From the NCBI RefSeq assembly GCF_038871235.1, contig NZ_JAVZIN010000011.1, positions 1 to 54,851 on the forward strand: a DNA stretch of 54,851 bases, read 5' to 3'. Under the pieces are notes generated by a model that worked only from the letters and a program-made list of their open reading frames with translations, searched no databases and had not been told where the DNA came from. This stretch comes from Candidatus Hadarchaeum sp. GTDB taxonomy: Archaea; Hadarchaeota; Hadarchaeia; Hadarchaeales; Hadarchaeaceae. The position numbers were made by a program, and so were the translations under genes. This document shows positions 1-54,851 of this stretch, in pieces; within the stretch, counting starts at the first letter, position 1; every line of letters begins with the position of its first letter.

Positions 1-5
1 GGCAT

Positions 6-2702
6 GTGGCCGACTTTCTCGACGATGAAAATAGAAAGATCTTTGAAGAAAACTTCAAAAAGGCGCTGAGGGGGGAGAGGTGCGTTTACGAGCTCGTGAG
101 GCTCAGAAAGGACGGAGGGAAGGTGTATACTCTCACCTCCTCGGCACCCTTACTCATTGAAGGTAAGGTTAAAGGCACATTTGCCGTTATCACCGATATC
201 ACGGATTTGAAGAGGACTGAATCGAAACTAAGGGAAAGTGAATTGAAGTACTCAACCATCGTGGAAAAGGGGCCAGAGGGCGTTGTTATCATCCAGGATG
301 GAATAATAAAATTTGTCAACAGAAGGTTGTCCGAGATCACTGGAATAAAAGTGGAGGAGTATCTTGGCAGTTCATATCTTAATTTTATCGCCCCGGAATA
401 CCAGGAACTCGCCGCTGAGCGATACACAAAGAGAATGTCCGGAGTTAAAGTTCCAGATCGTTATGAGATCGAGCTCATTGGCCGAGACGGTCGCCACATC
501 CCCTTTGAGATAATAGCCACGGTGATAGACTACGAGGGTCGGCCCGCGGACATGGTGATACTTCGAGACATCACCGAGCGTAGAAAGGCTGATCAGATGC
601 TACGAGAAAGCGAGGAGAAGTATCGCTCGTTGGTTGAGTCGTCGTCGGACTCCATCTACATGTTGGACAGAGACTTGAGATATATCCAAGTTAATCAGGA
701 GCTGCTGAAAAGGTTAGGCCTGCCGCAGGAGAAAGTAGTTGGCAAAACCTTTGGAGAGCTACATTCTGCCGAGGAAACGAGGGAATTCGAGGCTAAAGCA
801 AGAGAAGTTTTCGAGACGGGGAAAGTGGTGCAACAGGAACACTACCATGCGCGGCTGGGGAGGTATTTTTTGAGAACGATTAGCCCGGTCAGGGACCCGA
901 AAAGCGGTGAAATCAAAGCTATCATTGTGGTGGGAAAGGACATCACCGAACTGAAGCAGGCTTTGGAAAACCTGAAAAAATCCGAAGAGGAATACCGGAG
1001 CCTAGCCGAAAATGTTGCTGATATACTGCTTCGAATCGACCTCAACGGGAACTGTACATATGTCAGCAAGTCGGCCTTTGAAGAAACGGGATATACGATT
1101 GAGGATGCTAAAAAGTTAAATATCAAGGACATACTCACCCCAGAATCATACGAGACCGCCCTAGCTCGGATAAAAATGTGGAAATCAGGCACCCGAAAGT
1201 TGCCCCCTTGGGTGGCTGAAATCAAAAGCAAGGACGGCAGGATCGTACCATACGAGTTGAAAACGTCCCCCATCTTTGAAAACGGCAAACTCAGCGGCAT
1301 CCAAATAATAGCCCGAAACGTCAGCGAACGCATAGCAGCGATGCAGGCTATTGAACATGCGCGTGCCTACGCAGAATCTATTGTAGAAGCCGTGCATGAA
1401 CCTCTGGTGGTGCTCGATGCCGACATGAAGGTGATCTCGGCCAACCGCGCCTTCTACGAATGCTTCCAGGTAACTCCCGAGGAGACGGAAAAATACTCGC
1501 TGTACGAATTGGGCAACAAACAATGGGACATTCCGGAACTTCGAAAACTCTTAAACGACGTCGTGGAGAAAAACATCTCCTTCAAGGAATATGTGGTCGT
1601 ACATGATTTCCCTCGCATCGGTAGAAAGATCATGATGCTGAACGCTAAACAGATGCGAACGAAAGAAGGAGGGAAGCCGATGGTTCTACTGGCTATTGAA
1701 GACATTACCGAGCGCCATCTGATGGAAACGCAGCTCAGGCGAAGCAGCGAAATCCAGAGCGCGATAGTCTCTCTGTTGAGCCTCCCTCTAAACTATTCCA
1801 TGGAAGAAATACTAAAACGAGCCCTAAAAACCATTCTTTCTCTCTCTTGGCTCAACCTTGAGCAACGAGGCAGCATTTTCCTTGCTGACGACGAGCAAAA
1901 CACCTTAGTGCTGAAAACTCAACATAAGGTTCCAGAAATTTTACAAACCTGCAGCACCGTCCCGTTCGGCAGGTGTCTTTGCGGCAGGGCAGCGGCGACC
2001 AAGAAAATTATATTCACCGACCATGTGGATGAAAATCACGAGACGAAATACGAGGGAATACGGCCTCACGGCCACTACTGCGTCCCTATTCTGACAGACG
2101 ACAAGGTCGTTGGTGTAATCGATCTTTACATCCAAGAGGGTCACCGCCAAGACGAGGCGGAGATGGAATTCTTAAAAGCTGCTGCCAACGCTTTAGCGCT
2201 AATTATCACGCGCAAGAATTTTGAACTCGAGCAACTGAAGTTCATCTACAGAATTAACGAAATCTCTAAGGGTGAATGCTACCTGTACCGCTCCCACCGT
2301 GCCGCCTATAACATTGCCTCACATCTAATGCTGCTTGGGGTTCCCGGCATCTGTTTCACCAGAGAAGACCCTGAGAAACTAATTGAATATAGAATCCCTA
2401 AGGAAAACATCATCATAATATCCTCCGTGCCACTGAAGGGTTATGACACAACAGACAATCTCCAAGAAATCAGCATGAGGATCGGTGAATTCATCAGAAA
2501 TAACAGGGGCTCGATTGTGCTCCTCGACGGGTTAGAATATTTGGTGAGCCGCTTTGGATTTGATATGACTTATAAATTCCTCCAAGAAAAGCGCTTCCAA
2601 TTCATCGAAAACGATGCAATATTACTGATGCCGGTTGAACTGAATATTTTCAGCGAGAGGGAGAAGGCGTTGTTTGCCAGTGAGGTAAAAATCATCGGTT
2701 GA
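6..2702 (+). CDS. Multi-PAS + GAF + C-terminal DUF835 sensor protein (probably 5'-truncated by the window edge)
   Basis: Repeated PAS/PAC units ending in DITD/DITER/DITE/NVSER, each followed by 'LRESE.KY' linkers. GAF region 'CLCGRAA...HYCVPI...VVGVIDLY'. C-terminal 'ICFTRE.PE...IVLLDGLEYL...GF' is DUF835-like. No HisKA/HATPase domain. Confidence 0.85.
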   Translation: MADFLDDENRKIFEENFKKALRGERCVYELVRLRKDGGKVYTLTSSAPLLIEGKVKGTFAVITDITDLKRTESKLRESELKYSTIVEKGPEGVVIIQDGIIKFVNRRLSEITGIKVEEYLGSSYLNFIAPEYQELAAERYTKRMSGVKVPDRYEIELIGRDGRHIPFEIIATVIDYEGRPADMVILRDITERRKADQMLRESEEKYRSLVESSSDSIYMLDRDLRYIQVNQELLKRLGLPQEKVVGKTFGELHSAEETREFEAKAREVFETGKVVQQEHYHARLGRYFLRTISPVRDPKSGEIKAIIVVGKDITELKQALENLKKSEEEYRSLAENVADILLRIDLNGNCTYVSKSAFEETGYTIEDAKKLNIKDILTPESYETALARIKMWKSGTRKLPPWVAEIKSKDGRIVPYELKTSPIFENGKLSGIQIIARNVSERIAAMQAIEHARAYAESIVEAVHEPLVVLDADMKVISANRAFYECFQVTPEETEKYSLYELGNKQWDIPELRKLLNDVVEKNISFKEYVVVHDFPRIGRKIMMLNAKQMRTKEGGKPMVLLAIEDITERHLMETQLRRSSEIQSAIVSLLSLPLNYSMEEILKRALKTILSLSWLNLEQRGSIFLADDEQNTLVLKTQHKVPEILQTCSTVPFGRCLCGRAAATKKIIFTDHVDENHETKYEGIRPHGHYCVPILTDDKVVGVIDLYIQEGHRQDEAEMEFLKAAANALALIITRKNFELEQLKFIYRINEISKGECYLYRSHRAAYNIASHLMLLGVPGICFTREDPEKLIEYRIPKENIIIISSVPLKGYDTTDNLQEISMRIGEFIRNNRGSIVLLDGLEYLVSRFGFDMTYKFLQEKRFQFIENDAILLMPVELNIFSEREKALFASEVKIIG

Positions 2703-2748
2703 GAACTATTAACTGGTGTTTGTTCCGCTGATGCCTTCGAAAAATAAA

Positions 2749-3183
2749 TTACTCGCCAAGAAAATCCTTGCTCACCTTCAACACATTGGTCCTGAAGTAG
2801 CGCTCCTTGGTTATGGCATGCTTTCGCTCGAGATTTTTTACCAGAGCGCTCAGTTTCGATTTCGACATGTCGAGTTCACGTCTGAGTTTGTCCTGATAGG
2901 CCCGGCCGTTCGAACGTAGTATTGCTTCAAAAACCCGCCGCTCATCCTCGGTCAGCGTCATCAGGACAACGCGCATCGCCCGCTCCGTGGAATACTTCTT
3001 GAAGATAAACGCCAGCACTGAAGCTATTCCGCCGGCAACCGCGGCCATCAAAGCGATAGCAACCAAGATTGTGTAAATATCAAGGCTGGACGAGGCCTGC
3101 AATGGGCCATAGAGCAACAGCCCAATGAATATCTGCAGCACGATCACCAGCGCCACAACGCCGAAAGCCTCTCGAAGCGTCAT
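2749..3183 (-). CDS. Membrane-anchored winged-helix transcription regulator (2 TM + wHTH)
   Basis: Two hydrophobic helices followed by 'LTEDERRVFEAI...YQDKLRRELDMSKSKLSALVKNLERK', a MarR-like wHTH. Confidence 0.8.
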   Translation of the reverse strand: MTLREAFGVVALVIVLQIFIGLLLYGPLQASSSLDIYTILVAIALMAAVAGGIASVLAFIFKKYSTERAMRVVLMTLTEDERRVFEAILRSNGRAYQDKLRRELDMSKSKLSALVKNLERKHAITKERYFRTNVLKVSKDFLGE

Positions 3184-3464
3184 CGGACAGTATTAAGCCA
3201 ATCAACCTATATAGGTTTGAAAATTATTAAATATCATCACGTTCTGGTTCTCCCTGAACAAATAATAAATAGGGCGTTTAAAAGCTATTTTTAAGAATTA
3301 AAGAAATTTTAAAGAATTATGAACGATAAAAAATTGAAAAAAGTCTTAAAAAATATTTTAAAAACCATTTTTTACTTTTCAAAAAGGCAAAATGAACCGT
3401 CTTGGGAAATCAATTAAATAGCTATTTCGACTCAGTCCTATCAAAAATCAATGGTGATTTAAAG

Positions 3465-4526
3465 ATGTCCCGGTTGGGAAAAGCGGGTATTGCCGTAGCA
3501 ATCGTGCTGGTAATAGTTGCAGCATCTATAGGCGGAGCCATGGCCACCCCGATAATCGTCGACTCCATCGGTGCTTCACCGGATTCTCCTCTTTACGGTC
3601 TGAGGCGACTTGGCGAAAAAATTCGTATGGTCAGCGAAGAAGAACAGATGAAGAGAAGATGGGATGAATACCTGCAAATGGTGAACAAGGGAAAGGGCTT
3701 AGAATATGCACAGATTCTCGAGGAGTTCCATGAGAAGATGACAAAGGTGGCCTCGGCCGAAGTCGAAGCCAAGGAGGAAATCGTGCGGTGGATGCAGGAA
3801 CAGGTGCCCGGAATTGGGTTGGTGGAACTGAAACTTGCAGGCGAGTGCATCAGCAGGTCCAGAGGATTTGTTGAGAACGCGCCGGGATTTCCTGAGGGTT
3901 TGGAGAACATAATCAGGATATTGCAGGAACTGGAGCAGCGGTACCAAGCCGGCACTGATGAAGCCCGGGAAAATATCTTGGCACAGCTCCAGCTGGTAAT
4001 GGAACAACTACGGATAATGATCAGCCGGATCAGGGGACAGCTGCCTGGAGAGTTGCGCAGATACTTTGACGCTGACAATCTGCTGATGGATGCAAGAATC
4101 GGCCTGAAACTTCGCATCGGCGGCGGACCTGTTCCTTGGATCGAAAACAGGTGGCCAGTTCAGGAAAATCTGTCCCAGCTTTTCCTAGAGGGTCTGGAAA
4201 AATTCGACAACAAATTAACCAAAGTTCAACAGAAACTTGAAGAAACGTCCGAGAATCACCCAGGGATTAGAGCGGCAGAGGTCCAGATTCAAGCCGCCAT
4301 AGAACTCAGAGACAACGCCATTGCTGAGAACAGCACCGGCAACCTTGAAAAGGCTGTCTTCATCCTCAAGATGGCCTTCATGCGTCTTGACTGCGCCGAA
4401 AGAATGCTGGAACAGGCAAGAGTATGGCGTCCTGAGTTTCCGCCAACTTGGTGGTCGTGGTCAAAAGAGTTACCAATACCAATGGAGCCGTGGAAACAAC
4501 CAGTGCCTAAAGGCCGGGGTTGGTGA
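3465..4526 (+). CDS. Secreted or membrane-anchored DUF5667-like helical protein
   Basis: GGTGA RBS before ATG 3465. N-terminal hydrophobic segment. 'PDSPLYGLRRLGEKIR' motif resembles DUF5667. Pro/Trp-rich tail. Confidence 0.6.
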   Translation: MSRLGKAGIAVAIVLVIVAASIGGAMATPIIVDSIGASPDSPLYGLRRLGEKIRMVSEEEQMKRRWDEYLQMVNKGKGLEYAQILEEFHEKMTKVASAEVEAKEEIVRWMQEQVPGIGLVELKLAGECISRSRGFVENAPGFPEGLENIIRILQELEQRYQAGTDEARENILAQLQLVMEQLRIMISRIRGQLPGELRRYFDADNLLMDARIGLKLRIGGGPVPWIENRWPVQENLSQLFLEGLEKFDNKLTKVQQKLEETSENHPGIRAAEVQIQAAIELRDNAIAENSTGNLEKAVFILKMAFMRLDCAERMLEQARVWRPEFPPTWWSWSKELPIPMEPWKQPVPKGRGW

Positions 4527-4586
4527 AACTCATCAACAAATTTTTAACATCCAGCGCGGCAAACCCGCTATCGACTTTCAAAATAG

Positions 4587-5375
4587 ATGATCGTTGGTGA
4601 AATGATGAGGAAAAAGAACAGGATTTATTTAATTGCCGTGTTCGTGGCTGCCTTGGCCTTCGTTGGCGGAACGGTTTTTGGCATCTCCATCTCGAACCTC
4701 GGCAAGATAGAAACTCAGGCAAAGGTTATGGGGTTAGAAAACTCGAGAAGCTCCTCAATTGCCATCGTTGCGGTGAGTGCCAATGAAACTGGCGCGCTGC
4801 TGAACCTGAACGTGGAAGTAAGGCCTGGCACCGGCGAGATATACGTGAACACGGCCCCGCTGGTGGAGGCTGATTTTCAATATGCCCAGTGGATCGCGGT
4901 CTCGGTCGCAGCGAACTACCTCGGTTTACCTGTGGATGACGATAACGTCGGCATCAAGGGCTTGGACATCAGCTTTTCCGTCAGCTCCGATGAACCAATC
5001 CAGCTGGTTGGGGGTCCGAGCGCCGGCGCCGCGATGACGGTACTCACCATCGCTGTGCTGGACAACAAACAGGTCAAAAACAACGTCGTGATCACAGGTG
5101 AAATCAATGATGATGGCAGCATCGGCAAGGTCGGTGGACTAATCGCCAAGCTCGAGGCGGCGGAAAAAGCGGGCAAAGAATTGTTCCTAGTCCCGCCCGG
5201 TCAGTCAAATGTAATTGTATATAAACAGGTAGCTTACAAGGTTGGTCCTTTCACCAAGATCATGCTTGAGCCGGTAACGGTCAACCTAAACGAGTATGCC
5301 GAGAACATGGGCTGGAAAGTCAAGGTCCAAGAGGTCTCAACCATCCAAGAGGCCATTACTCTTATGTTGGAATGA
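4587..5375 (+). CDS. Membrane-anchored Lon-like S16 serine protease (protease domain only)
   Basis: Ser-Lys dyad motifs 'GPSAGAAM' and 'ITGEI..DG.IGKVGGL..K'. N-terminal TM. The true start may be ATG 4602/4605 after GGTGA. Confidence 0.88.
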   Translation: MIVGEMMRKKNRIYLIAVFVAALAFVGGTVFGISISNLGKIETQAKVMGLENSRSSSIAIVAVSANETGALLNLNVEVRPGTGEIYVNTAPLVEADFQYAQWIAVSVAANYLGLPVDDDNVGIKGLDISFSVSSDEPIQLVGGPSAGAAMTVLTIAVLDNKQVKNNVVITGEINDDGSIGKVGGLIAKLEAAEKAGKELFLVPPGQSNVIVYKQVAYKVGPFTKIMLEPVTVNLNEYAENMGWKVKVQEVSTIQEAITLMLE

Positions 5376-5457
5376 GCTGGTGATGAAAAAGGTAAAGTTA
5401 GGTGATTGGTATCAAAAGCTAAACCAACCATGATTGAACGGACAAATAAAATTATTT

Positions 5458-5793
5458 TCAGCTGGTTCCAAAGTCCTGGAAAATCCCCTTCTTCTTCATC
5501 CGGCTACAGATGGCGCAATATCGCCTGACCACATCGGCCTGACTGAGCTTGCCGCTGGCCACATCGTCGGCGAGGCTCCTGATCTCACCGCCGATGGATT
5601 TCATCAGCTTCTTTTCCAGCTTCCTCTTGCCCCGGAGCGCGCTAAGGTACTGGCTGACCGCGGGCTGCGTGATCCCCAGCTTCTTCGCCACCTCAACCTG
5701 ACTCAGCTCGTAGCGCCTGACCAAATCCTTCACCACCATCGCCCGGATAGCGGGCAGCACCTGCCCGCTCACGAGTTCGCACAGCGGCTTCAT
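5458..5793 (-). CDS. HTH transcriptional regulator (archaeal 'P.E...LPAIRA' family)
   Basis: 'PCE....VLPAIRA...LSQVEVAKKLGITQPAVSQYL..RG' plus a C-terminal CxxC. Confidence 0.85.
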   Translation of the reverse strand: MKPLCELVSGQVLPAIRAMVVKDLVRRYELSQVEVAKKLGITQPAVSQYLSALRGKRKLEKKLMKSIGGEIRSLADDVASGKLSQADVVRRYCAICSRMKKKGIFQDFGTS

Positions 5794-5827
5794 TTCCTCA
5801 CCAGATATCCCCTCAACCTAAATTTAC

Positions 5828-5840
5828 ATAACTTTGTTAT
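5828..5840. promoter_or_regulatory. Inverted repeat ATAAC-N3-GTTAT, candidate operator
   Basis: Palindrome next to a TATA-like element, about 35 nt upstream of the HTH gene that starts at 5793. Confidence 0.4.
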
Positions 5841-5897
5841 AAATATCCCTTCTGCTCATCCGAAAGAAAAAGCGGGAGCCGGGAGCGGCTTGATCAA

Positions 5898-6155
5898 CTA
5901 GGAACCCAGTTTTTCCTTCAGCTTTGCCCAAAACCCGGGCTTTTTCTCCGGGACCGCCTCAGTCCTAGCCGTGGCCCCTTCCTCGGCCTCTATCCTGGCC
6001 TCGGGATATTTCTCCACGTTCAGATATTTGTAAACGGTGAGATAGGAGAGATTGAGTTCCTTTGCGATCTTCTGATAAGTCATGCCCTGACTTCTCAGCT
6101 CCCGCATCTTCCTTACAACTTCAGGAGTTACTTTTCTTCTTTTATCCTCTTTCAT
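5898..6155 (-). CDS. Small HTH protein with C-terminal amphipathic helix
   Basis: HTH 'MRELRSQGMTYQKIAKELNLSYLTVYKYL'. Ends in 'KKPGFWAKLKEKLGS'. Confidence 0.8.
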   Translation of the reverse strand: MKEDKRRKVTPEVVRKMRELRSQGMTYQKIAKELNLSYLTVYKYLNVEKYPEARIEAEEGATARTEAVPEKKPGFWAKLKEKLGS

Positions 6156-6301
6156 AATTAATCGTTTCCTTCTCTTTATATATTAATTTATTTTTAACAA
6201 AACAATACAAAAAATTATCTTTAGATTAAATGATCTCATGAAATTAACATTTTTCGCGGCAAATATATATGTTATAAAAACAATAACTTCATCGGTGATT
6301 C

Positions 6302-6775
6302 ATGGCCGAAAGAGGGCAGGTTGGCAGCACCCTCATCGGACTCGGCGCCTTTCTTATTTTTCTAGGAGTACTTTTTCTGCTGTTGGTGTTTCTGGGACAT
6401 TTACCGAACCAAACCTGGATCTTCCCTTGGATCACGACCAACCGGGCTGCGGTGGTCGGTGTCATCCTCGGGGTAATTCTCCTTGGGGCTGGGCTCCACA
6501 CGAGAGCCGCTGTCAAGAGATATGAAAGAAAGCTGGAAGAACTTGAGCAGGCTAGAAAGCAGCAGGAGGCCATAATCAGGGCTAAGGCCATCAAACTCGG
6601 CAAGGCCAGGGCTAAGGCCAAGAGAAAGGAGATCGCCCTGAAGCTCGCCCACGCAAAGCTGAAGAAAGCTAGGCTGAAGGCGGAGAAAAGAAAACAGGCT
6701 TTGCTGAGGGTGCGCGGCAAACTGGGTGAACGCAGCAAACGGTTGAAGAGAATAAGGAAATTAGCCGAGGTCTGA
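6302..6775 (+). CDS. Hypothetical 2-TM protein with very basic coiled-coil tail
   Basis: GGTGA RBS, two TM segments, K/R/A-rich helical C-terminal half. Confidence 0.7.
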   Translation: MAERGQVGSTLIGLGAFLIFLGVLFLLLVFLGHLPNQTWIFPWITTNRAAVVGVILGVILLGAGLHTRAAVKRYERKLEELEQARKQQEAIIRAKAIKLGKARAKAKRKEIALKLAHAKLKKARLKAEKRKQALLRVRGKLGERSKRLKRIRKLAEV

Positions 6776-6859
6776 AGGGGAAAGCGAGTAAAACTTCAGA
6801 CGGGCGGTTTCGGCTAAGTTAACCATAAAAACACCGGAGTTGAAAATCATCTGCAAAAG

Positions 6860-7129
6860 ATGATCTCAATGAGCATCCGGGTCAAAGTTGAACTCATGCC
6901 CGGCCTGAGGCCGGTGAGAAAGGAAAACGTTTTTGAGATGGAGCTGCCTCCAGAGTCTAACCTAAAATCGATGCTGCTGGAGGTAGGCTTCAGGGAGGAT
7001 GAAATCGAGCACCTACGCGTCTTCGTTAACGAAAAACTGGCCTCGTTGAATAAAGAGTTAAAGGATGGAGACAACATCTGGATAGGCATCGTTATGGGAG
7101 GTGGAGACGATCATCAAGACCTACAATAG
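6860..7129 (+). CDS. MoaD/ThiS (SAMP-like) ubiquitin-fold protein
   Basis: 'IRVKVEL...VFVNEK.....ELKDGDNIWI....GG' beta-grasp pattern. Confidence 0.8.
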   Translation: MISMSIRVKVELMPGLRPVRKENVFEMELPPESNLKSMLLEVGFREDEIEHLRVFVNEKLASLNKELKDGDNIWIGIVMGGGDDHQDLQ

Positions 7130-8003
7130 GGCCCTGCTCTGCGACTTTGAATATTTTGAGCCCGTGAATATTTCTGAGGCAGTAAGTTTACTTCAAAAAT
7201 ATGGCGATGATGCCAAGTTGATCGCCGGAGGTACCGATCTGCTGGTTGATATAAAGGAGGAAAAAATCAAGCCTAAAGTTTTAGTGAGCATCATGAAAAT
7301 TCCCGATCTGAAATGCATTGTTGAGGATGGCACGGAACTCAGGATCGGCGCCGCGACAACCCTAGCAGAGATTGAGGAGTCTCGGGTGATTAGGGAAAAT
7401 TATGGGCTCATCTGCGAGGCGGCAAAGGAGTTGGGGACCGTACAAGTGAGAAATATGGCTACCATCGGCGGTAACATCTGCAATGCCGTCCCGTCCGCTG
7501 ACCTGCCGCCCGCGCTGGTGGCCCTCGACGCCCAGTTAAAAATAGTGGGAGCAAATGGCGAGAGGATTCTACCGCTTGAAGAATTTTTCGTCGGCGTGAG
7601 GAAAACCAAGCTGAAAAACGAACTGCTGAAGGAGATCGTGGTGGGGAGACCACCCGAGCGCTCGGGAACGGCGTTCATCAAGCTGGCAAGAACCTCGGAG
7701 GACCTAGCCATCGTCAACGCTGCCGTCAGGGTCACGCTCAACAAGGACGGCATTTGCGAGGAGGCGAGGGTCGTAGTCGGCGGCGGCATTGGCCCCACGC
7801 TGCTCAGATCTAGGGAGGCGGAGAAGATGTTGGAGGGCAGAAAGCTGGACGGGGAAGTCATCGGCAAAGCGGCTGAAATCTGTGGCCAAGGTTTTCAGTG
7901 CCGCTCCAAATCAATCCGCGCCTCGCCTGAATATAAAATCGAGGTGGGCAAAGTTCTGGTAAAACGGGCGTTGTTAAAGGCGCTGGAAAGGGTCGGGGGA
8001 TGA
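7101..8003 (+). CDS. Mo-hydroxylase FAD-binding subunit (CoxM/XdhB family)
   Basis: 'AGGTDL', 'QVRNMATIGGNICNA.PSAD'. Start codon uncertain. Confidence 0.92.
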   Translation: METIIKTYNRALLCDFEYFEPVNISEAVSLLQKYGDDAKLIAGGTDLLVDIKEEKIKPKVLVSIMKIPDLKCIVEDGTELRIGAATTLAEIEESRVIRENYGLICEAAKELGTVQVRNMATIGGNICNAVPSADLPPALVALDAQLKIVGANGERILPLEEFFVGVRKTKLKNELLKEIVVGRPPERSGTAFIKLARTSEDLAIVNAAVRVTLNKDGICEEARVVVGGGIGPTLLRSREAEKMLEGRKLDGEVIGKAAEICGQGFQCRSKSIRASPEYKIEVGKVLVKRALLKALERVGG

Positions 8004-8007
8004 ACGG

Positions 8008-8487
8008 ATGATGCGTGAGATTGAATTCACCATCAACGGAAGGAAGAGAAAGGTGTTCGTCAAACCGAAGGATCTGCTCCTCAACGTGATAAGGGATGAG
8101 CTGGGCCTGAAGGGAACCAAGTACGGATGCGGGACTGGCGAGTGTGGTGCCTGCACGGTCCTTCTCGACGGCAAGCCAGTCCTCTCCTGCCTGACGCTGG
8201 CCGTTGCAGTAAATGGAAGAGAGATAACGACCATCGAGGGTATTGGAACGGATGAAAACCTGCACCCTATCCAGCAGGCTTTCATCGACGCCGGGGCCAT
8301 CCAGTGCGGCTATTGCACTCCGGGAATGATAATCTCGGCCAAGGCGTTACTGGATAGAAATCAAAATCCCACCGAGGAGGAGATCAGGCGGGCAATAAAG
8401 GGAAATCTCTGCCGCTGCACCGGCTACGTCAAGATCATCGCGGCCATCCAGTTGGCTGCAAAGCGAATGAGGGGTAAAAGCCCATGA
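8008..8487 (+). CDS. Mo-hydroxylase 2x[2Fe-2S] subunit (CoxS/XdhC family)
   Basis: 'GTKYGCGTGECGACTV', 'QCGYCTPG', 'GNLCRCTGY'. Confidence 0.95.
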   Translation: MMREIEFTINGRKRKVFVKPKDLLLNVIRDELGLKGTKYGCGTGECGACTVLLDGKPVLSCLTLAVAVNGREITTIEGIGTDENLHPIQQAFIDAGAIQCGYCTPGMIISAKALLDRNQNPTEEEIRRAIKGNLCRCTGYVKIIAAIQLAAKRMRGKSP

Positions 8488-10811
8488 GGGACTTCAAAAT
8501 AGTGGGTAAAAGGGTCAAAAAAATCGACGCGGCACTTCTGGCGAGAGGTAAACCCCTGTTCACGGACGACATAAAGCTCGAAGACATGCTCCACGCGCGG
8601 ATCCTCTGGAGCCCACACGCCCACGCGCGCATCAGAAACATCGACACCAGCGAGGCCGAGGCGCTGCCTGGAGTTCACGCGGTGCTCTGTTACAAGAATG
8701 TACCCCGTGTGCTGTACACGAGCGCTGGGCAGGGCTGGCCGGAGCCGTCGCCTTACGACATGGTCATGTTCGACAACAAGGTGCGCTACGTTGGCGACCG
8801 CGTGGCAGCCGTGGCGGCAGAAACTGAAGAGATCGCCGAAAAAGCTCTCCGCCTGATCAAGGTCGATTACGAAATTTTACCGGCAGTTTTCGACCCGGAA
8901 AAAGCGATGGAGGAAGGAGCACCGGTAATCCATGATGAACCTGACTGCCGACAGTTGTTGCCCCTTTTCTATGACCCAAAACACAACCACTGCGCCCACA
9001 TCGAAGTTAAGACTGGGGACCCCGAACGAGGTCTGAAAGAGGCCGACGTCGTGGTCGAACACACGATCAAGAACCACTACGCCCAGCACTGCGCTCTGGA
9101 ACCGCATTCCTGCATTAGCTATCTAGATCATACGGGGCGCCTTGTCGTCCGCAGCTCAACGCAGGTGCCCTACTACGCGCGCAGGATTATTGCCCACTGC
9201 TTACAACTTCCAGAGAGGATGGTTCGGGTGATCAAACCAAGGATTGGCGGTGGCTTTGGATCCAAGCAGGAGATCGTTGTTGAGGACGTCTGCGCCATGT
9301 TCACGCTGAGGACGAAACGACCCGTGAGGCTCGTCTTCAACAGGCCCGAGGTCTTCGTCTCCACGAGGACCCGCCACCCGATGATAATGAAAGTGAAAAC
9401 CGGGGTGAAGAAGGACGGAACCGTCACCGCAATCGAGATGCGCGTGATTAGCAACACGGGGGCCTACGGTCCCCACTGCATGACCGTCCTCGGCAGCACC
9501 TGTGCCAAGACGCTGCCTCTCTACAGGTGCCAGAACATCAAGTTCATCGGCGACACTGTCTATACCAACCTCCTCAACGCTGGGGCCTACCGGGGCTACG
9601 GGGTCCTGCAGGGCACCTTCGCCATGGGGATCATGATGGACGAGATGGCCCACGCGATCGGCATGGACCCGGTTGAATTCTGGAAGAAGAACACCATAAG
9701 GGTCGGGGAAACTTCGCCCATCTTCAGCGCGCTGAGCGAGATCGGCAAGGGCGCCGAGCAGAAGGTGGACAGTTGCGCCTTGCCTGAATGCATCGACCGG
9801 GGCGCGGAGGCCTTCGGGTGGAAGGAAAAACGTGAGCGCTACCGCAATCAACCTGACGGTCCCCTCAGGCGCGGCGTGGGTATGGTCTGCACCGTGCACG
9901 GCGGCACCGTCGCCCTCTTGGATGCCAGCTCGGTCACCGCGAAGATGAACGAGGACGGCTCCTTCAACCTCCTCATCAGCGCCAGCGATGTCGGTGGCGG
10001 CTGCGACACCGTGCTCTCCCAGATCTTCGCCGAGGCGCTGGACATCCCGCTGGAGGATGTGGTCATCTACGCCACCGACACCGACGTGACCCCCTATGAC
10101 AAGGGTGCCTACGCCTCAGGAACCACTTACCTCTCCGGGCTGGCCGTCATCAAAACTGCTGAGGAAATCAAGAAGCAGATACTCCGAGTGGCTTCGGAGA
10201 TGCTCAACGAACCACCTGAGAACCTGAAGCTGGAAAACAAAGGAGTGGTGTCGACCAAAAGCGGCAGCAGGGTGGAGTTCAGCCAGATCGCCAGACGAGC
10301 CATGTACAGTAAGAACCAGTTCCAGATCGCGGCGACGGCTTCAGAGTACAGCCACCTGCACCCACAGACCTTCACAGCCCAATTTGCCGAGGTCGAAGTC
10401 GATAAGGAGACGGGACAGGTCAAAGTTCTCTCGTATGTCTGTGCAGTTGACTGCGGGACGGCCATAAACCCGACTCTGGCTGAAGGTCAGGTAGAGGGGT
10501 CAATTGTCAACGGGATAAGCTACGCGCTCACCGAGGAATTTATCTTCGATGAAAACGGCCGGGTGTTAAATCCCAACTTCAGAGACTATAAAATATTCTC
10601 CGCGCCCGACATTCCCAAAATAAAGACTATCCTCGTGCCTAGCTATGATCCCACGGGTCCCTTTGGTGCCAAGCCCATCGGCGAGCCGGCCATCGATGGA
10701 GTTCTGCCCACCATTTCCAACGCCATCTACAACGCCATTGGCATCAGGTTCACCGAGTCCCCCTTCACACCTGAGAAGGTCCTCCGGGCAATAAAGCAGA
10801 GGAAGAGGTAA
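8484..10811 (+). CDS. Xanthine dehydrogenase-family molybdopterin-binding large subunit
   Basis: 'SPHAHARI', 'IGGGFGSK', 'AYRGYG', 'DCGTAINP..AEGQVEG', 'GPFGAKPIGE'. ATGA overlap with the small-subunit gene. Confidence 0.93.
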   Translation: MRDFKIVGKRVKKIDAALLARGKPLFTDDIKLEDMLHARILWSPHAHARIRNIDTSEAEALPGVHAVLCYKNVPRVLYTSAGQGWPEPSPYDMVMFDNKVRYVGDRVAAVAAETEEIAEKALRLIKVDYEILPAVFDPEKAMEEGAPVIHDEPDCRQLLPLFYDPKHNHCAHIEVKTGDPERGLKEADVVVEHTIKNHYAQHCALEPHSCISYLDHTGRLVVRSSTQVPYYARRIIAHCLQLPERMVRVIKPRIGGGFGSKQEIVVEDVCAMFTLRTKRPVRLVFNRPEVFVSTRTRHPMIMKVKTGVKKDGTVTAIEMRVISNTGAYGPHCMTVLGSTCAKTLPLYRCQNIKFIGDTVYTNLLNAGAYRGYGVLQGTFAMGIMMDEMAHAIGMDPVEFWKKNTIRVGETSPIFSALSEIGKGAEQKVDSCALPECIDRGAEAFGWKEKRERYRNQPDGPLRRGVGMVCTVHGGTVALLDASSVTAKMNEDGSFNLLISASDVGGGCDTVLSQIFAEALDIPLEDVVIYATDTDVTPYDKGAYASGTTYLSGLAVIKTAEEIKKQILRVASEMLNEPPENLKLENKGVVSTKSGSRVEFSQIARRAMYSKNQFQIAATASEYSHLHPQTFTAQFAEVEVDKETGQVKVLSYVCAVDCGTAINPTLAEGQVEGSIVNGISYALTEEFIFDENGRVLNPNFRDYKIFSAPDIPKIKTILVPSYDPTGPFGAKPIGEPAIDGVLPTISNAIYNAIGIRFTESPFTPEKVLRAIKQRKR

Positions 10812-10874
10812 CATCGCCGCCCGCTAACAAATTATATAAGATGGAAAACTGCCTCAAACTTGGTTGGTGGAGTC

Positions 10875-11246
10875 TTGACCGACAATAACGAGATTCTGGA
10901 GGAGCTGCGCCAGATCAGGAAGCTTTTGGAGCCAAAGCCTGCACCACCCGCCCCAGCAAAGAAGGGCCTCATCGCGGAGTTTTTGGATTTCATCACCAAG
11001 TACAAGGTGCTGGGGATGGCCGTGGCCTTCATCATCGGTCTCTATCTGGGTGCTCTAGTACAGGCTCTGGTGATTGACCTGATAATGCCGATAATCCAGT
11101 TGGGGGTTCCGGGAACGATGTGGGAGGCCATCGAGATCGGTCCCTTCAGAGTCGGCCATTTCATCGGCGCATTGATGACCTTTCTGATAGTGGCGCTGGT
11201 GATCTTCCTCATCGTGAAAATGACCAAAAGGTGGGGCCTCGAGTAA
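10875..11246 (+). CDS. mscL: Large-conductance mechanosensitive channel MscL family
   Basis: 'EF.DFI....VLGMAVAFIIG...LV..L..DLIMPII...G.FI.AL..FLIVALVIFLIVK'. TTG 10875 follows GGTGG. Confidence 0.88.
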   Translation: MTDNNEILEELRQIRKLLEPKPAPPAPAKKGLIAEFLDFITKYKVLGMAVAFIIGLYLGALVQALVIDLIMPIIQLGVPGTMWEAIEIGPFRVGHFIGALMTFLIVALVIFLIVKMTKRWGLE

Positions 11247-11266
11247 ACCGGATCCGTATCCAGTTT

Positions 11267-11965
11267 TCACCTTTTCATTTTTTCAGCCTTGGCCAGCAGC
11301 AGCAGGCCGAGCACGGCGTCCTCCTTCCGCGGCGTCTCTATCGCAAAATGCAGCGCCAGAAATCTGGCCCGCTGGAGCCTGCTCTCGTACTCCTGCGGAA
11401 TCAGCCCCTCAAGACCTTGCAGAGCCGCATGTCCCTGCTGAAGCAACTCAGAACCCGCGATTCCTGAGACCTCAACCGTCGTCTGCTCGGGTAAAAGGCA
11501 TTTTCCACATTCCCCCGAGGCACAATTTATTACTGGCTCTCCACAAACGTTGCAGACCACTGCCGCCCAGATCAGGCGCGACACGGCGTTGGCCACCCTC
11601 AGTATCTCCTCGCGGTCCCTCGCCTGTTGGATCTTTATCTTCCCGTTCCTGAAGATGCTGATGTCCCGACCGCCCCACCTCAGCTTGGCCACACCTAAAT
11701 TCTCGCTGCATCTGAGGTCGGAAAAGCGGTGGCGGTGGATCCTCAGCAACGAGCAGAGCTTCTCTGAGTCCAGAAACCTTGAATCGGTCTCCTTGGTGAG
11801 CTCTATGTCGGCCATCAGCTTACCCCGCTCTGAGGTGCACGGGTGTACATAAAGCAAGGCTTCCTTTCTGACCCCGACCAAGTCCTTAACATCGATGCCC
11901 TTGGTAACCAGACAGTCGTCCCTGAACTTTGGAACTGTAAGCCTCTCCTCGACCAACGATATCAT
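11267..11965 (-). CDS. Cys-rich putative Fe-S/metal-binding protein coupled to iscU
   Basis: 'HPC....GK.MADIEL...ISIFRNGKI.I..A.D.EE' plus CxxC-x6-C-x4-CxxC. ATGA overlap with iscU. Confidence 0.65.
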   Translation of the reverse strand: MISLVEERLTVPKFRDDCLVTKGIDVKDLVGVRKEALLYVHPCTSERGKLMADIELTKETDSRFLDSEKLCSLLRIHRHRFSDLRCSENLGVAKLRWGGRDISIFRNGKIKIQQARDREEILRVANAVSRLIWAAVVCNVCGEPVINCASGECGKCLLPEQTTVEVSGIAGSELLQQGHAALQGLEGLIPQEYESRLQRARFLALHFAIETPRKEDAVLGLLLLAKAEKMKR

Positions 11966-12375
11966 CCCTGAGAAACCGTGCTGGATTTATGGTATTCGGC
12001 GAGCGCCTTCTTCAGGGTTTTATAGGAAAGCACGGCGCAGTGCATCTTTATCGCCGGCAATCCGCCCAGCGCCTCGGCGATTTCCTTGATCTGCAGCTTT
12101 TCCGCCTCGGCCACCGTCTTCCCCTTAATCAAGTCCACAGTGACGTCACCGGTGGCTATGTTGGCCGCGCACCCAAAGGAGAGAAACTTGGCGTCAACTA
12201 TGCGGTTATTTTCGATCTTCAAAAACATCCGGAACATGTCCCCGCACTGTGGGTCACCCTCCTCCGCCACCACGGTCGGGTTCTCCATCTCACCGATGTT
12301 CTTCGGATTCCGGAAGCGCTCGAGCAGCTTTTCGCTATACTTAAGCATTCCCCTCTCAGTATATTCCACAGTCAT
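11962..12375 (-). CDS. iscU: Fe-S scaffold IscU/NifU-N
   Basis: 'YSEK...F.NPKNIG', 'G.PQCGD', 'FGCAA', 'LP.IKMHC'. Confidence 0.95.
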   Translation of the reverse strand: MTVEYTERGMLKYSEKLLERFRNPKNIGEMENPTVVAEEGDPQCGDMFRMFLKIENNRIVDAKFLSFGCAANIATGDVTVDLIKGKTVAEAEKLQIKEIAEALGGLPAIKMHCAVLSYKTLKKALAEYHKSSTVSQG

Positions 12376-12384
12376 TTCGACACC

Positions 12385-13554
12385 TCACAGCTGCTCCGGC
12401 TTCACCGGGCTTATCCTCCTGAGCTGTTCCACCACGCGCGGCACCACGCTCAGCGTGTAGTCTATTTCCTCCTCGGTGTTATATCGGCTCAGGGTAAACC
12501 TTATCGTCCCGTGGGCCACCGCCGCCTTGACCCCGATCGCCGTGAGGACATGGCTGGGCTCCAGCTTGGTCGTGGAACAGGCAGATCCCGTGGCAACCGA
12601 AATCCCGTTGAGATCAAGGTGCAGCATCATCGATTCCCCCTCCACACCCTTGAAGGAGCAGCTAACGTTCGCCGGGCTGCGCTTCTCCCCGCGCGGGCCG
12701 TTGATCACCGTATGAGGAATCTCCTCCAAGCCGGCCATCAGCCTGTCGCGCAGCCTCCTCATGTTGAAAATATCGCGATCAAAATTCTCAGCCATCAGCT
12801 CAGCGGCCCTACCAAACCCTACTATGCCGGGAACATTCTCGGTCCCAGGTTTCAATTTGAACATGGAGATGTAACCGTAGGAAACCGGCTCAATTGGTGT
12901 GTTCTCCGTGATGAAGAGGGCGCCAACTCCTTTGGGGCCGTGAACCTTGTGGGCGCTCAGGCTTAACAAGTCTGCACCAATTTTCCTCACATCAATCCTC
13001 ACTCGACCATAGCCCGCCGCAGCGTTGACGTGAAAGTATATTTTCTCCTTTCGCCCCCGCAGAATTTCACCGATCTCATCCACCGGCTGAATGGTGCCGA
13101 TCTCGTCGTTAACGTTGGCCACGCTTACCAGTATCGTCTCCTCGGTCAACCTTTTTTCAAGCTCAGCGATATCAACAAATCCCTCACCATCGACGGGAAG
13201 ATAGTCGACCCTGAAGCCTTCCTTCTCCAGCCTCTCGCAGACCCTGAGCACCGATGGGTTCTCCACCTTGGTGGTTATGATGTGACGCCCGCGGTGGCGG
13301 TTAGCATAGGCAACACCGCGGATGGCCATGTCGTTGGCCTGAGTTGCCCCCGAAGTGAAGATTACCTCCTCAGGTTTGGCGTTGATAGTTTCTGCGATGG
13401 CCCGCTGCGATCTCTCCACGGCCTCCGCGGCCTCCAAACCAAGTGAATAGGGAAAAATAGGATGGCCGAACTTCTCGGTAAAATAGGGTAGCATAGCGTC
13501 AACGACTTCCTTGGCAACTTGGGTGGTCGTGCCATTGTCCAGATAGACCCTCAC
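12385..13554 (-). CDS. iscS: Cysteine desulfurase IscS/NifS family (atypical PLP pocket)
   Basis: 'YLDN..TT', 'FTSGAT', 'SAHKVHGPKGVG', 'GSACS', 'PSHVL.A.G'. Confidence 0.9.
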   Translation of the reverse strand: MRVYLDNGTTTQVAKEVVDAMLPYFTEKFGHPIFPYSLGLEAAEAVERSQRAIAETINAKPEEVIFTSGATQANDMAIRGVAYANRHRGRHIITTKVENPSVLRVCERLEKEGFRVDYLPVDGEGFVDIAELEKRLTEETILVSVANVNDEIGTIQPVDEIGEILRGRKEKIYFHVNAAAGYGRVRIDVRKIGADLLSLSAHKVHGPKGVGALFITENTPIEPVSYGYISMFKLKPGTENVPGIVGFGRAAELMAENFDRDIFNMRRLRDRLMAGLEEIPHTVINGPRGEKRSPANVSCSFKGVEGESMMLHLDLNGISVATGSACSTTKLEPSHVLTAIGVKAAVAHGTIRFTLSRYNTEEEIDYTLSVVPRVVEQLRRISPVKPEQL

Positions 13555-13632
13555 GCGAGCACCAAGGGATAATAACCCCTTTATAGCTTATACTTTTTAT
13601 TCCCGCCAGCGCTGTTTATTTGTGATGATCTC

Positions 13633-14133
13633 ATGGAAGAGTTGACCTTCCGGGCTGCCTACGCGATTTTTGGGGCGGCTCTCTTTGTCCTCCTACTCTT
13701 CATTTTCAGCCGCAAACTCGACCGCAGGACTTTTTTGATTCCGGTAGTAGTGGGCTTCATCTTCTCCGCCGTCACAGCTCAACTCATCGGCGGCGGCGTG
13801 GCTTCTCCCCTCTTCGGCGGCGTCTTGACGGGATACCTGATAAAAAACACCACTGAATGGAAGACGCTCTTTCGGGCTGGTGCCGTTAACGCAACCATAA
13901 CCTTGGCTGTACTGTTCGTGCCCATTCACCTCTTTCTCTACCAAACCAGTCTTCCAGATATCCTAGCGATGATCTCCACAGCCGGATACACGGTAAACGC
14001 GGAGCAGCTTCTCTACCTGCTCATCGGTAACTTCCTCCTCTACTACGTGACCATCTTCATCGTCCTCACTGGGCTGGGCGCCATCTTGGGGAGCTACCTG
14101 CGCAGGGTTTTGATGCCCGCCAAGCAACCTTGA
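13633..14133 (+). CDS. Hypothetical multi-pass membrane protein
   Basis: About 5 hydrophobic segments, GTGA RBS. Confidence 0.75.
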   Translation: MEELTFRAAYAIFGAALFVLLLFIFSRKLDRRTFLIPVVVGFIFSAVTAQLIGGGVASPLFGGVLTGYLIKNTTEWKTLFRAGAVNATITLAVLFVPIHLFLYQTSLPDILAMISTAGYTVNAEQLLYLLIGNFLLYYVTIFIVLTGLGAILGSYLRRVLMPAKQP

Positions 14134-14202
14134 CGGCCGCCATTGATCCTAGCGGCACTAAAAACCGCAATCCATTTATCCGAAAAGAGCTGACGATTTC
14201 AC

Positions 14203-14436
14203 GGTAGCGGGAGAGCTACCCTCCGTAGCGAGCCTAGTGCCTACAAGGGTAGGGCAGCATGGAGTGCCCGCCGGTCGTGGGAAAACCACGGGCGAAGCTC
14301 ATAAGGCGTCAAGCCGTGAGTTTGGCGCTCCTGCGACACCCGGAGACATTCGTGCCAAAAGGCATGGATGCCGGAAGTCGGTGGTTCAAGAGAAGGCGGC
14401 GGCAAGCCGGCTTCTGAAGTTCCACCCCCCGCTACC
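14203..14436 (+). ncRNA. Unassigned highly structured ~234-nt RNA
   Basis: GC-rich intergenic segment closed by GGTAGCGGG/CCCGCTACC, with at least 7 internal helices. G-U wobbles work only on the + strand. TATA-like TTTATCC at 14175. Confidence 0.7.
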
Positions 14437-14528
14437 ATCCCAAAACTGATTTTTATAGCCATAACGCCGCACCACTTGAGACCAAAAATCTCTTCTCCTT
14501 TACCGCCGAAAATTAAGGGGATGATAGC

Positions 14529-15116
14529 ATGGTCGACTTCTTCTTCATCGTGTTCTTAACCTTTCTCTTCGGGCCTCTAGGCTCCACGCCCTACTGCTTT
14601 TCCCAGGGACTGTCCATCCTTGAAACGGCGCTTCTGGTGAGCATCGTCCACGCCGCCCTTGTCCCGATCTGGTTCCTCATCTTGGAGGCCATTCGCTACC
14701 GGTTAATCTACGAGAACCGTCTGATCAAAAGGATCGCTCGTAGTGCCTGGACTAGGTCGGAGAGACTCCGGGCCAGCCTAGAGAAAAACACCCGAGAATT
14801 TGAACGACGGGTGGGTCAGAAGGGATTCGGGATTGGTGTAATGGCATTCACCTTTACCTTCGGCGTCTCCTGGGCCGCCCTCGCCGCCGTGATGCTCAAC
14901 ATAAAGAAAAGCACCATAATTTACTCCATTGCCGTGGGTGCGGTGGCCTCAAGCGTCTTCACCGCAGTCACCCTAGGAACCGTCGGAACACTGCTGCCCA
15001 GCCCTTGGCTCCTCTACCTCGTCGGCGTGGGCATCATCCTATTAATATTCGGCTACCAGAAATATCGCGAGCGCAGACTGTTGCGCGAGTTATCAAGGCC
15101 AAAAATGCTGCGATGA
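14529..15116 (+). CDS. Putative small multidrug-export-family membrane protein
   Basis: Hydrophobic N- and C-terminal blocks around a basic loop. 'G.GVMAF...GVSWAALAA..LNI'. Confidence 0.55.
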   Translation: MVDFFFIVFLTFLFGPLGSTPYCFSQGLSILETALLVSIVHAALVPIWFLILEAIRYRLIYENRLIKRIARSAWTRSERLRASLEKNTREFERRVGQKGFGIGVMAFTFTFGVSWAALAAVMLNIKKSTIIYSIAVGAVASSVFTAVTLGTVGTLLPSPWLLYLVGVGIILLIFGYQKYRERRLLRELSRPKMLR

Positions 15117-15126
15117 TTAGTCCAAT

Positions 15127-16269
15127 TCACTTGACTAGGCCGATGCTGTAGAGGTACTCCGCAGCCAGAACCGCGCCCTTCGCCGCACCCAGCTCGGTGT
15201 TGTGGGAAAGCACAGTGTACTGAAAGCCATTCTCGAAAACATTGGGCTCCACTCCACCGATGACGGCGACCATCCCTCCCTCGACCAAGCAGTCAAACCT
15301 CGGCTGCGGGCGGTCGACCGCCTCGGTGACGACGATGGGTTGCCTCGGCGCCGTGGGCAGGCCCAGCCGCTGCGGCTCGCCCCGGTAGTTCCTCCAAGCC
15401 TCCTTCAGCTCCTCAACGGTGCATTTATCCCTCGTCTCAATGAAGACCGACTCGGTATGACCGTCGAGAACAGGGACGCGGTTGCACTTGCAGGCTATCT
15501 TGAAGGAAGCCGGGACAATTCGGCCCTCGATGAAATCGCCGAGCAGCTTCACCGTTTCCCTCTTGACCTTCTCCTCCTCCCCCTTGATGTATGGGATCAC
15601 GTTGCCCTCAAAGGTCCCGGGAACATATTCCGGGGAGGGCTCAGGCAAGTTGCTGCCTTGGGCCCGTCGCTGACTTGCCCAGCTGCTGACCGCCGCGTAA
15701 CCAGCACCGGAAACTGCCTGCATTGACGCCATCGTCACCCTCTCCAGCCCGAACCTATCATAAATGGGCTTCAGGGACAAGGCCAAGCCGATGGTGGTGC
15801 AGTTGGGCTGCGGAACGACGAAGCCCTTCCAGCCTCGCCTCCTCTGCTGAATCTCGATGATCTTAACGTGTTTCTCGTTAACGCCGGGAAGATAGGTGAA
15901 GCTATCATCAAAATACCTGTAGGCCGAGGCCGTGCTGACGACCGGCTTCTCCCTAGCAATTTTACCCTCGACCCCAAGCGCCGTCTCCGAAGGCAGCGCG
16001 GAGAAAAAGAGGTCCACCTCATCCCCGCGGGCCTCGTTAACGTCCCTCACCTCTAGGTCAAGAATTCTCCTCTCGGGGGCGGCCTTGAGAAACCATCTGG
16101 ACTCCTCGGTGCCGAAGCCCAGCGCCTCGGCATAGCTCTTTCCGGCCGACCTCTCGGAGGCAAAGAGAGCAGAGATCTGGAACCACGGGTGGTTCTGCAG
16201 GTTCGCGACGAACTTCTGCCCCACTTCACCGGTCGCGCCCAGTATGCCCACGCTTATTCTTGCCACCAT
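15127..16269 (-). CDS. asd: Aspartate-semialdehyde dehydrogenase (archaeal type)
   Basis: 'VGILGATGEVGQ', 'PNCTT', 'MQAVSGAG', 'NVIPYI.GEEEK', 'CNRVPVLDGH', 'HNT..GAA'. AGGTG RBS before ATG 16269. Confidence 0.95.
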   Translation of the reverse strand: MVARISVGILGATGEVGQKFVANLQNHPWFQISALFASERSAGKSYAEALGFGTEESRWFLKAAPERRILDLEVRDVNEARGDEVDLFFSALPSETALGVEGKIAREKPVVSTASAYRYFDDSFTYLPGVNEKHVKIIEIQQRRRGWKGFVVPQPNCTTIGLALSLKPIYDRFGLERVTMASMQAVSGAGYAAVSSWASQRRAQGSNLPEPSPEYVPGTFEGNVIPYIKGEEEKVKRETVKLLGDFIEGRIVPASFKIACKCNRVPVLDGHTESVFIETRDKCTVEELKEAWRNYRGEPQRLGLPTAPRQPIVVTEAVDRPQPRFDCLVEGGMVAVIGGVEPNVFENGFQYTVLSHNTELGAAKGAVLAAEYLYSIGLVK

Positions 16270-16353
16270 CGCACCTGCCAAATTTTCGTCAATACTAAAA
16301 TTTATGAGCGAACACCTTTTAACAGTTACCTACCAAAATCAGCTGGTGATCGG

Positions 16354-16494
16354 TTGCCTCGCCGCAAATACGGGCACATGGTCGGGCCGCTGCCGCAGCC
16401 GCCGAAGCCGGAAAAATGCCGTTTCTGCAGATCCGGGCGACCCTGTCCCTTTCACAAACAGAACCAGCGCCTGCAGGACCATGTGCAGACCTAG
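16354..16494 (+). CDS. 46-aa CCCH zinc-finger-like microprotein
   Basis: GGTGA then TTG. Translates MPRRKYGHMVGPLPQPPKPEKCRFCRSGRPCPFHKQNQRLQDHVQT. Fills the gap between asd and the DUF6951-like gene. Confidence 0.55.
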   Translation: MPRRKYGHMVGPLPQPPKPEKCRFCRSGRPCPFHKQNQRLQDHVQT

Positions 16495-16512
16495 CGGGTC
16501 AAGATTTTAGGT

Positions 16513-16839
16513 CTACTCCTCGAAAATTATCTTGAGTTCCTTATTGCTCAGGGCCAAGTTCTTGGAAATGAGCTGATTTTCTATCCAGCAGGCGTTCATC
16601 ACGGCAACGGGAACAATGCAAGTGGGAGTCAAGTGGGCCTCGCGAGCCCTCGAAAAGACCGGGCTCGTCTCCGCCCGGTATAGGTCCTCCTTTCTCACCT
16701 CAGGCAGGCACTCACCATAATCCCTTATCTTAGCACAACTGCTCTCCAGCTTCACCTTTGTGGACCGACCATCTTTCACAACCGTGACCACCGTCTTAAA
16801 TCCACAAAGCCTGCTGTCAACGATTACCCTAGTTGTCAT
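16513..16839 (-). CDS. DUF6951-like small Cys-containing protein
   Basis: 'V.S.LCGFKT.V...V.LESSC..I...C.VP.AV.NA'. Confidence 0.7.
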   Translation of the reverse strand: MTTRVIVDSRLCGFKTVVTVVKDGRSTKVKLESSCAKIRDYGECLPEVRKEDLYRAETSPVFSRAREAHLTPTCIVPVAVMNACWIENQLISKNLALSNKELKIIFEE

Positions 16840-16988
16840 TTTTCATTACCTACGCTTTCCAACTGTTGCTTATAATATAAAATCTCTCCGAGGAAAGAGA
16901 GATAGCTCCAGTGTAAATTGGTGACAGTCAACTCGTGCCCCCGACAGAATTGAAACAATTCATAACATTTCTGAAAAATGAGTGTTGA

Positions 16989-17768
16989 TTATCGCAGCCC
17001 AAGCACATCCTGCATGTCCCTTATTATTCCGGGCTTCCCCTTCTTGAGCACGTAGCGAATTGCCCTCATCACCCCAGCTGCAAAAACCTCGCGGCTCTTG
17101 GCCCGGTGGGTAATCTCCAGAGCCTCAAAGGGGTCTGAAAACACCAGCGTGTGATCGCCAACCACCTCTCCCTCCCGAATCGACTTTATCTTAATCTCCT
17201 CGGGATCAATGCCGAGCTCCTTTGCCACCTCCTCCGCTGCCTTCAACGCCGTTCCGCTGGGGACATCCTTCTTGTAAACGTGGTGTACCTCAGTGATGCT
17301 GGGCTCATAATCCCTGCCGAGGATGGCGGCGGCCTCACGAGCCAGCTTGAAAAACACATTCACCCCGACTGAGAAGTTGGGGGAAATCACCGCACGGATG
17401 CCGCTCCTTTTTATCGTCCTCTCCAGCTCCTTTCTCTGTTGTTCCGTGAAACCAGTGGTGCCCACAACAACAGCAACCTTGGCCCGGGAGGCGGCTTTTA
17501 TATTCTGTACTGAGGCCTCGGCAACGGTGAAGTCGACGAGGACATGGGGCTTGGCTTTCTTGAGGACCTCGCTGAGCTTGGTCGACTCCACGAGATTGAC
17601 ACCCAGCTTCTGGGCGCCAGCAATTAATCCGGCATCCTTCCCCATCATAGGGTGCTCGGGCACGTCCACCGCCGCCACTAGCTTCATGTCCTTCTGGCTG
17701 GCCACTTGGCGGACGATCAGCCTTCCCATTCGTCCGGCCGCCCCGCAGACCGCTACCCGGATCATCAC
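16989..17768 (-). CDS. dapB: 4-hydroxy-tetrahydrodipicolinate reductase
   Basis: 'GAAGRMG', 'VDFT', 'VVGTTGF', 'PNFSVGVN', 'EVHH..KKD.PSGTA', 'VVGDH'. Confidence 0.97.
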   Translation of the reverse strand: MMIRVAVCGAAGRMGRLIVRQVASQKDMKLVAAVDVPEHPMMGKDAGLIAGAQKLGVNLVESTKLSEVLKKAKPHVLVDFTVAEASVQNIKAASRAKVAVVVGTTGFTEQQRKELERTIKRSGIRAVISPNFSVGVNVFFKLAREAAAILGRDYEPSITEVHHVYKKDVPSGTALKAAEEVAKELGIDPEEIKIKSIREGEVVGDHTLVFSDPFEALEITHRAKSREVFAAGVMRAIRYVLKKGKPGIIRDMQDVLGLR

Positions 17769-18643
17769 AACACCCCCATCTCGACCAGAACCCGGCGCAG
17801 CTTCTCCTGATTCTCCGGCTGCATTTCCACCAGCGGCAGCCTGTAGCCACCAGCGGGCATACCCATCCAGTTCATAGCAGTCTTCACCGGTACCGGGTTG
17901 GTCTCGATAAAGAGCGCCTTGAAGAGCGGCATGAGTTCATCGTTCAACCTCCTCGCCGTCTCGACATCACCCGCGCGGAAGGAATCGACCAGTTTGACCA
18001 CCTTCTCAGGTACAATATTGGATGCCACCGAGATAACCCCCCGACCACCCAACTTCATTATCTCAAGGGTCAGTGCGTCGTCACCTGAAACTACCGTGAA
18101 ATCCTCTCCGCGGGTAAGCTCGATAATCTTGGCCACTTGGTTGAGATCACCGCTGGCCTCCTTCACGCCCACGATATTCTTCAGCTTGGCCAGCTTCGCC
18201 ATCGTCTCCGGAAGCATATTCACTCCGGTGCGGGAGGGGATATTATATATCATCTGAGGAATGTCGACTTCCTCGGCCAGTTTCTTGAAATGGGCGTAGA
18301 GACCGGCTTGGGTGGGCTTATTATAGTAGGGCACAACGATCAGCGCGCCATCGGCCCCGACCTCCTTTGCGTGCTTGGTGAGCATCAGCGCCTCCCAGGT
18401 GCTGTTGCTCCCGGTCCCGGCCAAGACCGGCACCCTGCCTCCCGCCTCATCGACAACAATCTCAATGACGCGGTTGTGTTCCTCGTAGGAGAGGGTGGGC
18501 GATTCTCCGGTGGTGCCGGTCGGAACCAAGCCGTGGATGCCCTTCCTGATCTGGAACCTCACGTTCTCGCGAAGTCCCTCCTCATCGATCTTCCCATCCC
18601 TGTCAAAGGGGGTCACCATCGCAGTATAAACGCCCTCAAACAT
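17765..18643 (-). CDS. dapA: 4-hydroxy-tetrahydrodipicolinate synthase
   Basis: 'GTTGESPTL', 'PYYNKPTQ', 'YNIPSRTG', 'GVKEASG', 'ETNPVPVK'. Confidence 0.97.
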   Translation of the reverse strand: MFEGVYTAMVTPFDRDGKIDEEGLRENVRFQIRKGIHGLVPTGTTGESPTLSYEEHNRVIEIVVDEAGGRVPVLAGTGSNSTWEALMLTKHAKEVGADGALIVVPYYNKPTQAGLYAHFKKLAEEVDIPQMIYNIPSRTGVNMLPETMAKLAKLKNIVGVKEASGDLNQVAKIIELTRGEDFTVVSGDDALTLEIMKLGGRGVISVASNIVPEKVVKLVDSFRAGDVETARRLNDELMPLFKALFIETNPVPVKTAMNWMGMPAGGYRLPLVEMQPENQEKLRRVLVEMGVL

Positions 18644-18646
18644 AGA

Positions 18647-19885
18647 TCAACCCTCGATATCTTTCATTGCTTTTTTGAAGAGTTTCAGCGCCTCCTCACG
18701 GACCTCCCAGTTAACGAAGAAGCTTATCGATGCCCGGCTGGAGATTATCTCGACGATGTTGATCTTGGCCCGGGCCAGGGGCTCGGTCAACTTTGCGATA
18801 ACGCCCGGGGCATAGATGAAACGCTCGCTCTCAGTTACGATCATGGCGATGTTGCCCTCGCTGGTGATCGCCTTCAGCTTGCTGCCGACGACGACGCGGT
18901 GAAGTATCGTCATCGCCCTCTTCGCGTCCTCCTCGGCAAGATAGATGGAGAATGATCTGGGGCCGATGGAAACTGCATAGATATTTATTCCTGCCTTGCT
19001 CAGCGGGGCTGAAAACTTGGCCAGAATGCCCGGCGTGGTCTGCATGGACTCACCCACGATCGTCAGCATCGCCAGCGGCTTTTCGTGCAGCCTAACGCTT
19101 GCCAAACCATCATCCCTCGGACCAACTATTTTGGTTCCACTCACACGTAAATTACCGTGTCGATAGTGTATAACCTTCGCGCTTATGTCCGGGTCCTTGT
19201 AAGCCATCGCCCTCGGGTGCATCACTTGGGCCCCGAACCTGGCGAGATCGGTCATCTCCTCGACCGTGATGCTCCTCAGGAGCTTGGCCTCGGGAACCTT
19301 GTTAGGGTCAGCCGTCATAACTCCTTCGACATCGGTGACGATAATTACCTCGTCGGCTTTCAAGCACCTGCCAATGAGAAAGGCGGTGATGTCACTGCCG
19401 CCCCGACCGATAGTCGTCACGTTGCCCTTTCTATCACGTCCCAGAAAGCCGCAGATGACAGGGACCACTCCATCCTCGAGTAGAGGCACGATAAACTTCT
19501 GCACCCGCTGTTTAGTGGCCTCGAAGTCGATGTTCGCCATGCCGAAGTTGCTATCCGTAATCACCGGCCAGATCTCCATCCCTGGATCAACATAAATCGA
19601 CTTTACGCCCAAGCTTTTCAGCGCTGCTGAGAAGATACGGGCGCTGGTGCGTTCCCCCATCGCCAAGATATCGTCAAAATCCTTGGGGTCAATCTTATCC
19701 TGAGAGCTGCCCTTCGCCGCCGCCACCAGTTCATCGGTGTAATGCCCCATCGCCGAGACCACCACGACAATCTGGGTTCCTCGGCGGTACTCATCCCAAA
19801 CGGACTTGGCCCCCAGCCTGATGCGATCGGCATTGCCCACGCTGGTGCCGCCGAACTTCACCACAATGCGCCTCATTTCAACCAA
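18647..19885 (-). CDS. lysC: Aspartate kinase with two ACT domains
   Basis: 'VVKFGGTSV', 'VVVVSAMG..TD', 'GRGGSDITA', 'TDVEGV.TADP'. Confidence 0.95.
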   Translation of the reverse strand: MVEMRRIVVKFGGTSVGNADRIRLGAKSVWDEYRRGTQIVVVVSAMGHYTDELVAAAKGSSQDKIDPKDFDDILAMGERTSARIFSAALKSLGVKSIYVDPGMEIWPVITDSNFGMANIDFEATKQRVQKFIVPLLEDGVVPVICGFLGRDRKGNVTTIGRGGSDITAFLIGRCLKADEVIIVTDVEGVMTADPNKVPEAKLLRSITVEEMTDLARFGAQVMHPRAMAYKDPDISAKVIHYRHGNLRVSGTKIVGPRDDGLASVRLHEKPLAMLTIVGESMQTTPGILAKFSAPLSKAGINIYAVSIGPRSFSIYLAEEDAKRAMTILHRVVVGSKLKAITSEGNIAMIVTESERFIYAPGVIAKLTEPLARAKINIVEIISSRASISFFVNWEVREEALKLFKKAMKDIEG

Positions 19886-21186
19886 CCGGGAATTCGGTCA
19901 AGCCTAGTGAGATCGTCATACGTTTCTCTTCTTCTGACTATCTCGGCCTTTTCTCCGTTAACGAGAACCATGGCCGGTCGCGGCTGGGCGGTATGCTGAC
20001 AAGCCATGGCCAGCCCGTATGCGCCCACATCAAAAACCACCGCGAGATCTCCTTGCTCAACTTTGGGCAGCCTTCTATCCTTCCCGAGAAAATCTCCAGA
20101 TTCGCAGAGCGGGCCAGCGACGTTGACGAGTAACTCGTTCCTCTGATTCATCTTGTTGGCGAGTTCAATATGATGATAGGCACCATAAAGTGCCGGCCTC
20201 ATCAGAGCATTCATGCCCGCATCTACCGCCACCCAGTCCGGCATGCCCGGGCGCTCCTTGATATAACCAACCCTGGCCAACAACACACAGGAATCACCGA
20301 CAATGAAGCGGCCGGGCTCCAGCAACAGCATTGGCTTTTCCAGTCCCTCTTCATGTACGACTCTTTTCACCACGTTGACCATCTTCTCAGCCACCTCCTC
20401 CGGAGGTAACTCCTTGTCCCCAGGCTTGTAGGGGATTCCGATGCCGCCGCCGAAGTCCACAAACTTGATGTCGATGTCAAACTTTTCTTTAACCTCAGAA
20501 ACAATCCCCATGATCTTTTCAGCCTCCTCCACAAATGGAGAGGCATCCAAGATCTGTGAACCCACGTTGGCATGGATGCCAAGCACTTCAACGGAGGGCA
20601 TCTCCTTGGCGCGCTCGTAAGCCGCCAAAGCTTGACCGCTAGGGACATCAAACCCGAACTTGCTCTCCCTGAGTCCCACAGCTATATAAGGGTGGGTGTC
20701 GGCCCTGATGTCTGGATTTATCCTGAAACCGATCCTCGCCCGCTTGCCGAGACGGCGTGCTATTTTATCAATCGTCTCTAGCTCCTGAAAGCTGTCGACG
20801 TTAATCAGGACATCGTTAAGTATGGCCAACTCCAGCTCCCGATGGGTTTTGTAGTTACCGTTGAAGACAATTTTTTCGCCGAGAATACCTACATTAAGAG
20901 CAATCCTGAGTTCTATTTCTGAGCTGACGTCAGCGCCCGCGCCTTCGGACTGGAGGATCTTCACCACAGCCATGTTCGAGTTCGCCTTAAGGGCATAGTG
21001 TATCCTCACCTCAGGCCAGCGACTAGAAAAAGCCCTAAGATAGCGCCGATACCTCTCGCGGATTCTCTGCTCATCAACCACATAGAGGGGGGTGCCAAAT
21101 CTCTCAGCTAGCTCCACCGCATCCAAATTGCCGATCACCAAGTGACCCAGCGAGTTCACCGAAAAATGCTCCTTGAGCATCAACAT
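19873..21186 (-). CDS. lysA: Diaminopimelate decarboxylase
   Basis: 'FGTPLYV.D', 'YALKAN', 'SKFG', 'DFGGG.GI', 'LEPGRFIV', 'AGPLCESGD', 'GAYG'. Confidence 0.95.
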   Translation of the reverse strand: MLMLKEHFSVNSLGHLVIGNLDAVELAERFGTPLYVVDEQRIRERYRRYLRAFSSRWPEVRIHYALKANSNMAVVKILQSEGAGADVSSEIELRIALNVGILGEKIVFNGNYKTHRELELAILNDVLINVDSFQELETIDKIARRLGKRARIGFRINPDIRADTHPYIAVGLRESKFGFDVPSGQALAAYERAKEMPSVEVLGIHANVGSQILDASPFVEEAEKIMGIVSEVKEKFDIDIKFVDFGGGIGIPYKPGDKELPPEEVAEKMVNVVKRVVHEEGLEKPMLLLEPGRFIVGDSCVLLARVGYIKERPGMPDWVAVDAGMNALMRPALYGAYHHIELANKMNQRNELLVNVAGPLCESGDFLGKDRRLPKVEQGDLAVVFDVGAYGLAMACQHTAQPRPAMVLVNGEKAEIVRRRETYDDLTRLDRIPGWLK

Positions 21187-22535
21187 TTTCTCTCGACCTC
21201 TCGCAGGGACTCCTCAAGTAGATTTAGGCCGAGGTCGAGGTCCCGCTCACTTATTATCAGCGGTGGTGCAATCCTGATGCTGGCATTGCCTCCCCTGAAG
21301 ACAATCAGTCCTCGCTTCAAAGCCTCGGCCACGATCATATCCCGTTCCTTGACCCCGTGCTGCTTCGTCCGCTTGTCCCTGACGATCTCCAAGGCCAACA
21401 TCAGTCCCAGTCCCCTCGCCTCCCCGACGATCTTCGACTTCTCCTCCAGTTCCTTCAGCCGTTTCAGAGCCATTTCACCGAGATCGGCCGCTCTCTTGAC
21501 TAGCTTCTGCTCCTCAAGTATCTTCAGGCCCTCAATCGCCGCAGCGCAGGCGACAAGGTTGCCGCCGAAGGTCGAGGCGTGGGCACCGGGTTCCCAATCC
21601 ATCACCTCGGCCCTAGCGATCATGGCACCTATCGGGGCTATCCCGCAGGAAAGTGCCTTGGCCAGACAGATGATATCTGGGACTACACCCCAGTGTTCGA
21701 TGGCAAACATCTTGCCCGAGCGGCCCAGCCCCGTTTGAACCTCGTCGACTATGAAGAGCCAGCCGTGCTCATCACAGAGTTCCTTGATCTGTTGATAATA
21801 TCCCGGGGGCGGTATTATGTAACCCGAGTTTCCCTGAATGGGCTCGGTGATGATCGCAGCCACCTCCTCGGGTGGCACCACCTTCCTCAGTTGATCCCTA
21901 ATGAAATCAACGCAGAGGAAACTGCAGTCAGGGTGGGTCTTGCCAAACGGGCAGCGATAGCAGTAAGGGTAGGGTAGGTGGGTGACCCCCGGGACCAAGG
22001 GTGAGAAGTAGCGGTGGTGCAAGACGTTTGTGGAGGAAAGGCTCATCGCGCCAAAGGTTCTGCCGTGAAAGGCCCCGGTGTAAGCGAGCATCCTCGGGCG
22101 TCGGGTGTGCCAGCGGGCGCACTTGAAAGCAGCCTCAACCGCCTCCGCCCCGGAATTGCCGAAGTAGACCCTCTTGGGAAAATCACCCGGAGTTATCCTC
22201 ACCAGCCTCTCCGCCAGCTCCACTTGAGCGGGATAGTAAAAGTCGGTCCCGGCGAAATGGGTCAGCTTTTTGGCCTGCTTAACCACGGCCCTGATGATGC
22301 GGGGATGCGAGTAGCCGTAGTTGAGCACGAACATTCCGGAGGAGAGGTCCAAAAGCACATTGCCGTCTAGATCCTTTACATAGCATCCCCAGCCCTCCTC
22401 CGCCGCAATTGGCTCGGCCCTAGTGTAAGACGGGGACATCACCTTCTCGTCCTTGGCCACGAGCTCCCTCGCCCTAGGGCCGGGAATCTCCTTGATCACT
22501 CTCGGTCCTCCCTTGACCCACGATGGCTTTGACAT
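21180..22535 (-). CDS. Class III PLP aminotransferase (GabT/ArgD-like), first gene of the lysine operon
   Basis: 'GNSGAEAVEAA', 'AFHGRT', 'EPIQG', 'DEVQTGLGRSG', 'AKAL', 'STFGGN'. Overlaps the lysA start. Confidence 0.92.
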   Translation of the reverse strand: MSKPSWVKGGPRVIKEIPGPRARELVAKDEKVMSPSYTRAEPIAAEEGWGCYVKDLDGNVLLDLSSGMFVLNYGYSHPRIIRAVVKQAKKLTHFAGTDFYYPAQVELAERLVRITPGDFPKRVYFGNSGAEAVEAAFKCARWHTRRPRMLAYTGAFHGRTFGAMSLSSTNVLHHRYFSPLVPGVTHLPYPYCYRCPFGKTHPDCSFLCVDFIRDQLRKVVPPEEVAAIITEPIQGNSGYIIPPPGYYQQIKELCDEHGWLFIVDEVQTGLGRSGKMFAIEHWGVVPDIICLAKALSCGIAPIGAMIARAEVMDWEPGAHASTFGGNLVACAAAIEGLKILEEQKLVKRAADLGEMALKRLKELEEKSKIVGEARGLGLMLALEIVRDKRTKQHGVKERDMIVAEALKRGLIVFRGGNASIRIAPPLIISERDLDLGLNLLEESLREVERKC

Positions 22536-22694
22536 AAGATCACACCTCATCCTTGATTCTTTTCTCCTTAAATATTTGAGGAAAAAATCATTTTCTTAAC
22601 AACTGGTGGTTATGGTCATCATGAATGCCGAAAAACAGACCAACCTCATCCATTAATATTTGATGAGAAATAGATATGCGAGGAGGCCGGACGC

Positions 22695-24206
22695 ATGTAT
22701 CTCATTCTGGGATGCGGCGACGTGGGTTACTCGGTAGCGGCCGAGCTAAAGAGTCGCGGCGCAGAGCTGGTGATCATCGATCGGGACCCGAAGCGCGTTG
22801 AGCAGCTGAAGCAGCTGGGCTACAACGCGGTCGTGGGTGACTTCGGTCTGCCCGATGTTCTGCGGGAAGCCGGCTTTGAGCGCGCCGAGATGATCCTAAT
22901 CATGGCTCCTGAGTTCTCCTCTGTGGAAAGTGCTCTGGGCGCCATCGGCAGGCTCAAGACGGAACTAAAGATTGACCCGGTCGTGGTCGCTCGGGTCACT
23001 GACGAGGCCGAGGTTGATGAGGTTAAAAGGCTGGGGGCCAGCGACGCCCTACCCAGCTCACAGCTCTTGGCGAGATTTACCGTCGACAGGTTTGAAGCCC
23101 TCAGGGCCATGGTCAAGGAGAAGAGGCTCCGGGCCTTAATCCAAGAGTTGGTCGGCGGCAGGCTTGCCATCGTCCTTCAGACCAATCCCGACCCTGACAG
23201 CATCGCCAGCGGGGTGGCGCTCAAGCGCTATGCCAAGGCCTTCGGGCTCGACTCCGACCTGATTTATGACGGTGTGGTCGGACATCCTCAAAACCGCGCC
23301 CTAGTCAACCTGCTGGAGCTGAACCTGCAAGAGGCCGAGAAAACCGACTTCACCAAGTACACCTCGTTTGCGCTGGTGGACGTGGCCACGCACGCTAACT
23401 GCGCCCTACCAAAGAGCATCATCCCAACCATCGTCATCGACCACCACTCGGTGCCTTCAGGAGAAGTCAGGGGGAGATATGTAGACACCTCCCTTGTCGG
23501 CGCCAACGCCACCATCATGACAAACTACCTCAAGTATGGTGGGGTTGAGATCGATGGACCCACTGCGGCGGCCTTGATCGTCGGGATCCTCACGGACACC
23601 ATGTTCTTCACCCGCGGGGCCAAGGCACCTGACTTCGAAGCCTTTGAGCATCTGATGAAAATCGTGGACACAGATTTGCTCAACCGGCTGCTCTGGCCGA
23701 CGATAACCTCTGACGCCCTGGATGTTCTGGCGACAGCGATAAAGAACAGCAAGTTGAAAGGGGGCTACTTATTAGCCAACGTGGGTGAGGTCAAAGAGAG
23801 AGATCTCATCGCCCAGGCTGCCGATTTTCTGCTCAACCGAGATGGGGTCACGACCACTTTCATCTACGGCATCTGTGGCGACGTCGTCCGCGTCTCGGCG
23901 AGGACCAAGGACGTAACCCTTCACTTGGGCCAGAAGTTGAGGGAGGCCTTTAGCGAGATCGGCTCGGGCGGCGGGCATCCGCGAATGGCTGGTGCCACCA
24001 TACCGCTCACCTACTTTGGCAGGGCAAACCGCGCCACCGTCAAAAGAGAACTGAACCGGGTGGTCGCGAAAAGGTTCCTCGAAGCGGTGGGGCTGGAGAA
24101 ACCGAAGACAAAACGGAAGAAAAAACCCAGCGCGCCGGCGCCTAAGCCGAAAGCCCCCAAGCAGAAGACGGTCGAGCCCCCGCCTCAACAGCAACGCCTG
24201 TTGTGA
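22695..24206 (+). CDS. TrkA-N (RCK) + DHH/DHHA1 phosphoesterase fusion
   Basis: N-terminal 'ILGCGDVG' Rossmann motif. 'NPDPDS', 'IDHH', 'GILTDT', 'GGGHP.MAGA'. Basic Pro-rich tail. Confidence 0.88.
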   Translation: MYLILGCGDVGYSVAAELKSRGAELVIIDRDPKRVEQLKQLGYNAVVGDFGLPDVLREAGFERAEMILIMAPEFSSVESALGAIGRLKTELKIDPVVVARVTDEAEVDEVKRLGASDALPSSQLLARFTVDRFEALRAMVKEKRLRALIQELVGGRLAIVLQTNPDPDSIASGVALKRYAKAFGLDSDLIYDGVVGHPQNRALVNLLELNLQEAEKTDFTKYTSFALVDVATHANCALPKSIIPTIVIDHHSVPSGEVRGRYVDTSLVGANATIMTNYLKYGGVEIDGPTAAALIVGILTDTMFFTRGAKAPDFEAFEHLMKIVDTDLLNRLLWPTITSDALDVLATAIKNSKLKGGYLLANVGEVKERDLIAQAADFLLNRDGVTTTFIYGICGDVVRVSARTKDVTLHLGQKLREAFSEIGSGGGHPRMAGATIPLTYFGRANRATVKRELNRVVAKRFLEAVGLEKPKTKRKKKPSAPAPKPKAPKQKTVEPPPQQQRLL

Positions 24207-24279
24207 AAAACCCTGATTAATCTGGAAAAGATCCTGCTTGAGTTTATCCCAAAGAAAAAGAATCATAATTGGGGTGGAT

Positions 24280-25107
24280 TTGACGAACCTCCACGAGTCC
24301 CTGCAAGGAATTCTCACCAAAAAGGAGCTGGAGTTGCTGCCGAGGAGATTCAAGAGAATTGGACACGTGGCGATCATCAATTTACCTGACGAACTTCTAA
24401 ACAGATCCCAGGAGATCGCGCTGAAGATAATGGAACTCACCGGCGCCAAGACTGTCGCCCTGAGCGAAGGAGGAATCACAGGAAAATTTCGAGTACCACG
24501 GCTGAGGGTCATCGCTGGCAATCCCAATACTGAAGTCATCCACGTGGAAAACGGTTGCAGATTCAAAATGGACGTAGCGAAGGTCATGTTCTCCCCGGGC
24601 AATGTCCACGAAAGAAAAAGGATCGCCGATTTGGTTTCACCGGGCGAGGTCGTTGTTGACCTGTTTGCCGGCGTGGGCCAGTTCAGCATCCCCATTGCCG
24701 TACATGCCAAACCCCGCCGTGTCCACTCCATCGAGATGAACCAGATCGCCTTCGGCTATCTCCAGGAAAACGTCAGGATTAACAAGGTGGGCCACATCGT
24801 GAGACCAATCATGGGTGACTGTAGCGCGGTCGCCCCGAAGGGTGTTGCCGACCGGGTGATCATGGGGATTCTCCACGTGACCCACCGCTACCTGCCGCTG
24901 GCGATGGAGGTCCTCAAGCCGGAGGGTGGCGTGATTCATTACCACGAGACAGTACCCTCGCCGCTCAGGTTCAAGCGCCCGGTAGAAAGAATTTTTCAGG
25001 CGGCAGGTGGTCGAGAAGTGGAGATAATCAACCGACGTGTTGTGAAAAGATATTCTCCTGGAGTTGACCATGTGGTTGTCGATGCGAAGATCGGCGGGAT
25101 GAAATAG
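24280..25107 (+). CDS. Trm5/Taw2 (Met-10+) SAM-dependent tRNA modification enzyme
   Basis: 'H.ENGC.FK.DV.KVMFSPGN..ER', 'VVDLFAGVGQFSI', 'ADRVIMG', 'VK.YSPGV.H.V.D'. Confidence 0.9.
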   Translation: MTNLHESLQGILTKKELELLPRRFKRIGHVAIINLPDELLNRSQEIALKIMELTGAKTVALSEGGITGKFRVPRLRVIAGNPNTEVIHVENGCRFKMDVAKVMFSPGNVHERKRIADLVSPGEVVVDLFAGVGQFSIPIAVHAKPRRVHSIEMNQIAFGYLQENVRINKVGHIVRPIMGDCSAVAPKGVADRVIMGILHVTHRYLPLAMEVLKPEGGVIHYHETVPSPLRFKRPVERIFQAAGGREVEIINRRVVKRYSPGVDHVVVDAKIGGMK

Positions 25108-25158
25108 CTGGGTTTTTAGCGAGCCAATAAGATGTAAACTAAGGGGGTTGATCAAATC

Positions 25159-25632
25159 CTGCAGGAACCTACCCAGAAGGAACTCATCAAGCTCAGGGCT
25201 ATGGCCGACTATCTTTTTGACAGAGGAGTCGGAGCGCAGCTTTTTCCAGATGGTGTTCGCGTCATCAAAACTCACGGCAGGATCAGGCAGGTCTGGCTGG
25301 GCGACAAAATCCTGTGCACGATCAGGGCCTCAGATGGGTTCATCGTGCTAAACAGGAAAGGTGCGGAACTTCTCCATGCCGCCCTCAAGCCACCGCGCCT
25401 GAGGGTCACCGTGAGCGAAGAAGCAGCCCCATTGGTTGCCAGCGGCAGAACTGTCTTCGCCAAGCACGTGATGGCCGCGGACCCGGAGATCAGGCCGGCT
25501 GAAGAGGTTCTTGTCGTTGACCCCCAAGACAAACTGCTCGCCAGCGGTAAGGCCCTGCTCAACGGGGAAGAAATGGTAGCATTTAAGACGGGTGTGGCAG
25601 TGGTGGTCAGAAGAGGTTTTGGTGGAGATTAA
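25159..25632 (+). CDS. Stand-alone ArcTGT C2 + PUA domain protein
   Basis: 'LRAMADY.F..G', 'TGR.R.V'-like segment and PUA 'G..VFAKHV..AD..IRP.EEV.VV'. The frame is open upstream of ATG 25201 with a candidate CTG start at 25159. Confidence 0.85.
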   Translation: MQEPTQKELIKLRAMADYLFDRGVGAQLFPDGVRVIKTHGRIRQVWLGDKILCTIRASDGFIVLNRKGAELLHAALKPPRLRVTVSEEAAPLVASGRTVFAKHVMAADPEIRPAEEVLVVDPQDKLLASGKALLNGEEMVAFKTGVAVVVRRGFGGD

Positions 25633-25682
25633 TGTTTTAGGTTGAAAAAATAAAATCTGCCTAAAATGGAACTGGTGAAAAG

Positions 25683-26027
25683 ATGTTCCCAAGAAAGATA
25701 GACCGGCGCCAGATGGAAAGGGCCATGCGCCAGATGGGTGTCAAGATGCAGGAGCTTGACGGCGTTCAAGAGGTGATAATAAAATTCTCCGATCGGGAAA
25801 TCGTCATCCCCGAGGCCCAGGTGACGCTCACCGAGATGGCCGGACAGAGAAGCTACCAGGTCGTGGGCAGGGAAATTGAACGCAAGCTGGTGCCGGAAAT
25901 TCCTGAGGAAGATATTAAGCTGGTTATGGAGCAGTCAGGGACAAACAGGGAAACTGCAGTTCAGGCGCTCCGGGAAACAAGCGGCGATATCGCGGAGGCA
26001 ATTCTGAAACTTAAAGGGAAGCAATAG
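25683..26027 (+). CDS. nac: Nascent polypeptide-associated complex protein
   Basis: 'RQM..MRQMG....L..V.EVII', with UBA-like 'EEDI.LV.EQ......A..AL....GDIAEAI.KL'. Confidence 0.95.
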   Translation: MFPRKIDRRQMERAMRQMGVKMQELDGVQEVIIKFSDREIVIPEAQVTLTEMAGQRSYQVVGREIERKLVPEIPEEDIKLVMEQSGTNRETAVQALRETSGDIAEAILKLKGKQ

Positions 26028-26068
26028 TCCCGGTTGTCGCTGGTCAAAAAATTTCTCGACGAATTCAT

Positions 26069-26287
26069 TCATCTGGTCAAAATCGCGATTATGATCGAAA
26101 CTGCGGAAATAATCAGCAGTATCGGCGAGGTAACGAAAACGAAGCCATCGCTGCGGTAGACGTAGATGATCCACCACGGCACCTTGGAAAGGTCGATGTA
26201 ATTTCCGATGACTGGAATGAGCACCAGCGCTATCCCGATGAGGATGAAAGCCACGCCGAGCAGCGTTATCGCGTTCGTGGCGACCAC
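26069..26287 (-). CDS. Small 2-TM membrane protein (DUF2905-like)
   Basis: Two hydrophobic helices around 'IYVYRSDGFVFVTSPI'. Same strand as, and 3 nt downstream of, the B3/B4 gene. Confidence 0.6.
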   Translation of the reverse strand: MVATNAITLLGVAFILIGIALVLIPVIGNYIDLSKVPWWIIYVYRSDGFVFVTSPILLIISAVSIIIAILTR

Positions 26288-26290
26288 CGC

Positions 26291-26953
26291 TTAAAGGACT
26301 TCGACGTGCTCCACATATCCGCCGCAATATCTCCTGGCGTAGAGAGCGAGGGAGTTTACTGCAGCCTCAACGCGATCGCGAGGTATCCCTGGCGCATTCC
26401 AGACGACAATCGCTATCCGAGAGGTCTTGTAGGTAACCATGGCGGCCTTGGCGTCACCAGCGGTGTAAGCGGAAAGTACCCGTTGATCGTCTCTTAAAAT
26501 CACCTCACCAGGCCTGGGGCTGACCTTGCGGCCATCGATGAGCTCAAAAGGCATCGTGTCGGTGGCTAACGTTGTCCTTAGCTCCCCCTTGACCCTCTCC
26601 AGATCATGAACGCTGACCAAAACCATATGCTCCACGGTGGCAAGTAGACATGAGTCGACGACGTTGTTCACCGAGGGGAACCTGTTGTCAAGGGCGCGCC
26701 TCACCAAGTACTCCGGTGCCGGACGGTGGCTGGATGGATCCACGCCCATCGCACTGAAGAAATCACGGTAGGCTTTGATCTCGGGTAACTCAGCCAGGTT
26801 AACCGTCCCCAGCTTGGCCTTGAGTTCGCTGAGGACCTGCTGCTTTCTCTCCTCCAGCTTTTCCACGGTGGGCTCAACCGTCACCCCGCTGGCCATGACA
26901 TAACCCGCGACGAAGCCGGGATATTTCTCCCTGACTGTCAGATCTAGCTTCAA
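26291..26953 (-). CDS. Stand-alone B3/B4 (PheRS editing-like) domain protein
   Basis: 'I.AYRDFF...G.DPS..RP..EYL.RR.L....P.VNNVVD', 'DL....G', 'GEVILRDD'. Confidence 0.85.
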   Translation of the reverse strand: MKLDLTVREKYPGFVAGYVMASGVTVEPTVEKLEERKQQVLSELKAKLGTVNLAELPEIKAYRDFFSAMGVDPSSHRPAPEYLVRRALDNRFPSVNNVVDSCLLATVEHMVLVSVHDLERVKGELRTTLATDTMPFELIDGRKVSPRPGEVILRDDQRVLSAYTAGDAKAAMVTYKTSRIAIVVWNAPGIPRDRVEAAVNSLALYARRYCGGYVEHVEVL

Positions 26954-27145
26954 GCTTCAACCTCCTTGTATATTTCGATCGAAGTCCTTTTTTTAACTTT
27001 CTAATGATTGTTTGACCTAAAAGTCTTTTAGATTGAGGTGTTTCTGAAAAAGAGCTACCGAAGCGATAAACTTTCGACTAAAACTTATTAATGAAGAATA
27101 AAAAATCATGAACAACTCCTAGGCTCAAGAATTTTATTTAACGAA

Positions 27146-28486
27146 CTATTCCTTGGCGATTTCCTCGAGAACTTTGCCTTTGGTCTCGATTCCCAGCACC
27201 GCAACGGCAACGGCACCTAAAAAGTGCATTAGGGAAAACACGGCGAAGGCTGCGGCCAAGCCACCATAAGCATACAGAAGAGGAGTTGCCGTGGGGGCAA
27301 TTACTCCCGCAATGCGTCCTATACTTGCAGCGGCACCAGATCCGGTACCTCTGATGCCCGTAGGATACAGCTCGGGCGTGTAGGCATAAAGGGCCGACCA
27401 AGCACCCAAGTTGAAGAAGGAGATGACGAGGCTCCACAGGAGTATAGATGTGGGCTCAACGGCAAAGCTCAGCAGGACACTCCCGACGCCGGCAAACGCG
27501 AGATATATCAGCGCAATCGGCTTTCTGCCCACGCGGTCGAGCAACATGGCCGCACTGTAGTATCCCGGCACCTGCGCCAGCGTGACAATCAACACCCACT
27601 GAATCGATTTAACAACGGTGAAATTCAGCGGGGGGCTCGCGTAGAAGGTGGGCAGCCAGATGAAAATTCCGTGATAGGTGTAAACGAGGACGGCCCATAA
27701 GATCCACAACAGGGCGGTTCTTCTGCGGTAATTCCGAGACCAGAGTCCCTTCAAGGCGGCTCCGAAGCTGTATCGTTGTGGATAAATTGTGGGCAATTTC
27801 GGCTCGCTGAAATCCGAGGGAACTATTTTATATTTTTTGAGCACCCCTAACGCCTCGCGGGCTTTTCCCTTCAATTGCAGGTATCTCAGGGATTCCGGCG
27901 TAAAAAAGGCAACCACGGGAAGCAGGGATAAAGGCAATAAAGCCACCAAAAATGTGGCCCGCCAGCCATAGGCCGGAAAAAGGAAAAAGGGAAAAATCAG
28001 GGAGAGAAGGGCACCGTAAACCCAGGCAGTTTCGACCAAACCCAAAAAACGTCCCCGGTACTTCGCGGGTATGTACTCCGAAACATAAACACCCGGCTGA
28101 GGGAGCGACCCACCCAACCCCACACCGGCCAGAAAGCGCAAGAGGGCCATGGTGGCAGGGTCGGGAGCCAGCGAGTTCAGGGCAGTGAAAACAGACATGG
28201 TCGTTATCGTGAAAAGGAGGGTTCTCTTCCTACCGATGCGATCAGCGAGAATGCCGCAGACAAAGGCACCGACGAACATGCCCAGATAACCCGCGCTCAA
28301 CAGTAAGCCTGAAATGAGTGGTTGCTGCCCTAACCCAAACTCCTTGATAATTGGGGTCAAAACTGCGGCGATGAGCAGGACGTTCATCGCCGTGAAGCCG
28401 TAGATAAGGCTGCCCACTAACAGCAACATGTAATGAAAGCGCGATAGCGGAGCCTTCTCCAGATAATCTAGAATAGTCTCGGCCAT
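27146..28486 (-). CDS. MFS transporter (aromatic acid/niacin-type)
   Basis: 12 TM. 'G.LADRIGRKR', 'RFLAGVGLG', 'YVSEY.P...RGR', 'PESLRYL', 'PELYPT..R.TG'. Confidence 0.92.
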   Translation of the reverse strand: MAETILDYLEKAPLSRFHYMLLLVGSLIYGFTAMNVLLIAAVLTPIIKEFGLGQQPLISGLLLSAGYLGMFVGAFVCGILADRIGRKRTLLFTITTMSVFTALNSLAPDPATMALLRFLAGVGLGGSLPQPGVYVSEYIPAKYRGRFLGLVETAWVYGALLSLIFPFFLFPAYGWRATFLVALLPLSLLPVVAFFTPESLRYLQLKGKAREALGVLKKYKIVPSDFSEPKLPTIYPQRYSFGAALKGLWSRNYRRRTALLWILWAVLVYTYHGIFIWLPTFYASPPLNFTVVKSIQWVLIVTLAQVPGYYSAAMLLDRVGRKPIALIYLAFAGVGSVLLSFAVEPTSILLWSLVISFFNLGAWSALYAYTPELYPTGIRGTGSGAAASIGRIAGVIAPTATPLLYAYGGLAAAFAVFSLMHFLGAVAVAVLGIETKGKVLEEIAKE

Positions 28487-28600
28487 CTAAGTCAACGAGA
28501 GTTATCTAAATTTAAAACCATTCTGACAGGGGGTCTGAACAAATTGTAAAAGGCTTAAAGAGCTGACCGACCTAGCTTCTTTCAGCACTGGGGAATTGAG

Positions 28601-30151
28601 ATGAGCGCAAAAACCGATGCCATTATTGTGGTTGACTTTGGTGGTCAATACGCCCACCTGATCGGCAGAAGGATCAGGGATTTCAACGTCTATTCGGAGA
28701 TCGTCCCCTACGATGTCCTCAGCGACGAAATTGCCGGTCTGAGGGAGAGATTTCTGGTGAAGGGAATCATCCTTTCAGGAGGTCCCTCCAGCGTTTACAA
28801 GGAGGATACCGTTGAAAAAGTCAACCAGATCTTTGATCTTGGATTGCCGATACTAGGTATATGCTACGGCCACCAGCTCATTGCCCATGTTTCCGGGGGA
28901 AAGGTGAAAGCAGCGGCAAAAAAGGAATACGGGATAACCATTGCCACCATTGACCGGCCGCTGGGTGTCCTGCGGGGATTAAATAAAAGGGAAAAGGTTT
29001 GGATGAGCCACAGCGACACCGTCTATAGCGTCCCACCGGAATACCTCGTCCTCGCCCACACCGAGAACTGTCCCGTGGCCGCCCTCAAGCACCGGGAGAA
29101 ACCCATCTTCGGCCTCCAGTGGCATCCAGAGGTAACCCACACCGAAAACGGAGAGAAGATGTTGCGCAACTTCATCTTCGAAGTCTGCGGCTGCCGAGCC
29201 AACTGGAGGATGGGCGACTTTGTAAAAAACTCCGTCAAAGAGATAAGGCAGCAGTCGCGGGGCAAAAAATGCATCATCGCGCTCAGCGGGGGAATCGACT
29301 CCAGCGTGGCCACCGCCTTGGCCGCTAAGGCAATTGGTAAAAGATTGACCGCGGTCTTTGTCGACCACGGCTTCATGAGGGAGGGTGAGCCGGAATTCGT
29401 TAGGAAAACCTTCGGAAAAATGGGCATAAACTTTATCTCGGTGGATGCGAGGAAAAGGTTCCTCCTGCGGCTGAAAGGAGTAACCGACCCGGAGGAAAAG
29501 CGGAAGATTATCGGTGAGGAGTTCATCAAGGTCTTCGAGGAAATCGCGAGAAAGGTGGGCGCCGACTATCTAATCCAAGGTACTATCTACCCGGACAGGA
29601 TCGAGTCGGGTTTCAGGAGGAGGTCCGAGAAGATAAAGACCCATCACAACGTCGCCGGTCTGCCCACCAAGATGGAATTCAAGGGAATCATCGAGCCGCT
29701 GCGGGACCTTTACAAGGATGAGGTGAGGAAGGTCGCCGAAAAATTAAAGCTGCCCCAGGCGATCGTCCGGAGACAGCCCTTTCCCGGACCAGGCCTTGCG
29801 GTCAGGATAACTGGAGAGATAACTCCGGAGAAAATCAAGATAGTCAAAACTTCCGACCGCATCGTCAGGGAGGAGATAGAGAGATCTGGACTGAAAGACC
29901 GCCTGTGGCAATACTTCGCCGTTTTGACCGAGACCAAGAGCACCGGGGTCAAGGGAGATGCTAGGGCCTACGGCTACACCGTTGCCATCCGGGCCGTGGA
30001 GAGCCGGGAGGCGATGACGGCAAACTTTGCCAGAATTCCTTACGAGGTTCTGGAGAGAATCTCAACCAGGATAACCAATGAAAATCCCGGCGTCACCAGA
30101 GTCGTCTACGATATCACCCACAAACCCCCGGCCACGATTGAATGGGAGTAA
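28601..30151 (+). CDS. guaA: GMP synthase, fused GATase + ATPPase
   Basis: 'DFGGQY..LI.RR', 'GICYGHQ', 'QWHPEV', 'SGGIDS', 'QGTIYPD', 'PFPGPGL', 'KPPATIEWE'. Confidence 0.97.
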   Translation: MSAKTDAIIVVDFGGQYAHLIGRRIRDFNVYSEIVPYDVLSDEIAGLRERFLVKGIILSGGPSSVYKEDTVEKVNQIFDLGLPILGICYGHQLIAHVSGGKVKAAAKKEYGITIATIDRPLGVLRGLNKREKVWMSHSDTVYSVPPEYLVLAHTENCPVAALKHREKPIFGLQWHPEVTHTENGEKMLRNFIFEVCGCRANWRMGDFVKNSVKEIRQQSRGKKCIIALSGGIDSSVATALAAKAIGKRLTAVFVDHGFMREGEPEFVRKTFGKMGINFISVDARKRFLLRLKGVTDPEEKRKIIGEEFIKVFEEIARKVGADYLIQGTIYPDRIESGFRRRSEKIKTHHNVAGLPTKMEFKGIIEPLRDLYKDEVRKVAEKLKLPQAIVRRQPFPGPGLAVRITGEITPEKIKIVKTSDRIVREEIERSGLKDRLWQYFAVLTETKSTGVKGDARAYGYTVAIRAVESREAMTANFARIPYEVLERISTRITNENPGVTRVVYDITHKPPATIEWE

Positions 30152-30152
30152 A

Positions 30153-30731
30153 TCAAAGACGACCAGACTTGAGCCTTTTGAACACATAGACCACGATGAT
30201 TACCACCGCAATCGTGGTTAACAGACCAGAGGCTGTGATGACCAAGATGTCGTCAGTCTCAGCGATAAAGGCGATCGAGATCGCGGCCAAGAAGACCCCG
30301 ATGTAGAGGCTGGCGTTGCTGCTCAGGAACTTGGTAAATTCCAAGCGAATGATTCTGTGGTATCGGCTAATCAAGATCACCAGAGTGGAAAAGATAACAA
30401 ATATTATCACCAGCGTGTAGGTGATCCCGGTCCGGTAATCGCCGAAGGTGAGCAGAAGCCCAACCTCGTCCCCGATCAGCCCCCCTCCGGATCCGAACAG
30501 AATCGCGGCCAACCGGTCGGCCCGTTCGTCGCGATAGCTGATCCCAATCCAGCCACCTATGGCCATCATCGCCAGGCCGAACCAGAAGTGGTGGATGTGA
30601 AAACCGCCGCTGACCAAGACGATGTTGGGGTAAAGCGTGGTGAACGCCCGAGCGGCCAGGAAAGCCAGGATGAAGGAGATTAAGGCCAACACCGAGAGAT
30701 TGGGCCTAAGCTCCGATCTTTCTGAGGACAA
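30153..30731 (-). CDS. Hypothetical membrane protein (HIHH motif family)
   Basis: Multiple TMs. 'GGFHIHHFWFG', 'FG.G.GLI.DE.GLLL'. Confidence 0.75.
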   Translation of the reverse strand: MSSERSELRPNLSVLALISFILAFLAARAFTTLYPNIVLVSGGFHIHHFWFGLAMMAIGGWIGISYRDERADRLAAILFGSGGGLIGDEVGLLLTFGDYRTGITYTLVIIFVIFSTLVILISRYHRIIRLEFTKFLSSNASLYIGVFLAAISIAFIAETDDILVITASGLLTTIAVVIIVVYVFKRLKSGRL

Positions 30732-30869
30732 GCAGCCACCCCACAGGACAGAAAATAATCTAACCATTCTCCCTTAAAACTCGTGACCCACTGCAAAGGT
30801 GACAAATTCCTAACCGATCTCATCATAGGCTATGCTGCCAAAAAGGCCGCTGCAACTGAGTCAAAGTAA

Positions 30870-31673
30870 TCATCCCATGGCAGCGAGCTCGCTGTATTTT
30901 TTCAACCGAAACTTTTTCCCGATCTCCCCATCCCGGAGTAAATCGGTTATTTCCCTGCCTTCTCTCTCGGCCTCCAGAGCCAGCTCCCGATGTCGGCGCA
31001 GAAAATCGAGTATCTCAGCATCTTGGAACTTCAACCCCTTGAGATACAGGATGAGGGACTCGTCAAGCGGAGTTAGATAGATGTCCTCCAGAACCACCGT
31101 CTTCAAGGCGAATTTCTTCTCCAGCCTGCTGGCGACATCAGGGGCGTGAAGTCTGCCGATGACCACATGCAAGGTGCCCACGTTGCTGGCGAGGGTAACC
31201 AGCCTCTCAGCTATTGCTGTGTTCCTCCTCTTGGTCTCATTTACCAGCTTTTGATAAAGACCCAGTATCGAGGCAAAATCCTCATCTCCCAGCAGCGCTA
31301 GGACAAGTTCATCCCGGCAGAACACCCAGTCGTTGTAGCGACCAAAATCCTCGTAACAATGAGCGCTGAAACTTTTGTTCCTTTGATAGAGTTCGGGGAG
31401 GGCCTGCAGGATGGGGCGGAAGCCGCGCTCGAAATAGGGAGAAATGACATCACCGCCGATGAGAAGCTCCATCAATTTATCGTAGGAAGTTTTGCCCCGC
31501 GCATAATCGTTTACGCGAGCCTCAACTTCCTGAGGGAATTCAAGCCCCAGATGAACGCAACCATCACTCAACAAGTAGTCTGCCACCAGCTCGCCAAATT
31601 TGTTCTCATGTGGGGCGGGTATTAACTTGATCAACTTCTCAATGACCTTCCTCTCAAAATTAATTATCCCCAT
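30870..31673 (-). CDS. Hypothetical protein
   Basis: 267-aa ORF with normal composition. 'PH...GLEFP...RRN...VVIGRLHA' is reminiscent of the TIKI/EreA/ChaN superfamily. Confidence 0.65.
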   Translation of the reverse strand: MGIINFERKVIEKLIKLIPAPHENKFGELVADYLLSDGCVHLGLEFPQEVEARVNDYARGKTSYDKLMELLIGGDVISPYFERGFRPILQALPELYQRNKSFSAHCYEDFGRYNDWVFCRDELVLALLGDEDFASILGLYQKLVNETKRRNTAIAERLVTLASNVGTLHVVIGRLHAPDVASRLEKKFALKTVVLEDIYLTPLDESLILYLKGLKFQDAEILDFLRRHRELALEAEREGREITDLLRDGEIGKKFRLKKYSELAAMG

Positions 31674-31746
31674 TCCCTTAAAACCGCTGACTCAAAAAAC
31701 CATCCGCTTTGAAATTCCCGCAAGCACCTTTGCTGGGTGATCTCAT

Positions 31747-32937
31747 TTATCTCTTGTGCCTCAAAATTAACGAAATCACCACGGCAACCGCACAAAGAAC
31801 GCCCGCGATCTGGAAGGCCCAAAGGTAGCTCCCGGTAAGGTCGAAAAGATAGCCGCTCAGATAGGGCCCGAACACACCGCCGATGCCGTAGGCGGTGAAG
31901 ACAAAGCCGTAATTTATACCATAGTATTTGGTGCCAAAAAGATCTGCCGTGGCCGAGGGAAACATAGATAGGTTGCCGCCGAAGCAGAACCCAACTACTG
32001 CCACGGCAAAAAAGAGCGAAACACCACTGGTGCCGATGAGGAGGAACATCACCGCAGCCTGAATGATGAACATTATCGTCATTGACTTTGCCCAGCCGAT
32101 CCGGTCGGAAATGCCTCCCCAAGAGATCCTGCCCAGTCCGTTGAAAATAGCCAGCACGCTCACGGCCAGCGAAGCCAGCAGGGCATCCATCCCGGTCTCC
32201 TGGGCAAACTTGGCCACGTGACCGATGACGCCCAGACCGGAAGTCGTGCCAAAGGTGTACATCAGCCAAATCATCCAGAATTTCTTCGTCCCCAACATCT
32301 GCCGCCAAGTGTAGTCCTGGATGGAGGCGGCTTTCGCCTGTCCCGATGACTTCCATCCCTCCGGACACCATCCCTGGGGCGGCACCCTTAGCCCCTGAGC
32401 ACCTCCGACGGCCACCACGAGGAAGGTTATCCCCAGCAGCTGAAAGGCGGTCTTCCAGCCAATTGTGCTTATCAGATAGGTAGCCAGCGGAGCCAGAAAA
32501 GCCGAACTGAGGCCGAAGCCGCAGATAATAATTCCGGTGACCAGTCCTTTCTTATCCGGGAACCACTTGACGCAGGTGGCAATAGGAGTTACATAGGCGA
32601 GGGCGACCCCGGCACCTGCGATGAACCCGTAAGTCAAATAAAGCCAGGGCAGGGAGGAAGTGAAGCTGGCCAAAAAGAAACCCAGCCCCAGCAGCAGGCC
32701 GCCTACCGAGGCCACCTTTCTGGGCCCGATCTTGTCGTTGAGCCGGCCGGCGGGAATCATCACAAAGGCGAAGGTGAGGAGTAGTATGGTGAAGGCCAGC
32801 GAGGTCTCTGCGGTCGTCCAACCAAACTCATTCATCAGCGGCTTGAGAAAGACGCTCCAGGCGTAGACCACTCCCAGCGTCAGGTTTATGGCGAAACCGC
32901 AGGGGACAACTATCCAGCGATTGAACCCCACCGTCAA
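31747..32937 (-). CDS. OFA-family MFS transporter (oxalate/formate antiporter-like)
   Basis: 'G..YAWSVF..PL', 'KWFPDKKGL.TG....GFG', 'NG.GR..WG..SD..G', 'D.FG.KY...NYG'. Confidence 0.92.
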   Translation of the reverse strand: MTVGFNRWIVVPCGFAINLTLGVVYAWSVFLKPLMNEFGWTTAETSLAFTILLLTFAFVMIPAGRLNDKIGPRKVASVGGLLLGLGFFLASFTSSLPWLYLTYGFIAGAGVALAYVTPIATCVKWFPDKKGLVTGIIICGFGLSSAFLAPLATYLISTIGWKTAFQLLGITFLVVAVGGAQGLRVPPQGWCPEGWKSSGQAKAASIQDYTWRQMLGTKKFWMIWLMYTFGTTSGLGVIGHVAKFAQETGMDALLASLAVSVLAIFNGLGRISWGGISDRIGWAKSMTIMFIIQAAVMFLLIGTSGVSLFFAVAVVGFCFGGNLSMFPSATADLFGTKYYGINYGFVFTAYGIGGVFGPYLSGYLFDLTGSYLWAFQIAGVLCAVAVVISLILRHKR

Positions 32938-33043
32938 CTCCTCCGCAATGTTAATTAGTTAGAGTGAAGGCATTCTAGTTTTTAAACCTATTGTCAAATA
33001 CTCGGTGTTGATTTTTTTATTTTTAGTAGCAACATCTTTAGAG

Positions 33044-33435
33044 ATGATTCTATTGGGGCGCGACCATCAGCCAAAAATATCTGAACACCAAGGGGGCTGC
33101 TGGCGCTGTGGAGAGAAGCGCTGCTCGCTCAAGAGGTTTTGCGCATCAGGACTAGGAGCTGGAAAAATCGCCTAAAGCTGGACAGGTCCAAGGCCCACCC
33201 GGATCCGGTCTCGGCCATTGGATCTTACCTCCATCCACTTAGGGAAAAACAGGAGTTATCGTTTGGGACATAACTTATTGCAGGTCGAAAGAAGTCCAAG
33301 CGATAACGGTTTCAAGAAAATGGCTAGACGAGGAACTAAAGAGAAAACGCAATAGATCAAAGTATCGGATTCTTTTGAGGGCCAAAAAGACAGAATTACA
33401 TCCCGTCTTTCGGCTTTCGAAAAGATAGGTAAACG
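33044..33435 (+). pseudogene. Decayed pyrimidine-dimer DNA glycosylase-family gene
   Basis: Frameshifted translation gives 'KYLNTKG/LLALWREALLAQEVL...KLDRSKAHPDPVSAIGSYL...ITVS...ELHPVFRL', matching the family consensus 'HP.YLD.KGL.ALWRE.LLAQ.VL...HPQL.RF...HPLF'. Confidence 0.75.
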
Positions 33436-33482
33436 GGCGCACATCGGTTGATATTTTTGAACTTGGGGACAAAAATTATCAC

Positions 33483-33562
33483 GGCGGCGGAGACCAGCTA
33501 GCCCTGACTAGCGTTGGCTAACGCTGTGGACGATGGGCACACACTAACCGCCGCCTACACCA
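33483..33562 (+). ncRNA. Archaeal H/ACA pseudouridylation guide RNA (single hairpin with K-turn)
   Basis: Lower stem GGCGGCGG/CCGCCGCC, an internal pocket, upper stem GCCC-U-GA...GA-U-GGGC K-turn, and ACA at 33557-33559. TATA-like TTTTTGAA at 33454. Confidence 0.75.
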
Positions 33563-33604
33563 GAATGGCGATTTTTCGGTTAATTGCCAAAATGCCGGGA
33601 TTTG

Positions 33605-34156
33605 TCATAAAGGCAACAGTTCTCTCTTGTACACGTCTTTAAGTACCTCGGCGGCGGCCACGTAAATTGCGCTTGCCCCGCAGAAGATTCCTTCAATGCC
33701 TGCTATAGTTTTTAGTGCTCCGATGCCGCTGAGGTCGGCGGCGGCCAGCAGAAAGAAGAGGATGACCAAGGTCAGAAAAACTACCTGGAGCCCTTTACCC
33801 AGCTTCAACGTCCCAAGGAACAAGAACCCGCTGAAGATTCCCCACAGGATCAAGTAGGCAGCCATTGACCTTGGGTCCACAACGCTCGCCCAGCCCAAGG
33901 AAGGGAAAAGCAAAATTGCCACTAGGGAAATCCAAAACATCCCGTAGGAGAGGAAAGCCACCGTCCCAAAGGTGTTTCCTTTTTTGAACTCGAGGACACC
34001 GACGATCACCTGCGCTATACCTCCGTAAAATAAACCCATGGCAAATATTACACCCACGCCGCTCGAGGGCAGGATTCCGGCGTTGACCAGATTGAGCAAC
34101 ACCGTAGTCATACCGAATGCCATCAAGCCCAGCGGTGCAGGATTTGCGCTGGTCAC
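33605..34156 (-). CDS. satP: Acetate/succinate channel, GPR1/FUN34/YaaH (SatP) family
   Basis: 'ANPAPLGL.AFG.TT..L', 'FYGG..Q', 'GNTFG..AF..YG.FW'. May start at CTG 34186. Confidence 0.92.
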   Translation of the reverse strand: MTSANPAPLGLMAFGMTTVLLNLVNAGILPSSGVGVIFAMGLFYGGIAQVIVGVLEFKKGNTFGTVAFLSYGMFWISLVAILLFPSLGWASVVDPRSMAAYLILWGIFSGFLFLGTLKLGKGLQVVFLTLVILFFLLAAADLSGIGALKTIAGIEGIFCGASAIYVAAAEVLKDVYKRELLPL

Positions 34157-34350
34157 CTGAACTGCCGAAGCCTCCTGATGCGGCAGGTATCATACCCCCA
34201 ATAACAATAGTAACAAAGATAATCATCTAAAAAAGGATTTTCGTTGAAAAATTTTATCGCTGAACCAGACCAAGACGATGATGGGAAGTATCGATTTTTG
34301 AGGACTCTAAAAAAGCTAAATTTTTACAGAAAATAAATTATAACGAGAGC

Positions 34351-34635
34351 ATGAAGGTCCGGGCTCACGTCTACGTCAGCGGGATGGTCCAAGGTGTCTT
34401 CTTCAGGGCCCACACTCAGGACCTAGCGCGGAAACTCGGCATCACTGGCTGGGTGAGAAATCTCTACGACGGTCGGGTCGAGGCGGTGTTCGAGGGCGAG
34501 CGAGACAAGGTGGAGGAGATGATAAACTTCTGCCGCCGTGGCCCCCCCGGAGCTGACGTGAGCGGGGTCGAGGTCAAATGGGAGAGCTATAAAGGTGAAT
34601 TTTCCGACTTCAGCATCAGGCACGGGTGGAAATGA
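34351..34635 (+). CDS. acyP: Acylphosphatase
   Basis: 'V.G.VQGVFFR', 'GWVRN..DGRVE', 'GPP.A.V'. Confidence 0.95.
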   Translation: MKVRAHVYVSGMVQGVFFRAHTQDLARKLGITGWVRNLYDGRVEAVFEGERDKVEEMINFCRRGPPGADVSGVEVKWESYKGEFSDFSIRHGWK

Positions 34636-35096
34636 TGAGCGTGCGTTCAATTTCCGAGATCATGGAGGAGATGCTCCGGAAGTACAGGCAGAGGCCAGAT
34701 CTCCGGAGCCAGTGGCGGTTTCTGGCCGGAAAAGACGATCACGGCTACAGCGATTTTTTCATCTACGGCCCGGGCTTCGGGATCTGGCAGATAAAGGGGG
34801 AACTCAAGAACCCCTATGAGCTAGTCGGAGCTGGGGCGAGGATGGCTGCCCGGAGGATAGACGATGAGATCAGGGAAATTCTGGAGCAGGGTTCGCCGCT
34901 TCCCTTCGGCTTCCTCTCCCCGCATCCCAGGCTGAGAGACCGCGTCATCGTGGCCTCCGGGATCGGGCGCTACCAAGAATCGATGGACGAACTCCGTGCT
35001 GCGCTGCCGGAAAGACACCACTGGGTCGAGCGGGGACTAAGGCAAAAGCTCGAGGAACTGCGCCGGAAATTTGAGCTTGACAAAGCCTACCTTTAG
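34632..35096 (+). CDS. Hypothetical protein coupled to acyP
   Basis: ATGA overlap with the acyP stop; about 154-aa ORF. Confidence 0.7.
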   Translation: MMSVRSISEIMEEMLRKYRQRPDLRSQWRFLAGKDDHGYSDFFIYGPGFGIWQIKGELKNPYELVGAGARMAARRIDDEIREILEQGSPLPFGFLSPHPRLRDRVIVASGIGRYQESMDELRAALPERHHWVERGLRQKLEELRRKFELDKAYL

Positions 35097-35294
35097 TCGG
35101 CGGGTGTCAAGCGGAGACTTCACAAGTGCTTGGAGTAAACAGTCAAGACTTGAGTATAGTAAATTGACACACTAATCATCAGAAACCACGTCTTTCCGAA
35201 TTCAAGGATCCTGCGGAATGTCAAATGAGGACTAAAATTACTCGCAGCCGTTCAAGTGATAAGCTCCAAAAATAAATTATCTGTGGTGTGAATT

Positions 35295-38150
35295 CTGGAG
35301 ACCAGCTCCTTCGAACTTCTGGCCAAGCCCATCCGCAGGTTGCTGGAGGAGATGGGCTTCAAGGAACCGACCCTGCCCCAGCAGGCGGCGCTGCCGAAGA
35401 TACTTGAGGGCAAGAACATCCTGCTGATCTCTCCGGCTGGGACGGGCAAGACTGAGGCCGCCTTTCTGCCGGCGCTGCACCTCATCCTCACCTCGCCGGC
35501 TCGTGAGCCCGGGATAAAGATCGTCTACATCACCCCGCTGCGGGCACTGAATCGAGATCTCCTGGACCGGCTGGGGCGCTGGTGCCGCGAACTCGACCTG
35601 AAGGTTTCGGTGAGGCACGGTGATACCGCCACCAGGGAGAGGCGCCTGCAGGCCTTGATACCTCCTGACGTGATCATAACCACACCGGAAACCCTTCAGA
35701 TCCTGCTGCTGGGCAGGAGACTCAGGAACTACCTGCGGAGCGTGCGCATGGTCATTGTTGACGAGGTTCACGAGCTAGCCGATAACAAGCGCGGTGCCCA
35801 GCTCGCCGTCACGCTGGAGAGGCTGAGGAACCTCAAGGGGGGCGATTTCCAGGTAATCGGCCTTTCCGCAACCATAGGCGCCCCTGAAGAAGTAGCGAAG
35901 TTTCTGGTCGGCAGGGATAGAAACTGCGAGATCGTCGATGTCAGCGTTGCTCGAGAGGTAAGAATTGGTGTCCTCTATCCCACGGCCAAGAAGGTTGACG
36001 AAAAACTGGCGGAGGAGCTATACACCTTCCCAGCGGTGGCCGCTCGGCTGCGGGTGATGCGGGAGCTTATCGAGAGGCACGGCTCAACGCTGGTCTTCAC
36101 CAACACTAGGGCCACGGCCGAGGTTCTCGCCAGCAGGTTCCACCTCTGGGATGTGAAGTTCCCCATCGGCGTCCACCATGGTTCCCTCTCAGCGTTCACC
36201 CGGCTGCGCGGCGAGCGGGGGCTGAAACAGGGAGAACTCAAGGGCCTCATCTGCACCTCGTCGATGGAGCTGGGGCTTGACATCGGCGGGGTCGACCTAG
36301 TCATCCAGTACAACTCCCCGCGGCAGGCAACCCGTCTGCTCCAGCGCGTGGGACGCAGCGGGCATAGGATCGGCGAGGTCTCTAAAGGGATCATCGTTGT
36401 TCAGGACCCCGACGATGCCCTAGAATCCATCGTGATCGCGGCCCGCTCGCATGAGTACCAGCTCGAGCCGGTTCAGGTGCCGGAGAAGCCTCTCGACGTG
36501 CTGCTCCACTTTCTAGCCTCCATTCTGGCCTCTCAGAGGTCCGCCTCTGTTGACGAGGCCTACGAGACCGTGCGCCGCGCCTATCCATTTCAAAACCTCG
36601 ACAGGGAGGAACTACTTGCCGTGCTGAGGTTCGCCCAGAGCTTGGAGAAGCGCCTCCTCTGGGTCTCCGAGGACGGCCGGGAGTTCTCCCGCCCGAAATC
36701 CACGCAAAGGCTATTCGACTACTACTACAGCAACCTCTCAATGATCCCGGAACTCAAGCAGTACATTGTCGTTGACGACCAGCACAACCGCCCGGTGGGA
36801 ATCCTCGACGAGTCGTTCATCGCCGAGTACGGGGAGCCTGGAGTGAAGTTCGTCATGGGGGGCGAGCTCTGGAGGATACTGCAGGTGTTCCGTGACAAGG
36901 TCTTCGTGAAACCGGACCGGGATCCCATGGGCGCCATCCCGACCTGGATAGGTGAGGAGATCCCCGTTCCCTTTTCAGTGGCCCAAGAGGTAGGCAGGAT
37001 CAGGGGCAGGGCTGAGGAGCTGCTGAAATCCGGCAGGAAGTTCGACGAGGCGGTCTCCGAGCTGGCTGCGGAATACCGCGCTGACCAAGAGACTCTGAAA
37101 TTGGCACTTGAAGATGTCCGCGAACAGGTGAACACCAATCTGGCCGTGCCCACCGACCGGCGCCTCACCGTGGAAAAGGTCAAAGACATCTGCGTGATCA
37201 ATGCCTGCTTCGGTACCCTGGTCAACAGGACGCTGGCCCGGGTGGTGGCCCACAGGGCCTCGGAGGAAACGGGAGAAGCAACCGCCACCACAATCGACCC
37301 CTACCGCATCCTGCTGCGGTCGAGGATGCTGGAACCTGACGACCTGGTGACTCTTCTCCGGGAAAGGCTGGCTGAGATCCAAAAAGACATCCGCAAGGTG
37401 ATTGAGGAGAGCCGTTTCTTCAGGTGGCGTTTGGCCCAGGTGGCGCGTCGGATGGGAGTTCTGGAGCGGGAGGCCGAGATAACCAGCTCGGCGTTGGAGA
37501 AGCTGGCGCGGGCGCTGCGGGGCACCCCGGTCTTCGAGGAGACGTTCAAGGAGGTGGAGCGGAAGGACCTCGACCTGAAGAAGACGCTGGAGGTGCTGGA
37601 GAGGATAAAAAACAATGAAATCGAGGTGGTCTCCCTCGGCCGGTTAAGGGAGCCGAGCCCGATCTCCAAGCTGGCCTGGATGCAGCGCTATCTGGCTCTA
37701 GAGCCGGTGATGCCGGAGCGGACCAAGTTGCTCGCCATCGCCTCGACCAAGGCCCGCCTGCTCAGCGAGGCCCGCATTTTCGTCTGCACCGATTGCAAGA
37801 AGTACATCCGGGAGCTCCAGATTCACCAGCTGGAGGAAAAGCCCCGCTGTCCCCTCTGCGGCTCAACTAGGCTGGGCATGGTCGAGGAATCTGAGGAGGA
37901 GGTGCGGCGGGCAATGGAACTGGTGGAAAGAGGCCGCGATGTCGCCCTCTGGAGGGAAATCATGGAGAGCTCTAAGCTGATCTCTCAATTTGGCAAGGTG
38001 GCCGCGCTGGGACTGGCCGGCCGGGGCCTGACCCCTGCGGCAGTGAGGGAGATACTCGCCAAGGAGCCGAGGTTCACCAACCAGTTCCTGGAGCTGGTGC
38101 TGAAGAAGGAGCGGGAGCTGCTGTTCAGGAGATACAGGTGGGGCGGCTGA
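35295..38150 (+). CDS. lhr: Lhr-family SF2 helicase with C-terminal Zn finger
   Basis: 'PT.PQ', 'P.GTGKT', 'PLRAL.RD', 'DEVH', 'GLSAT', 'HHGSLS', 'ELG.DIG', 'QRVGRSGH', and C-terminal CxxC...CxxC. The conserved N-terminal 'F..L..PI' lies upstream of TTG 35340. Confidence 0.93.
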   Translation: METSSFELLAKPIRRLLEEMGFKEPTLPQQAALPKILEGKNILLISPAGTGKTEAAFLPALHLILTSPAREPGIKIVYITPLRALNRDLLDRLGRWCRELDLKVSVRHGDTATRERRLQALIPPDVIITTPETLQILLLGRRLRNYLRSVRMVIVDEVHELADNKRGAQLAVTLERLRNLKGGDFQVIGLSATIGAPEEVAKFLVGRDRNCEIVDVSVAREVRIGVLYPTAKKVDEKLAEELYTFPAVAARLRVMRELIERHGSTLVFTNTRATAEVLASRFHLWDVKFPIGVHHGSLSAFTRLRGERGLKQGELKGLICTSSMELGLDIGGVDLVIQYNSPRQATRLLQRVGRSGHRIGEVSKGIIVVQDPDDALESIVIAARSHEYQLEPVQVPEKPLDVLLHFLASILASQRSASVDEAYETVRRAYPFQNLDREELLAVLRFAQSLEKRLLWVSEDGREFSRPKSTQRLFDYYYSNLSMIPELKQYIVVDDQHNRPVGILDESFIAEYGEPGVKFVMGGELWRILQVFRDKVFVKPDRDPMGAIPTWIGEEIPVPFSVAQEVGRIRGRAEELLKSGRKFDEAVSELAAEYRADQETLKLALEDVREQVNTNLAVPTDRRLTVEKVKDICVINACFGTLVNRTLARVVAHRASEETGEATATTIDPYRILLRSRMLEPDDLVTLLRERLAEIQKDIRKVIEESRFFRWRLAQVARRMGVLEREAEITSSALEKLARALRGTPVFEETFKEVERKDLDLKKTLEVLERIKNNEIEVVSLGRLREPSPISKLAWMQRYLALEPVMPERTKLLAIASTKARLLSEARIFVCTDCKKYIRELQIHQLEEKPRCPLCGSTRLGMVEESEEEVRRAMELVERGRDVALWREIMESSKLISQFGKVAALGLAGRGLTPAAVREILAKEPRFTNQFLELVLKKERELLFRRYRWGG

Positions 38151-38227
38151 GGCTCAACTTCTGCCCTCAAAAAATATCCCGCTGTTTGGTTGGTTTTCTC
38201 GAGCTCCAATGACACAGCTATGTCACC

Positions 38228-38254
38228 CGTGATGATACACGTGTATCAATCACG
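38228..38254. promoter_or_regulatory. Perfect 16-bp palindrome TGATACACGTGTATCA (extends to ~27 bp with one bulge)
   Basis: 38233-38248 is self-complementary. Flanked by CGTGA/TCACG. Upstream of the glyA-like gene. Confidence 0.55.
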
Positions 38255-38360
38255 AATTTTCACTGCCAACACAAAATCAAAGGCCGACAAGCTTTTGGGT
38301 AGATAGCCATCTTGACGCATGTCTGATTTATACTCCAGCGCCATTAATTGTGGAGCTGGT

Positions 38361-39521
38361 ATGGGTAAAATTCATCCTGGATCTGAAATAGCTGCCCTGG
38401 TGAAAAAACACGAGGAACTGAGGGCCAACGGAATCAACCTCATTGCCTCGGAGAACTGTCTCTCCTCCGCTGCCCGCGAGGCCCTTGCCAGCGACCTTGC
38501 CGGCCGTTACCACTCTGATTTCTACGGCGGTTCAAGGTTCGCTCAGGAGATCATCGAAACAACGGAGCAACTGGCGGAAAAGCTCTTCCGGGCCAAACAC
38601 GCGCTGGTTTCACCGCTCTCCGGAACCATGTGTGACCTCGCCGTGATGCTCGCCTTCACCGTCCCGGAGGAAAAGGTGGCCATGGTTCCGTTCAGCTCCG
38701 GTGGCTTTCCGCTCGGGGTGCAAAAGTTCCACCGCCGCCTGGTCCAACTCTCCGTGAACGAGCAGAGCTACGAAATCGACCTCAACCATGCCAGGAAAAC
38801 AATCGCCGAGGAGCGCGTGAGGCTGACGATCCTCGGGGCATCCTACATCCTCTTTCCCCACCCGGTCAAGGAGCTGAGCCAGTTCATCGAGAGCGAGGAA
38901 CTGCCCTGCCTTCTGGGCTACGACGGCTCACACGTCCTAGGCCTGATCGCCTGCGGAGAATTCCAGGACCCGCTTCGAGAGGGGGCGGAAATCCTCTTCG
39001 GCAGCACCCACAAGTCCCTCTACGGCCCGCAGGGAGGGCTGATCCTGACCAACTCCAGCGAGCACGAACAGAAGCTCAGAAATTTCCTCGACATCGACCT
39101 GGAAACCGGCATCGGTCTCGTCGACAATCCCCACGTGAACAGGATCGCCGCACTCGGGGTTGTCCTCGAGGAGCTGCTGCGGGACAGGAGCTACGGCCGG
39201 CGCGTTGTCAGAAATGCCCAGTCTCTGGCCAAGGCCCTCGATGAATCAGGCGTCCCGGTGAGGTTCAAACAGAGGGGCTACACCCAGAGCCATCAGATCC
39301 TCCTCGACCTCAATCCCACGGCTGCGGAAAGGCTCTGCCGGCAGCTGGAACAGGTGAACATCTTCATCGACGTCGCGGGCAGGCTGGGCGTGGCTGAGGT
39401 GACTCACCGCGGGATGGGGCTCCCTGAGATGTTCAAGATTGCCGAGGTAATTTCCTCAGTTTACAAAAAGGGACCATCAACGGAACTGAAAAGAAAGATA
39501 CGGCAACTGGTAAAACGCTGA
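38361..39521 (+). CDS. Serine hydroxymethyltransferase-like PLP enzyme (divergent)
   Basis: 'INLIASEN..S', 'YD.SHVLGLIA', 'STHKSL.GPQGG', 'T.SHQI'. Lacks the usual GGH.SH and YAEG motifs. Confidence 0.85.
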   Translation: MGKIHPGSEIAALVKKHEELRANGINLIASENCLSSAAREALASDLAGRYHSDFYGGSRFAQEIIETTEQLAEKLFRAKHALVSPLSGTMCDLAVMLAFTVPEEKVAMVPFSSGGFPLGVQKFHRRLVQLSVNEQSYEIDLNHARKTIAEERVRLTILGASYILFPHPVKELSQFIESEELPCLLGYDGSHVLGLIACGEFQDPLREGAEILFGSTHKSLYGPQGGLILTNSSEHEQKLRNFLDIDLETGIGLVDNPHVNRIAALGVVLEELLRDRSYGRRVVRNAQSLAKALDESGVPVRFKQRGYTQSHQILLDLNPTAAERLCRQLEQVNIFIDVAGRLGVAEVTHRGMGLPEMFKIAEVISSVYKKGPSTELKRKIRQLVKR

Positions 39522-39572
39522 AAACATCTTCGTTTATAAACCTGTCCAGAGATAACAGTTGAGATAAAAAAG

Positions 39573-40727
39573 GTGTTGCCAATGAAGAGCCGGTGGTTGC
39601 CGCTTGCGGTGATGACCTTTGCCCACTTCTTCAACGACTTCTTCCAGTTCATCCTGCCGCTGTTCCTGCCCCTCTTCATCCTCGAGTTCAACCTGAGCTA
39701 CTTTGAGAGCGGGGTGCTGCTGGGCGTCTACCTCGGCTCCGCGGTGGTCCTGAACGGGCTGCTGGGACACCTGGCCGACAAATACCGCAAACGGAAGCCG
39801 CTGATGTGCCTCGGGCTGGCCCTCTACGGGATCTCGGTCTCAGCGCTGCAGTTCGCCCAGGATTACCCCACGCTCCTGATTCTCTCCGTGATCATGGGAA
39901 TCGGATTCAGCTCCTACCATCCTCAGGCCACCAAGATCATCACCTCGCTCTACCCGAACCACAAGGGTAGATACATGGGGATTCATGGGGGCGGGGGCGC
40001 CATCGGCTTCTTCGCCTCACCGCTGCTGCTGGCCCCTCTAGCCTACTCCATCGGCTGGAGGCCAACCGTCTCCCTGCTCTTCATCCCCACCTGTGTCGCC
40101 GCCCTGCTGCTCTGGCTGGTGCTGAGGGAACCAGAGCCCGAGCCGAAGAGCAGCGGCAGGAGGATACTCTGGTGGCCGATAATCCTGCTCGGCCTCGTCT
40201 ACGGCCTCACCTTGTTCGTCTTCCGGGGCTTTACCAACTTCATGCCCGTCTACTTCTACTCGGTCCAAGGCAACACCGCGATCGAGATGGGTCTGCTCAG
40301 CAGCCTGGTCTGGGGGATGGGCGTGATTGCCGAGCCGCTGGGAGGCACGATATCGGACTACATCGGCCGGAGGAACACCTTCACCATCTCGCTGCTACTG
40401 CTGGCATTTTCCCTGCTGGGATTCTTGAACTCCTCAGGTCCGCTGGCAATCGCCCTCCTCATCCTCTTCGGCTTCTTCGGCCAGGCAACGCGCTGCGTGG
40501 GTTTGCTCTACTCCTCCGAGCTGGCCCCGCCGGAGAGCACCGGGATGTTTGTGGGCATCGTCTTCGGCATTTCGCAGGGGTTGAGCCTGATCTCCACGAT
40601 GACGGTGGGCTACATAGCCGACATCACCGGTTTCTACTGGGCCTTCATGGGCCTCGTCACCGTCGCCATAGTCGCCACGGCGCTGTCGCTTCGGATGAAG
40701 GACTCCAAAGCTAGGCAAACTCCCTGA
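39573..40727 (+). CDS. MFS transporter (Fsr-like)
   Basis: 'HF.ND', 'G.LAD', 'YHPQA', 'G..MGIH..GG', 'GG.ISD.IGRR'. Confidence 0.9.
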   Translation: MLPMKSRWLPLAVMTFAHFFNDFFQFILPLFLPLFILEFNLSYFESGVLLGVYLGSAVVLNGLLGHLADKYRKRKPLMCLGLALYGISVSALQFAQDYPTLLILSVIMGIGFSSYHPQATKIITSLYPNHKGRYMGIHGGGGAIGFFASPLLLAPLAYSIGWRPTVSLLFIPTCVAALLLWLVLREPEPEPKSSGRRILWWPIILLGLVYGLTLFVFRGFTNFMPVYFYSVQGNTAIEMGLLSSLVWGMGVIAEPLGGTISDYIGRRNTFTISLLLLAFSLLGFLNSSGPLAIALLILFGFFGQATRCVGLLYSSELAPPESTGMFVGIVFGISQGLSLISTMTVGYIADITGFYWAFMGLVTVAIVATALSLRMKDSKARQTP

Positions 40728-41553
40728 GGAGCTTCCGGATGGCTCCCGGGATCTGGGAATACTCCCTCACCCGATAGACTCTGCCTCGTCCCAGCTCAGC
40801 CAGTAGTGAACAGGTGCCGGCGTCGGAATGAGGAGACTCGACCATGATCACGCAGAGCTTGGGAAATCCAGACGCGACCCTCTCTGGGTGAAAGCCTTCT
40901 GAGCACCTGCCATCGGTGATTATTATTCCCAGCCTTTCTCCTGCCGCGGCCCTCTCCAGCTCGTTCAGCCCTGCCCTCAGTCCCTCCTCCATGTTTGTGT
41001 ACCCGAAAGCGTTGATCTCTAGAAGATCAGAGATGACCTGACGCACATCCCTCCTCTGCCCCATTGCCTTGAGAACCTGCGCCTGGGAGTTAAAGGTGAT
41101 CACGGCATAATTATCCTCCCTCAACTCGATGGCCAGCATCGAGGCTCCCACTGCAGCCACGGCCAGCTTCTCCCCAGCCATGGAGAGGCTGGTGTCCAGC
41201 ATCAGCGAGCAGGCCAGCTTCTTCCTCTCCCTCGTCTCCACCACGATGTCCTCGGCTCGGTAGTCCGGCTTACCGACGATCCGCTCGCAGGTGGCCTCGA
41301 GGTCCATCTCATCGGCGCCGAAGCGGTAGCTGTCCCTCCTCAGCCTGGCGGACCTCTTCGTGGGACCAAGGCTTCTCAGGGCCCGGCGCAGAATTGCCCT
41401 GATGGCTATCTTCCTGAGTTCCTCGCGCTGCCTCTCGTCGAGCCTGTTCTTGAGGTCAGGGTAGCTCCGCGCAATCAGCCAGCCGACATCTTCATTTTCG
41501 GCCTCGGTTGTCTTTCCGGAAAAAATCACGGTGTAAATCGTAGGTTCAGTCAA
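40711..41553 (-). CDS. vWA-domain protein (partner of MoxR ATPase)
   Basis: MIDAS 'LDTSLSM', 'G.TN...GL', 'IITDG'. Upstream 'MDLEAT' segment. TTGA overlap with the ATPase stop. Confidence 0.88.
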   Translation of the reverse strand: MTEPTIYTVIFSGKTTEAENEDVGWLIARSYPDLKNRLDERQREELRKIAIRAILRRALRSLGPTKRSARLRRDSYRFGADEMDLEATCERIVGKPDYRAEDIVVETRERKKLACSLMLDTSLSMAGEKLAVAAVGASMLAIELREDNYAVITFNSQAQVLKAMGQRRDVRQVISDLLEINAFGYTNMEEGLRAGLNELERAAAGERLGIIITDGRCSEGFHPERVASGFPKLCVIMVESPHSDAGTCSLLAELGRGRVYRVREYSQIPGAIRKLLREFA

Positions 41554-42437
41554 GTCTTTTTTTTTACTTCGAGAGGGGTGGTGATTCTATCCAATCCCTC
41601 TGCTCTTTTCAGGAGTGAATCAACGATCGCGTCGATGACCTCGGTGGGCTGGCTCCGGGCCTCCTCCCTCAGCTCGATTCTCGTGGGCAGGGCCAAGCGG
41701 CAGGCCTTCCTGACCGCCTCAACATCACCGCCCAGCTGGACAGCGAGCAGGGCCACGCTGATCGCGGCCCGGATCGAGGCCCCCCTCCTTATCTCAGGGT
41801 GCTCGCGGGTCGCCCTGACTATCCGAACGACCAGCCGGGCAAAGTTATCGTCCTCAATCCCAGTCCGCAGCTTCAGGATCTCGATCTCCTCGGCCTCAGG
41901 CTGGTAGCCCAGCGTCACCAGCTCGAAGCGGTCGCGCAGCGCCTCGGAGATGGGACTGGTGGCGATGAACTCCCTCGGGTTCTGGGTGGCAATGATGACG
42001 AAGCCATCGGCGGCGGTGATGCTGCCGATCTTTGGTATCTCGATCTTGAACTCGTCCATCGCGGGCAGCAGCACGTTCTGAACCGACTCCGGCATCCGGT
42101 TCAGTTCGTTGATGAAGAGGACGCCGCCGCTCTGCATCGCCATCGTCAGCGGCCCAGGAATGAAAGCCTCTTGAACGTAGCCCAGCTTTAGGACAATCGG
42201 CGGGTCGAACCAGCCGGTGAGCTTCTGCTCGGTGTACCTCTCATCGCCATCGACGCGGAAGACCTGCTTGTGCAGGTAGTTGGAAATGGCCAGCGCGATG
42301 ACGGTCTTGCCCACGCCGACCGGTCCCTCGATTAGGAGATGTCTGCCCGCCCGGACCACCGCCAAAGCCTGCTCCAGCTCCCTCTCCCTGCCGATGATGC
42401 CGAACCTCTTCTGAATCTCCCTGATCTCCTCGATCAT
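41550..42437 (-). CDS. MoxR-family AAA+ ATPase
   Basis: Walker A 'EGPVGVGKT', Walker B 'FINELNR', 'IATQNP', 'EALRDRF', 'GASIRA'. Confidence 0.92.
   Translation of the reverse strand: MIEEIREIQKRFGIIGRERELEQALAVVRAGRHLLIEGPVGVGKTVIALAISNYLHKQVFRVDGDERYTEQKLTGWFDPPIVLKLGYVQEAFIPGPLTMAMQSGGVLFINELNRMPESVQNVLLPAMDEFKIEIPKIGSITAADGFVIIATQNPREFIATSPISEALRDRFELVTLGYQPEAEEIEILKLRTGIEDDNFARLVVRIVRATREHPEIRRGASIRAAISVALLAVQLGGDVEAVRKACRLALPTRIELREEARSQPTEVIDAIVDSLLKRAEGLDRITTPLEVKKKT
41557..41565 (-). other. A9 slippery run (A-AAA-AAA / A-AAA-AAG) at the MoxR-vWA junction
   Basis: Minus strand reads GTA AAA AAA AAG ACT TGA. The -1 frame reads AAA AAA AAA GAC TTG ACT GAA, continuing into the vWA ORF. 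Confidence 0.65.
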
Positions 42438-42503
42438 CAAGGCTGCCCCAGATAAACTAGCCGCTGGGGGATAAACCCTTTTCCGGCGTTGCAGGGTAAA
42501 ATA

Positions 42504-42517
42504 GTTGCTATAGCAAC
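42504..42517. promoter_or_regulatory. Perfect palindrome GTTGCTATAGCAAC, candidate MarR operator
   Basis: Abuts TATA-like TTTATAT (42519) in the divergent moxR/marR intergenic region. Confidence 0.7.
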
Positions 42518-42558
42518 CTTTATATCGGATGGTTGTGTTGGTTGATGGAGGCACGGCA

Positions 42559-43008
42559 ATGGGCGAACGCAGGTCAATCGGGCGGCTGATCTCCTACCTT
42601 TACCGGCTCACGGGAAGCTACCTTCACGAGAGGCTGAAGAAGCACGGCATCGGCAGCGGGCAGGTCCCTCTCCTGATGAGGCTCTATCGCGGCGACGGCA
42701 TCAATCAGGACCAGCTGGCGAAAGAACTCAGGATCGACAAGGCCACCTGCACCAGAGGGCTGAGGAAGCTGGAGCGGGCGGGCTATGTGAGGAGAATTTC
42801 TGATGAAGCCGACCGGAGGGCCTACAGAATCTGCCTGACCGAGAGGGCAAGAAAGCTGCAACCGACAGTCGAGAAGGCTCTGGAGGAGTGGACGAAGCAC
42901 CTCCTCTCCGGATTTTCTGATGAGGAGAGGGAAATGGTGTTCGACCTTCTGGAGAGGCTGGTCGCCAACGCCTCGGCATGGAAAGCGGGTGGCGGGAAAG
43001 ATGTCTGA
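42559..43008 (+). CDS. MarR-family transcriptional regulator
   Basis: 'GI..GQ..LL..L...DGI.Q..LA..L.IDKAT.TR....LE..GYV.R.....DRR'. GGAGG RBS. Confidence 0.93.
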   Translation: MGERRSIGRLISYLYRLTGSYLHERLKKHGIGSGQVPLLMRLYRGDGINQDQLAKELRIDKATCTRGLRKLERAGYVRRISDEADRRAYRICLTERARKLQPTVEKALEEWTKHLLSGFSDEEREMVFDLLERLVANASAWKAGGGKDV

Positions 43009-44404
43009 AGAATTGCTGGCGCCGGAGAAGAGCTACACGGAAGGGGTCAAGACGCTGCTGGGAGATCCAAAGAAGGCCATCGTCAAGCTCTCCCTACCCA
43101 TGATCATGGCGATGCTGATTCAGGCCACCTACAACCTCGCCGACGCCATCTGGGTGGCGGGCATCGGCGCCGACGCTCTGGCCGCCGTCGGCTTCGTCTT
43201 CCCCTTTTACTTCATCATGATGGCGATCTCAACCGGGATCGGGATCGGAAGCAGCTCGGCCATCGCCCGGAGAATTGGCGCCCGGGACAAAACCGGGGCC
43301 GACAGCGCTGCCACCAACTCCATCGTGCTGGTGGTGATAACCGCGGTGATGTTCACCGTGCCCTTGATCACCCTCACCGAGCCCATCTTTGGGGCAATCG
43401 GGGCCAGCGGGACGCTCCAGATGACCGTGGACTATGCCCGAATAATCTCAGCCGGGGCCATCTTCCTCTTCTTCAACAACGTCGGTAACGCGATCCTGAG
43501 GGGAGAGGGCGACGCCAAGAGGGCGATGTATGCCCTCGGGCTCGGGGCCGGGATGAACATCGTTCTGGACCCGATCTTCATCTACTCGCTGGGGCTGGGC
43601 GTTGCCGGGGCGGCGCTGGCCACCGTCCTCTCGATGGCCGTTTCCTCGGCCCTGCTGCTCTACTGGCTGGCGATCAAGAACGACACCTATGTCTCGATCA
43701 GGTTCCGGGGCTTCAGGTTCAACGGGAAGATACTGAAGGATATCCTCAGGGTCGGCATCCCCTCGTCGATAGTCCAGCTCTCGATGTCTATCTCGATGCT
43801 GGTGATCAACTTTCTCATCGTCCTCATCTCAGGGGGAGGCACCGATGGCGTTGCCGTCTACTCGGCGGGCTGGAGGGTGGCCACCGTGGGCACTCTGCCA
43901 CTGAATGGAATTGCCACCGCCGTGGTCGCCGTCTGCGGCGCGGCCTTCGGCGCCAGGTCCTACGAGAAGATCAGCATCTCGCACCTGCACGCGATTAAAA
44001 TCGGCCTGCTCATCGAGGCGGCCGTGACCGGGGCGACGTTCATCTTCGCCCCGCAGATCGCCGCCGTGTTCACCTACTCTGAGGGCGCGGCCCACCTCGC
44101 CGACGACCTGACGCTGTTCCTCCGGATCGCCTGCCTCTTCTGGCCCTTCGTCTCCTTCGGGATGCAGTCGTCGGCGCTGTTCCAGGCGGTGGGCAGAGGG
44201 ATCAGCTCCATGATGGCGACGATCCTGCGCGCGCTGGTGCTGACGCTGCTCTTCATCTTCATCCTGGCCTTCGTCCTCAACTTCGGGCTGATCGGCGTCT
44301 GGTGGGGCATCGTGGTGGCCAACATCATCGGCTCACTGGTGGTCTTCAGCTGGGCCAGGTTCTACGTGGGCGGGCTGATGCGGGCTAACAATTCCGCGCG
44401 ATGA
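43001..44404 (+). CDS. MATE-family efflux transporter
   Basis: 'P.KAI.KLSLP', 'YNL.D.IWV..IG..ALAA', 'RGEGD', 'NIVLDPIFI', 'GV.GAA.AT'. Confidence 0.93.
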   Translation: MSEELLAPEKSYTEGVKTLLGDPKKAIVKLSLPMIMAMLIQATYNLADAIWVAGIGADALAAVGFVFPFYFIMMAISTGIGIGSSSAIARRIGARDKTGADSAATNSIVLVVITAVMFTVPLITLTEPIFGAIGASGTLQMTVDYARIISAGAIFLFFNNVGNAILRGEGDAKRAMYALGLGAGMNIVLDPIFIYSLGLGVAGAALATVLSMAVSSALLLYWLAIKNDTYVSIRFRGFRFNGKILKDILRVGIPSSIVQLSMSISMLVINFLIVLISGGGTDGVAVYSAGWRVATVGTLPLNGIATAVVAVCGAAFGARSYEKISISHLHAIKIGLLIEAAVTGATFIFAPQIAAVFTYSEGAAHLADDLTLFLRIACLFWPFVSFGMQSSALFQAVGRGISSMMATILRALVLTLLFIFILAFVLNFGLIGVWWGIVVANIIGSLVVFSWARFYVGGLMRANNSAR

Positions 44405-44822
44405 AAAATCTGGCTAAATTCAATGGGGGCCGGGGCATCTATGGGTCCTCGGTTAATTATTCTTCCCGCCTTCAACAATGGTGGTGTATTAGGTGACCAA
44501 GGCCGCAATTGCACCGAGAGCCGCCAGCTAGGACGCCAGCAGCGCTCCGACGATTCCAGCCGTGACCAGAATCTTAGGGTTTTGCCCCACCTCATCCTTG
44601 ACGATTATCTGGGTTATGTTCAACGCACGCTGATAAGCGAATAAAATACCAGAGGATCAAGAAATATGGAAGTTACTCAAAGATAAGGACGGCGATTAGG
44701 GAGGAGCCGATAAAGCTGGCGCAGTATTTGAGGGGAGAGAAAGAAAGTTATTGCCCCATAGGGCTTAATTTGGTGCAAAAACTTGGGATTTTAGCCACAA
44801 AGAGTTAAAAACGCTTGAACCA

Positions 44823-45310
44823 ATGCGCAAATACATGAATACACTTAGACGTAAAACAGATGAGGTGAAGATCCAACTTTTAAAAGGTAAAGTAGCTGAA
44901 TATGTAGCTGTTCGCTTCTTCCAACGGTGGTTATCCTTGGTCAGAAAAAGGTGTGGCAAAGATATGGACTCCTTACTTGTCGCTTGTTATTTCAGTTACC
45001 CGTACCGGAGCATGCGACAAAAATTAACGTGGGCGTACATCATTGAAGAAAAGTTATTGATGCCCGAGCTTATGCCCATTTTCAAAATTCTAAAAAATAA
45101 GGGTTGTGCATCTGACTTAATAGCTGAGGTCGACTTTTGTGAAATAAAAACTGAAAAGTATTTCATAGAAGTGAAATATGGTAGATCGCGCTTAGATCCA
45201 TGGTAGAAACTATCCCAAGAACTCTAAAAAACGAAAGTTTTATCCCCGTGATTATTCGCGTTAGACGCGTGAATCTGGCTAAAAACCTTTTCGACATTGT
45301 GTTCGAATAA
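44823..45310 (+). pseudogene. Decayed PD-(D/E)xK nuclease
   Basis: 'KGKVAE...SDLIA...FIEVKYG..RL..W', then TAG at 45204 and a frameshift. The tail 'LKNESFIPVIIRV...FE*' ends at 45310. AT-rich. Confidence 0.6.
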
Positions 45311-45526
45311 TTTGAGATGAAAAATATTCGACCCGTTGTACAATCTACTTAACTTGGGTTATGAAGTCCTGAAAAAAGTGGGAATGATGGAGTTTAAAAA
45401 AATAAAACTTAAATCACTAACACTGATTCGAAATTTAACGTTTTGGCCAACGAAAAAGAAGATATAAAAACACAGATTCTGTAAAAAAGAAACATTTAAT
45501 AAAAATAAAAAATAGCGTCTTATTTA

Positions 45527-47197
45527 TCATAATCTAAACTCTTTGAGCAAAATCAAAGGAACCTCTCTATTCATATTGACATTAACTAACTTGAACTTTG
45601 CTCCGTAAAAAATTTTTTCGTCCTCTGGAATCGGTTCTACTTTCCAACCTTTTCTGATCTTTTTTCTATTTAGATCATACGCTACAAGTAGCATTATATC
45701 CTCAATTTTCTTTAATCCCTTGTCATGGTCCGCCATGAATTCTACTGCATCAACCTTGTATTCAACAAATCCTTCGACCATAAAAATATCGGGCTTTTGT
45801 TTAATTTTTCTGAATCCTTCTTGAATCAATTCCTGAGCACGGGGCTGTAGGTCAGATATTTTTACCGAATATCTAATAATGGCGTCGTATGGGGCATCCG
45901 AACTCTCAGATAATGTTTGATAACCTTTTAATATGCCTTTACCAATCAGTTCGTGGAATATTCCTACTACACTTAATTCCTCCCCTTTAGTGGGAACTTT
46001 CGCATATGGGATTTCTGCGATCTTAAGATCTTCTTTATTCCTAGCCTGATTTTTTAGTTGATCTAAAACCGGGATTGTAACTCTTGGTGGCGGAGTAAAG
46101 AGTCTCGCATATCTAACTACTTTTTGGTTGAAAAAATCTGCCAAATCTCTGTGAATTTGAATTAAATCCGAGCGGGTAATCGATTTTCGTCCAACATCTA
46201 AAGCTACATCGTCTCTCTCTATCAAGACAAATAGATTTCCCCAATAGCCAGCATAGCCAGTCTTTGGGGGAGATATTTCTACAGGCATGGGGGCACCTTT
46301 AACCCCCAAAACGATTGTTGCCGGAAATGGATATTGGCCTTTTTCTGATCGCAAATCTTCTCTCGCAAAAGTTGCTCGAATTTTTCTGTCTTTGTCCAAG
46401 ATATCAAAAAGATAATCCTGATAAAAACCGTCTGGATAATCATTAATTTTTGTATCATTTTCTAGTTCTTCAAATGTTTTTACATGATCCGAATATTTGA
46501 GACTCGGATGCAAGAAACAAAAAGGTATTTTTCTTGTGGTTCTTATTTCGTCGCCGGATTCGTCTTTAGTGATGAAACAAACTTCAATTTCGATGTCAAT
46601 GTCCGTTTCGGCCAATGCGTTTCTCGTGTTTCCAACAGCAGTGAACAATCTAAGCGCTTCGGCTAGGTCTTCAATATCTTTGAAGTCAGTCTTGAATTCA
46701 ATACTTTTCGTTGTTATTTTAGTGTAGTTTGAGGTTTGTGTCCTTGCCACTTCCACAATTTTGAGCACAGGTTCTTTTCTACTGAGTAACGCATCTCTCG
46801 CTTTTTCACAAACAGCTCTAACCTTTTTGCCATCTTTTACTGATTCTACCTCAAAGTAGTCAGAGACAAGCAAAACATAGGAACCACCAACCCCTTTTTC
46901 CCCTATAAGAAAGGATCTCAAATCCTCTTTGTCAGTTCTTCCTAATGCAAATAGCTTTAAATCTTCTTCATCCATACCAGTTCCGTTGTCAAATACAGTA
47001 AACAAGCCTTTAGGAGCGTTAAATTCAACGTATATCTTGTTTCCAGATTTGCGTCCCGTTCGTCTAATCGCATCAACTGAATTTTGTAATAATTCCGAGA
47101 GGAAATCTGTTTCGTAATGATAGCTATCTACTATATCTTTTCCAATACGAAAAAGATCCGCTTCGCGGAAAATTCCGATTTCATTCATTTTTATCAA
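45527..47197 (-). CDS. GHKL (MORC/Hsp90-like) ATPase with C-terminal PD-(D/E)xK-like nuclease domain
   Basis: GHKL motifs 'ELLQNSVDA', 'DNGTGM', 'IGEKGVG', 'YT.I'. C-terminal 'E..V...F...YDA...VEYK'. Markedly AT-rich. Confidence 0.8.
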   Translation of the reverse strand: MIKMNEIGIFREADLFRIGKDIVDSYHYETDFLSELLQNSVDAIRRTGRKSGNKIYVEFNAPKGLFTVFDNGTGMDEEDLKLFALGRTDKEDLRSFLIGEKGVGGSYVLLVSDYFEVESVKDGKKVRAVCEKARDALLSRKEPVLKIVEVARTQTSNYTKITTKSIEFKTDFKDIEDLAEALRLFTAVGNTRNALAETDIDIEIEVCFITKDESGDEIRTTRKIPFCFLHPSLKYSDHVKTFEELENDTKINDYPDGFYQDYLFDILDKDRKIRATFAREDLRSEKGQYPFPATIVLGVKGAPMPVEISPPKTGYAGYWGNLFVLIERDDVALDVGRKSITRSDLIQIHRDLADFFNQKVVRYARLFTPPPRVTIPVLDQLKNQARNKEDLKIAEIPYAKVPTKGEELSVVGIFHELIGKGILKGYQTLSESSDAPYDAIIRYSVKISDLQPRAQELIQEGFRKIKQKPDIFMVEGFVEYKVDAVEFMADHDKGLKKIEDIMLLVAYDLNRKKIRKGWKVEPIPEDEKIFYGAKFKLVNVNMNREVPLILLKEFRL

Positions 47198-47527
47198 TTG
47201 AAATTAATAATTAGTGTATATAAATTTTTAACCCCAACGATCTCATTTTTTAGAATTATCGAACTTATCAGTGCTGCTTATCCCATGATCTAACACGTCT
47301 CTCTTCATGGCCCTGTTTATAACTGCGTATAGAAAGAGGCAATCAGGGCAAGATTTAGGTATTTATTGGCGAAAAGGAGCTATTTAAAGGTAGATTTTGT
47401 TGTTCCAAAGATTTAAAAGGCTGGGATTGGCTAAATCGGTGTCCAAGCTATCTTAGATGGCATATTTTTGAGGTCAAAAGTGGGAAAATGATAAAAAAGT
47501 TAAAAATTAACCATCCAAACTTATAAC

Positions 47528-48547
47528 CTAAAGTTTCGGCCCCGGATCCCGTATCAGCGGCGCCGTGGCACAGTGAGGCCCACCGCCCGCCTTGATGAAC
47601 TCGCCCATGTCCACGGCGATGACGTCCACGCCTTCCTTCTCCAGCCTCCTCCGGGTAAACTCAAACCCATCCAGCATCATCACCTTGCCCGGCTCCAGCG
47701 CCAGGGTGTTACAGGCATAGTCCTTCCCCTCCTCGGGCGGGACCTCGATCAGGTTAATCTCCTTCTCCCTCAGATACTCCAGAAAGTCGTAGGGAACGCC
47801 GGGCGGGTAGATCAGCGCCAGCCCGTCGTCAACATAACCGAAGACGCAGTCCAGGTGGGCGAAACCACCCGCGGGCCAGTCGGTGTTCTCCAGCCACCCC
47901 GGAATGGACACAACCTTGATCTCCTCAACCCCCACCGACTCCAGCACCCTCGAGACCTGGTCTATCCCCTCCTGGTTCGTCCTGATGCTCTTCCCGATGC
48001 ATACGTGTGCTGGATCGAGCCAGACCACGTTGCCGCCCTCGAACGTCCCCTTCCCCCGAACCGTGTACAGGATGGGGCAGCCCAGCTCCATGACTCTCTT
48101 CGCAAACCAGACCTCGCCACCCCGGTCCCAGGGCAGCGACATGCGGTGAACGATGGCGCCCCCTTTGACCACGAAGCCAAAGTCCCTGGTCCCCCAGAGC
48201 CCCTGCAGCACCGCGTAGGGTCCCCTGGCCATGGGCGGAGCCTTCATGTCGTAGACCTTCACCCCCTCCTTCTTCATGACCTCGACAAACCGGTCGTGCT
48301 GCTCTGCCGCCTTCTTCGCGTCCGGCGCCGACTTCATGCCGAACCACCTCCAGTCCTCCTTCAGCGGCGCGATCTCGGGACCGGGACGCTGCACCAGAAC
48401 CTCCCGGAGTCTTCCGATCTCGCTCTGGGCACCCCACCTCTTGCCCCAGATGTGCTTCAGCTCGTCATCAAAACTCAGAGGAATCGGCACCGCGGGTTTC
48501 TTCTTGTCAATCTTTCTCAACGCCTCCTTGACCTTGTCCACCTCCAA
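47528..48547 (-). CDS. Amidinotransferase/DDAH/arginine-deiminase (pentein) family protein
   Basis: 'SEIG.LREVLV.RPG', 'TRD', 'EGG', 'HLD', 'GGGPHC.T.P..R'. Confidence 0.9.
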   Translation of the reverse strand: MEVDKVKEALRKIDKKKPAVPIPLSFDDELKHIWGKRWGAQSEIGRLREVLVQRPGPEIAPLKEDWRWFGMKSAPDAKKAAEQHDRFVEVMKKEGVKVYDMKAPPMARGPYAVLQGLWGTRDFGFVVKGGAIVHRMSLPWDRGGEVWFAKRVMELGCPILYTVRGKGTFEGGNVVWLDPAHVCIGKSIRTNQEGIDQVSRVLESVGVEEIKVVSIPGWLENTDWPAGGFAHLDCVFGYVDDGLALIYPPGVPYDFLEYLREKEINLIEVPPEEGKDYACNTLALEPGKVMMLDGFEFTRRRLEKEGVDVIAVDMGEFIKAGGGPHCATAPLIRDPGPKL

Positions 48548-48677
48548 CCACCACGTTAAGTTTAGAAACGCCTTAATTAAACAGTTTAGTGTGCCCAATT
48601 TGTGGCATTAAAATAACGCGTCAACTTTATTTATTTTCAAGATAATTTAATTTGGAAAAATGGAGGGAGGTGGAGAA

Positions 48678-48761
48678 ATGGCCAAGAAAAAGAAGGCGGC
48701 CAAGAAGAAAGCTAAGCCCGCCGAGGAAAAGCCCGCCGAAGCGCCGAGCTGTGGAGGCTGA
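48678..48761 (+). CDS. 27-aa Lys/Ala-rich microprotein ending in CGG
   Basis: GGAGGTG RBS 6 nt upstream. Translates MAKKKKAAKKKAKPAEEKPAEAPSCGG. AT-rich promoter upstream; hairpin and T-tract downstream. Confidence 0.7.
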   Translation: MAKKKKAAKKKAKPAEEKPAEAPSCGG

Positions 48762-48842
48762 TCCGCCGCTCTGTTTTTAACTTCTCTCCCTCGAAATTCT
48801 CCATTTTATTGTAATTCTGAACCACCTGTTTCCCTAAAACTG

Positions 48843-50126
48843 CTAACCGCTGGGATCGAGCACGCGTCCCATGAAGAGAACCGCTCCTGTGCTGGTGTCG
48901 TGTATCAGGAAGATGAAGGGGCGATCCATGGAGACGGTGATCGGTGGAGGCAAAACTGCGGTGAGTTCCATGATTACCGCGGTCGCTGCCGCGGCCTCGG
49001 TGCCCTTCTCGTCGACGGAAATGAAGGCCTTGTGCAGCACCTTGCTGATCTTCAGCCTGTCCTGAGCCATCCCGGTAAAGTCGGCCTGATCGCTGAAGGC
49101 CGTTGCCATCCCCATCCCGGCCAAGGTTTCCGTGAGGTCCAGCGGGAACTCAAAGCGGAACTTCGGCATCTTCACGATCACATTCTGGCTCTCCAAGCTC
49201 GCCACGATTTCCCTCAATCGCCCGGCCGTCAGTGTGCCCTCAAACTCCTCGAAACTCTCCGGCAGGATGACCAGCATCGCCGCGGTGGTGTCCCGGTAGG
49301 GCAGCTCGACGGCCCGGTAGCCCTCTCCCTCTGTGTAGCGGATACGCTCACCCTTAGGCCAGGACATCGTAGGCACGGTGATCTGAGAACCGTCCAGAAG
49401 CGTGAAGACACCGTCCGCTGTCAGATTCTCCGAAAACTGATGCTCCCAGACCGCGTTGAAGTAGATGGCGTTGGTCAGCACCAGCCTGGTCAGCGCGTCG
49501 ATGGCCCCGGGCGGAATCAGGTCCTTTATCTTTCCCTTTGTCTGCTCGCTCACCCAGTCGTTTATCCTGACCCGGGCCGACTCGGGGTTCTCCCGGAAGT
49601 TCAGCCCGCGCAGGCCGGCCCCGTAGTTCAGGGCCAAGACATCGAGGAACTCTTGCCTGAACTCAAAGCCGATCTGCCCCCAGATCGAGTTCGCGATGTT
49701 GAGCCTGAAGTTCTCGCTGTTCTGGGCCATGAGGGCGAGGTCCAGCGCGTTGAAGGCGGGATGCAGCCTTTCCTGAGGCAGGGTGAAGTGGAGCACCTCG
49801 GCCATCTCCTGAGCGGTGGAACCGCGGGCACCGGCATAGGTCATCGCCAGCGCCAGCGAGATGCTGTAGGGGGAGAAGAAGAGGTTGCCCTCGGAGCCGC
49901 GAACCACCCTGTAAAGATCCAAGGCAAAACTCGAATTGCCGTCAACCAGCTCCGCCTGATCAACAGGTGATACGCTGGGGCTAGTATTGCGGGAAAGGCT
50001 GGAATGGTAGAACTCCTCACCGGAGGCTGCATGGGTTCCCCAGAATACTGCGCCCAGCGTGGCCAGAACCACAACGACAACAATCACCAGCGCCAGAATG
50101 CGAAGGGCCGAGTATCCGAGCCTCAC
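48843..50126 (-). CDS. Secreted serpin (inhibitory-type hinge)
   Basis: 'N.FFSPYSI..AL', 'IN.WV...T.GKI', 'NAIYF...W', 'EKGTEAAAATA', 'DRPF.FLI...LFMGR'. N-terminal signal/anchor. Confidence 0.95.
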   Translation of the reverse strand: MRLGYSALRILALVIVVVVVLATLGAVFWGTHAASGEEFYHSSLSRNTSPSVSPVDQAELVDGNSSFALDLYRVVRGSEGNLFFSPYSISLALAMTYAGARGSTAQEMAEVLHFTLPQERLHPAFNALDLALMAQNSENFRLNIANSIWGQIGFEFRQEFLDVLALNYGAGLRGLNFRENPESARVRINDWVSEQTKGKIKDLIPPGAIDALTRLVLTNAIYFNAVWEHQFSENLTADGVFTLLDGSQITVPTMSWPKGERIRYTEGEGYRAVELPYRDTTAAMLVILPESFEEFEGTLTAGRLREIVASLESQNVIVKMPKFRFEFPLDLTETLAGMGMATAFSDQADFTGMAQDRLKISKVLHKAFISVDEKGTEAAAATAVIMELTAVLPPPITVSMDRPFIFLIHDTSTGAVLFMGRVLDPSG

Positions 50127-50396
50127 GTTAAACCCGGATAAACCTCAGCTCTCTCGGCTTATTAATTAAGTTTCATTTAAGCAACTTGGCGCTTCGACTT
50201 GTCAAGAGCCTCAGAGATCTTCAGAGGTGTAATAGGCGAATTCTTGGTTAAGTACAGCCAAAGATTAGAATAAACATGATTTGAGGATAAAAAATAGAAG
50301 GATGTTTTTGAAGAAGGGAAGTTACAAGCTGACAAAAGCGTTTATAGAGGAAAAAGAAAAGAAAAAATGAGACTGGTGTGGATAAATAGGGTGTGA

Positions 50397-50903
50397 GTGT
50401 TGGGTATCCGAGATAATTTAGAAGCGGGGCGGGAATGGTGGGCATCCGAGTTTAAGAGAATTTTTCCCACCTGCCCCATCTGCGGTTCTGACTCGGGTTA
50501 CGATGTCACCCGCAAGTTCCTGACTTATTACGCTAAATGTAGGTCGTGCGAGGCGGTTTGGCAGCCAATTGTTGAGGGCCCAGTCTGGAAGACGGAACAC
50601 AGATATCTCCTCGTGGAACCTGACAAAGAAATGCGGGCCAGTTCTCTGGTCAAAAAAGGGGACAGATGGCATAAGGGTTATAAAGCCGAATTCTGGAAAT
50701 CGCTGAACTTGGGCCCGAGAGAGCCAAAGCCCACGGCACCACCCTTACCACCATTAACGGACTTGGAGGAGGAAGTTTTTGATTACATCGATAAACATGG
50801 CGGAGAAATCTCCATCCCGCAGGCGAGCGAGGACCTGGGCCTGAGCGAGGCAAGGTTGAAGGCGACAATCGATAAACTTAAGGAGAAGAAATATATCGAA
50901 TAG
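50397..50903 (+). CDS. Zn-ribbon + C-terminal wHTH protein
   Basis: 'CPICG...KC.SC.AVW', a Pro linker, then 'EEVFDYI..HGGEISI..AS.DLG.....LK..I..L'. Confidence 0.7.
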   Translation: MLGIRDNLEAGREWWASEFKRIFPTCPICGSDSGYDVTRKFLTYYAKCRSCEAVWQPIVEGPVWKTEHRYLLVEPDKEMRASSLVKKGDRWHKGYKAEFWKSLNLGPREPKPTAPPLPPLTDLEEEVFDYIDKHGGEISIPQASEDLGLSEARLKATIDKLKEKKYIE

Positions 50904-50927
50904 TTTAGGAAAGGGAGTAGAAAAAAG

Positions 50928-51752
50928 ATGGCATTTCTCCCGAAAAAGAGGCCGCGCAAGCCCCCTGAGGAGAAACTTAAGGTAAGAGTTGTTTATCGTC
51001 CCCCGAAGGGTCCAGTAGAGTTCGGAAAACCCAAGACAAAGCCAGAGATGCCGCAGGCCCAGCCGGCTGAAAAGGTGCCGAAGGAAACTTTCAAAGTGAC
51101 CACTGAAGCGAAAAGAGCTATTGTCGAGCACATGGAAACTCCAGTTAAAAAAGGAGTATGGAAAACGCTCCCCACCGCACAGAAAATCCTGACAGTGGTT
51201 ATACCGGCGGCCATTATCGTCCCCATCTTCGTTTTTGTGATCTATCCTTCTATTGTTCCTTTACTCACTCCGGCGCGTGATTTGACTGGGACATGGAGAG
51301 ATTCAATTTCGGGACGAGGTTTAATATATTGGGCTGGACATACAAGCCCTGGAGCATTTGTCTCCGATAACCCCGAGGACCCAACTGTAGACTTAGCAAT
51401 ATATTGCACTGTTGAGTGGAAAGTGACGCAATCTGGCGATACTATCGCTGGGCCTATGACAATCAAGGTGGTAAAGATAGGAGGGACAAACCCACTTTGG
51501 GCAGCTTTACAAGGGATAGCAGTGGGAAATACATATGTGAACTATGTGACCGGAATTGTTGAGGGCACCAAAATCACACTTACGGAATCACCGGAGGGAT
51601 ACTCGGGTATATGGCCGGCGGGGTCTGGTACATTTACGTCTGATATGATGACAATCACGAAGTCTGTACCTGCGGAAGCGTACGAGGATAGCGGAGTAGT
51701 CACTTTTGTACCATCTGTTCGTAATAAACTGAGCCTCAAACGGGTCTGGTAA
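50928..51752 (+). CDS. Hypothetical single-pass membrane protein
   Basis: Basic/Pro-rich N-terminal region, one TM, then a beta-rich extracellular part ('DLTGTW'). Confidence 0.7.
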   Translation: MAFLPKKRPRKPPEEKLKVRVVYRPPKGPVEFGKPKTKPEMPQAQPAEKVPKETFKVTTEAKRAIVEHMETPVKKGVWKTLPTAQKILTVVIPAAIIVPIFVFVIYPSIVPLLTPARDLTGTWRDSISGRGLIYWAGHTSPGAFVSDNPEDPTVDLAIYCTVEWKVTQSGDTIAGPMTIKVVKIGGTNPLWAALQGIAVGNTYVNYVTGIVEGTKITLTESPEGYSGIWPAGSGTFTSDMMTITKSVPAEAYEDSGVVTFVPSVRNKLSLKRVW

Positions 51753-51807
51753 TCTTCAGAAAAAAGCTTGTATGGCTCGGCGACATATGATGATCTAAGA
51801 TAAAATT

Positions 51808-52401
51808 TTAACTTCTCGTCCCTGTTTCCAGCTCTCCCTCTTCAGCCCTGACCTCCTCGGCCTTCTCCTTCCCCAACAGCAGCCCCAGCAGCTGCCTCTG
51901 GTCCACCTCGGCCATCGCCCGCCAGCCCAGGTAGAGCAGCCCCTGCTCGTCCTCAGAGAGGTAACCCCGCCTGATGAAGCGGTCAATCGTCGCCTCCACC
52001 CGCCAGCGGGGGAACTTCTCCTGGAGGATGCGCTCGACCTCCTTCAGCGGCGCCTTGCCCCCTCTGGAGAGGATGTGAGCCAAGGCCACGGTGAGCATCG
52101 CCATGTCGTCCACCCGCCAGCCGAAGGTGCGCGCGTCCGAGAGCCTAGGATGTCCGCGCAGGGTGATGAAGTAGCGGTCCGACTCCGAGTTCTCCTCACC
52201 CTCGCTGACCCGCTTCACCGTCAGCCCCAGCTTCTCCAGCTCGGCGTCCAGCAGCTTCAGTATCTGCTCATAGTCCCGCCCCAGCGCCCGCCTCAGCTCC
52301 CAGGCCTTGGCCCCGGGCTGCATGTGGTGCCTGAAGAAGAGCAGCTGGGCCGCCCGCGCCAGCTTCTCCCTGAGCTCAGCCACATCCGGTGCCTCAGGCA
52401 C
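51808..52401 (-). CDS. Kite-type (ScpB/Nse1-like tandem winged-helix) SMC accessory subunit
   Basis: Two wHTH-like halves, ending 'I....GYL......L.LGWR...E'. Translationally coupled to the kleisin-like gene. Confidence 0.65.
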   Translation of the reverse strand: MPEAPDVAELREKLARAAQLLFFRHHMQPGAKAWELRRALGRDYEQILKLLDAELEKLGLTVKRVSEGEENSESDRYFITLRGHPRLSDARTFGWRVDDMAMLTVALAHILSRGGKAPLKEVERILQEKFPRWRVEATIDRFIRRGYLSEDEQGLLYLGWRAMAEVDQRQLLGLLLGKEKAEEVRAEEGELETGTRS

Positions 52402-53185
52402 GCTTCTTCCTCCTCTTCAGCCAATCCTCGCGGCTGATGGCGATGGGCACGGAAAAGGTGGCCACATTCTCCAGCACCTGCGGCTTCGGCAGCGGCTTCA
52501 GGTTGATCTCATCCTCGAGCGGGTCGATGTCCAGCGTGGCATAGCCGTAGCTCACCAGGAAGCTGACCAGCCAGGCCCGGAAGACCGTCTCCTCAAAGCT
52601 CTTTCCCTGAATGAACTTCCAGTAGGAGATGAACTCCTTGTTCCCGACCGCCTCCCTCAGCTCCCTCCAGGTCCGGTCGAGCAGGGCGGTGAGGTCCTCG
52701 TCGCTGAGTATTCCCATCTTGGCCAGCTCCCGGCGCGCGATCTCCCCAGTCATGACCTCGGTGACCTCCAGCTCCTTGAACCGCTCGTCAAGGCCGGGCA
52801 GGTTGCGCCAGTAGTCAAGGCCCTCCCTGACCGCGGGCAGGGAGAGGCTTTCGAGGTCGATGATCGGGTGCCAGGAGCGGACGAGCACCTCGGCCAGGTC
52901 TTGCGGCTGCAGCGCGTAGAGCTTGAGCGTGATCAGCAGCGGGTCGAGGTAGAGTAGGGAGGACTTGTGCTTGATCCACTCGCCCTGCTGGAAGATGACG
53001 TCGGCCAGCCCGAGCACCGCCTGAACATCGAGGTAGAGCTCCTCGTTGGTCTTCAGCTTGGGCAGCAGCTCTCTGAGTCGGTCGAAGAACTCCCGGACCT
53101 CGACATCGAAGGGGTCCAGCCCGCTCTTCCGCACCGAGTCGCAGAGCTCCACGATGCGCTGCAGCAGCTCCTGTCGCTCCTTCAT
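52394..53185 (-). CDS. Kleisin (ScpA-like) SMC accessory subunit
   Basis: N-terminal 'LDPFDVEV..F...L' (ScpA DPWDIDI-like). C-terminal wHTH 'F.ETV...LVSFL...G'. Adjacent to the SMC gene. Confidence 0.7.
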   Translation of the reverse strand: MKERQELLQRIVELCDSVRKSGLDPFDVEVREFFDRLRELLPKLKTNEELYLDVQAVLGLADVIFQQGEWIKHKSSLLYLDPLLITLKLYALQPQDLAEVLVRSWHPIIDLESLSLPAVREGLDYWRNLPGLDERFKELEVTEVMTGEIARRELAKMGILSDEDLTALLDRTWRELREAVGNKEFISYWKFIQGKSFEETVFRAWLVSFLVSYGYATLDIDPLEDEINLKPLPKPQVLENVATFSVPIAISREDWLKRRKKRA

Positions 53186-54851
53186 CTAGGCGGCCACCTT
53201 GACGCTGGACAGGCCAGCTATGTTCTGAACCGTGATCACGTTCGGGACCCCCTCCACGTTCACCAGCCTGCCGGGGGTGATGACGATGTACTGCGCCTCC
53301 TCATCCTTCATCGAATTGAGGATCTCGGTCATCATCTGCTCGCGGTTCTTCGGGTCCATGTGCATCTCGAACTCGTCAATCGCCCGGATCGGTGACTTTA
53401 TCCTCTGCTGAAGAGACAGCAGGAAGCACATGATCGCTGTGGTGCGCTCGCCGCCGCTCTGGGTGTGCGGGTCCAGCACCTGCGGCTCGGCGCCCCTGAA
53501 GCCGACCAGCAGCTGCAGCCCCGCCTCATCGATATCATCAGGATTCTCCAGCCTGACGTCACCGGTGGCGTTGACCCGCTTCAGGATCTCCATGTACCTC
53601 ACCCTGACCTCGCGCAGCAGCTTGTTGATCTCGCTCTTCCACTTCTGCCGGCGCAGGTCAAGCTCCTCAAGGGCCCGCTTTCGGTTGGCCGCGGCGATCT
53701 CCGCCTTTGCCTGCAGCTCCTTGAGGGTGTTCTGGTAGCTCAGGTACATCCGCTCCACATCGGGCGAGACATCGGCGAGGCTGGCCAGCTGGATGTTGGT
53801 TGCCTTCAGCTCGTCCATGACCTCCTGTGGTTTCCTCTTGGTCTCGACCCTAGGCCCAATCTTGTTGGCCTCGGCCTCAACCTCCTCAAGCTCCCGCCTC
53901 GCCTTCCTCAGCTCCGCCTGAACCTCAGAGATATCCTTCTCCAGCAGCTCCCGCTTGAGGCCGAGAACCGCCTCTCTGACCCTGGCGTTGATGTAGGACT
54001 CCTTCGTCCGCTCGCTCTCCTGCTTGGCCTCGACCAGCTTCGACCGGGTTTCCTTCACCCTTTCCACGGCTTCCTGCGCCGCCCTTTGGGCCCGCTTCAG
54101 GTCAGACTCAAAACCAGCCAGAACTTCCTTGAAATCCATCCTGATCTTCTGAAATGTTTTTCCTAGGCTCTCCAGAATCTTGCCCCGCGCCTCGGCCTCG
54201 GCGTGGGCCCTCTCCTGCTCGATGAGCTTCTGATAGGTTGCATCTATCTCGAAGTCGATCTCCTTCAGCCTCTTTTCCAGAGCCTGCTCGTCCCGATTGC
54301 TCTTGGCCAGGTCCTCCTTAACCTCCTTCAGTTCAGCCTCCAGCTCGCCCAGCCTCTGCTCAAGGTTACTCACCGACTCCATCTGTCGGAAGAACTTCGA
54401 CCAGGCCAGCTCGATTTCAAGCTCGAGCTTCTTGGACCCCAGCTCCTGTTTCCTCCTGAAGCGCTGGTACTCTCCCTCCCAGTAGCGCAGCGTCTCCTGG
54501 GCCTTCTCCAGCAGGCTCTTGATCGCCTCCTCCTCGCTGAGGCTGTGGGAAAGCTTTTCCCGGGCCTCCAAGATCATGTCCCGGTATTCCTTCAGCCCGA
54601 CGACCTCCTCCACCACCTTCAGCCTCTCCTTGGCGTCTATGGCCCCGAAGACGTCGATCATGCTCTGGTGCATGATGATGAGCATGTTGTCCGGGTTTAT
54701 CGACAGCCGACGCAGCAGGTGCATGACCTCACCCTTGGTCGAGGCCCGGGAGTTGATCTCGTGCCAGTAGTTGCCATCACGGCTCAGGTAGCGGGAGAGG
54801 ACGATGGTGTCGGAATTTATGCTCGCGATCGGCCGCTTCCCCTCCCTCACC
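53186..54851 (-). CDS. Short SMC5/6-related (coalescin/ClsN-like) SMC ATPase, 5'-truncated
   Basis: Q-loop 'IIMHQ', long coiled coil, signature 'QSGGERT', Walker B/D-loop 'RAIDEFEMHMDP.N', 'QYIVITP'. Confidence 0.88.
   Translation of the reverse strand, partial: VREGKRPIASINSDTIVLSRYLSRDGNYWHEINSRASTKGEVMHLLRRLSINPDNMLIIMHQSMIDVFGAIDAKERLKVVEEVVGLKEYRDMILEAREKLSHSLSEEEAIKSLLEKAQETLRYWEGEYQRFRRKQELGSKKLELEIELAWSKFFRQMESVSNLEQRLGELEAELKEVKEDLAKSNRDEQALEKRLKEIDFEIDATYQKLIEQERAHAEAEARGKILESLGKTFQKIRMDFKEVLAGFESDLKRAQRAAQEAVERVKETRSKLVEAKQESERTKESYINARVREAVLGLKRELLEKDISEVQAELRKARRELEEVEAEANKIGPRVETKRKPQEVMDELKATNIQLASLADVSPDVERMYLSYQNTLKELQAKAEIAAANRKRALEELDLRRQKWKSEINKLLREVRVRYMEILKRVNATGDVRLENPDDIDEAGLQLLVGFRGAEPQVLDPHTQSGGERTTAIMCFLLSLQQRIKSPIRAIDEFEMHMDPKNREQMMTEILNSMKDEEAQYIVITPGRLVNVEGVPNVITVQNIAGLSSVKVAA

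Follow-up and report, generated by a model that had tools for sequence, protein, structure and literature searches.

The window, by which we mean the whole stretch of 54,851 nucleotides analysed here, comes from an archaeal genome of 1.2 Mb in 16 contigs. The public GMP-synthase records nearest to that of this genome, at 93% and 84% identity, bear the label Candidatus Hadarchaeum and others at ~70% the label Bathyarchaeia, which points to Hadarchaeota. On its + strand, positions 33483-33559 read as an 8-bp stem, a large internal loop, a kink-turn, an apical hairpin and an ACA trinucleotide. The neighbouring genes encode an MFS transporter and a protein of the GPR1/FUN34/YaaH family (SatP-like). 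We propose that this segment is the gene for a box H/ACA guide sRNA of ~77 nt with a single hairpin, which would be transcribed from a TATA-like promoter of its own. The parts of this putative gene are the following.

33448-33462, + strand: A/T-rich TATA-like box ttgatatttttgaac, putative promoter, 21-35 nt 5' of the RNA start
33483-33490, + strand: lower stem P1, 5' strand GGCGGCGG, pairing with 33548-33555 through 8 G-C pairs
33491-33500, + strand: predicted pseudouridylation pocket, 5' strand AGACCAGCTA (RNA: AGACCAGCUA), 10 nt, with 33491-33498 as the 5' guide portion
33501-33504, + strand: upper stem P2, 5' strand GCCC, pairing with GGGC at 33535-33538
33505-33507, + strand: non-bulged strand of the kink-turn, U33505 followed by G33506 and A33507 of the tandem sheared G.A pairs
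33508-33528, + strand: distal (canonical) stem of the kink-turn and apical hairpin AGCGTT-GGCT-AACGCT (arms AGCGTT at 33510-33515 and AACGCT at 33520-33525, loop GGCT), with the closing pair C33508-G33528
33529-33534, + strand: bulged strand of the kink-turn, with the 3-nt bulge GAC at 33529-33531, sheared G33532 and A33533, then U33534
33535-33538, + strand: upper stem P2, 3' strand GGGC
33539-33547, + strand: predicted pocket, 3' strand ACACACTAA (RNA: ACACACUAA), 9 nt, with 33539-33541 facing 33498-33500 and CACUAA at 33542-33547 as the 3' guide
33548-33555, + strand: lower stem P1, 3' strand CCGCCGCC
33556-33559, + strand: unpaired U33556, then the ACA box at 33557-33559
33572-33576, + strand: T5 run, a possible archaeal termination signal, 13 nt past ACA (T runs also follow several of the other copies)

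An earlier interpretation made from the letters of the window (the sequence-only reading) had placed the lower stem, kink-turn, apical hairpin and ACA box at these same coordinates, and had started the 3' guide 15 nt before ACA, which is where C33542 lies. The minimum-energy fold of the + strand reproduced the three helices (-31.5 kcal/mol, z -2.2), and 4 of 200 shuffled sequences folded as well. In the free RNA, nucleotides 33497-33500 may continue the upper stem at its base by stacking, rather than lie open. The minus strand folds about equally well (-34.5 kcal/mol, z -1.56), so the strand is not fixed by energy alone.

BLAST located the element in seven relatives, with near-identity from the first lower-stem G to ACA and flanks that diverge directly outside these limits. 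A covariance model built from the BLAST copies recovered five further, more distant copies. With a second covariance model, run on 65 genomes of the order, the total came to 15 copies: six in the eight genomes of genus g1 (the window's genome included), four in the 14 of g8, one in the three of g2 and four in the four of g10. This second model returned no copy in 19 genomes from four other families of the order. Reruns with laxer filters gave none in the six genomes of genus g9, and in family f2 they gave only matches at E 0.16-0.8, two of which were inspected and resemble coding sequence.

Thirteen copies were aligned, namely the 17 model matches minus four weak ones (E 0.017-0.85, two antisense matches among them); the copies from G065 and G068 were found later and lie outside the pair counts. 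In this alignment, which was fitted to the model so that the counts are biased toward the structure, 96.3% of cells are paired and 8 of 19 pairs have changed on both sides, a result equalled by none of 500 shuffles. The controls in which the alignment was slid gave 24-64% paired. The sequence-only reading had named covariation in related genomes as a check on the RNA, and these eight two-sided pairs provide it. The lower stem is paired in 100% of cells, with two-sided changes at four of its eight pairs. It is wholly re-coded in g10 and g2, where it reads GGGGCGA/TCGCCCC, and an extra exchange of G-C for A-U is found in G065. In the upper stem P2, GCC/GGC has become GCT/AGC in some copies, and the fourth pair is C-G or G-C in 8 of the 13. 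The apical hairpin shows three two-sided changes with 91% of cells paired, and its closing pair C33508-G33528 is invariant.

The unpaired positions are conserved as well. The letters of the kink-turn (N-G-A opposite G-G-A-N-G-A, closed by a C-G pair) do not vary in 14 of the 15 copies, and the bulged-strand pattern GGA-N-GA is found in all 13 aligned copies. The one departure is in G068, where the GA at 33506-33507 is AA; this copy, besides the lost kink-turn G, has two A.C mismatches in its lower stem. In the pocket, A33496, C33498 and U33499 of the 5' strand and A33541, A33543 and C33544 of the 3' strand are invariant in 15 copies, and G33497 can pair with C33542 in 13 of 13 (GC in nine, GU in three and AU in one). 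The ACA box is present in 11 of the 15 copies, comprising all ten from genera g1 and g8 plus that of G008, and UCA replaces it in the four g10 copies.

Upstream of every one of the 15 copies, an A/T-rich box lies ~21-35 nt from the start of the lower stem, within flanks that are otherwise divergent, and we infer that it is the promoter. The adjacent genes vary from copy to copy. In place of the transporter and SatP-like genes seen in the window's genome, the neighbours are an M24 peptidase and prolyl-tRNA synthetase (ProRS) in G014, and a MetE-like gene and a family-B polymerase (PolB) in G016. Because the neighbours differ, a terminator or leader belonging to one particular gene is ruled out. 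The element thus appears to be a conserved, free-standing gene with a putative TATA-like promoter of its own.

What class of RNA might it encode? Taken together, the anatomy, conservation, covariation and partner genes give good support to the sequence-only assignment to the H/ACA guides, with a K-turn and an ACA box, and we consider it very probable that the RNA represents a new box H/ACA guide sRNA family from Hadarchaeota. The genome encodes Cbf5 (452 bits), Nop10 (94 bits) and Gar1 (45 bits), and the kink-turn, judged by its tandem G.A/A.G pairs, its 3-nt bulge and its distal stem closed by C-G, is a candidate L7Ae site. No Rfam family reached its gathering score over the window, and none appeared at E up to 10 around the element apart from a single nearby match at E=1, which is noise. 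A box C/D reading was considered and rejected, as 11 of the 15 copies have CGGA in place of the CUGA at 33504-07, and no C box was seen on reading the sequence. Two descriptor searches of the genome for sister H/ACA RNAs (29 raw matches, of which 13 are distinct, and 17 matches) yielded nothing else that was convincing by eye; the second of them required 7 of 9 paired layers and missed the element itself. In a literature search, we found no paper tying Hadarchaeota or Hadesarchaea to pseudouridine guides.

The dimensions of the hairpin can be compared with the rulers for productive archaeal H/ACA folds that are stated in the available text of PMC4652768 and PMC2377435. The lower stem should have 7-9 bp, the ANA box should lie 14-15 nt from the pair that closes the pocket, and the upper 'GA stem' should stack 10 layers. 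The lower stem, at 8 bp, lies inside the first range. When the pocket is closed at 33501-33538, as the sequence-only reading drew it, the distance to ACA is 18 nt and the upper stem has 6-7 layers, which is off the rulers. When it is closed at 33497-33542, the distance is 14 nt (5 guide nt, 8 bp and one U), and at layer 33498.33541 it is 15 nt. From either closing layer, 10-11 layers lead to the G.A pairs if three non-Watson-Crick layers stack, a count uncertain by one since the G.A pair at which it ends depends on the counting convention of PMC4652768. A pocket closed at 33497-33542 or 33498.33541 would therefore fit a '10/5/9' or '10/6/9' productive fold. Under either closing pair, the catalytic position would adjoin C33542 or A33543, 14-15 nt from ACA, which is where the sequence-only reading had put the target.

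The RNA resembles the single-hairpin H/ACA sRNAs of Euryarchaea (Pyrococcus Pab21, Pab91, Pab160 and Pab19; Rfam HgcE/F/G), with which it shares the internal-loop pocket and the kink-turn in the upper stem. Pyrococcus-type '10/5/9' and '10/6/9' folds have 14-15 nt from the top of the pocket to ACA and ~10 layers to the G.A pairs, which the RNA would share if its pocket closes at 33497-33542 or 33498.33541. Its combination of an 8-bp lower stem with one unpaired U before ACA is the variant described for Pa40.1 in the available text of PMC4652768. Unlike HgcE/F/G, it is matched by none of the Rfam families, whether by sequence or by covariance model. It also differs from the euryarchaeal guides in that its loop, as drawn, measures 10 x 9 nt, that it would fit the rulers only if the C.A, U.C and A.A layers stack at the base of the upper stem, and that no rRNA target was found for it.

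The sequence-only reading had gone further and proposed that the pocket matches a tRNA D-arm, so that the RNA would guide formation of Psi13. The exact target it predicted, TTAGTGTNGCTGGTCT, is absent from the genome. No tRNA carries UUAGUG-U-N-GCUGGUCU, which is among the outcomes that the sequence-only reading had itself named as speaking against it, and the best genome matches to the target are mismatched at 2 of the 15 specified positions, none of them falling in an RNA gene. The full-pocket target UUAGUGUGU-UN-UAGCUGGUCU has no match in any RNA gene. The genome-wide matches that were obtained all lie within or antisense to protein genes:

C6:11102, in an open frame
C8:22287, in a cbiQ-like gene
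C8:24003, in nikR
C14:15348, antisense to an ORF

Imperfect pairing was evaluated against the SSU, the LSU and 35 tRNAs (34 found by the Rfam model plus the intron-bearing tRNA-Trp). With one mismatch allowed, the top site was U13 of two tRNA-Glu, and shuffled guides did equally well in 7 of 150 trials. With one target bulge allowed, all six top sites were in tRNA D-arms, with shuffled guides equal in 9 of 60. In a third scheme with strict geometry, the 3' helix had to start at 33542 or 33543, the spacer had to be UN or UNN, and the 5' helix had to start at 33498-33496. Here the top seven of 15 passing sites were U13 of tRNA-His, two tRNA-Glu, three tRNA-Pro and tRNA-Trp (scores 25-22), and the eighth was U38 of tRNA-Pro(GGG). 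The best rRNA site scored 19 as against the top score of 25, which shuffled guides equalled in 29 of 300 trials. Thus, tRNA U13 is the best-scoring class of site among the rRNA and tRNA uridines, and the looser schemes rank the sites alike. At the sites in tRNA-His, Glu, Pro, Trp and Asp, the 3' guide forms 4-5 bp and the 5' guide 6-8 pairs; each of the top seven duplexes amounts to ~11-12 pairs with one mismatch or bulge (U17a). A random guide of the same composition equals the U13 score in 5-15% of trials, which makes the statistical support weak; the seven tRNAs, moreover, do not count as independent cases. The sequence-only reading is supported in part, in its RNA class and in U13 as the favoured class of site. 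The entire 10-nt 5' loop strand is also complementary to positions 13-20b of tRNA-Pro (10 pairs with U17a bulged). This match was equalled by 9 of 200 shuffles on tRNAs, and the best rRNA match of the strand by 73 of 200.

Comparison between genomes gives mixed signals. The g10 guide, CCAAGCUG, contains an extra A that pairs with U17a and absorbs the bulge, giving nine contiguous pairs with the tRNA-Pro of G029 and eight with the tRNA-Trp of G016. In the g10 3' guide, U33545 has become C, which turns a wobble with G9 into a Watson-Crick pair. In G004, the 5' strand differs only in having A for G33497, and the D-loop of the same genome's tRNA-Pro(UGG) has U16 in place of C16; this double change is explained equally well by the intramolecular pair A33497-U33542, with no target needed. 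Other substitutions break the pairing. A33546 is C in G002 and G004, which breaks the pair with the universal U8, and C33494 is G in G014, which breaks that with the universal G19. The A at 33497 in G004 faces C16 of that genome's tRNA-His without pairing, and the invariant A33543 mismatches G11 of tRNA-Pro. In the 12 genomes examined, the pairings with tRNAs all contain a mismatch or bulge, and none is clean. In scans with each genome's own guide, U13 was not clearly first in G014 (30 of 60 shuffles equal, one tRNA supplied) or in G016 (22 of 60, two tRNAs supplied). The tRNA-Glu(UUC) is 100% identical in G015, which lacks the RNA, and 96-97% identical in other families. The D-arm is folded and buried in mature tRNA, which counts against the U13 target.

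The protein-only synthase of Psi13 is TruD/Pus7, and the sequence-only reading had asked whether its gene is present. A six-frame Pfam search did not find TruD/Pus7 in any of 56 genomes of the order, that is, the window's genome (G000, 94.75% complete) and 55 others, an outcome that favours the Psi13 proposal. The same search found it in four of five genomes outside the order. As for controls, the TruD Pfam search matched 7 of 14 genomes, all four archaeal ones among them. The tRNAs with U13 retain the Pus7 consensus R-G-U-N-U-A-R (as given in the available text of PMC2651775). Against the proposal, most relatives in this TruD-less order lack the guide RNA itself, with 15 copies in 65 genomes, although the tRNAs are conserved across the order. 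The proposed guide and TruD/Pus7 would share their target nucleotide and their set of tRNAs, TruD/Pus7 being a protein enzyme that works without a guide.

We consider an H/ACA guide RNA with tRNA U13 as its target to be the best explanation of the locus, with a probability of roughly 0.4 for class and target together. Guide-dependent formation of Psi13 would be the single best concrete hypothesis for its function, held at somewhat short of even odds. Both the H/ACA rulers and the lack of TruD across the order can be reconciled with it; set against this, the complementarity is imperfect and the comparative signals are mixed. A genuine H/ACA guide whose substrate is something other than tRNA U13, such as a uridine in rRNA or another stable RNA reached through short and irregular pairing that the scans would have missed, or which is an orphan or serves several targets, is about as probable, likewise below an even chance. 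Most characterised archaeal H/ACA guides act on rRNA. According to the available part of PMC11077068, real duplexes can be irregular and as short as 6-11 bp, with many predictions failing. The 33497-33542 pair, possible in 13 of 13 copies and with one two-sided change, would give a textbook 6/5 pocket with guides AGACCA and ACUAA and target UUAGU-U-N-UGGUCU, and the tRNA matches are, as noted, no better than 5-15% of shuffles. Yet the only perfect matches to this 6/5 pocket lie in two mRNAs (cbiQ-like and nikR), roughly the number that chance would give (~0.6 expected), and the nikR site at C8:24003 is not kept in G002. Nor does any rRNA site score well or hold across G000, G002, G003, G014 and G016, and the joint scan of these five genomes with their own guides gave no consistent site. 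A weak site in the loop of LSU helix 97 (~2795; CUGGU-UUACC-GGUUG) is found in all LSU copies examined and speaks for an rRNA target; it was rejected as G008 has A opposite C33545 and G029 and G023 lack the U. The LSU site at ~429 (UUGGUG-ccuga-AGCUGG) has 6+6 bp in G000, with 9 of 100 shuffles equal, but G003, G014 and G016 have lost the U or the complementarity, and the site does not suit the g10 guides. SSU ~1068 has UUAGU-U, but it forms the 3'-guide helix only and fails in g10.

The RNA could also bind L7Ae through its kink-turn without guiding pseudouridylation, having instead a regulatory or chaperone role or being the decaying remnant of a guide, and such a molecule could pair with tRNA D-loops or with the anticodon arm of tRNA-Pro. 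The 5' loop strand complements the D-loop including U13 and A14, which would leave no unpaired target, and in G016 it is a 10/10 Watson-Crick complement of positions 28-37 of that genome's own tRNA-Pro(GGG), with no 3'-guide helix. The UCA of the four g10 copies, the damaged kink-turn and lower stem of the G068 copy and the position of the gene next to prolyl-tRNA synthetase in g8 point the same way. We regard this as improbable, given that the full H/ACA architecture, including the spacing to ACA and the kink-turn, is kept across four genera and that an RNA of this kind would fit no known class. ACA itself is present in most copies (11 of 15), and the accepted archaeal H/ACA or H/ACA-like RNAs include some with NCA or CCA, according to the available text of PMC4652768. 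That there is no RNA gene here at all is very unlikely indeed. The hairpin would then be a chance GC-rich structure, or it would belong to the SatP-like gene on the minus strand (33605-34156) as its terminator or 3'-UTR hairpin, as the comparable minus-strand fold and a TTTTT after the hairpin on that strand might suggest. Against this, the loops and kink-turn are conserved between flanks that diverge, the neighbouring genes vary among genera, the stems covary, and the ACA and kink-turn are meaningful on the + strand only.

How might the U13-directed guide work? Both strands of the loop would pair with the substrate, and the uridine 15 nt upstream of ACA would enter the active site of Cbf5 and be converted to pseudouridine. 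The likeliest substrates would be the tRNAs with the D-arm U8-G-G-(U/G)-G-U13-A14-G15, which are those for His, Glu, Pro, Trp and Asp. Nucleotides 33542-33546 would pair with G12-U8, leaving U13, A14 and perhaps G15 unpaired, and those from 33498 or 33497 down to 33491 would pair with the D-loop from G15 or C16 through G18, G19 and U20, with U17a bulged. Psi13 would thereby be supplied in a lineage without TruD/Pus7. A more specific proposal is that, in part of a Hadarchaeota family that has lost TruD/Pus7, a single H/ACA sRNP whose pocket is loose and consensus-like converts U13 in all five of these tRNAs; it is a tentative one, somewhat likelier to be wrong than right. The analysis shows the structure, its conservation and covariation, its standing as a gene of its own, the genes of the protein partners, the lack of TruD and the complementarity; that the RNA is expressed, binds these proteins and carries out this chemistry on this target is what we infer from them.

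There is a precedent for guides acting on tRNA. In the available text of PMC2651775 and PMC11077068, H/ACA guides of Sulfolobales act on tRNA-Tyr U35 and tRNA-Pro U38, through duplexes of 8-11 bp that contain bulges and mismatches. Like Sso1/sR115 (pre-tRNA-Tyr U35) and sR435 (tRNA-Pro U38), the RNA described here is proposed to place an H/ACA sRNP on a Pus7-type tRNA site. Whereas the Sulfolobales guides act in the anticodon loop and aPus7 is kept for Psi13 (in S. islandicus, Psi13 is made by aPus7 according to the available part of PMC11077068), the Hadarchaeota RNA would act on U13 of the D-arm in genomes where TruD/Pus7 was not found. The two also differ in that the activity of the Hadarchaeota RNA is a prediction from sequence.

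If the U13 proposal is right, the D-arm of tRNA would for the first time be seen to undergo RNA-guided modification, and the reach of H/ACA guides would extend beyond anticodon loops. It would be a second, independent case of the guide machinery assuming a job of Pus7, and it would show how a lineage can offset the loss of a widely conserved tRNA-modification enzyme. If it is wrong, the RNA would be an orphan guide with an unusually wide pocket, useful for refining the rules of target prediction. In either case, the element very probably adds a family of H/ACA guides from Hadarchaeota, a phylum that is, to our knowledge, known only from metagenomes.

The protein-only Psi13 synthase TruD/Pus7 (PF01142) was found in none of 56 genomes of the order (G000, which contains the window, and 55 others), whereas it is present in four of five genomes outside the order. 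Despite this, tRNAs of the order still keep the Pus7 consensus flanking U13, the candidate target of the box H/ACA guide RNA.

A stretch of complementarity lies within a single genome, G016, and involves these two genes:

L049:1501-1576, copy of the guide RNA in G016
L259 = G016:C4:69025-69099, tRNA-Pro(GGG) of G016

In the 5' loop strand of this RNA copy, CCCCAAGCUG, all 10 nt are Watson-Crick complementary to positions 28-37 of tRNA-Pro(GGG), in the anticodon stem and loop. The sequence AGCUUGG is common to the D-loop and the anticodon arm of this tRNA. Proline also appears in the gene neighborhood of the RNA in genus g8:

L046 = G014:C1:251437-254513, locus with a g8 copy of the guide RNA at 1501-1577, (-) strand

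Here, the RNA gene is flanked by genes for an M24 (Xaa-Pro-type) peptidase and prolyl-tRNA synthetase, on the same strand. The occurrence of this synthetase next to the RNA gene, alongside the tRNA-Pro complementarity, is possibly a coincidence.

One copy deviates from the others:

L184 = G068:C1:44476-44552, (-) strand, copy of the guide RNA in G068

Its kink-turn carries a G to A change (GAAC, not GGAC) and its lower stem contains two A.C mismatches, differences that may reflect decay of the RNA or else assembly noise.

In the window, ~545 nt (32938-33482) separate an MFS transporter gene from the RNA, and this interval has no ORF longer than 65 aa and no Rfam match. A promoter-like box is present within it.

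An intron interrupts another RNA gene, in G000:

G000:C4:29585-29746, intron-bearing tRNA-Trp

This gene was not detected by the Rfam tRNA scan and was recovered by BLAST with a relative's sequence; its long intron has the box C/D-like motifs GAUGAUGA and CUGA. In G002, the LSU rRNA match (L168, G002:C52:1411-5262) spans 3852 nt vs. ~3050 nt in relatives, which suggests that the 23S gene of G002 contains an insertion or intron.

Follow-up and report, generated by a model that had tools for sequence, protein, structure and literature searches.

Reporter assays have demonstrated frameshifting on poly-A in the AAA/vWA gene pairs of 'magnesium chelatase' (PMC3711429), so the precedent on which a preliminary description of the present DNA drew is real. 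In the reporter results given there, A11, A9 and A7 runs led to 63, 40 and 10% shifting in E. coli, and A_AAA_AAG and A_AAA_AAA are both treated as established shift sites (PMC3711429). RNA polymerase also slips on such runs. As described for Thermus dnaX, transcriptional slippage yields tau and gamma with a shared N-terminus and at a set ratio, with stops in the other frames nearby; the same sources report efficient RNA polymerase slippage on A/T runs of nine in bacteria and place at nine the length where selection against A/T runs appears in many genomes (PMC1088944, PMC5009743). For archaea, the account of recoding in a 2021 review comprises selenocysteine, pyrrolysine and one proven -1 programmed ribosomal frameshift (PRF), the only frameshift given there as proven, and holds no transcriptional case (PMC8211752). 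A further body of work concerns AAA+ ATPases that act with a partner bearing a MIDAS motif (DxSxS-T-D). NorQ/NorD and CbbQ/CbbO are described as separate proteins, the vWA finger of NorQD enters the hexamer pore, and the MIDAS of midasin docks on the AAA ring (PMC13036017).

The locus analysed here belongs to Candidatus Hadarchaeum sp., a hot-spring archaeon, and lies in the window (the whole stretch of DNA analysed, 54,851 nt). It consists of an ATPase ORF and a vWA ORF, both on the minus strand, with the following features:

41550..42437, minus strand: zero-frame ORF of an AAA_5-type AAA+ ATPase, 295 aa and TGA; predicted short product
42303-42326, minus strand: Walker A motif of the ATPase, GPVGVGKT
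41557..41565, minus strand: A9 run on the sense strand (T9 on the plus strand); proposed slippage site
41550..41553, minus strand: TTGA, in which the zero-frame stop TGA (41552-41550) overlaps TTG (41553-41551)
40711..41586, minus strand: -1 frame ORF, linker and vWA/MIDAS domain; C-terminal part of the predicted 575-aa fusion
41182..41196, minus strand: MIDAS motif DxSxS, here DTSLS, residues 120-124 of the vWA ORF

The ATPase ORF begins at ATG 42437, in agreement with the N-termini of homologues, and ends CTC GAA GTA AAA AAA AAG ACT TGA at the stop 41552-41550. The zero-frame reading of the run is GT[A AAA AAA AA]G, and both A_AAA_AAA and A_AAA_AAG occur within it in phase with that frame. 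The -1 frame is open from 41586, just past a TAG at 41589-41587. Its earliest possible start is TTG 41553-41551, from which the vWA ORF, in the -1 frame relative to the ATPase, extends for 280 aa to the stop at 40713-40711. By inspection, the 14 nt upstream of this TTG, GTAAAAAAAAAGAC, contain no GGAGG-like element. A -1 shift, or one added A, would create the junction ...EVKKK-DLTEPTIY and a product of 575 aa. The layout in the preliminary description (the ATPase end, the run at 41557-41565, two heptamers and a vWA ORF in the -1 frame) is thus confirmed from the sequence, as are a TTG devoid of a recognisable RBS and the predicted length, 575 aa, of an ATPase-vWA fusion.

The ATPase had been labelled MoxR, which calls for correction: it matches Pfam AAA_5 at 77.9 bits (cut-off 22) over profile positions 1-139 of 139, rather than the canonical MoxR family AAA_3 (53.9 bits). 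The vWA ORF matches VWA_2 (39.9 bits, cut-off 27). The nearest solved sequences to the ATPase are midasin, NorQ and CbbQ, with midasin the best match (113.8 bits for the window ATPase, 203 bits for the family profile). Structural comparison was made on a model of a fused homologue, P0001, and not on the window's own protein; NorQ and CbbQ chains occupy Foldseek ranks 1-19 (E 8e-17 to 8e-13, TM-score on target 0.77-0.83). Among solved relatives, the vWA part finds only weak, generic vWA matches (E about 1e-3). The P0001 model comprises two folded domains and a disordered linker, and its lysine run (residues 294-298) sits within a segment, 280-303, that has pLDDT below 50. By sequence comparison, the ATPase is assigned to the NorQ/CbbQ/midasin-like AAA_5 family, not to ChlI/ChlD.

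A chelatase identity was considered and rejected, as family scores lie below the cut-offs and CobN is absent. The match to Pfam Mg_chelatase (PF01078) covers only profile positions 9-46 of 207, the NCBIfam models BchD-ChlD (28.4 bits, cut-off 499.55) and Cob-chelat-sub (31.1, cut-off 779.45) fall short, and none of the ten fused relatives tested reaches the chelatase cut-offs. The best 60 solved sequences include no ChlI or BchI chain. CobN/ChlH (PF02514) has no match in the window's genome, which is 94.75% complete; the same search matched five of 14 control genomes. The low scores of GvpN (the best NCBIfam match, 82.8 against a cut-off of 266.8), MadB (59.3 against 475) and CobS (43 bits with the family profile) likewise led us to reject identity with any of these named members.

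Frame relations were typed in 80 loci (L001 and L017-L096 minus L079), and four metagenome loci were added. The two halves are fused in 63 of the 80 and out of frame in 15, and in all 15 a run lies exactly at the junction. Three of the four added loci are also out of frame, with runs of A9, A9 and A8. Overall, the 18 out-of-frame relatives all carry a run of A8-A11 at the frame junction, nine long in 16 of them, and within the genus the run is present in five of five loci (A9 in four, A11 in one). Both the conservation of the run in orthologues and the existence of native fusions, which had been put forward as checks, are therefore borne out. Out-of-frame loci fall in three clades, each with support of 100: Hadarchaeota (five loci), Sysuiplasmataceae-type Thermoplasmata (six) and bacteria, including Poribacteria and Abyssobacteria (four). 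The tree, made with FastTree from an alignment in which many rows have unusual composition, requires at least three changes. The device had been presented as archaeal; it does occur in Hadarchaeota and Sysuiplasmataceae, but the four bacterial loci show that it is not confined to archaea.

The length of the run is kept and its phase varies between clades. In most Hadarchaeota loci its first A is the third base of a codon; in the Sysuiplasma clade, as in L045, L098 and L100, it is the second base, and in the bacterial loci the first, such that A9 occurs in all three phases. The congener L045 has A11 with its vWA ORF in the +1 frame; loss of one A would join these frames and a -1 ribosomal shift cannot. 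Three in-frame relatives have a long run at the same linker position, A9 in L097 and A11 in L059 and L096. In the latter two, one shifted frame (+1 in L059, -1 in L096) stops within five codons of the run, and the other only after 17-26 codons. The 21 run-bearing loci have lengths of 8, 9 or 11, and none has A10.

Among clusters of flanking ORFs no neighbour conserved across clades was found. Clusters are common only within the large fused Thermoplasmata clade, and the ten largest contain no out-of-frame locus; their Pfam matches (histidine-kinase-type ATPase, aminotransferase, arginine decarboxylase, deoxyhypusine synthase) suggest no client. Flanking ORFs also gave no nitric oxide reductase or Rubisco context near the loci. 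Among the papers listed by a literature search, none concerns such an ATPase/vWA slippage locus as far as titles and the beginnings of abstracts show, and the 146 candidate clusters of PMC3711429 might include the family.

Whether the run is unusual depends on the scale considered. In the genome (1.205 Mb), three A/T runs reach nine or more, where base composition predicts 6.6, and a lone A9 is neither statistically unusual in this genome nor improbable in itself. A/T runs drop from 55 at length eight to these three. The 54,851 nt of the window hold no other homopolymer of eight or more. Outside A9, the lysine codons of the two ORFs are AAG in 20 cases and AAA in one (19 and one in the matched parts), compared with 43% AAA in the long ORFs of the genome. 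This preference makes A9 out of character for the gene pair, as had been suggested. The evidence that A9 exceeds chance is its conservation among relatives and not its rarity in the genome.

The length of the run in DNA, A9 or A10, had been flagged for checking against reads. Contigs of three sequencing runs from three studies, one of which may be the window's own source, bridge A9 without an indel; these are consensus contigs, in which minor A10 variants would not show. Contigs of a further run, X10, which is labelled metatranscriptomic and flagged as probably DNA, do not span A9, and one of them ends at 41541.

Downstream of the run, selection on the vWA ORF is strongly purifying. The dN/dS of this ORF is 0.03-0.11 (0.10-0.11 between congeners) with dS from 0.67 to saturation, and the run is unchanged over this divergence.

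We propose that the locus is one functional gene, encoding an AAA_5 ATPase and a vWA/MIDAS domain joined by a disordered linker that is interrupted by a slippage-prone A9. Standard decoding would meet the stop five codons past the run start and give the 295-aa ATPase. Some rounds of expression would read the run as one base longer, placing decoding in the -1 frame and giving the 575-aa ATPase-linker-vWA protein. Comparison of the relatives makes recoding at the A run, whether transcriptional or ribosomal, highly probable. We infer, with modest confidence, that the main stage is transcription, RNA polymerase realigning on the T9 template and adding an A to produce A10 mRNA at some level, with a possible contribution from ribosomal -1 slippage on A_AAA_AAA/A_AAA_AAG. 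Short and long forms might then co-assemble in one AAA+ hexamer with few vWA domains per ring, as the single vWA finger in the pore of NorQD suggests by analogy.

The strongest competing account is a purely ribosomal -1 PRF, in which tRNA-Lys slips back on the heptamer in a faithful A9 mRNA, a mechanism shown for Saccharolobus fucA1 and proposed for chelatase genes. The window and every one of the 17 loci that require a -1 shift have an A_AAA_AAA or A_AAA_AAG in phase; 17 of the 18 out-of-frame loci could thus be accounted for by ribosomal frameshifting with no other process. It would use heptamers described as established (PMC3711429) and the sole type of frameshift given as proven in archaea (PMC8211752), and the zero-frame stop, 2-5 codons past the run, could slow ribosomes. 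Such a shift would need no more than seven in-phase A's, but 16 of the 18 loci have nine, irrespective of phase. Nor was a conserved stimulatory hairpin or pseudoknot found in the window fold or in two clade alignments, the downstream side being scored: the downstream 117 nt fold no better than shuffles (z = +0.83), the Hadarchaeota-clade alignment (eight sequences) has no predicted pairs, and the Sysuiplasma-clade alignment (six sequences) yields a weak structure (-6.68 kcal/mol) whose covariation term is unfavourable. The evidence that favours transcriptional slippage can be summarised as (i) a nine-long run in three phases; (ii) a congener with A11 that needs +1 and not -1; (iii) retention of A9 or A11 in in-frame relatives; (iv) the lack of a stimulatory structure. 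We consider the purely ribosomal explanation unlikely, but a serious contender. The programmed -1 shift or slippage of the preliminary description is in this respect upheld as recoding, with ribosomal -1 shifting alone less favoured than transcription.

A second possibility is that these are two ordinary genes, with termination-reinitiation at the TTG overlapping TGA giving a separately started vWA protein, and with an A-rich stretch that merely keeps the start region unstructured or encodes a lysine-rich tail. Seven of the eight out-of-frame Hadarchaeota-clade loci have an ATG, GTG or TTG in the vWA frame, located 3-6 codons past the run start in six, often overlapping the stop, and 20 codons past it in L098; such a nearby start makes separate initiation possible in the window's own locus. 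NorQ/NorD and CbbQ/CbbO set a precedent for separate proteins (PMC13036017), and of the best 150 vWA representatives, 113 have a length that fits the vWA part alone. Several relatives speak against this explanation. The first vWA-frame start after the run lies at 52 codons in L045, beyond the conserved GW motif at 34, at 115 in L093 and at 50 in L095, leaving these three without a usable start ahead of the conserved vWA region, and it comes late in L090 (36) and L091 (30). Also against it are the same exact length of nine in three clades, AAA codons in the run of a gene pair that otherwise prefers AAG by 20 to 1, and fusion in most relatives (63/80). We regard it as improbable.

Phase variation in DNA is less probable still. 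Here replication slippage in a hypermutable tract would toggle a population between an in-frame 'on' state with the fusion and an A9 'off' state without it. Poly-A is slippery for DNA polymerase also (PMC3711429, PMC1088944), relatives have tracts of 8, 9 or 11 and are either in or out of frame, and the contigs examined for A9 were consensus contigs. A toggling tract is hard to reconcile with the same A9 across congeners despite synonymous divergence of 0.5 to saturation, and in three runs of three studies. Moreover, 18 of the 21 run-bearing loci would be 'off', yet purifying selection on the vWA ORF is strong, and the protein, judged from its domains, appears to be a cytoplasmic AAA+ machine and not a surface antigen. 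An assembly or sequencing error, the true run being A10 in a single fused gene, is scarcely credible: homopolymers are error-prone on some platforms and with A10 the gene would simply be fused, as it is in 63 of 80 relatives, but contigs of three runs from three studies have A9 without an indel, the 21 run-bearing loci of many projects include no A10 and 16 with A9 out of frame, and many contig names appear to be of SPAdes or MEGAHIT short-read style.

Our wider suggestion is tentative and may well prove wrong: that a widespread, uncharacterised family of single-module 'mini-midasins' (an AAA_5 ring with MIDAS) uses recoding of the linker to set how many MIDAS domains a ring contains. This might have evolved several times with interchangeable devices. 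One would be an out-of-frame A9, on which slippage yields the long form; a second, an A9 or A11 that is in frame and has a stop close by in one or both shifted frames, so that slippage yields the short form; a third may be an in-frame TGA. Hadarchaeota and Sysuiplasmataceae would then provide the first example of an archaeal RNA polymerase slipping in a programmed way within a cellular gene. Proven archaeal recoding is presented as rare (PMC8211752), and the locus offers a clean comparative case in three clades, with relatives serving as natural controls: some have the run in frame, some out of frame (+1 or -1), and some lack it. Such genes are split by gene callers, as the predominance of vWA-only sizes indicates, so fusions are probably under-annotated in metagenome-assembled genomes.

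Set against known systems, the AAA module has its best structural matches in NorQ/NorD and CbbQ/CbbO, MoxR-class AAA+ systems with the same AAA_5 family and a vWA partner with a MIDAS motif. Those systems comprise two genes and a large multi-domain partner, whereas here the vWA directly follows the ATPase and is fused or slippage-joined. Midasin/Rea1 has AAA_5 modules and MIDAS in one polypeptide, comparable to the fusion, but with six AAA modules in a chain of about 4,700-4,900 residues, against one per chain, presumably in a hexamer, here. We know of no recoding in midasin. The frameshifting of chlD is reportedly the subject of a 2020 paper in Mol Biol Evol. As described in the literature, frameshifted chlD shares with our locus an AAA+ ATPase ORF that overlaps a following vWA ORF, a junction poly-A of 7-11, fused homologues, occurrence in archaea and bacteria, and the proposal of a small subunit and a longer AAA-vWA subunit from one gene (Antonov et al. 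2013, PMC3711429; Kuznetsov et al. 2022, PMC9227772). It differs in that the ATPase here is not ChlI/ChlD-type and the 94.75%-complete genome has no CobN/ChlH match. The extension of chelatase recoding to a MoxR system, advanced in the preliminary description, consequently survives as a conserved AAA+/vWA poly-A layout in another branch, the NorQ/CbbQ/midasin-like AAA_5 proteins. If true, the logic of two subunits from one gene would reach that branch of AAA+, suggesting that selection acts in these machines on the ratio of ring subunit to vWA adaptor. Thermus thermophilus dnaX has A9 in the sense strand like the window, in another protein family and outside an archaeal host with its archaeal RNA polymerase. 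L059, L096 and L097 partly share its layout, since at least one shifted frame stops a few codons past the run, and the window, where the standard product would be short and slippage would give the long form, matches the two-ORF dnaX type as described in PMC3711429.

The preliminary description placed a run of nine A just before the stop codon of an ATPase gene, with the -1 frame open into the gene of a vWA partner. That layout is confirmed, with the features as follows.

42437 to 41552-41550, minus strand: ATPase ORF, from ATG to TGA, 295 aa, ending CTC GAA GTA AAA AAA AAG ACT TGA
41557-41565, minus strand: A9 run, at the 3' end of the ATPase ORF
41553 to 40713-40711, minus strand: vWA ORF, from TTG to stop, 280 aa, in the -1 frame, its TTG overlapping the TGA

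ATG 42437 is preferred to GTG 42554, the start in the automatic ORF call, because homologue N-termini agree. The -1 frame of the vWA ORF is open from 41586, before its TTG. One added A or a -1 shift within the run would give a product of 575 aa (...EVKKK-DLTEPTIY...), the length that had been proposed for an ATPase-vWA fusion; the predicted junction peptide, ...EVKKKDLTEPTIY..., is Lys-rich. No other homopolymer in the window reaches a length of eight. A9 is not significant by itself, because base composition alone predicts 6.6 A/T runs of at least nine in the 1.205-Mb genome, which has three. Genomic A/T runs number 412 at length 7, 55 at length 8 and 3 at length nine or more, a drop steeper than composition predicts. 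The sole A10 of the genome (contig C12:904-913, T10 on the plus strand) sits in frame in an ORF of ~430 codons with no frame change, so at least one further gene tolerates a long A run. The third nine-run (contig C7:85085-85093) is probably intergenic, since only short ORFs overlap it.

Hadarchaeota, with Candidatus Hadarchaeum yellowstonense among them, are the closest named records, and the sequencing runs that contain the locus are hot-spring metagenomes. In consensus contigs (not reads), A9 is bridged without indel in three sequencing runs from three studies: X1, which may be the source of the window, X3 (record 7) and X5 (record 14), the last two differing from the window elsewhere by 9 and 20 letters, respectively. 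A contig of a fourth, X10, labelled metatranscriptomic, stops at 41541, 16 bases short of the A run, a break that low depth, or heterogeneity of the run, may explain.

Among 41 related genomes searched, orthologue-level matches (74-88% identity) were confined to the same genus (4 of 7 other genomes). The run occupies one and the same position in all five same-genus loci, as A9 with vWA in the -1 frame in four and as A11 with vWA in +1 in one; a ten-A transcript would be in frame for both layouts. Their candidate vWA start codon is TTG, TTG, ATG, GTG or absent. A search with the vWA part against 1.84 billion representatives gave 1,218 relatives. Of the top 150, 30 have at least 500 aa with the match in the C-terminal half, and 113 have the size of a vWA part alone. 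Three fused proteins, 582-587 aa long, share 55-56% identity with the vWA part of the window's locus. Scanning species-representative genomes yielded 489 relatives. The 80 best were retained, and 79 of them (all but L079, whose two matches are in the wrong order) make up, with the window, the 80 typed loci. Most are natively fused: 63 loci are fused in one frame, 15 are out of frame and 2 have both halves in the same frame with an intervening stop. A poly-A run lies exactly at the frame junction in 15 of the 15 out-of-frame loci (A9 in 14, A11 in 1). Four metagenome contigs near P0001, a natively fused homologue, comprise two with A9/-1, one with A8/-1 and the source of P0001, where A9 is in frame (GTA AAA AAA AAT). 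Two fused bacterial homologues have an in-frame A11 at the linker start, L059:3818-3828 (Eubacteriales) and L096:3787-3797 (Desulfomonilaceae). One shifted frame (+1 in L059, -1 in L096) ends within five codons of the run and the other runs 17-26 codons; these loci may partly mirror the window in reverse, as slippage would yield a short ATPase. Altogether 21 loci have a run of at least eight at the linker, 18 out of frame, 3 in frame and none with A10.

This comparative evidence supports the proposed pairing of free ATPase and fusion, and makes recoding at the run, by whichever route, highly probable. RNA polymerase slippage and a ribosomal shift at the run would give the identical protein; judging from sequence, we lean slightly towards transcription as the main route. 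Slippage is favoured because the nine-A length is kept whatever the codon phase: the run starts at codon position 3 in most Hadarchaeota loci, at 2 in the Sysuiplasma clade, the congener L045 and the metagenome loci L098 and L100, and at 1 in bacteria. It is favoured also because L045 requires the opposite shift (+1), because in-frame A9/A11 loci are like Thermus dnaX, with one or more of the shifted frames soon meeting a stop, because downstream structure is not conserved (none was found 3' of the run in the window or the clade alignments), and because Lys is otherwise AAG in this gene pair. Outside the run Lys codons are AAG 20 : AAA 1, against 43% AAA in the genome's long ORFs, which argues that the A's of the run are selected as nucleotides and bears out the remark that poly-A is out of character for these genes. 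Nine A/T are reported to give efficient slippage in bacteria, with an RNA-DNA hybrid of 9-10 bp (PMC5009743), and in many genomes selection against such runs is described as setting in at a length of nine (PMC1088944). Two points count against slippage: an in-phase heptamer, on which ribosomal -1 frameshifting of an A9 mRNA could act, is present in 17 of the 17 loci requiring a -1 shift, and the literature consulted on archaeal recoding documents no slippage by an archaeal polymerase. A purely ribosomal route nevertheless seems rather unlikely, given the +1 requirement of L045, the retention of length rather than phase and the lack of conserved structure downstream.

The dN/dS of the vWA ORF is 0.10-0.11 between congeners and 0.03 in the one unsaturated pair of the Sysuiplasma clade, similar to that of the ATPase (0.05-0.14), at synonymous divergence from 0.5 to saturation. 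Such low and ATPase-like values indicate that the downstream vWA ORF is a working gene. The first ATG/GTG/TTG of the vWA frame past the run comes at codon 52 in L045, where the conserved GW motif already lies at codon 34, and at codons 115 (L093), 50 (L095), 36 (L090) and 30 (L091). Since it lies so far downstream, the conserved region would be untranslatable without a frame change in L045, L093 and L095 (L090 and L091 also being late). The window does have a TTG in the vWA frame, so separate initiation has some, if low, probability at this one locus.

In a FastTree phylogeny covering the 80 loci, which is approximate and has odd composition in many rows, the out-of-frame state falls in three clades with support of 100 each: Hadarchaeota (5 loci), Sysuiplasmataceae-type Thermoplasmata (6) and bacteria including Poribacteria and Abyssobacteria (4). 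The tree requires at least three changes of frame state, gain or loss alike. The context GGA-A8-CGA is common to the Hadarchaeota-like metagenome contigs L098 (1253-1261) and L100 (752-760) and to Sysuiplasma-clade loci (e.g. L081:3893-3901), a hint that the site was inherited in common or passed between these archaeal clades. In two Thermoleophilia loci, L064 (3820-3960) and L077 (3860-4170), a TGA lies in frame within the linker, set in the shared sequence CCA AAA GyC TGA GC; the fused relative L075 encodes Leu at that position. L064 has a GC-rich inverted repeat 3' of the TGA, and L077 has more frame changes downstream. Either a sequencing error or a variant of the two-product logic, working by readthrough or a heptamer (C_CCA_AAA), could explain this TGA. 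The neighbours of the window's locus, judged by eye from translation, are listed here; none is common to the window and other clades.

39573-40727, plus strand: multi-pass membrane transporter-like, convergent with the vWA gene
42529-43008, plus strand: small MarR-like regulator, divergent from the ATPase
42920-44404, plus strand: MATE-like efflux protein, after the MarR-like gene, divergent from the ATPase

The earlier assignment to a MoxR ATPase with a vWA partner stands at the level of the MoxR class, with the qualification that the ATPase scores higher with AAA_5 (77.9 bits) than with AAA_3 (53.9 bits; Pfam). The Pfam Mg_chelatase model matches only over its first ~40 positions. GvpN leads the NCBIfam matches with 82.8 bits, far under its cut-off of 266.8, and chelatase D models give about 30 bits against cut-offs of 500-779, which 0 of 10 fused relatives tested reached. 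The closest solved-structure sequences are midasin, NorQ, the MoxR-like protein 2R44 and CbbQ, from single protein and family profile alike; ChlI/BchI chains are absent among the best 60 in both searches. The downstream protein has a vWA domain with the MIDAS DxSxS motif at residues 120-124. The predicted structure of the natively fused P0001 (mean pLDDT 82) has a folded ATPase (1-278), a linker (pLDDT below 50 at 280-303), a helical stretch and the vWA domain; its best structural matches are NorQ chains of NorQ-NorD complexes, then CbbQ. No CobN/ChlH was found in the window's genome (94.75% complete). Family scores, solved-structure kin, the P0001 matches and the lack of CobN/ChlH place the locus, among MoxR-class ATPases that have a vWA partner, in the NorQ/CbbQ/midasin branch; the sub-cut-off scores, missing ChlI/BchI kin and missing CobN/ChlH set it apart from the chelatases.

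The chelatase precedent invoked for poly-A recoding is real. Antonov et al. reported the closest one, a 'magnesium chelatase' cluster of 23 genes (Pseudomonas, Burkholderia, Delftia, Herpetosiphon, Methanocaldococcus, Methanococcus) that carry poly-A of 7, 9 or 11, have homologues that are fused elsewhere, and shift at 10-63% in E. coli reporters (PMC3711429). Later work took the cluster up as frameshifted chlD (PMC9227772). As a guide to how the machine may work, NorQD serves best by analogy: a finger of its vWA domain is described as entering the pore of the NorQ hexamer (PMC13036017), so a single vWA per ring may be enough, which would be a reason for producing much ATPase with little fusion. 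Frameshifted chlD and the window's locus share layout and poly-A signal but differ in ATPase family and genomic setting. The window's locus thus presents a chelatase-type poly-A recoding layout in a different ATPase branch.
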